A stretch of DNA of 29,415 nucleotides from positions 1-29,415 of the forward strand of contig JAYEGB010000054.1 in NCBI GenBank assembly GCA_034658875.1, read 5' to 3'. Position 1 is the first letter of the stretch. Each line of letters opens with the position of its first letter. A program made the position numbers and the translations under genes. Positions 1 to 29,415 of this stretch are shown in pieces. Origin of the DNA: Patescibacteria group bacterium. GTDB lineage: Bacteria > Patescibacteriota > Kazan-3B-28 > UBA10110. Under the pieces are notes generated by a model. That model was not told where the DNA came from. It worked only from the letters and a program-made list of their open reading frames with translations, and searched no databases.

Positions 1-47
1 ACCTGCTGTACCAGCCAGGGTAAAAACTTATACCAAATACAAATGTA

Positions 48-134
48 TTACCTGATAAAGGCCGCAAAATAAAGAACAAGCAAAATTATTCCAGATCCAA
101 CTGCTAATACTATAAGTCCCAAATTATTCCCCAT
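48..134 (-). CDS. Possible 28-aa single-TM micropeptide (MGNNLGLIVLAVGSGIILLVLYFAAFIR)
   Basis: ATG 3 nt after the stop of the upstream HAD gene; one hydrophobic helix; TAA at 48-50. Could instead be the frameshifted start of a gene running off the window edge. Confidence 0.3.
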   Translation of the reverse strand: MGNNLGLIVLAVGSGIILLVLYFAAFIR

Positions 135-137
135 AAC

Positions 138-752
138 CTAATTCTCTACTGCAACCAAGAAACTTTCAATATATTTAGTAGCATCTCCCCAAGAATAAGC
201 TCTTTTTACATTTTCTGTCTCCTGTATTTCTTTGTTCCAAGGTTTGTCGAGAATAATAACCTTAATATTATTTTCAACTAAAGCCTCTATGTGCTGTGGG
301 TTGTCATCAACAATAACCCCGCACCCTATATTTTTACAAATCTCCCCCTTACTTAACCCTGACGCACCGTCGATAGGATAATGATTACCGAACAAAATGC
401 CTTTAAATAATCCCGCAAAATTTCTACTAATCCAATCATGAGTTTTTTCTTGAACAACATTTTGTCTGGCAGTCACTAAATATAAATCATGCTGTTTAGA
501 CAAATTTTCTACCCACTCTTTGGCACCACTTGATACTGGCAAATCATTGAATTGGTTCGTTCTAAAAAATTCGTGGACAGCCTCAATCGCTTCTTCGTCA
601 CTTACATCCATCCAATTTGACCAGTGGTAATCTTTAAAATCATTAAAATCATAGTTTGTTCCAAGTTTTATGTTGTACCACTTCAAAAATTCCGCTACGA
701 AACTAGACAAAACATCGTCTAGGTCTATGGCAATTTTTACTCGATTTTGCAT
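138..752 (-). CDS. HAD-superfamily 5'(3')-deoxyribonucleotidase (NT5C-like)
   Basis: Motif I IAIDLDDVL, motif II VTAR, motif IV IVDDNP, C-terminal KPWN. Start moved from 827 to ATG 752 because the longer ORF runs through a terminator, and TATAAT lies 6 nt before ATG 752. Confidence 0.85.
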   Translation of the reverse strand: MQNRVKIAIDLDDVLSSFVAEFLKWYNIKLGTNYDFNDFKDYHWSNWMDVSDEEAIEAVHEFFRTNQFNDLPVSSGAKEWVENLSKQHDLYLVTARQNVVQEKTHDWISRNFAGLFKGILFGNHYPIDGASGLSKGEICKNIGCGVIVDDNPQHIEALVENNIKVIILDKPWNKEIQETENVKRAYSWGDATKYIESFLVAVEN

Positions 753-770
753 GCCTTCATTATAAACAAT

Positions 771-800
771 AAAAAAAAGCCCACGGGATTCCGTGGGCTT
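771..800 (-). terminator. Intrinsic terminator of the 820..1161 gene
   Basis: 10-bp stem AAGCCCACGG-AATC-CCGTGGGCTT followed by a U-tract on the minus strand. Confidence 0.85.
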
Positions 801-819
801 GCGGGGCACAAACCTAACT

Positions 820-1161
820 TCAGCCAATTCTCCGTAATTTAGGCTTTACGGCATCCGAAGCTTCGGAAATCTGTTTGGCGATTTCAGAACAAAGCCGGAA
901 GGCAATAAATCTTATTAAAAATTTATTGTTGCCCGGAGATTCTTGGTGACACTCTCGTACCAATCGAGCTAATCCAGGATTAGTATTTTCGAGACGCCTC
1001 TTTAGAGCTGTTAGCTCGCTATTCGAGAAAGATCTTATTAACTCCCCAACATCTTCTTCGGTAGATTCTCCATTAGAAATTTTGTCTAACGGTATTTGGG
1101 GAATATTTGATAGAATTTCGAGAGCTTTTTCCACTCTCGGATTTGGTAAACGAATACTCAT
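820..1161 (-). CDS. Hypothetical protein, 113 aa
   Basis: Strong SD AAGGAGG upstream, own promoter and terminator; no family recognised. Confidence 0.7.
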   Translation of the reverse strand: MSIRLPNPRVEKALEILSNIPQIPLDKISNGESTEEDVGELIRSFSNSELTALKRRLENTNPGLARLVRECHQESPGNNKFLIRFIAFRLCSEIAKQISEASDAVKPKLRRIG

Positions 1162-1205
1162 ACTTTATAAGTCTCCTCCTTAAAGGTGCATTTTCACAGG
1201 ATTAT

Positions 1206-1235
1206 ATAATAAACAACAATTACAACAAATGTCAA
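1206..1235 (-). promoter_or_regulatory. Sigma70-type promoter for 820..1161
   Basis: TTGACA-18 nt-TATTAT on the minus strand. Confidence 0.55.
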
Positions 1236-1256
1236 TAGTATTTGTATGTATTACTA

Positions 1257-1281
1257 AAACGGCTCATCAAATGAGCCGTTT
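1257..1281. repeat. AACGGCTCA palindrome, copy 1
   Basis: AAACGGCTCAT-CAA-ATGAGCCGTTT; may double as terminator of 1304..1567. Confidence 0.85.
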
Positions 1282-1303
1282 ATTTTTGGATTATTTACTT
1301 GAT

Positions 1304-1567
1304 TTACAGAGGCAACTCACCCACATCAACAAGATCTAGATCTTCAGTTAAACCCTCTAGATCTAAGACCGTATCATCAATTGCACTATCGGCCTCAGTT
1401 TCGGTGACAACTGGTTCGTCAGTAGTTGTTTCATCCGTCACTTCCTCAGAGACTACTTCTTCATTGGTTGGCAATAAATTTTCTGTGGTGCTTATATTAT
1501 TAGCTACCCAAACCACCGCCAAAACCAGGATTACGAGTAAAAATATAGTGTAGAACATGTTTTTCAT
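1304..1567 (-). CDS. Small membrane-anchored acidic protein, 87 aa
   Basis: N-terminal hydrophobic helix then an E/D/T-rich region; TATAAT upstream. Confidence 0.75.
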   Translation of the reverse strand: MKNMFYTIFLLVILVLAVVWVANNISTTENLLPTNEEVVSEEVTDETTTDEPVVTETEADSAIDDTVLDLEGLTEDLDLVDVGELPL

Positions 1568-1621
1568 AGCAATTCATCTTAACAATAAGCCAAATATCAC
1601 CTTAATTATACCTTAAACCCG

Positions 1622-1644
1622 AACGGCTCATAAATGAGCCGTTT
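1622..1644. repeat. AACGGCTCA palindrome, copy 2
   Basis: AACGGCTCAT-AA-ATGAGCCGTTT, between divergent genes. Confidence 0.85.
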
Positions 1645-1689
1645 GAAAAAAAGACCATTTACACCTATCATATTGAGGTAAGAAAGCCT

Positions 1690-1779
1690 GGAGAGGTCGC
1701 ATAGTGGCCTAGTGCGCTCGCTTGGAAAGCGAGTATACCCGCAAGGGTATCGCGGGTTCGAATCCCGCCCTCTCCGCCA
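1690..1779 (+). tRNA. tRNA-Ser(GGA)
   Basis: Acceptor stem GGAGAGG/CCTCTCC, anticodon arm CTCGC-TTGGAAA-GCGAG, long variable arm, TTCGAAT T-loop, encoded CCA. Confidence 0.98.
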
Positions 1780-1978
1780 CAAAACAGATAAGCTCTTTAG
1801 AAATTGTCTGTTTTGTATTGTGTGCTAGGTGGGGTTCGAGCCCGGGAAAGGGGTCGGGAAAACGGTAGTTTTCCTGTGGTGGAAACAGCTTTTATGTCGC
1901 AGATTAAAAGCGTTAAAACCGCAAGGTTTTAAGGAGAAACTTTAGTGACGACGGTTTGTATTCCCGCCCTCTCCGCCA
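1780..1978 (+). mobile_element. 199-bp non-coding structured element ending in a 17-bp repeat of the tRNA-Ser 3' end (att-like, non-autonomous)
   Basis: TCCCGCCCTCTCCGCCA at 1763-1779 and 1962-1978; four internal hairpins; no ORF. Mobility is inferred, not shown. Confidence 0.6.
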
Positions 1979-2016
1979 GTTGGCGGATGCCGGGACAAAT
2001 GGTAGCGAAAGAAATT

Positions 2017-2046
2017 CTGGATCCCTGGGTCAAGCCCGGGGATGAC
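2017..2046. repeat. GTCAT/ATGAC-tagged REP-like palindrome, single arm
   Basis: CTGGATCCCTGGGTCAAGCCCGGGGATGAC, resembling the CTGGAT-hairpin-ATGAC arm of CGTC/GTCAT-tagged bacterial repeats. Confidence 0.7.
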
Positions 2047-2075
2047 AAAGAAATACGAGAATGATAGGTATGGGA

Positions 2076-2104
2076 TTGACTAAAAACAGAATATCTCCTA
2101 TACT
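2076..2104 (+). promoter_or_regulatory. Sigma70 promoter of the rpsF operon
   Basis: TTGACT-17 nt-TATACT. Confidence 0.8.
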
Positions 2105-2124
2105 CACCTTACATTATTAACTAA

Positions 2125-2164
2125 CCTTTTCCCCCGAAAAATCGGGGTTCCCCATGGGAAAGGA
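2125..2164 (+). promoter_or_regulatory. Candidate S6:S18 autoregulatory leader
   Basis: Hairpin CCCCG-AAAAAT-CGGGG on a lower stem that includes the SD-like GGAAAGG, with a 3'-side bulge containing CCCC. Confidence 0.55.
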
Positions 2165-2176
2165 AATTTTTTTACT

Positions 2177-2728
2177 ATGGAAGACAACTACACAAACACC
2201 TATGAGCTCACCTTGCTATTTTCTCCAGATTTATCTGAAATCGATCTGGCAAAAGCAATAGATAAGGTGAAAAAAAGCATCTCCTCTAAAGAAGGAGATA
2301 TCAAGAAAGAACACAGCTGGGGCAAGAAAAAGCTTGCCTACCGTATAAAGAAACTGGAGTTTGGTAATTACCACACTCTTGTGTATACAATGCCGAAAGA
2401 AAGTGTAAATGAGATAATCAGAGAGCTAGAGCTCTCCTCAGATGTTCTGCGCCACATGAACCTCTCTCTTGAAAAAGAAGGTATTACAATTGACGATCTC
2501 TTCACCCCAGAAAAAGAAACAGCTATGATTGCGGCTTCAGTTAAAGAAAAGATGGATCCTAAAACTGCTACTGTCAAAAAAGAAGGGAAGAAAGTTACAG
2601 AAAAGCCAAAAACCGAAGAAAAAAAGATAGAAGAACCAAAGGAAAAACTTTCCCCAGAAGAACAAGAAAAACGTCGCAAAGAATTAGACGAAAAATTAAG
2701 TGAATTATTAGAAGATAAAGAAGAATAG
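2177..2728 (+). CDS. rpsF: 30S ribosomal protein S6 with charged C-terminal extension
   Basis: YELTLLF, WGKKKLAYRIKK, VLRH motifs; rpsF-ssb-rpsR synteny. Confidence 0.97.
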   Translation: MEDNYTNTYELTLLFSPDLSEIDLAKAIDKVKKSISSKEGDIKKEHSWGKKKLAYRIKKLEFGNYHTLVYTMPKESVNEIIRELELSSDVLRHMNLSLEKEGITIDDLFTPEKETAMIAASVKEKMDPKTATVKKEGKKVTEKPKTEEKKIEEPKEKLSPEEQEKRRKELDEKLSELLEDKEE

Positions 2729-2763
2729 AGAAATAAAAACTCTATTAAATAATAGAAAACATC

Positions 2764-3243
2764 ATGCGCGACTTAAATAAAGCAATGGTTATTGGTAATA
2801 TGACTCGCGATCCAGAAATTCGTCAGATTCCTTCTGGACAAAGCGTAGCTTCATTTGCCGTTGCTACTAATCGTAGTTGGAACGATGCTTCCGGAGAGCT
2901 CCAGAAGGCCGTTGAATACACCGAAGTAGTAGCTTGGGGAAAATTAGCAGAAATCGCTGGCCAAATATTAAAAAAAGGCCGTAGGGTTTATGTAGAAGGC
3001 CGTCTCCAAACTCGCAACTGGGAAGGCCAAGATGGCGTTAAGCGCTATCGCACCGAGGTAATTGCTTCCGATCTTATTGTGTTGGACCGCCCACCAAACA
3101 TTGGCTTTAATGGAAACAACGAAACAACCACAAAAGCAACTTCCATGCCGCAAACCCAAGCCCAACCAGTTACTCCAGCCGCTTCCCCAGCTCCTAAAAC
3201 CAATACTCCAGAAGAAATAGATATAGAAGATATTCCATTTTAA
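2764..3243 (+). CDS. ssb: Single-stranded DNA-binding protein
   Basis: LNKAMVIGN..RDPE, VYVEGRLQTR, C-terminal DIPF. Confidence 0.98.
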   Translation: MRDLNKAMVIGNMTRDPEIRQIPSGQSVASFAVATNRSWNDASGELQKAVEYTEVVAWGKLAEIAGQILKKGRRVYVEGRLQTRNWEGQDGVKRYRTEVIASDLIVLDRPPNIGFNGNNETTTKATSMPQTQAQPVTPAASPAPKTNTPEEIDIEDIPF

Positions 3244-3253
3244 ATAAATAGAT

Positions 3254-3511
3254 ATGGCATTCAAGAAAAGAAAAAACAAAGCCACATTCCCCCGCTATAC
3301 AAAGACGGTTAAAAAGTACTGCCATTTTTGTAAAGAAGATATCGAATACATCGACTACAAAAATGCCAAACTTATGTCAAAATATCTATCTCGATATATG
3401 AAGATAGAACCTCGTCGCAGAAGCGGAAACTGTGCTAAACACCAACGCTATATGTCTACCGCCCTAAAACGTGCTCGTCACATGGCCTTGGTTCCATTCA
3501 CCCTTTATTAG
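3254..3511 (+). CDS. rpsR: 30S ribosomal protein S18, zinc-binding C+ type
   Basis: CHFC, IDYK, GNCAKHQR, KRARHMALVPF. Confidence 0.98.
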   Translation: MAFKKRKNKATFPRYTKTVKKYCHFCKEDIEYIDYKNAKLMSKYLSRYMKIEPRRRSGNCAKHQRYMSTALKRARHMALVPFTLY

Positions 3512-3518
3512 AGACCCT

Positions 3519-4082
3519 ATGCTTGATATTACCGATCTTAAAACTGGCGTAATCATCGAACTAGATAACGCTCCATATGAAGTGGTACGTTATCAGCATG
3601 CCAAACTTGGTCGTGGTGGCGCCATTATGCGAACTACTTTAAAAAATTTGCTTACCGGAACCAATATCGAAAAAACCTTTAGAGGTGATAGCGAAAAACT
3701 TATGCCGGCCGATGTAAATCGAGGCAAGGCCCAGTATCTATACAAAGATGGTGGAAGCTTTACTTTTATGGACAGCACTACTTTTGATCAATTCAATATT
3801 GAAAGCAGCGTTATTGGCACCAGTAAAAACTACCTTAAAGAAGGTATGGAAGTAAACTTGGTTTACTACAAAGGTAATCCCATTAGCATTCAGCTTCCGT
3901 TAAAGATGAAATTTAAAATAATCGAAGCCGAGCCAGCCGTAAAGGGAAACACCGTAAATAACCCCACCAAAAACGCTACTATCGAATCGGGGCTTTCACT
4001 AAAAGTCCCTATGTTTATAAAAATTGGTGATATTATTTTAGTAGATACTCGCAATGGATCTTATTTAGAAAGAGCAAACTAA
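3519..4082 (+). CDS. efp: Elongation factor P
   Basis: KLGRGGA loop, NLLTG, FMD..TFDQ, KGNT, VPMFI..GD, VDTR..Y..RA. Start set at ATG 3519. Confidence 0.97.
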   Translation: MLDITDLKTGVIIELDNAPYEVVRYQHAKLGRGGAIMRTTLKNLLTGTNIEKTFRGDSEKLMPADVNRGKAQYLYKDGGSFTFMDSTTFDQFNIESSVIGTSKNYLKEGMEVNLVYYKGNPISIQLPLKMKFKIIEAEPAVKGNTVNNPTKNATIESGLSLKVPMFIKIGDIILVDTRNGSYLERAN

Positions 4083-4318
4083 TGACTGAGATACCTGAAG
4101 AAAAAATAGACAAACTTCTTAAATATCAAGAAAAGCAAGTCTCTTTGAAGTTTAACTTTTACCGAGGCATTGTTTATGGATTTGGGTTCTTTATTGGTTC
4201 TGCCGTATTGGTCGGATTTCTATTTTACATCCTTTCGTTGGTAGATACGGTACCAATATTGGGAGACTTCACCGTTAGAATTGTTGAATTTGTACAAGAA
4301 CACCAAGCTTTGCGTTAA
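4082..4318 (+). CDS. Small membrane protein, DUF5665-like
   Basis: NFYRGIVYGFGFFIG pattern and a TM helix; TAATG overlap with efp. Confidence 0.7.
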   Translation: MTEIPEEKIDKLLKYQEKQVSLKFNFYRGIVYGFGFFIGSAVLVGFLFYILSLVDTVPILGDFTVRIVEFVQEHQALR

Positions 4319-4330
4319 TTAAGTTTATTT

Positions 4331-5419
4331 ATGTTAAAAATTGGAATAGTAGGATTACCAAACGTCGGAAAATCGACGCTTTTTAATGCCCTGATGGGCA
4401 AAGCCCAGGCTGCTGCTAGCAACTTTCCTTTTTGTACTATCGAACCAAATGTTGGTAGCGTACCAGTGCCAGATGAGCGACTAAATGTATTAGCCGATTT
4501 TGAAAAAAGCGAAAAAGTTATCCCAACTGCCATAGAATTTGTCGATATTGCTGGGCTTGTAAAAGGTGCTAGCGAAGGACAAGGTTTGGGGAACCAGTTT
4601 TTATCTCATATTCGTGAGGTCGATGCCATTATCGAAGTTGTTCGTTTGTTTGAAAACAGTAACATTACCCATGTTGGTGGCAAAATAGACCCCAAGGACG
4701 ATGCCGACACCATTGGTACCGAGCTACTCTTGGCCGATATCCAATCTCTCGAAAAAAGAGTTATCAAAATGGAGAAAGAAGCTAAAACCGACCCATCTTT
4801 AAAACCCCAATTCGACTTCTATTTAAAATTAAAACAATATCTAGATGCTGGCAGTGCTGCAAGATCATTAGAGCTAAGCGACAAAGAAAAAGTTTGGATG
4901 AAAGAAATGTTTTTACTTACCAACAAACCAATTTTATATGTTGCGAATGTAGACGAAAATCAGCTAAAGGACGCTGGGATTGCCCAAGAGATAGCCAACA
5001 AATTGGGAGTTAGTGAAAACGAAGTTTTGATTGTAAATGCCAAAGCCGAAGAAGATATAGCTGCTCTCTCCCCCGAAGACCAAAAAAGTTTCTTGGATGA
5101 TTTAGGTTTAGCTGAGCCAGGACTTAATAAAATAATTCGAGCCGGTTATGCTCTTTTAGACCTTATCACCTTCCTAACAGCCGGACCAAAAGAAACTCGT
5201 GCCTGGACAATCGAAAAAGGAGCCAAGGCCCCACAGGCTGCTGGAGTAATCCACACAGATTTTGAAAAAGGCTTCATAAGAGCCGAGGTTATTTCCTTTG
5301 ACGACATAAAAGAAGCTGGTGGTTGGAAAGAAGCAAGCAGCCTAGGTAAATTACGCCAAGAAGGTAAGGATTACATCTTTCAAGATGGCGATGTCACTCA
5401 CTTCAAATTTAATGTTTAG
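4331..5419 (+). CDS. ychF: Redox-regulated ATPase YchF (OBG family)
   Basis: GIVGLPNVGKSTLFN, NFPFCTIEPN, DIAGLVKGAS, C-terminal TGS domain with APQAAGVIHTDF. Confidence 0.98.
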   Translation: MLKIGIVGLPNVGKSTLFNALMGKAQAAASNFPFCTIEPNVGSVPVPDERLNVLADFEKSEKVIPTAIEFVDIAGLVKGASEGQGLGNQFLSHIREVDAIIEVVRLFENSNITHVGGKIDPKDDADTIGTELLLADIQSLEKRVIKMEKEAKTDPSLKPQFDFYLKLKQYLDAGSAARSLELSDKEKVWMKEMFLLTNKPILYVANVDENQLKDAGIAQEIANKLGVSENEVLIVNAKAEEDIAALSPEDQKSFLDDLGLAEPGLNKIIRAGYALLDLITFLTAGPKETRAWTIEKGAKAPQAAGVIHTDFEKGFIRAEVISFDDIKEAGGWKEASSLGKLRQEGKDYIFQDGDVTHFKFNV

Positions 5420-6866
5420 CCAAGTTCTTTTTTAACCTAGCAAACAAAAGGCCGAATAAAATTAGAATAATAGCTAAACCAAGCAACAGAAGCGATTTAG
5501 ATTGTTCAATTTCGTCTATAAATACCAGTGTTCCGTCCTCGCGTGGTTCTTGTGGAATACTTACAGAAAGCTCGCCGCCGGTAGACGGAAGTTTTGGTAA
5601 TAAATCTGGGGTCTTTGGATCAAATATTGGAGGGAAGAGTGGTGGTTTAAAGATTCCCCTGGGATCTTCTAGTATCTCTTTAAGAGTTTTTGGCAAAATA
5701 TTGAACTCCCAGACAGCATACTTATCTACCTCTAGCCAAGTAATGCCTTCGGCAACCGGACCAAAGTTTTCTGTATAACTTCCCGGAATCCACGGAGCTC
5801 TAATTTCAAACTCAAACCTCCCCACTGCCCCTGGAGGAACGGTTTTGTTAACCAGTGTTGGTCTGGCAGTTGAAACCCAAGACACATCGTAAAACAAACT
5901 AGTTCGATCAAAATCTAACACCGTACCCAAATAGCTTGGATTATCGCTATCATTAAACCAAGTAGCCGTACCGGTGTTTTTGTAATCTACCCAAAGCACA
6001 GAATCGTCACGAATTTGTAGACTAGGCACATCGGATTGGTTCATCCAAATGGCTTTGTAGGTTTCTGGCTCACCTCCAGTTGTTGGAGGGACAACTGGTG
6101 GAATATCCGGAGGTTGTGATGAAATGTCACCAGTTACAATAAGCGGTAAGTGGTAACAACCAAATAAATGATCTGAACTATAGGCACATACATAGTAATC
6201 ACCCGGAATAAATGTGTTAGAAGAAATAAATACCTCTAAATTACTACTATCTATGTAATTTGGACTAAATTGTTCCTGACCAATCTCTACCCAACCAGCC
6301 GGATCGAAATGAATACCGTTAATATCTAATGTGACTTGATCTAAATAATGAAAAGTAAGCGGGATGACACTATTGATTGCCGGATACTTTAAAAGTTTTT
6401 CACCACCACCTGGCGGGGGGGCTGGTGCTTCCGAAATTGTGAAAATAGCATCGGAGGTATCGGTAATCCCAGCAACCTGTGTGCTGGTAATTCTAACTAA
6501 TGCTTCCTCGGTAGTTGGTTCGGTAACAACCCAAGGATAACCTCCGTCATTTGAAGTGGATGCAATTAACTCACTCCAGACACCACCGCTAGCTCTTTGG
6601 ATCTCAATTTTCACATTAGCAATACTACCAGTACTATCCCAAGTAATATCTTGCTCAGAATCTACCTGCCAATCTTCACCACCATTAGGAGAAGTTACTG
6701 TAAGTGTTCCCGAGTCGGTAATGGTAAAACTAAGATCGGTAGTATCGGCAGCCGCCTGCACCCAAAAGATCCCAATTAGAACAAAAGATACAGCTAAAAT
6801 AGCTGTTAATTCCCCTTCGATAAGCTTAAGTGCCCATATTTTTAGCTTTTGTGTTTGTTTTTTCAC
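5409..6866 (-). CDS. Multi-domain surface protein, 485 aa
   Basis: N-terminal signal/TM; SPNGGE..W..ITW Ig-like module; IPT/TIG-like segment; NBR1-like Ig module (KNTGTATW..PPG..GRF.F...AP..PG.Y); Pro-rich linkers; C-terminal TM plus basic tail. Confidence 0.8.
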   Translation of the reverse strand: MKKQTQKLKIWALKLIEGELTAILAVSFVLIGIFWVQAAADTTDLSFTITDSGTLTVTSPNGGEDWQVDSEQDITWDSTGSIANVKIEIQRASGGVWSELIASTSNDGGYPWVVTEPTTEEALVRITSTQVAGITDTSDAIFTISEAPAPPPGGGEKLLKYPAINSVIPLTFHYLDQVTLDINGIHFDPAGWVEIGQEQFSPNYIDSSNLEVFISSNTFIPGDYYVCAYSSDHLFGCYHLPLIVTGDISSQPPDIPPVVPPTTGGEPETYKAIWMNQSDVPSLQIRDDSVLWVDYKNTGTATWFNDSDNPSYLGTVLDFDRTSLFYDVSWVSTARPTLVNKTVPPGAVGRFEFEIRAPWIPGSYTENFGPVAEGITWLEVDKYAVWEFNILPKTLKEILEDPRGIFKPPLFPPIFDPKTPDLLPKLPSTGGELSVSIPQEPREDGTLVFIDEIEQSKSLLLLGLAIILILFGLLFARLKKNLAKH

Positions 6867-6903
6867 TACATTTTCAAATAGTTTTTAAGCAGTTTATTAT
6901 AAT

Positions 6904-6932
6904 ATTATATCACTTTTAACTAATTTCGTCAA
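6904..6932 (-). promoter_or_regulatory. Sigma70 promoter of the surface protein gene
   Basis: TTGACG-17 nt-TATAAT with TGn extension. Confidence 0.85.
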
Positions 6933-7012
6933 TATGATTTCCTTATTAATTATATATACCAAAACACGGTATTTAAATGCTTAGCTAACTATCTAAATAC
7001 TCATATCTGGTT

Positions 7013-7564
7013 TTAAGAGATAAATTTAGAGTTTTCTAAATAAAATCGCCAAGGCTTATTGGCGTACTCCCCTGCGTAAGCCACTCCTCGTCTGGCACTT
7101 TTGCCAATACCACCTGGTTTTATCTTAAAGCCATCATCTTCTACCCATAAACCGATGCTTCCCCCTAAAGTTTTATTATTTAATTTTTTATCTATCTTCA
7201 GCTCACGGCAAAGTCTCCCTGGACCAACTGGGTAGCTTTTAGTTTCAAACAGAGGCTCCACCGCACGAATCAGTACTGCCTCGGGATGATCCTTCTCGCC
7301 TGTAACAAAGTTCAGACAATAATACATTCCGTAAATTAAATAAATATACAGCACCCCGGCCTTATTAAACATTGGTTCGGTTCGCTTTGTCCTACCTTTG
7401 TTGGCATGGTTTGCCAAATCTTTTGGGTGCAAATAGCTTTCGGTTTCGGTAATACGATACCGGTATTCTTTTCCCCCAATTTTTCGCACCAAAACCTTGC
7501 CCAAAAGTTTTTTCGCTATTTGGAGCGTGTTTTGTTTAAAAATATCTGAACCTATCTGCACCAT
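7013..7564 (-). CDS. DNA-3-methyladenine glycosylase, MPG/AAG family
   Basis: RITETESY, LYIYLIYGMYYCLNFV, AVLIRAVEP, GPGRLC. Start set at ATG 7564, directly after the upstream stop. Confidence 0.93.
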   Translation of the reverse strand: MVQIGSDIFKQNTLQIAKKLLGKVLVRKIGGKEYRYRITETESYLHPKDLANHANKGRTKRTEPMFNKAGVLYIYLIYGMYYCLNFVTGEKDHPEAVLIRAVEPLFETKSYPVGPGRLCRELKIDKKLNNKTLGGSIGLWVEDDGFKIKPGGIGKSARRGVAYAGEYANKPWRFYLENSKFIS

Positions 7565-7565
7565 T

Positions 7566-8537
7566 TTAAATTTTTGCTGGTGTTTTTCTGGCTTCTTCTT
7601 CAGTGGATGCAAATATCATTTTGCCAGCTACAGTTTGAAAAACTTTTGTTACAAAAACTGTTTTTTCTTCACCAATAAACTTCGATCCATTCTCTACAAC
7701 TACCATTGTCCCATCATCAAAATACCCAACTCCCTGAGTTTTGTCCTTGCCTTCCTGAACAAGTTTTATTTTTAATTCCTCACCCGGCAAAACTACCGGA
7801 CGAAGTGCAGTATTTAGTTCATTCACATTCAAAACTTTTATACCCTGAATGTTGGCAACCCGATTAAGATTGTAATCTACCGTCATAAGTGAGCCTTTTT
7901 TTTCTTTTGTCAGCTTAACAATTTTAGAGTCTACCTCTATTTCGCTTGGGTAGTCATCGTCTACTACCAAAATTTTTACACTTTTTTCACGGCGCAGTTC
8001 GCTTAATACATCCAAACCTCGTTTCCCACGACTTCTACGAAGTTCTTCGGAAGAATCGGCTATGGACTGAAGTTCGTTAAGTACAAATTTAGGAATAATT
8101 AATTTCCCAGACAAAAATCCTGCACGAACGACCTCTAAAATACGCCCGTCAATAATAACTGAGGTATCTAACACAATTTGATTACTATCAAGACTGACCT
8201 TGGAAAACATTTCTCTACGACTAACTGAAGCAATGTTAGATAACAGCGTTCCTAAATGTTGGAAAAACTTACTTATCCCCTCGCGCTGATTGTAAACGTA
8301 AGTAGTAACAATAGCCGCACTAAATACATTTATGACCAACGGAAGCCACTGGCCATAAGGATCACGAAGCGAACTAAGAGGACTTGAAATTAATGTTCCA
8401 ATCGAAAGACCAATGATTACACCAGAAATAATAATAGCAAAATCAGCCGACCGTATAGCGATAGACTTACGAACAAAAGCAAGATAGGCAACGATTAAAA
8501 GTAGTACTACGCCACCAATAATTTGTGCATACATCAT
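7566..8537 (-). CDS. Membrane PIN/TRAM domain protein (YacL-like)
   Basis: N-terminal TMs, LDTSVIIDGRI, RGKRGLDVL, TVDYNL, QGVGYFDDGTMVVVE. Confidence 0.93.
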   Translation of the reverse strand: MMYAQIIGGVVLLLIVAYLAFVRKSIAIRSADFAIIISGVIIGLSIGTLISSPLSSLRDPYGQWLPLVINVFSAAIVTTYVYNQREGISKFFQHLGTLLSNIASVSRREMFSKVSLDSNQIVLDTSVIIDGRILEVVRAGFLSGKLIIPKFVLNELQSIADSSEELRRSRGKRGLDVLSELRREKSVKILVVDDDYPSEIEVDSKIVKLTKEKKGSLMTVDYNLNRVANIQGIKVLNVNELNTALRPVVLPGEELKIKLVQEGKDKTQGVGYFDDGTMVVVENGSKFIGEEKTVFVTKVFQTVAGKMIFASTEEEARKTPAKI

Positions 8538-8588
8538 GAGAATAAATATAAATAATAAATAAGACCAACCTAGTTTTAGAAAGTGCGT

Positions 8589-11075
8589 TTACTTTTTAAC
8601 TTTGTCTACCCGCGGCTTGCTGGCTTTCAGTATAAGCTCGTTATCTTTAATATCTACTTTTACACTACTGCCTTTTTTAAATTCGTTTTTCAAAATGCCT
8701 TCGGCCAATTGATCTTCGATAGTATTTTGAATTACACGACGTACTGGCCTGGCTCCACTATCGGGGTCAAATCCATGCTCGGTTATATACTCGCGAGCTT
8801 TTTTAGAAACATCCAGTTTAATTCTTTGGTTCTCCAACCTAGAAACAAGTTGATCTATTTGCAAGTCTACAATTTCGCGAATGTTCTCTTTGTTTAGCGG
8901 GTGGAATATGACAATTTTATCAATTCTATTCAAAAACTCTGGGCGAAACGTCTTCTTCAAATCTTCTCGAACTTGGTTTTGCAGATTCTCATAGGCAGTT
9001 GCTGCTTCTTTATTATCATCTTTAAATCCAATGCTAGCTTGCTTGTTAAGCATACTGGTTCCAACATTAGAAGTTAAGATAATAATTGTGTTTTTAAATG
9101 ATACCTGTCTACCCTTGGCATCGGTTAAGAAACCATCTTCTAAAATTTGAAGGAGAATATTCATAACATCTGGATGAGCTTTTTCGATTTCGTCCAAAAG
9201 AACAACTGCATATGGCTTTCTGCGAATAGTTTCAGTAAGCTTTCCGCCTTCTTCGTAACCAACATAGCCTGCCGGTGCACCAATAAGACGAGACACGTTG
9301 TGCTTTTCCATAAATTCGCTCATATCGATGCGAACAAGCGCACTTTTATCTTTAAAAATACCTTCAGCCAAGACCTTGGCTAACTCGGTTTTACCAACTC
9401 CCGTAGGGCCTAAGAACATAAACGATCCCATTGGGCGATCTGGATTACCGATTTGAACGCGTGACCTGCGAACAGCCGACGCCACTGCTTCTACGGCTTC
9501 GTCTTGGCCAATAATTCGACTCTTTAAGATATCTCCAAGCTTACTAAGATTTTGGATTTCGTCGCCAGCCAACTCACCTACCGGAATATTGGTCCAAAGT
9601 GAAACCACCCTGGCAATTGATTCTTGCGTAACCTTTGGCCAAGTAGATTTATCACCATCGGCCGACTTTTTTTGCTCTTCTTCTATGCGTTTTTGAATCC
9701 TTATTTCTTGGGCACGAAGTTTAGCCGCCTGTTCGTAATCCTGTGATTCCACAGCTGTTTCTTTTTCTTTAATAACATTCTCTAGTTGAACACGATCTTC
9801 ACTAGTACCTGCCTTAACCAAGCCAGATGAAATTCTTACAGCCGAAGCTGCTTCATCAATAAGGTCTATGGCTTTATCAGGGAGATAGCGATCGTTAATA
9901 TAGCGAACCGACATAGAAACTGCTGCCTCTATCGTCTCTGGCAAAATGATTACCTTGTGGTAGTCTTCGTATTTTTCTTTTATACCCATAATAATTCCGA
10001 CCGTTTCCTTGGCAGATGGCTCACCAACCAAAATTGGTTGGAACCTACGCTCTAGCGCAGCGTCTTTTTCGATATGTTTTCTGTATTCGTCTAAAGTTGT
10101 GGCTCCAATTAACTGTAAATCGCCACGAGCCAATGCTGGTTTCAAAATATTAGCAGCATCCAAGCTGCCTTCGGCACTACCAGCACCAACCAAAGTGTGT
10201 AACTCGTCTACAAATAAAAGTACATCTTTAGCTTTTCCGACTTCTTCGACGATTTGGTTGATTCTTTCTTCAAATTCACCACGATATTTTGTACCGGCTA
10301 CCATTGCAGATGGATTAAGTACCATAATTCGTTTATCGGAAATGTTTTCTGGTACTTCTTTGTTTACAATTTTTATAGCTAGCCCTTCAACAATTGCCGT
10401 TTTACCAATCCCGGGGTCACCTATAAGTACTGGATTGTTTTTAGTGCGACGATTTAATATTTGGATCACCCGTTGGATCTCGTTATCACGACCAACAATT
10501 GGATCAATTTTGCCAGATTTGGCCAAGGCTGTAAGATCAATGCTGAATTTATCTAAAATTGGTGTGGAGGATTTTGGTTTTGCTGCCTCACCAGATACAC
10601 CTTCACCAGCCATACCCTCGGCATTAGATTTTGCGGTAGCCTGGATGGCGTCTAAAGCTATTCTATTTATCTCGTTAGAATCAATCCCCAGCTCTTTAAT
10701 TACTTTAAAGGCCCGACTATCTTTGTTTTGCATCATAGCTAGCAATAAATGCTCAGTACCAATGTAATAACTGCCATATTGAGCAGCTAACAGCACAGCC
10801 GTTTCTACTAAACGCCTGGCGCCCGGAGTTAAACCAACTTTTGTAACACTTTCGTCTCGGCGAGAAATATTTACAACCATATCTACCTTCTCCCAACTAA
10901 GCCCCATACTACTTAATACCTCAAAAGCCGTACCACTTCGTATATTAAGCATTGCTAAAAGTAGGTGCTCGGTACCTAAGTGCGCAGACCCGAAATCCCT
11001 TGCCACTTTTTGGGCGTTGGTTAGGATTTTCTTCGCATTGGTCGTAAATTTATCTAGATAATTGTATCCTTCCAT
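8589..11075 (-). CDS. clpC: ATP-dependent Clp protease ATP-binding subunit ClpC
   Basis: Two Clp-N repeats, Walker A GDPGIGKT and [11 protein letters not shown]-type middle domain ([11 protein letters not shown]), IGF ClpP-docking loop. Confidence 0.96.
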
Positions 11076-11105
11076 ACCTCTACTTATTTTATACTATTTC
11101 TAAAA

Positions 11106-12302
11106 TTATGCTTCGGCTGGTGGATTTTCTTCCGTCTCAGACTTGTTTTCTTCTTCTGGCTTTTCTTCGGACACCTCCTCTTGTGGCTCTTCTGGCTTTG
11201 GAGTTTCTTCAGAAATCTCCCCTTCTGGAGCTAATTCTTCGCTTATTTCTTTGTTGGTTTCGATGGGGGGCATACCTTCTTTATCTATCTCAATTTGATA
11301 TCCAGTAAGTTTACTTGCCAAACGAACATTCTGACCAGCCTTGCCGATGGCTAGTGAAAGTTGATCACTATCAACTTTGATCTTTGCTGTTTTAGTTTCT
11401 TCATTGATATCAACTTCCTCTACTTTGGCTGGGGCTAGTGCATTTATTATAAATACCTTTGGGTCTTCATCCCAAAGTACAATATCGATTTTTTCATCAC
11501 CAATTTCAGCCATAACTGCCTGAACACGCACACCACGGCGGCCAACTAACGACCCAACTGGATCAATAGCCTCTTGGTGCGAAACCACGGCCACTTTAGA
11601 ACGAACTCCGGCTTCACGCGAGATAGCTTTAAGCTCCACTGTACCAGCTGTAATTTCTGGTACCTCGGTTTCAAATAATTTTCTGATCATTTCTGGATGT
11701 GAACGCGACAAAATAACCTGCGGATCCTTACCGCTTGTTTGTACCTCGGCTACATATACTTTAATTCGCTGGCCAATGTAATGTCTATCGGAACGAGATT
11801 GCTCCGATGGGAATAAAATACCCGAAGCCTTGCCGATATCCACCATTACTACATCGCCCTCCATTCGCTGAACAGTTCCAGCAATAAGCTCTCCTTCTTT
11901 TGATTTATATTCTTGGTAAACTACATCGCGTTCGGCTTCCCTTAGACGTTGCAAAATAACCTGCTTAGCAGTTTGGGCGGCCACACGACCATACTCGGCT
12001 GGTGGAAACACTTCTTCACGAAGTTCACCACCAATCTCGGCCTTTGGATCCTTCTTTTTGGCATCCTCTAGAGTAATCTCACGCATTGGCTCTTCTACTT
12101 CTTCAACAACTGTGTGTACTACAAAAAGCCTAGTCTTCTCGGTTTTGGAATCGATTTTGGCAACAATATGTTGTTCTTTTTGACCAAAATCTTTTCGATA
12201 CGCAGCAGCCAAAGCATATTCTACAGTTTCTAGAATTACTTCTTTGCTAATGCCTTTTTCTTCAGCAATCTGTGAAATTGCCGATAAAAATTGTGAATCC
12301 AT
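11106..12302 (-). CDS. nusA: Transcription termination/antitermination factor NusA
   Basis: GRVAAQTAKQVI, S1 and KH domains (REAGVRSK, GKAGQNVRLAS), acidic tail. Confidence 0.98.
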   Translation of the reverse strand: MDSQFLSAISQIAEEKGISKEVILETVEYALAAAYRKDFGQKEQHIVAKIDSKTEKTRLFVVHTVVEEVEEPMREITLEDAKKKDPKAEIGGELREEVFPPAEYGRVAAQTAKQVILQRLREAERDVVYQEYKSKEGELIAGTVQRMEGDVVMVDIGKASGILFPSEQSRSDRHYIGQRIKVYVAEVQTSGKDPQVILSRSHPEMIRKLFETEVPEITAGTVELKAISREAGVRSKVAVVSHQEAIDPVGSLVGRRGVRVQAVMAEIGDEKIDIVLWDEDPKVFIINALAPAKVEEVDINEETKTAKIKVDSDQLSLAIGKAGQNVRLASKLTGYQIEIDKEGMPPIETNKEISEELAPEGEISEETPKPEEPQEEVSEEKPEEENKSETEENPPAEA

Positions 12303-12320
12303 AATTGTCTATTAAGTGTT

Positions 12321-12343
12321 AAAAAAGTGGGACAACCCACTTC
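12321..12343 (-). terminator. Terminator hairpin in the nusA leader (candidate attenuator)
   Basis: GTGGG-TTGT-CCCAC followed by T6, between the promoter and the nusA ATG. Confidence 0.7.
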
Positions 12344-12350
12344 TAGACTA

Positions 12351-12379
12351 ATAATACCCCGCATGCTGACATTAGTCAA
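12351..12379 (-). promoter_or_regulatory. Sigma70 promoter of nusA
   Basis: TTGACT-17 nt-TATTAT overlapping the yraN stop. Confidence 0.75.
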
Positions 12380-12797
12380 CCCCAAGAAAAGCCTCTGGAA
12401 TCCAATTAACTAAATATCTTCTCTCACTTTTTTTATGTAATATTTCAATAACTCCAAGATGCACTTCCCCATCAAACGGATATTTTTGCAGATATTCTTT
12501 AGCAACTTCTTTTATCTTGTTTTGCTTTCTATAATTAACTGCCTCGGAAGGCCTCCCAAAGTTTAAGCTCGATCTTGTTTTAACTTCTACGAAATATAGG
12601 TTGGAATTTTTCTCGGCTACAATATCGATCTCACCGACATATGTTCGAAAACCGGTTTTAGTAATTTTAAAACCCTTGATCCTTAAATACTTAGCCGCCA
12701 ATACCTCGCCTACTTCGCCAAGTTTTAGCATTTGATTGCCAAATTTGCTGTATTGTTTATTTTTTCTTTTATTGGCTTGTAGCTTTTTCTGTGCCAA
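12372..12797 (-). CDS. yraN: YraN / UPF0102 nuclease-fold protein
   Basis: GE..A..YL..KGF, GEIDIV, FVEVKTR, EAVN.RKQ. True start may be ATG 12731. Confidence 0.9.
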   Translation of the reverse strand: MAQKKLQANKRKNKQYSKFGNQMLKLGEVGEVLAAKYLRIKGFKITKTGFRTYVGEIDIVAEKNSNLYFVEVKTRSSLNFGRPSEAVNYRKQNKIKEVAKEYLQKYPFDGEVHLGVIEILHKKSERRYLVNWIPEAFLGVD

Positions 12798-13375
12798 TTA
12801 CTAACACCGTGTTTATCGATAAGTTGTTGATGCAAAGCCGTACCATAGCCTTTGTGTAATTCAAATTTATAACATGACTCGTTCTCAGCAATTACTTGCA
12901 TCATTCTATCTCTAGACACTTTGGCTACAATCGAAGCTGCTGCAATCGAAACCGACTTACAGTCGCCGTCTATAACCCCACTCGATGGCACCTCGGCAAA
13001 CCCAACTTTAAAACCATCCACCAATATATATTGAGGTTTTATTTCTAAATTATCAACGGCACGGCGCATAGCCAAATATGTGGCACGCCCAATACCCATT
13101 TCATCAATTTCCGAAGTATCGGCCACTCCCAAACCTACCCCAGCTGCAATTTCATATATCTTTTCCAAAAGTTTTTCGCGCTGAAGCGGAGTTAAAAGCT
13201 TTGAATCATTTATACCGTAATAACGATTCAAAAAAGGCAGCACTACCGCTGCTGCCACTACCGGACCAGCCCAGGCTCCACGACCTGCCTCATCCACACC
13301 TGCAATTGCCAAATAACCTTCCTTTTGCAGGTCTCTTTCTATCTTAAGATTTGGTTTCTTCCGAATCCTCTTCAC
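12725..13375 (-). CDS. rnhB: Ribonuclease HII
   Basis: [45 protein letters not shown]. Confidence 0.97.
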
Positions 13376-13937
13376 TTTTCACCTCCTCCTCTACTTTACC
13401 ATCTTCTGGTTTAGTAGATTCTTCGGTAGACTTTTCTGGGGTTTCTTCTTCTTTCTTCTCTGTAGCTTCTTTTGGAGCTTCGCCTGATGTTTCTTCTTTC
13501 TTTTCTTCTTCGGCAGCAGCTTCTACGGCTTCTTGAAGGTCTTCTTCGCTTGGTTCCTGAACTTCTTGGTTTTGAGCCACAAATTCCCAAATATCTTTAT
13601 CTATCTTTTTTTCTTTCATCTTAAGAGCTTTACCAGTAAGATTGCGCAAATAGTAAAGCTTGGCACGGCGTACGGCCGAACCTTTTTTAAATTCAATTTT
13701 AACTACACTTGGTGAATTAAGTGGAAAAGTTCGTTCCACGCCTACCCCATAAGTAATCTTACGAACAGTAAAAGTGGCACTAGGACCAGTTTTGCCCTTA
13801 GTTTTAATAACAATTCCTTCAAAAACCTGGACCCTTTCCTTGTTTCCCTCGAAAATTTTCTGATGAACTCGAATAATGTCTCCAGGTCTTATCTCTGGGA
13901 GTTTTGATTTGCTATCTGTTGTAAGTGTTTTTGCCAT
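13344..13937 (-). CDS. rplS: 50S ribosomal protein L19 with long acidic tail
   Basis: [35 protein letters not shown]. Confidence 0.97.
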
Positions 13938-13963
13938 ATCTGGTATCTTTAAATTACTTAGCT

Positions 13964-13992
13964 ATGGTAGCAGAAAACTTACACCTTATCAA
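13964..13992 (-). promoter_or_regulatory. Promoter of rplS-rnhB-yraN
   Basis: TTGATA-17 nt-TACCAT with TGn extension. Confidence 0.6.
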
Positions 13993-14063
13993 TAGGGGTG
14001 GTTTTGGGTGATTTTTAATGGCTTCTGCTGTCCAGTAAAATTAAGCCGTTAAGGTTTTTGAGT

Positions 14064-14092
14064 AAAAAATGGGGCAAGTGATTGCTTGCCCC
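14064..14092 (-). terminator. Intrinsic terminator of 14114..14449
   Basis: GGGGCAAG-6 nt-CTTGCCCC followed by ATTTTTT on the minus strand. Confidence 0.8.
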
Positions 14093-14113
14093 TGTTTGTT
14101 TGATATCACAACT

Positions 14114-14449
14114 CTAGAACCCTGAGGCTTTTAAGCCTCTTTTTAATTTTTCTTCAACAAGCGCATCGAATTTAGAAACAGGAAATATCTCAATCTCTAC
14201 GTCCGAGATAGGCTCAACTGTAACCAGATCTTCGAATTCGCTTATAACTACCTGTCTGACTCTTTTAGGGCACTTGTGCAAAGTCAACCATCCATCGACC
14301 CTATCTATAACCTCTTTCAGTGTGCGGGCATGTTGCTCTTTGATAGTTCGCCGAAGTGGACTCACCGTTCCTTCGGGTATTCCGTCTGTCCATTCGGGAA
14401 AAGGGTTTTGATCGTCCTGCGAAGCAGTTTGTTGTGATTTGTCTGACAA
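14114..14449 (-). CDS. Hypothetical protein, 111 aa
   Basis: TTG start with SD GGAGG, TATAAT upstream, own terminator; no family recognised. Confidence 0.7.
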   Translation of the reverse strand: MSDKSQQTASQDDQNPFPEWTDGIPEGTVSPLRRTIKEQHARTLKEVIDRVDGWLTLHKCPKRVRQVVISEFEDLVTVEPISDVEIEIFPVSKFDALVEEKLKRGLKASGF

Positions 14450-14540
14450 TGTACGTCCTCCACAATCCAGATTTTTTGCCAGAAGGTGTTACTCCTAGCA
14501 ATGTACTTAAATTATATATAAAAATGCGCTACTGTAAAGT

Positions 14541-14567
14541 AAAACCCTGTACTAAAGCGCAGGGTTT
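14541..14567 (-). terminator. Terminator overlapping the stop of the hydrolase gene
   Basis: CCCTG..CAGGG stem followed by TTTT on the minus strand. Confidence 0.6.
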
Positions 14568-16501
14568 ATGTCTAAGTTACATCCCCCTTCAATCAAAAGA
14601 TAAAAAACTTCATCAAAGGAAGGAGGATTGGATTCAGAAATGAGCATGCCGCCATCCAGTATATAAATTCCATCGGAATTTACTAAATACGCAACAGCCG
14701 ATTGACCAGAAAGTTCAATCGCCGCGGATTCAAATCCGTAATACCTGGAAACTTCTAAACTAATGCCGCTTAAATCTGCAAACATTGTTTCAGATGTTTC
14801 ACCATAATCAAGTTTGACTGTAATTGGTACGCCAATAACATCCGCGATAACACTTACTTCTTGCTTTTGAACAACACCACTACTTCTTTCGTTAGCAATA
14901 GCTACAATCCCGCTTATATTACCGCCAACCCACAAAGGTTTCCCACAGTCTCTGATAATCATCTCTGCATCGGCAATACTGCCATCACGAGTTCTGGGAC
15001 TTATCCAATACAAATTACTTACACCAGAATTCTGATTGGCAAAATAGATCCTACCACTAAGAAAGTTATTAGTAACCCAGCATGGAGGAGCCGTCAAATC
15101 CACTCCTGAAGCGATTACAACAAATTCTTCTTGCGACTCAAGATTATAGATAACCAGTTTGTCATCAGACTGATACACAAGCCACTCACCATTTGGCGAG
15201 AAGCTTGCCATCGATTTGTCCGTGTCACCAGAAAGCCAAGTTAGGCTATTTCCCAACATACACACAAACGACTGATCTTCGGTTTCCGCTGTCCAAGTTA
15301 ACCTTTCACCGCTTCGATCAAAGCGTGGGAAAGAACAACTTACATCAGAATCCGAAATTTTTTGGCTTTGCCAATCATCGGTTGCCACCCAAACTGCATC
15401 ATCCAAAATATATGCATACCTTGCATCATTGAGTGGATTGAAAATGATAATATCTATTACCGGAAGTTCTGGAATATTGTCTCCGCCAGAAAATTCTGGC
15501 CCTTCGGGTTCTTCAGACAAATTCAAAATACGATCGATCCACTCAAACTCATGTCTGGGTAAAATCATATCGTCTTTACCAGACAAAAGTTCAAAATGAT
15601 CGTAATTAGGCATTATCAACGTAACAGTAGCGCAATACGTAGCCGAGGATACTGGAACCAAACCATCGCTGATTCGATTAAATTCAGTCTCTTCATGCCA
15701 CATCGCATTCGCGATAATCGTTGCACCTAGTTGAGCATGATTTCTGTCTCCCGGACTAACCTCTCCACTTTCCAATATGTCCTCCAAACCACCAAGTATA
15801 GTCTCGGCAACATAATAACTCGGATCTTTTGCCTCAATTGTACCGGCGATCATAAGAAACGGATTGTTTGTTTCCCGTTCTTCACGAGACTCGACAATAT
15901 TATCGGCTCCTTGTGTAAGCCAACAAGCTGCTTCCCACAAAAGACCCTCGGGAAACGAAGGCATTACATTACGCGCAACCTCATCTACCAAAAATGGACT
16001 TACTAGTGGCGTACCATCAACTGGCGAACCCAAAGTGATTGCACCAACCAAAGAATTTGGATATTGCCTATCCAACTCCCAAGTAACGACACCCCCTTGG
16101 CTATAACCGATAACACAAACCATGCTGCCATCCCAACCAAGACTTTCCATATCATTTGCTAAATCAGCAACGATATCGCTAATCTCGCGATGAGTGTTGT
16201 AGGTATAAAGCCAAACTTCTACCTTATCCACCAAATTAAAATCATATATTTCCCCGCAAGCATAATTGATATCGGTAAGCTTGCTGGCAAACATCGTTTC
16301 AATTTGCTCGTGACTGTGCCCAAGGCTGCTTTCATTTTCCACAGTAAATCTACCGTGGATAAAAACAATCTTTTTTGTGTGATCTTGATTGGAATTAGAC
16401 CACTTAAATAGGTTGCTTGTGGATAGATCGAGCTCTTCTCCCGCACCACAACCAGAAACCAATAAGGCATACAGCAAAAACAGAACCTTGATTCGTCGCA
16501 T
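14552..16501 (-). CDS. Putative lipoprotein: alpha/beta hydrolase (lipase-like) fused to a TolB-like beta-propeller
   Basis: Lipobox LVSG-C at Cys18; VFIHG; nucleophile elbow GYSQGG; LGSP..GTP; SDGLVP; DHFEL; C-terminal repeats FDRSGERL and FSPNGEWL; SD AAGGAGGT. Confidence 0.82.
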   Translation of the reverse strand: MRRIKVLFLLYALLVSGCGAGEELDLSTSNLFKWSNSNQDHTKKIVFIHGRFTVENESSLGHSHEQIETMFASKLTDINYACGEIYDFNLVDKVEVWLYTYNTHREISDIVADLANDMESLGWDGSMVCVIGYSQGGVVTWELDRQYPNSLVGAITLGSPVDGTPLVSPFLVDEVARNVMPSFPEGLLWEAACWLTQGADNIVESREERETNNPFLMIAGTIEAKDPSYYVAETILGGLEDILESGEVSPGDRNHAQLGATIIANAMWHEETEFNRISDGLVPVSSATYCATVTLIMPNYDHFELLSGKDDMILPRHEFEWIDRILNLSEEPEGPEFSGGDNIPELPVIDIIIFNPLNDARYAYILDDAVWVATDDWQSQKISDSDVSCSFPRFDRSGERLTWTAETEDQSFVCMLGNSLTWLSGDTDKSMASFSPNGEWLVYQSDDKLVIYNLESQEEFVVIASGVDLTAPPCWVTNNFLSGRIYFANQNSGVSNLYWISPRTRDGSIADAEMIIRDCGKPLWVGGNISGIVAIANERSSGVVQKQEVSVIADVIGVPITVKLDYGETSETMFADLSGISLEVSRYYGFESAAIELSGQSAVAYLVNSDGIYILDGGMLISESNPPSFDEVFYLLIEGGCNLDINPAL

Positions 16502-16551
16502 CCATGATCACCTCCTTTTATAGGCCTGGAGCTAATTTTCAAGGTAAGGAT

Positions 16552-19500
16552 TTAAGATAACACTAAATCTAACTCTTTTTCCAGATCTTTATTTATCAAG
16601 GTAGTTGTTTTGGTCTTAAGTCTTTGCCACTTACCTTCAGAAAAAATCTCTAATTCTACCACATCTCCACCTTGGTGTTTTTCCAAAAGTTCTTTTAATT
16701 CTTTTAACTGTCCGCCGTTAAATCCCCTTGGAACACGAATTAAAAGACCGTTTGGCGTATATGAATAATGTTTAATTGTTCTGTTTTGAACAAATTCATT
16801 TTGTTCAACATTTACATTAGATATTGGTTTCTTAAGATAATCTTCAGTAACTTCTGTAATTTTTTCAGCTATAACTTTGGCTTCGCTTTCAACCGTCATC
16901 TCTCCATCTGTTTCATTAACTCTATCTTTTACATTAACTTTCCCCTCTACCACCACAATTTTATCGGTCTTTAATATCTCTGCATTCCCACTCATAATTT
17001 TTGGGAAAACTATCATTTCCATGCTTCCACCCAAATCTTCTATACGAGCGAAGGCCATATTCTGATTATTTCTGGTAGTAACTTCCTTTATTTTTGTAAT
17101 AATTCCACCGACTGTAATATTTTTATTATCAAACGAACTATTCAAACTTGAAATTGGCCTTACCCTACCCTTCAAGCGAGGCATTATATCTTTTAGTGGA
17201 TGTTTTGAAACAAAAGTACCCAAAAGTTCCTTCTCCCAAGCCAGTAGTTCTTGCTCGGTAGCCTTAACCCCTGCTTGCAACTCGAAAACTGGCTTATGAT
17301 TATCATCGCCTTCAAACATTCCAACCTGACTAGAATTATTATAACGATGGAATCCATTAACGAAGTTAATAATTTTTTCGATATTATCAAAGATTTCACG
17401 CCTGTCACCAAAATCGTCTAATGCACCCGACCTAGAAAGCGACTCTAGTGTTTTTTTGTTCAAAGCCTCTTTGGGAACACGAGTTAGAAAGTTGGTTAGA
17501 TCCTTGTATTTACCATTTTTTTGCCGTTCTTCTTCAATTTGTTCCGAAACTTTGCGCCCAACATTTTTAATAACATTAAGCCCAAAACGAATATTCCCAG
17601 TTTCTGGCACAACAGCAAAATCAATAAAGCTTTCATTAATCGAAGGTGGCAAAACCTTTAAATTAAACCGCTCGGCTTCGGCCATGTCTATGGAAATCCT
17701 ATCCAAATTACCTTGGTCTGAGGTCATAAGTGCAGCCAAAAATGCACTTGGATAGTGAACCTTCAAATATGCCGTCCAGTACGCAATTAATGCATAACAA
17801 GCCGAATGGGCACGGTTAAACCCATAGGCTGCAAATGGCTCTACAAAACTCCAAAGTTTTTTTGCCATCTCTCCAGACATGTCATTTTTTACAGCCCCTT
17901 GAACAAACTTCTCTTTTTGCTCCTCCATTAGTTCTGGGATTTTTTTTCCCATAGCTTTTCGCAAAACATCGGCCTCACCGGCAGTGAAACCACATAATTC
18001 TTTCGCAATTTGCATAACTTGCTCTTGCACAACGGCGATCCCGTAAGTGTTTTTTAAAATTGGTTCTAGTTTTGGATGTAAATATGTAATTTCTTTTTTA
18101 CCGTGCTTTCTATCAATGAAGTCTTGAATAAATTCAATCGGACCGGGACGATACAAAGCCACTATCGAAACGATGTCATTAAATGCAGTTGGTTTTAGTT
18201 CTTTCAAGTAGCGCCTCATCCCATCACTTTCAAGTTGAAATACCCCGGTTGTATTGGCATGCGATAAAAGTTCGAAGGTTTTTACATCATCAAGCAAAAT
18301 TTTATCTACCTGAATATCCTCGTCGTAAATTTTCCTTACAATCCTTAAGGTATTTTGAATGATAGTTAAGTTTTTAAGCCCCAAAAAGTCCATTTTAAGT
18401 AATCCCAAATCCTCTACCGGGTCCATTGAGTATTGCGTAACAATACTTTCATCTCCAGTTGACCCGCGCTGAAGTGGTGTGTAGTTAGTTAAGTCTTTAT
18501 CTCCAATAACAACCCCCGCAGCATGAGTAGATGCGTGACGAACCGTACCTTCAAGCCTAGCCGCTAGATCGATGACCTTTTTTGCAATCTCGTCTTTTTC
18601 ATAAGACTCTTTTAACTCAGGAACGTTTTTGAGATGTTCCTTCAGTGTTACATGAAAACCTTGTTGTGGTGGCGGAATCAGCTTTGCAATTTTATCTATG
18701 TCCGCATACGGAGCACCCAAAACTCGTCCAACATCACGAATTGCCATACGAGAAGCCATTGTTCCAAAGGTAATAATTTGTGCTACCTGCTCTCGACCAT
18801 ATTTTTCTACAACATAATCCAAAACTTCGCTTCTCCTGTTATCGGCAATATCGATGTCGATATCAGGCATCGAAATTCGATCGGGATTTAAAAATCTTTC
18901 GAACAAAAGATTATGCTCAATCGGATCAATGTCCGTAATTTTTAGAGCATAGGCAATAATACTACCGGCCGCACTACCTCTGCCTGGCCCTACCATAATT
19001 TTTTGGTTCTTAGCCCACACCACGAAATCGGCCACAATTAACATATAACCCTGAAAACCTTCTTTCGTAATAATGTCGGACTCCATTTTGACTCTATCTA
19101 TAACTTTTTGGCTCAAATCCTCGCCATACCGATACTTAATTCCCTCTTGCACCTGTTTTTCAAAATATTCTCCCAATGGCTCACCTGTTGGCACATCAAA
19201 TTTGGGTAAAATATGTTCGCCCATAGGTATTTCAACATTACATTTTTCGGCAATAGCTTCTGAGTTTTTAATTGCTTCTGGCAAATCTTTAAACTCCTCT
19301 TGCATCTCTGCAGGATCTTTTAAGTGAAGTGCTTCACTCGACATATTTAACCTGTCGGTATCCGAAACCAAAGCACCGGTTTGCATACAAACTAAAATAT
19401 CGTGAGCCTCAGCATCTTCAGCGCAAACATAGTGCGAATCTGCAGTCGCTACTATTTCAAGATCAAACTCTTTGGCTAATTTAACAAGTTCGGTATTTAA

Positions 19501-20049
19501 TCTAGCATTCTCAGGAATATTTTGATGTTTTTGAAGTTCTATATAATAATCTTCACCAAACAAATCTTTGTGCCATGCCATTATTTCTCGCGCTTTCTTC
19601 ATGTCATTATCTATAATTGCCCGAGAAAGTTCGCTAGCCATACAGCCAGACAAACAAATAATACCTTCTTTATGTTCTTTCAAGACCTCGTGATCAATAC
19701 GAGGTTTGTAATAAAAACCTTCCAGATGAGCCTTGGTGGTTAGTTTCATAAGGTTTACATAGCCCGTGTAATTTTTAGCAAGGAGTGTAATGTGGTAAAA
19801 ATTACGCTCACCACGCCTAAGTTCTCGATCGGTTAATTTACCAGATGTGATATAGGCTTCACACCCAATAATTGGTTTAATATCGGCTTTTTTACATGCC
19901 TTATAAAACTCCACGGCACCATACATTACTCCGTGGTCAGTTAAAGCCAAGGCTTTAGAGCCTTGCTTTTTTGCGGTCTCAACAAGATCTGGAATCTTAG
20001 ATAAACCGTCCAACAAACTATAGTGACTATGGACATGAAGATGTACCAA
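16552..20049 (-). CDS. dnaE: DNA polymerase III alpha subunit
   Basis: PHP motifs HLHVHSHYSLLDG and ALTDHG, GRGSAAGS, PDIDID, YGFNRAHS, C-terminal OB fold. TTG start with SD GGGAGGT; no intein-sized insertion. Confidence 0.98.
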   Translation of the reverse strand: MVHLHVHSHYSLLDGLSKIPDLVETAKKQGSKALALTDHGVMYGAVEFYKACKKADIKPIIGCEAYITSGKLTDRELRRGERNFYHITLLAKNYTGYVNLMKLTTKAHLEGFYYKPRIDHEVLKEHKEGIICLSGCMASELSRAIIDNDMKKAREIMAWHKDLFGEDYYIELQKHQNIPENARLNTELVKLAKEFDLEIVATADSHYVCAEDAEAHDILVCMQTGALVSDTDRLNMSSEALHLKDPAEMQEEFKDLPEAIKNSEAIAEKCNVEIPMGEHILPKFDVPTGEPLGEYFEKQVQEGIKYRYGEDLSQKVIDRVKMESDIITKEGFQGYMLIVADFVVWAKNQKIMVGPGRGSAAGSIIAYALKITDIDPIEHNLLFERFLNPDRISMPDIDIDIADNRRSEVLDYVVEKYGREQVAQIITFGTMASRMAIRDVGRVLGAPYADIDKIAKLIPPPQQGFHVTLKEHLKNVPELKESYEKDEIAKKVIDLAARLEGTVRHASTHAAGVVIGDKDLTNYTPLQRGSTGDESIVTQYSMDPVEDLGLLKMDFLGLKNLTIIQNTLRIVRKIYDEDIQVDKILLDDVKTFELLSHANTTGVFQLESDGMRRYLKELKPTAFNDIVSIVALYRPGPIEFIQDFIDRKHGKKEITYLHPKLEPILKNTYGIAVVQEQVMQIAKELCGFTAGEADVLRKAMGKKIPELMEEQKEKFVQGAVKNDMSGEMAKKLWSFVEPFAAYGFNRAHSACYALIAYWTAYLKVHYPSAFLAALMTSDQGNLDRISIDMAEAERFNLKVLPPSINESFIDFAVVPETGNIRFGLNVIKNVGRKVSEQIEEERQKNGKYKDLTNFLTRVPKEALNKKTLESLSRSGALDDFGDRREIFDNIEKIINFVNGFHRYNNSSQVGMFEGDDNHKPVFELQAGVKATEQELLAWEKELLGTFVSKHPLKDIMPRLKGRVRPISSLNSSFDNKNITVGGIITKIKEVTTRNNQNMAFARIEDLGGSMEMIVFPKIMSGNAEILKTDKIVVVEGKVNVKDRVNETDGEMTVESEAKVIAEKITEVTEDYLKKPISNVNVEQNEFVQNRTIKHYSYTPNGLLIRVPRGFNGGQLKELKELLEKHQGGDVVELEIFSEGKWQRLKTKTTTLINKDLEKELDLVLS

Positions 20050-20107
20050 ATTTACCTCCCAAGTAAAGATTCAGTTAATTGTACTCTTTATTTTACCAGA
20101 TCTATTT

Positions 20108-20749
20108 TTATCTTTTCTTGCTAGAAAATAGCCAGCTAACCAGACTAATAAGTAGCACCACAACCAAGACAATGACTAGCCACCACAACTCCTGCAAGAC
20201 AAAATGGGTAATACCAATCGATGCCCCAACCACCATTTGGCCATAAACCGTATCATGTAAAAACCAAACCATAGCAAAGAAGGCCAATATGCCAACTAAA
20301 ATATCGCGAAGTAGAGTTGGTCTGGAGCCACCAAAGTAAACGATGTCATTCCAAAATCTTTGCCAGCCACTTCGTGGGGCCATATCACGGCCCATCATAT
20401 CTAGTATTGCTTTAAGATAAATCTCTGCCGCCTTTTTGGCAGTTTCTTGATCTACAAAATAACCCGGAACCTCCACAACATCTTCGTAAACCTTACGAAC
20501 CTCCAAAAGACTTTTAAGATCGCTAAACATTTTCGACGTATTTGCAATTGCCTCGTTCACTGTTTCGCCATGACTCATTACGCCAAGTACTTCACGAAAC
20601 AATTTGTCGGCTTCAACCACCGCCATATTAACGGCTGCCTTATTTTTTTGTGACATTAGCTTAGTAATGCGCTGCCATTCCTTTTCGATAATAATTTCTT
20701 CCTGCTGCACTATCTCTTCCGCACTAACCTCGTTTGTTTCATCTTCCAT
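20108..20749 (-). CDS. Hypothetical membrane protein, 213 aa
   Basis: Helical N-domain (AVVEADKLF) and C-terminal TM helices; TTGGTA-17-TAGTAT upstream. Confidence 0.75.
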   Translation of the reverse strand: MEDETNEVSAEEIVQQEEIIIEKEWQRITKLMSQKNKAAVNMAVVEADKLFREVLGVMSHGETVNEAIANTSKMFSDLKSLLEVRKVYEDVVEVPGYFVDQETAKKAAEIYLKAILDMMGRDMAPRSGWQRFWNDIVYFGGSRPTLLRDILVGILAFFAMVWFLHDTVYGQMVVGASIGITHFVLQELWWLVIVLVVVLLISLVSWLFSSKKR

Positions 20750-20814
20750 TTTACCCTGTTAGAAATACTATATGCTTATTTAAATTGTACCAACTAAAAA
20801 CCACCTTAGCTCGC

Positions 20815-20831
20815 GGTCGCCTTAGGCGACC
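20815..20831. repeat. Short GC-rich palindrome GGTCGCC-TTA-GGCGACC
   Basis: 7-bp perfect arms just downstream of leuS; no U-tract in the leuS direction. Confidence 0.5.
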
Positions 20832-20845
20832 TATTTCTAACGGGG

Positions 20846-23212
20846 TTAATAAAAATTAATAATTCTATCCTGAATATAGATACGATTTTTATATTCTAAT
20901 AATTTTTCTAGCTTTGGATCATCATCTACAAGATCTACTACATCTTGCTGACTTGCCCCTTCTTTTACATTTACCTCTCCGCGCTTTTTCCCTGCTTCCT
21001 GAACAACCACAGTAATTATTCTGCCTTCTACCTTATACTTTTTAGCCTCCGGCCAGCTTTCTTCCCATATCGAAGTTTTCTTAGCCAAAATGTCTTGCCA
21101 CAATTCTTCTGCTAAGTGTGGTGCATATGGCGCCAAAATCTTTACAAAATCTTCTACCCAAAAACTTGAGACTTTCTCTTTTTCAATCGCCGCATTAACA
21201 AACACCATAAATGCAGAAACTGCAGTATTAAAATCCATGTTCTCGGTATCTTTGGTAATTTTTACAACCAAATCGTAGAACTTTTCTTTCAAATCCTGGT
21301 CTTCATCAGCCTCATTTTTATGGTTATCACGGATTACGCGATAACTTCTATCTAAAAACTTACGCACACCTTCGATACCCGCCGTACTCCATGGGATAAA
21401 TTGATCAAACGGGCCCATGAACATTTCGTACATCCTTAAGGCATCGGCACCAAAACCTGCAATCACATCGTCTGGGTTAATTACATTACCCCTCGACTTG
21501 CTCATTTTCTCGTTGTTCTCCCCCAAAACCATTCCTGGATGACGAAGTTTTGCAAATGGCTCAGAAAATTCAAAATAACCAAACTTCTGCAGTGCTTTGG
21601 TGATAAATCTTGCAAAAATTAAATGCCCAGTCGAATGTTCTGCTCCGCCAACATACAAATCGATTGGCATCCAGTAGTTTATCTTATCTTTCTTAGCAAA
21701 TTCTTTATCGTTATTTGGATCGGTATAGCGCAAAAAGTACCACGAAGAACAAACAAAAGTATCTAATGTATCGAACTCGCGCCTTACGGCTCCTTTTTTA
21801 ATATATTTTTCTGGAATTTCCGAAAAATCTTTAGAAGTTTCCAATGGCGATTCGCCAGATGGTCTAAATTCTACATCAGTTGGTAACACTACCGGTAAAT
21901 CTTTCTCCTCTATTGGAATTGGGTTGTCGTCTTTGTCGTAAAAAACCGGAATTGGTGCGCCCCAATAACGCTGACGCGATACAAGCCAGTCACGAAGCCT
22001 ATACTTGGTGGTAATTTTGCCATCAACTTTTTTAGTGATTGCGACAAATGCAGTATTCGAACTCTCTCCATCGAACTCTTCACTGTTTACAAGATCGCCC
22101 TCACCAACATAAGGAAGTTCCCCACCAGAAACTACCTTACGAATAGGTAGATCAAATTTCTTCGCAAACTCAAAATCACGCTCATCGTGAGCCGGCACGG
22201 CCATGACTGCTCCATAGCCATAGCTACCCAACACATAATCGGCCACCCAAATAGGAATTTCCTCACCATTGGCTGGATTAATTGCATACTTTCCGGTAAA
22301 TACTCCTGTTTTATCCTTTGTGTCGGCTAACCTATCTAGTTCTGTTTTTTTAGAAGCTTCTTTAATATAGCCTTCGACAGTAGCCTTTTGTTGGTCGGTA
22401 ATAAATTTATCTAAATTCTCATATTCTGGTGCTAACACCATATAGGTTGCACCAAACAATGTGTCTAGCCTGGTAGTGTAAACTGTAATTTCTTCATCGG
22501 AGTCCTTCACTTTAAAAGTTATATCGGCTCCTTCGGACTTTCCTATCCAGTTTTTTTGAATTTCTTTAGTCCCCTCCGGAAAATCAACCAAATCCAAATC
22601 TTTTATTAAATCTTCGGTAAAAGCTGTAATCCTAAAAAACCACTGTTTACGTTTTTGTTGCACAACCTCGGTGCCACAACGCTCGCAACAGCCGCCGACT
22701 ACTTGTTCGTTCGCTAATACTGTCTTATCATTTGGGCACCAATTTACATAAGCCTCTTTTTGATAGGCTAAGTCATTTTCGAGTAGCTTTAGAAACAACC
22801 ATTGCGTCCATTTGTAATACTCTGGGTCCGAAGTGTTAATGACTCGGCTCCAATCGTAACCCAAACCAATACTTTTTAACTGCTCGCTGAAGCGCACCAC
22901 ATTATTGGCAGTGTTCTCAGCTGGATGAACACCCTTTTTAATAGCCGCATTTTCGGCCGGCAAACCAAAAGCATCAAAACCTACTGGATGCATTACATCA
23001 AAGCCTTTCATTTGATAGTATTTAGCAACAATATCTGAAGCTACATACCCCCTAGGATGTCCCACATGTAAGCCATCTCCAGATGGGTACGGGAACATAT
23101 CTAAAATATACTTTTTCTTGCCTTTGTTTTTGGCTTCAAAAGTCTTATTTGTCTCCCAATATCTCTGCCATTTGGGATCGATAGTTTGATGGTCGTATTT
23201 ATTTGGATCCAT
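20846..23212 (-). CDS. leuS: Leucyl-tRNA synthetase
   Basis: MFPYPSG..LHVGH, editing domain YTTRLDTLFGATY and GAVMAVPAHDERD, RDWLVSRQRYWG, KMSKS. Confidence 0.98.
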   Translation of the reverse strand: MDPNKYDHQTIDPKWQRYWETNKTFEAKNKGKKKYILDMFPYPSGDGLHVGHPRGYVASDIVAKYYQMKGFDVMHPVGFDAFGLPAENAAIKKGVHPAENTANNVVRFSEQLKSIGLGYDWSRVINTSDPEYYKWTQWLFLKLLENDLAYQKEAYVNWCPNDKTVLANEQVVGGCCERCGTEVVQQKRKQWFFRITAFTEDLIKDLDLVDFPEGTKEIQKNWIGKSEGADITFKVKDSDEEITVYTTRLDTLFGATYMVLAPEYENLDKFITDQQKATVEGYIKEASKKTELDRLADTKDKTGVFTGKYAINPANGEEIPIWVADYVLGSYGYGAVMAVPAHDERDFEFAKKFDLPIRKVVSGGELPYVGEGDLVNSEEFDGESSNTAFVAITKKVDGKITTKYRLRDWLVSRQRYWGAPIPVFYDKDDNPIPIEEKDLPVVLPTDVEFRPSGESPLETSKDFSEIPEKYIKKGAVRREFDTLDTFVCSSWYFLRYTDPNNDKEFAKKDKINYWMPIDLYVGGAEHSTGHLIFARFITKALQKFGYFEFSEPFAKLRHPGMVLGENNEKMSKSRGNVINPDDVIAGFGADALRMYEMFMGPFDQFIPWSTAGIEGVRKFLDRSYRVIRDNHKNEADEDQDLKEKFYDLVVKITKDTENMDFNTAVSAFMVFVNAAIEKEKVSSFWVEDFVKILAPYAPHLAEELWQDILAKKTSIWEESWPEAKKYKVEGRIITVVVQEAGKKRGEVNVKEGASQQDVVDLVDDDPKLEKLLEYKNRIYIQDRIINFY

Positions 23213-23276
23213 GATGAATTTGGCTGTTACAGCTTTAATTTTAGCATATTCACCTACAAATCAGACAAAAATCCCG

Positions 23277-23300
23277 AACGGCTCACGCAATGAGCCGTTT
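23277..23300. repeat. AACGGCTCA palindrome, copy 3
   Basis: CCCG-AACGGCTCA-CGCAA-TGAGCCGTTT-AAAAA, between divergent leuS and tRNA-Ala. Confidence 0.85.
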
Positions 23301-23353
23301 AAAAACAGCTTGAGCTCCATTAATTCTCTTTGTTATTTTCAACCCTTCCTTCT

Positions 23354-23469
23354 GTCATTCTCGATCGACTTGCCCTGTGGGCAAAGTTCGGGTCGGGAAT
23401 CCAGAAAACAACATACTGTGGATCCCCAATCCGAATTTCATCCGACAGGATGAATCGGTTGAGGATAAC
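23354..23469. repeat. Bipartite GTCAT-tagged REP/MITE-like element
   Basis: Left arm GTCATTCTCGA..CGGGAATCCAG, short spacer, right arm TGGATCCCCAA..TTGAGGATAAC; each arm is extended by an inner hairpin. Confidence 0.7.
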
Positions 23470-23492
23470 GAGTGAAGAAATAATCCTATCCG

Positions 23493-23520
23493 ATGAGCCG
23501 TTTAAAAAAACAGTGTTGAG
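23493..23520. repeat. Half copy of the AACGGCTCA palindrome with duplicated flank
   Basis: ATGAGCCGTTTAAAAAAACAGTGTTGAG matches 23290-23315 ATGAGCCGTTTAAAAACAGCTTGAG. Confidence 0.75.
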
Positions 23521-23559
23521 ATGGACTATCTTTAATATTATTGTAGAATTATCACAGAT

Positions 23560-23636
23560 GGGGCTGTAGCTCAGTTGATTAGAGCGCTCGCATGGCATGC
23601 GAGAGGTCGTGGGTTTGACTCCCATCAGCTCCACCA
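23560..23636 (+). tRNA. tRNA-Ala(GGC)
   Basis: Full cloverleaf, G3-U70 identity pair, A73, A32-U38 anticodon loop, encoded CCA; unusual A19 and U56. Confidence 0.97.
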
Positions 23637-23813
23637 CGTCATAACGAATTTCACTTCATCATTTTTGTGCATACACAAAAATTCATACCGTTACATCATT
23701 ACTCCCCGTCTGCTGGCAGGCAGGTTTTTCAAACAAAATCTGAAAAATTTAATGGAAAATACTCGGCTCTCCGCCAGCCAGCGAACAAACCGTTTAGTTG
23801 GTAAGATATATAC

Positions 23814-25166
23814 ATGGCAGTTAAAATGACTTTTTTGGGAGCAACCGAGATGGTTACCGGCTCTAACTATCTTATTGAAAGTGAAAAAACTAAACTACTT
23901 GTAGATTGTGGGTTTTTTCAAGGGAATCGCGAAATCTCCAAAAAAAATTACGATAATTTTGCCTACGACCCGCGAAAAATCGATTTTGTCATACTTACCC
24001 ATGCTCACCTAGACCATTGCGGACGCCTTCCCAAACTATACAAAGACGGTTTTCGTGGGCCAGTTTATTGCACCCCCGCCACCGCCGAGCTCACTACCGA
24101 AATTTTAACCGACGCTGCCCAAATCCAAGAACATGGAGCATCCGACCGCGAAATAGAGATACTGTTTAACACCGAACATGCTAAAGGAATAGTTCGTCTA
24201 TTTAAACCTGTGGAATATGGGCATGAAATAAAGCCGTCCAAAGACACCACCGTTCGCCTAAAAGATGCTGGACACATTTTAGGTTCCTCTTTAGTAGAGC
24301 TTTGGGTGGAAGATAAAAAAATAGTCTTTTCCGGAGACCTGGGTAACAGCCCAGTACCTATTTTAAGAGATCCGGAAATTATCGAGGAAGCCGATTATGT
24401 TATTTGCGAATCCACATATGGGAACAGACTTCACGAGCCAGTCGAACATCGCTCAACCAAGCTCCTTGAAGCCGCAAAATATGCCGCAAAACACAACGCT
24501 CCACTTCTTGTACCTTCATTTGCATTGGAGCGAACCCAGGATCTTTTATATACCATTAACAAGCTTAAAAACGCCAAGATATTTCCCGACATCCCAGTTA
24601 TTTTAGATAGCCCCTTAGCCATTCGCATTACCGACATCTACAAAAAATACACACATTTATTTGATGAGGGATTCCAGAACCAATTAAAAACCGATTCCGA
24701 CCTTTTTGACTTTCCTAAACTTGAAATTAGTAAAAGTAGCCAAGATTCTAGAAAACTAAACGATATGCACAAAGCCATGATTATTATTGCTGGTAGTGGA
24801 ATGGCCGATGCCGGACGCATCCCCCACCACATTTTGCATCATATCGACCAAGTTCATACCCAACTTATGTTTACTGGCTTCCAGGTACCTGGAACTTTGG
24901 GTCGAAAAATCACCGACGGTGCTAAAAATATAAAAATTGGAAAATACTATATCAATATTCGCGGAAAAGTTGGTAATATAAATGCCTTCTCGGCCCATGC
25001 CGATCAAGCCGGGGTTATAAGGTGGCTTAGTGGTTTTAAAACCAAACCAAAAGTTTTCTTAACTCACGGCGAAGACGAACCCCGCAGAGTTTTGGCTGCC
25101 AAAATCCAAGAAGAATTAAAAGTTTCTTCTTATATCCCAACTCTTTCCGAAACGGTAACGCTTTAG
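23814..25166 (+). CDS. MBL-fold beta-CASP ribonuclease (YSH1/CPSF73-like)
   Basis: GA..VTGS, LVDCG.FQG, THAHLDHCG, AGHILGS, FSGDLG, ESTYG, FSAHADQ, HGE. Confidence 0.95.
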   Translation: MAVKMTFLGATEMVTGSNYLIESEKTKLLVDCGFFQGNREISKKNYDNFAYDPRKIDFVILTHAHLDHCGRLPKLYKDGFRGPVYCTPATAELTTEILTDAAQIQEHGASDREIEILFNTEHAKGIVRLFKPVEYGHEIKPSKDTTVRLKDAGHILGSSLVELWVEDKKIVFSGDLGNSPVPILRDPEIIEEADYVICESTYGNRLHEPVEHRSTKLLEAAKYAAKHNAPLLVPSFALERTQDLLYTINKLKNAKIFPDIPVILDSPLAIRITDIYKKYTHLFDEGFQNQLKTDSDLFDFPKLEISKSSQDSRKLNDMHKAMIIIAGSGMADAGRIPHHILHHIDQVHTQLMFTGFQVPGTLGRKITDGAKNIKIGKYYINIRGKVGNINAFSAHADQAGVIRWLSGFKTKPKVFLTHGEDEPRRVLAAKIQEELKVSSYIPTLSETVTL

Positions 25167-25681
25167 ACTTTTATATACTTACTAAAGTCCTTCACAACTG
25201 GGATAGTTTTAGTCTGTCCAGTAAAACCATAGTAGGCTCCCCAAATACTAATCACTCCAAACACAAACCAGTACAAGCGATTCAAAAAGACTACAAATGT
25301 AGCAACCCCCATACCAAAGATGGCATCAAAGAAAGCTTGGAATAGCCAAATTACAAAAAAGACGACAACTTCAATCACAAACAAAGTTATTCCTTGTTGG
25401 AGATGGAATTTTACATAGGAATCATCTTTTTTAACTACCCAAGGAATAATAAATAATGCCGACAAATAGCTTAATGCCGCGAAAACCTTGGTATCGGCCC
25501 CTAGGGATTTTGGCAAACTATCTTGCTCCTTAGGTAAAGTCGCATCTGGTGTTGGCACTTCCCCTATTGCCGGTTCACTAGCAACTTCTTCTGGCAAATT
25601 ATCCGGTTTTTCCTCTACGGGTTGATCATTTTGCTGACTTTGGTCTTGATTTTGATTAAGATTCTCTTCGTTCATGTTCAT
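25163..25681 (-). CDS. DUF4870-like membrane protein
   Basis: Acidic N-tail; AALSYL..LFIIP, VKFH..QG, GA..G.....IPV pattern. Confidence 0.75.
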   Translation of the reverse strand: MNMNEENLNQNQDQSQQNDQPVEEKPDNLPEEVASEPAIGEVPTPDATLPKEQDSLPKSLGADTKVFAALSYLSALFIIPWVVKKDDSYVKFHLQQGITLFVIEVVVFFVIWLFQAFFDAIFGMGVATFVVFLNRLYWFVFGVISIWGAYYGFTGQTKTIPVVKDFSKYIKV

Positions 25682-27056
25682 TTTTACTTAAAAATTCATT
25701 AATAATAACCGCTCCACCCAAACTTAAGAATAATACAAGCTTGCCTTGTTGCAAAGTCCATAGGTAATGATCGAACATTCCTATAACAATAAGTGACAAC
25801 ACACTTAAGCCCACACCAAAGCTTAAAAATGTTGGGTTTTTTATCATTCCCCTGATTACCATAGCAATAACCCCAAGCCACAAAAGGATAAACAGACCCA
25901 CACCAATCCAACCAAGCTCTGCCAAAATAAGCAACCAAATGTTATGCACCGGTTGATAATCCCAAACTTGGCTTCCAAAATTATAAACCCAACCAGGGAG
26001 ATTAGAATCATATCGCCAACCTATTTCGGTTTCACCCTGCTGAACCAAATAAATAGTATACTGCCCTATCCCAGCACCAGTTAATGGATATTCTCTAGAA
26101 ACTTTCTCCCATTCTTCAAACTGATTAAAACGTTCTACTACCGAATTTCGCTCTATCCCCTCTGCCGTATTAAATCGCGAAGTAATTGCTGGCCAAAAAG
26201 TACTAGAAATAATAATTCCAAACAAAACCAATGCGATAAGTTGAACTAAATTACGCAAACCTAACTTCCAAATAGATAGAATTGTTAAAATCAACAAACT
26301 AAAGCCAGCAACAAGCCACGCCCCCCGCGAAAAGCTAAAAAGTAACGCCAAAGCAACTAGCGCAACCCCAAATGTCCCCAACCAGCTGACTATCTTGTCT
26401 TTAATACCCCAGACACCCGCAAGCAATATTGGTAAAGAAACAGCAACCAGCCCTCCAAAAACATTAGCATGCGACATCGCCCCATGAGAACGAAGCTGTC
26501 TTATGCTATCCACAATCACAACTGGGATACCAATTTTAATAGGGTCTAGTATTTGCTCACCCATAAATGCCCACCCCATTGAATGATTATTAAAGTACTG
26601 TAAAACCCCTAAAATTACCTGTAAACCGACACCAATCCCAAATGGGATCAAAAGTTCTTTCCAAGTTTTTATATGATTAATCAAATATAAATACCAGAAA
26701 TAAAAAAGTGTAAGATGAATAGCGCCAGAAACCGCCGAAACTAAATCGCCAGTCGAATAATAGGCCGCAATTAGCGAAAGCCAAACCCAGACCAGAAAGC
26801 TAGTTAGCGGCCATATGATTATTTTTGGTCCCCAGTTTATTTTATTTTTACCAAAAAGAAGCCAACCAAGTAGCAAAACGACTATTAGAATATCTGTTAG
26901 GTATATGCTAATCGAAGCATATTCAAAAAACTCTCCTCGGTAATGTGTCCAAAGGATTGTGTGCCTAAGTTGCCAAGATAAACTAATTAGTAACAGCCAG
27001 TTTAATATCTGACTTATCCTTGGCCACTGTTTGATCAAGAGTTTCGTTAATGGCAT
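25656..27056 (-). CDS. O-antigen ligase / O-oligosaccharyltransferase family membrane protein
   Basis: Multi-TM; R..G...HANVFG, SFSRGAW, G.G.GQY, PVHN.WL..LAELG. Start uncertain (74-nt overlap with the upstream ORF). Confidence 0.88.
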   Translation of the reverse strand: MPLTKLLIKQWPRISQILNWLLLISLSWQLRHTILWTHYRGEFFEYASISIYLTDILIVVLLLGWLLFGKNKINWGPKIIIWPLTSFLVWVWLSLIAAYYSTGDLVSAVSGAIHLTLFYFWYLYLINHIKTWKELLIPFGIGVGLQVILGVLQYFNNHSMGWAFMGEQILDPIKIGIPVVIVDSIRQLRSHGAMSHANVFGGLVAVSLPILLAGVWGIKDKIVSWLGTFGVALVALALLFSFSRGAWLVAGFSLLILTILSIWKLGLRNLVQLIALVLFGIIISSTFWPAITSRFNTAEGIERNSVVERFNQFEEWEKVSREYPLTGAGIGQYTIYLVQQGETEIGWRYDSNLPGWVYNFGSQVWDYQPVHNIWLLILAELGWIGVGLFILLWLGVIAMVIRGMIKNPTFLSFGVGLSVLSLIVIGMFDHYLWTLQQGKLVLFLSLGGAVIINEFLSKNEHERRES

Positions 27057-27921
27057 CGCGCACGCTTTCTCTTCTATCGTTAAAATGCACCTTAATTATA
27101 TCCCTATTGGTTACCACACTTGAGTTTACCCCAAGCTTTTTGGTATTTCGAATTATAATCTGGCGTTGTTTCCTATATAAATTCTCCTCCAAATTATCTC
27201 CCATACGACTATCTAAAAAATTTTCCAGTAGATTTCTGGCAAAATTTGGTTTTAAAAGTACAAAATCTTTACGAATTCTAGGAGAAATCCAGGCGTTGGG
27301 CAAATTTTCTTTAAACCAACTGTTTTCTTGACGAAATTTTTTATGTTCTCCATCTGGCCAAATTGGCACCAAATCGGCTAACCAGTAACTTAGATAGTAA
27401 TCATCATCAATGGATAGGTTTTTTATATTTTGTGCTCTATCACTCACAAAAAACTCTGGCGAAAATTTATTCCATTTATCTCGGCTTTGTACCCGAATTT
27501 TAAAGATATTCATCAAAACCAGCATCGCCGCTCTAGACGTCCAAATTCGACCAGCTTTTGCAACAACTAATATGTCGATATCGCTATTTCTGCCTGCATT
27601 ATTATAAGAAAGTGTGTTGCTAACATACACCTGAGAGATATATGGAACCCAACTAAAAAGTTTTCGCCATTTTTCGACTGTGCCCCAAAGTAATTTTGCC
27701 CGATCAGTTCTATCGATACGTTCTTTTGCCGACACATCTATACTCACAACATCTTTTTTGCTCTCTAGCAGCAGGTGTTTTGTTACTATTTTATTAATTT
27801 CGTACTCTTGAGCCGATATCTTCCATTGATATCTCCTAATTTCACTTAATTTAAGTGGAAATTTGAACCAGCTAAAAAATTTTACGGGAATTAGGACAGA
27901 TTGCTTGGTGGTTATTTTCAT
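26983..27921 (-). CDS. Pol-beta-like nucleotidyltransferase domain protein
   Basis: VSNTLS..N...SDIDILVV..GRIW.SR motif. Confidence 0.7.
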   Translation of the reverse strand: MKITTKQSVLIPVKFFSWFKFPLKLSEIRRYQWKISAQEYEINKIVTKHLLLESKKDVVSIDVSAKERIDRTDRAKLLWGTVEKWRKLFSWVPYISQVYVSNTLSYNNAGRNSDIDILVVAKAGRIWTSRAAMLVLMNIFKIRVQSRDKWNKFSPEFFVSDRAQNIKNLSIDDDYYLSYWLADLVPIWPDGEHKKFRQENSWFKENLPNAWISPRIRKDFVLLKPNFARNLLENFLDSRMGDNLEENLYRKQRQIIIRNTKKLGVNSSVVTNRDIIKVHFNDRRESVRDAINETLDQTVAKDKSDIKLAVTN

Positions 27922-27996
27922 AAAATAAGTAATTTTACTCTTTAGTATACTTCATTTGGTTATACCCTTAGGCAAAGTATGCTATTTTAGTCTTGT

Positions 27997-28980
27997 ATGA
28001 AAAAGAAAGTATTTAGTGGGATACAACCTAGCGGAACTCTCCACCTCGGGAACTACTTCGGAGCCATAAAACAATGGGTAGAATTGCAAAACACCTACGA
28101 TTGCTTTTTTTGCATTGTAGATTTGCACGCTATCACCAGGCCGCAAAACCCAAAAGAGTTAAAAAAGCAGATTGTTGAAATAGCTACTGTGTATTTGGCA
28201 GCTGGCTTGGACCCAAATAAAGTTACAATGTTTATTCAGTCTACCGTTCCTGCCCACAGCGAGGGAGCTTGGCTCTTAAATAACGTAGCTTACATGGGTG
28301 AACTTTCACGCATGACCCAATACAAAGACAAGAAAGACCAACAGGATAATATTTCTGTCGGGTTATTCGACTACCCAGTACTAATGGCTGCCGATATTTT
28401 GCTTTACGACACTCACATAGTCCCAGTTGGCGAGGACCAAAAACAACATGTTGAATTAGCCCGCGATATAGCCGAGCGCTTTAATAATAAATTTGGTAAA
28501 ACCTTTGAGGTTCCAGAACCTTTAATGGCAAAAAGTGGTGCTAAAATTATGGGGTTGGATGACCCAAGCAAAAAAATGAGCAAATCGGCTTCACCAGCCA
28601 ACTACATTGCCCTAAACGATAGCCCGGAGGTCGCCAAAAACAAAATTATGCGTGCCGTCACCGATTCTGACAGTGAAATCAAATACAACCCCAAAGAAAA
28701 ACCCGCTATCTCTAATTTACTTACCATTTATTCTTTGCTTACCGATATTCCAATAATCGAATTGGAAGAAAAATACAAAGGCATGGGCTATGCTGAATTT
28801 AAAAAAGATCTAGCCGAGGAAACCGCAAAGTTTTTGAGTGGTTTTCAGCAAAAAATGCTACAAGTCACCAGCAAACCCAACGAGCTTCTTGCCCTACTAC
28901 AAATGGGCCAGGACACCGCCAATAAAGTCGCTTCTCAAAAAATAAAAGAGATGCAAGAAAAAATGGGACTAGGGCTTTAG
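27997..28980 (+). CDS. trpS: Tryptophanyl-tRNA synthetase
   Basis: SGIQPSG.LHLGNY, DLHAIT, YPVLMAADIL, VGEDQKQH, KMSKS. Confidence 0.98.
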   Translation: MKKKVFSGIQPSGTLHLGNYFGAIKQWVELQNTYDCFFCIVDLHAITRPQNPKELKKQIVEIATVYLAAGLDPNKVTMFIQSTVPAHSEGAWLLNNVAYMGELSRMTQYKDKKDQQDNISVGLFDYPVLMAADILLYDTHIVPVGEDQKQHVELARDIAERFNNKFGKTFEVPEPLMAKSGAKIMGLDDPSKKMSKSASPANYIALNDSPEVAKNKIMRAVTDSDSEIKYNPKEKPAISNLLTIYSLLTDIPIIELEEKYKGMGYAEFKKDLAEETAKFLSGFQQKMLQVTSKPNELLALLQMGQDTANKVASQKIKEMQEKMGLGL

Positions 28981-28984
28981 CTTC

Positions 28985-29200
28985 GATACTTTTTTAAAAA
29001 AGTATCACAAAAAACTTCTTGCAGTCGCTTTCGTCCCAACGGGACCCCTTCGGGGCTATTCATATCAAAAAATCTCCTTACTGCTTTCGCCCTAAACGAC
29101 GGGCTTCGCAACGGAGATTTTATAAATTCAGTACATTCAAGCTCCAATGCAAGGGTTCAGTTGATAATAAGACATGGCATGTCCTTGCTTATTACCCCTA
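28985..29200. other. Dense cluster of palindromes of unknown function
   Basis: 22-bp perfect palindrome GATACTTTTTTAAAAAAGTATC; GTCCC-AAC-GGGAC; CCC-TTCG-GGG; AAAATCTCC..GGAGATTTT; GACAT-GGC-ATGTC. Confidence 0.55.
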
Positions 29201-29292
29201 TAGCAAAACCTGTCTATCTGATAAAATCTAGTCGGTTGGTTTCGCATTCTTAACGACCAACCAATTCATTTAGTCCTCCAGAAAGGAGAAAA

Positions 29293-29358
29293 ATGGACTT
29301 TCTGGAGACCATTCTCGTATTTCTTATCTTGCGAGAATTAAATAAACTTATCAGATAA
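29293..29358 (+). CDS. 21-aa hydrophobic/cationic peptide MDFLETILVFLILRELNKLIR, type I toxin-like
   Basis: SD AAAGGAG 5 nt before ATG; SD and start sit in a hairpin; terminator directly after the stop. Not in the supplied ORF track. Confidence 0.6.
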   Translation: MDFLETILVFLILRELNKLIR

Positions 29359-29362
29359 AGAA

Positions 29363-29383
29363 AAAACCCCTAAAAGGGGTTTT
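29363..29383 (+). terminator. Intrinsic terminator, possibly bidirectional
   Basis: AAAACCCC-TAAAA-GGGGTTTT. Confidence 0.75.
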
Positions 29384-29396
29384 GTATATATTTTTG

Positions 29397-29415
29397 AACG
29401 GCTCATTTATGAGCC
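29397..29415. repeat. AACGGCTCA palindrome, copy 5, cut by the window edge
   Basis: AACGGCTCAT-TT-ATGAGCC... Confidence 0.8.

Follow-up and report, generated by a model that had tools for sequence, protein, structure and literature searches.

An apparently undescribed family of small, protein-less, probably mobile elements with site-matching arms at gene ends in Patescibacteria

The DNA between positions 1780 and 1978 of the window (the whole 29,415 bp stretch of a Patescibacteria group bacterium genome analysed here), which lies directly behind a tRNA-Ser gene, is probably a reduced copy of a small protein-less mobile element whose family extends across the Patescibacteria and whose insertion site (called T below) appears to be chosen by base pairing with a short arm of the element. 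The family is apparently undescribed, tiny, free of protein genes, mobile and widespread in bacteria of the candidate phyla radiation. When the window copy and three canonical copies were searched against Rfam 15 by cmscan with permissive filters (E up to 10 or 1), the only hits were to tRNA or due to chance, no family came at or near its gathering threshold for the element, and no description of it was found in the openly accessible literature that was searched (subscription-only literature lay outside the search). Given these two results, the element is rated here as a new kind of system, in agreement with a first-pass annotation of the window that had named this locus as a candidate for one.

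Members of the family follow a common plan: the end of a host gene is succeeded by a short leader, a 12–18 nt arm that is the reverse complement of T, a hairpin junction, and a sense copy of the sequence from T to the gene end. The 3′ end of the core abuts T, and there are two copies of the stretch that begins at T and finishes just beyond the nearest gene end; because of this duplication the host gene upstream of the element is complete. The elements are ∼110–220 nt long and their cores ∼75–130 nt. The core comprises a joiner (GGAAAGGGGU), hairpin PA, a purine-rich joiner, hairpin PC, the optional hairpins PB and PD, and a closing ...CGAC, and the smallest members have a 75–80 nt core made up of joiner, PA, joiner, PC and the closing ...CGAC. 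Truncated and tandem copies exist. No element copy with an open reading frame was seen at any of the ∼250 loci listed; the more distant repeats at three of these loci are tandem or partial duplicates, and one 153 amino acid open reading frame there has no meaningful Pfam match. The reading of the element as the decayed end of a larger island was rejected on the same grounds, that intact copies are all ∼110–220 nt long and that none of the ∼250 loci listed carries an open reading frame.

The genome that contains the window (G000) is 641 kb in 84 contigs and 96.6% complete. All features of the window copy lie on the plus strand. The host gene is an intact tRNA-Ser(GGA) with an encoded CCA (1690–1779; called by ARAGORN, and 58.1 bits with the Rfam tRNA model). 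Upstream of it a consensus match to a promoter (TTGAAA, 17 nt, TATCAT; 1643–1671) is the sole promoter-like candidate that could drive tRNA-Ser and, by read-through, the element; a consensus scan found no such site between the two. The tRNA gene ends with the proximal copy of the duplicated segment (1753–1779; direct repeat D1, placed by alignment of proximal and distal copies), which contains T (the T-arm), the 3′ strand of the acceptor stem and CCA, and which belongs to the working tRNA. Behind it come the leader (1780–1827), composed of an A-rich/U-rich hairpin (1779–1816; inverted repeat I2) and a G/T-rich linker, and the arm or “guide” (1828–1844), which is the reverse complement of tRNA positions ∼51–67 and pairs with 1753–1769 at 17 of 17 positions. 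The core then runs through an invariant purine-rich joiner, GGAAAGGGGT (1845–1854; invariant columns in alignments A1 and A2), which lies within an exact 19-mer found across the Patescibacteria; hairpin PA with a 9 bp stem and a GGTA loop (1855–1876); a second conserved joiner, TGGTGGAAACA (1877–1887; alignment A2); the variable hairpin PB (1888–1911), which is optional in the family and is absent from other copies or replaced there by other perfect hairpins or larger inserts; hairpin PC with an 8 bp stem and a GCAA loop (1913–1932); and a 3′ joiner that ends in GACGA (1933–1951; alignments A1 and A2). Hairpin PD is missing at this point. The distal copy of the tRNA 3′ end (1952–1978; direct repeat and alignment) closes the element; its final 17 nt equal those of the tRNA and its T-loop part is altered. 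As RNA, 1780–1978 has a folding energy of −69.4 kcal/mol, against −52.5 ± 4.1 kcal/mol for shuffled sequences (z = −4.1).

The local features that the first-pass annotation had pointed out are largely as it described them. The 17 bp direct repeat (1763–1779 and 1962–1978) is identical at 17 of 17 positions and can be extended to a 27 nt repeat with 85% identity (1753–1779 and 1952–1978). The four hairpins are present at 1779–1816 (18 nt arms, 83%), 1857–1874 (the longer form being 1855–1876), 1888–1911 and 1913–1932 (GCAA loop), and 1828–1843 pairs with 1754–1769 at 16 of 16 positions with exactly three G-U pairs, to which 1844:1753 adds a seventeenth position. Two other features required revision. 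The T-loop of the distal copy is indeed altered, but its sequence, GGTTTGTAT, is not a simple decay product of the tRNA-Ser T-loop, since the same string ends the copy on contig C49 and a T-loop interruption between tRNA positions 56 and 57 is a trait of the element family. Likewise, the TGGCGGA that was thought to cap the distal TCCGCCA is present at 1981–1987, but it belongs to a separate small palindromic repeat, copies of which are also found at C16:8781 and C51:7070. This repeat family lies after the element at 1971–2048 and consists of a 16 nt palindrome (TCCGCCAGTTGGCGGA) and a hairpin-forming stretch; it has further copies at C31:13918 and C11:58, and the palindrome alone is inserted in two element copies, those on C49 and behind tRNA-Arg(TCT) on C20. 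Another palindrome, AACGGCTCAT..ATGAGCCGTT, is present at 1622–1643 and 23277–23298 of the window and on many other contigs, often at positions where a terminator is expected, and one of its copies is accompanied by a ∼200 bp unit (23290–23520) that has a 25 bp flanking repeat and a core unlike that of the element.

The plus-strand neighbours downstream of the window copy are rpsF-ssb-rpsR-efp-ychF, and those on the minus strand are a gene for an NT5C-like nucleotidase and two small open reading frames of no assigned function. None of these neighbours is a recombinase gene. Gene order around tRNA-Ser(GGA) is not conserved in the taxonomic family, and no orthologous empty site for this tRNA was found among its genomes, so there is no direct pair of empty and filled sites at the window locus. 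The sole DNA run that contains the window, taken to be its likely source sample, gave contigs in which the element has the same depth as its flanks and in which no empty-site joint at this locus was present. None of the RNA runs searched contains the element.

A profile made from five copies found seven in the window's own genome. Five lie behind the genes for tRNA-Ser(GGA), -Lys(TTT), -Glu(TTC), -Glu(CTC) and -Arg(ACG), a truncated one lies behind tRNA-Arg(TCT), and the seventh, on C49, is behind a degenerate tRNA-like 3′ end. The closest relative of the window copy is that of tRNA-Lys(TTT) on C20 (86–90% identity). Neither of these two has hairpin PD, which most relatives have, and from their sequences both are reduced variants. 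When the sequences downstream of all 47 tRNA genes of this genome were compared, a hairpin leader, an antisense T-arm, the core and a sense 3′ end were seen at the element-bearing loci; a copy of the tRNA's own last 16 nt is present within 450 nt downstream of 6 of the 47 tRNA genes and upstream of none.

Several other inserts in this genome and its relatives have parts of the same organization. A second, unrelated core with the same plan is present behind tRNA-Val(GAC) (C6:18730–18960, where two units are in tandem), behind tRNA-Leu(AAG) on C82, and at loci L035 and L037; it starts with GGTTCGACAAGCTCACC and ends with an inverted copy of it, which is followed by a copy of the tRNA 3′ end. Relatives of this second core behind tRNA-Ser in genomes G001 and G002 have a short anti-T segment as well. 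Several element families thus seem to share the insertion strategy. The element core is absent from a 46 nt insert behind tRNA-Cys that ends in a copy of the tRNA-Cys 3′ end (C82:5844–5889) and from a duplicated 3′ half of tRNA-Lys(CTT) behind that gene (C20:3604–3700). A ∼100 nt trailer that starts with CGTCG... or CGTCA... directly follows the CCA of at least 12 tRNA genes of this genome, for example tRNA-Ala(GGC) in the window (23637–23730), and is also found after distal tRNA-end copies. Contig C35 has eight tRNA genes in 2.4 kb (711–3093), mostly with no encoded CCA, unlike the rest of the genome; this cluster is possibly phage-derived or otherwise foreign DNA.

The core is carried by 10 of 13 genomes of the same taxonomic family. 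A 17 nt core pattern has 35 matches in three genera of that family, the reversed pattern has none, and no match was found in the sister taxonomic family. Beyond these groups, at least 120 stretches of GTDB species genomes contain the exact 19 nt core word, as do at least 120 metagenome contigs, and almost all of the stretches listed are from named Patescibacteria groups (Paceibacteria, Parcubacteria groups, Berkelbacteria and “Saccharibacteria”); copies gathered by an exact 19-mer are a sample biased to one subfamily. The 19-mer has no match in viral contigs. The first-pass annotation had proposed a search for homologues behind other tRNA genes whose anti-T-arm segment and distal repeat change with the host tRNA. 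There are many, and both segments do co-vary with it.

This co-variation was measured on 34 non-redundant copies, 30 of which lie behind an ARAGORN-called tRNA gene (19 tRNA identities). Reverse-complemented arms of these 30 copies, locally aligned with tRNA 3′ regions, score a mean of 24.9 with the cognate tRNA, 17.0 with other tRNAs and 12.7 in the sense-orientation control. Permuted arm assignments never reached the observed value, either with all copies (z = 11.8; 0 of 20,000) or with one copy per tRNA identity (z = 9.1; 0 of 20,000). Where a tRNA has an unusual T-loop (GGTGC, AGTTC), arm and distal copy both reflect it: with GGTGC the arm reads GCACC and the distal copy GGTGC, and a tRNA-Gln with the T-stem CATAG has a perfect 17 nt arm and AGTT in its distal copy. 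The distal copy thus starts near tRNA position 50–51. In most tRNA copies a small hairpin or a few bases break its T-loop between positions 56 and 57; the 26 nt repeat of one tRNA-Asp copy is uninterrupted, and in one tRNA-Ile copy the repeat extends 8–11 nt beyond CCA. A flanking direct repeat is present in 91 of the 137 copies listed that have enough flank (reversed control, 1) and in 62 of the 97 listed in the metagenome set (reversed control, 3). Among the 91 its median length is 27 nt and its range 14–94 nt, with lengths of 14–100 nt over both sets, and in ∼85 of the 91 repeat-bearing copies listed the complement of the arm starts within −6 to +2 nt of the start of the repeat. Near-identical leaders are found behind different tRNA genes in different genomes (tRNA-Met in G009 and tRNA-Lys in G012), which indicates that the leader travels with the element.

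The first-pass annotation had proposed a minimal non-autonomous element that targets tRNA genes. This idea is supported but is too narrow, because the ends of protein genes also carry the element with arms that match those genes. Among the matches listed, 74 of 123 copies in species genomes and 57 of 97 in metagenomes (34 anticodons) are behind a tRNA gene; tRNA T-arms make up ∼60% of the sites, and protein genes about a third. The protein-gene hosts are rpsI, fusA, a typA-like gene, dinB and uvrB, and the element can be in either orientation in them. At rpsI the site is the 3′ end with the stop codon, with a 23 nt perfect repeat and a 12 nt arm. The sites in fusA and the typA-like GTPase gene are at the 5′ ends on the opposite strand, where T lies in the stretch that encodes AH(V/I)D.GKT; that in dinB is at the 5′ end, and that in uvrB is in the C-terminal part. 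Several unrelated A+T-rich sites are also occupied, with a matching arm at each, and a few copies lie directly upstream of a tRNA gene whose 5′ end is T, where no duplication is needed. About half of the protein-gene copies are antisense to the host operon and have no evident promoter there, and the downstream genes differ at every element locus compared. Copies of the core from several Paceibacteria (L089, L091, L103, L111, L123, L153, L179, L186 and L191) lie within arrays of GGAGG/CCTCC-rich hairpins (GTCCTCC...GGAGGAC); T is G-rich in these copies and is partnered upstream by a hairpin that contains CTCCC.

The proximal gene copy is complete at the tRNA, rpsI, fusA, typA-like and dinB sites. 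In the uvrB copy (L182) the upstream repeat copy stops short of the native stop codon; the open frame continues into the element for another 31 codons, and the native C-terminus is encoded behind the distal copy. Either a UvrB protein with a changed tail is made or the element is removed from the RNA at this locus.

Support for the folded core comes from 20 full-length copies, on which the constant part of the arm:site helix, PA, PC and PD were tested. In these four helices 94.9% of cells are paired (86.8% after shuffling), both sides have changed at 14 of 28 pairs (shuffled mean 6.0), and the covariation score is 0.26 (0.11 after shuffling); in none of these three measures did any of 500 shuffles score as high. 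When helix partners were slid by 1–3 columns, 28–60% of cells were paired. PA is paired in 100% of cells and has an A-U to G-C double change in 10 of the 20 copies, and PC is paired in 93% of cells with double changes at four of its eight pairs. The fourth base of the 1877–1887 joiner correlates with the PC loop, a correlation limited to three states that may reflect lineage. The core helices contain 12 G-U pairs against zero A-C mismatches, a bias that indicates that it is the element's own strand that folds. No such bias is seen in the arm:site helix (31 G-U against 46 A-C mismatches across copies), and the earlier suggestion that the G-U wobbles of the window copy favour pairing as RNA therefore does not generalize.

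Comparison of related genomes gives empty and filled sites at two loci, and the distribution of the element among relatives is patchy. The fusA site is filled in G026, with a repeat that is identical at 66 of 66 positions, and the rpsG-fusA junction is empty in G031, G032 and G035. At this same fusA 5′ site, locus L211 (G038) has a different insert of ∼100 nt that does not have the conserved core and has its own gene-start repeat of ∼60 nt. At tRNA-Arg(ACG), G005 has an empty site, three species of another genus have a filled one (truncated in one of them), and the window's own genome has a copy of a different subfamily. Read in the true frames, diverged repeat copies at protein genes differ at 12 codons synonymously and at 2 non-synonymously; the wrong frames give 11 and 83. 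Such mostly synonymous differences imply that both copies of the repeat evolved as coding sequence, and hence that one of them came from another genome; this pattern fits a cassette that was transferred whole, gene end included, and then recombined into an empty allele. Long repeats that are perfect (up to 66 nt) are what movement within a population, or duplication where the element inserts, would give, and the two modes, import and insertion-site duplication, may coexist. Point mutation alone seems too slow as a source of arms for many unrelated sites.

The way in which such an element might insert can be outlined from these features. Pairing between the arm and T would close off the core as a three- or four-way junction; the strand involved would be that of the element itself, either as RNA or as single-stranded DNA, and the pairing would place the 3′ end of the element at the 5′ edge of T and in this way choose the insertion point. 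The duplicated gene end would keep essential genes intact and would also be a second stretch of homology through which the whole cassette could recombine into empty alleles of the same gene in other genomes. Recombination of this kind would explain the synonymous bias of the differences between repeat copies. We infer that the folded strand is RNA, an interpretation that is weakened by the many copies antisense to the host operon: these have no evident promoter, so that a mechanism requiring expression in place loses ground and one using single-stranded DNA may apply. The catalyst could be the RNA itself, a protein supplied in trans, or host recombination after DNA uptake. A bolder proposal, which should be considered tentative and rather unlikely, is that the 75–130 nt core is itself the machine or its sole specific part, a small ribozyme or guide scaffold that uses its freely exchangeable 12–18 nt arm to join its 3′ end to nucleic acid directly 5′ of the complementary site.

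The search for a partner enzyme gave no gene that tracks with the element. Reverse transcriptases of 350–400 amino acids are common throughout the order and do not track with it; they are present in 18 of 26 genomes, including the element-free taxonomic family, and missing in three carriers. The window's own genome has two reverse transcriptase genes on short contigs, C50 (2257 bp) and C63 (1825 bp); the latter is of the group II intron type (RVT_1 and GIIM domains), and C50 is probably foreign, its G+C content being well above that of the genome. Neither TnpB nor an IS110-type DEDD recombinase (PF01548) was found in this genome, and control genomes do respond to the latter profile. Cas1 was not found. 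The genome has one Xer-like tyrosine recombinase gene, on C7.

Of the rival explanations, the one that survives best holds that the element is the remnant of a single-stranded-DNA transposon, a palindrome-associated or REPIN-type element moved by a Y1 HUH transposase, in which the hairpins and the arm:site pairing form in DNA. It seems improbable. The element's orientation is independent of host-gene transcription and its arm:site helix has no wobble bias, both of which this explanation accommodates. The window's own genome also has a Y1 transposase gene (C38:269–631), and the ends of IS200/IS605 elements locate the sites where they are cleaved through base pairs with a short guide inside the element. 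Against this, the Y1 gene does not track with the element, being absent from the nearly complete carriers G008 (99%), G001 (97%) and G011 (96%) and present in the element-free G005 and G013. IS200/IS605 elements have 4–5 nt guides and make no target duplication, unlike the 12–18 nt arms and 14–100 nt repeats seen here. The GNRA-type loops and the 12 G-U pairs against no A-C mismatches in the core fit a folded plus strand, either RNA or single-stranded DNA.

A miniature integrative element, whose flanking repeats would be attL and attR made by a tyrosine or serine recombinase acting in trans on an attP that carries a gene end, is less probable still and may be called quite unlikely. A duplicated gene end with a decaying displaced copy is the classical signature of integration and is what is observed, and the mostly synonymous repeat differences fit an element-borne gene end. 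However, the genome's one Xer-like recombinase gene is near no copy of the element, and a sequence-specific recombinase would not allow a single core to have dozens of unrelated sites. An inverted arm 80–130 nt away from T has no role in an att site, and the length of the repeat varies from 14 to 100 nt.

Least probable of the three, and very unlikely, is a host regulatory RNA, a folded 3′ trailer acting on tRNA maturation, on termination or on the expression of downstream genes. The window copy is probably co-transcribed with tRNA-Ser, there being no promoter between them, and its arm could unfold the T-arm with 17 base pairs; the contig depth indicates that essentially all cells of the source population carry the element, and the tRNA-Arg copy persists in three species of one genus. 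On the other hand, the same core occupies the ends of rpsI, fusA, typA-like, dinB and uvrB genes as well as unrelated sites, and does so in both orientations; truncation is common among the copies, relatives carry the element only patchily, and different genes lie downstream at every locus. The occurrence of protein-gene copies in either orientation, and the number of truncated ones, leave a tRNA-maturation switch unsupported, and with it the first-pass suggestion of a cis-acting RNA that refolds the pre-tRNA to control its maturation. Readings as a tmRNA, an RNase P-like RNA (a type A RNase P RNA is encoded on C6 of the same genome), a T-box, a retron or a diversity-generating retroelement were dropped.

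If the preferred reading, a non-autonomous mobile element that finds its site by arm:T pairing, is correct, these sequences represent a new kind of mobile element that has no genes and has a site-matching arm that differs between copies, and that spares essential genes by duplicating a gene end instead of by splicing. It is abundant in the Patescibacteria, whose genomes are otherwise very lean. It would also account for many isolated tRNA 3′ fragments in Patescibacteria assemblies, for many short pseudo-ends of conserved genes there, and for assembly breaks at such sites; in the source sample the contig graph breaks at the repeat. A small folded core whose exchangeable arm determines the insertion point is a possible programmable tool, and should the core prove to be the machine, it would be a minimal programmable insertion system native to the smallest bacterial genomes. 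Movement of gene-less elements in reduced genomes becomes testable with an RNA of ∼100 nt and an oligonucleotide.

By analogy with known systems, the element would work most like a homing intron and would leave a footprint most like that of the integrase elements that carry a gene end, and the defining features of both classes were sought in it without success. As in group I and group II introns, a short arm beside a conserved folded core pairs with host sequence at the junction, the sites are often in the most conserved parts of essential genes (those for tRNAs, translation GTPases and ribosomal proteins), the distribution is patchy and horizontal, and flanking host sequence seems to move along, as in co-conversion. 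In contrast to these introns, the core is only ∼75–130 nt long, has no match to any Rfam intron model and is accompanied by no intron-encoded protein; the host gene is kept whole by end duplication and not by splicing, and the arm pairs 3′ of the element, not with a 5′ exon. A group I intron was rejected as the proximal gene is complete at tRNA, rpsI, fusA, typA-like and dinB sites and its native end is missing upstream only in uvrB (L182), the only copy that might need splicing. The P3–P9 core of group I was not recognized by the Rfam Intron_gpI model in the window copy or the three canonical copies; the string GGGAAAGGGGUC may resemble the P4-J4/5-P5 string of the Tetrahymena intron. A group II intron, with six domains, at least 600 nt and usually an open reading frame for a reverse transcriptase/maturase, was rejected for an element of 110–220 nt with no open reading frame, the genome's group II reverse transcriptase being on C63.

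The tyrosine integrase prophages and islands that insert in tRNA genes or icd likewise leave the gene complete, with the displaced copy of its end at the far side, and they too favour tRNA 3′ ends from the T-loop onward. The element differs from them in being shorter than 220 nt, in having no integrase, in the use of one core at dozens of sites, and in its inverted complementary arm. The insert is flanked by a gene-end direct repeat, as attL and attR would be, and no recombinase is present in the element or tracks with it. A classical MITE or insertion sequence, which has terminal inverted repeats and a fixed 2–14 bp duplication, was rejected, as the inverted repeat here is host sequence that changes with the site and the duplications are 14–100 nt long. 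A retron was rejected too, as no reverse transcriptase gene lies directly downstream (the genes there being rpsF-ssb-rpsR-efp-ychF) and the downstream genes vary at other loci.

Systems that are guided by RNA offer other parallels. In the OMEGA guide RNAs of IS200/IS605 TnpB and of IscB, a folded scaffold is joined directly to host sequence at the border of the element, so that a read-through transcript would consist of scaffold and target sequence, and non-autonomous copies exist. Here no TnpB was found and the Y1 transposase does not track with the element, and OMEGA and IS200/IS605 elements, unlike this one, have neither a long target duplication nor an inverted copy of the target. The bridge RNA of IS110/IS1111 elements is similarly a non-coding RNA of ∼150–200 nt that sets the target by base pairing; no DEDD recombinase was found to go with the present element, which does not have the two-loop architecture and which alone of the two has a long duplication. 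The remaining comparison is with target-primed reverse transcription (R2, LINE/SINE and linear group II introns), a class that is not known in bacteria except for group II introns. The presence of a reverse transcriptase does not track with the element. The points of likeness are a precise 3′ and a variable 5′ junction, long target duplications that vary in length, short non-autonomous partners, and host sequence at the end of the RNA.
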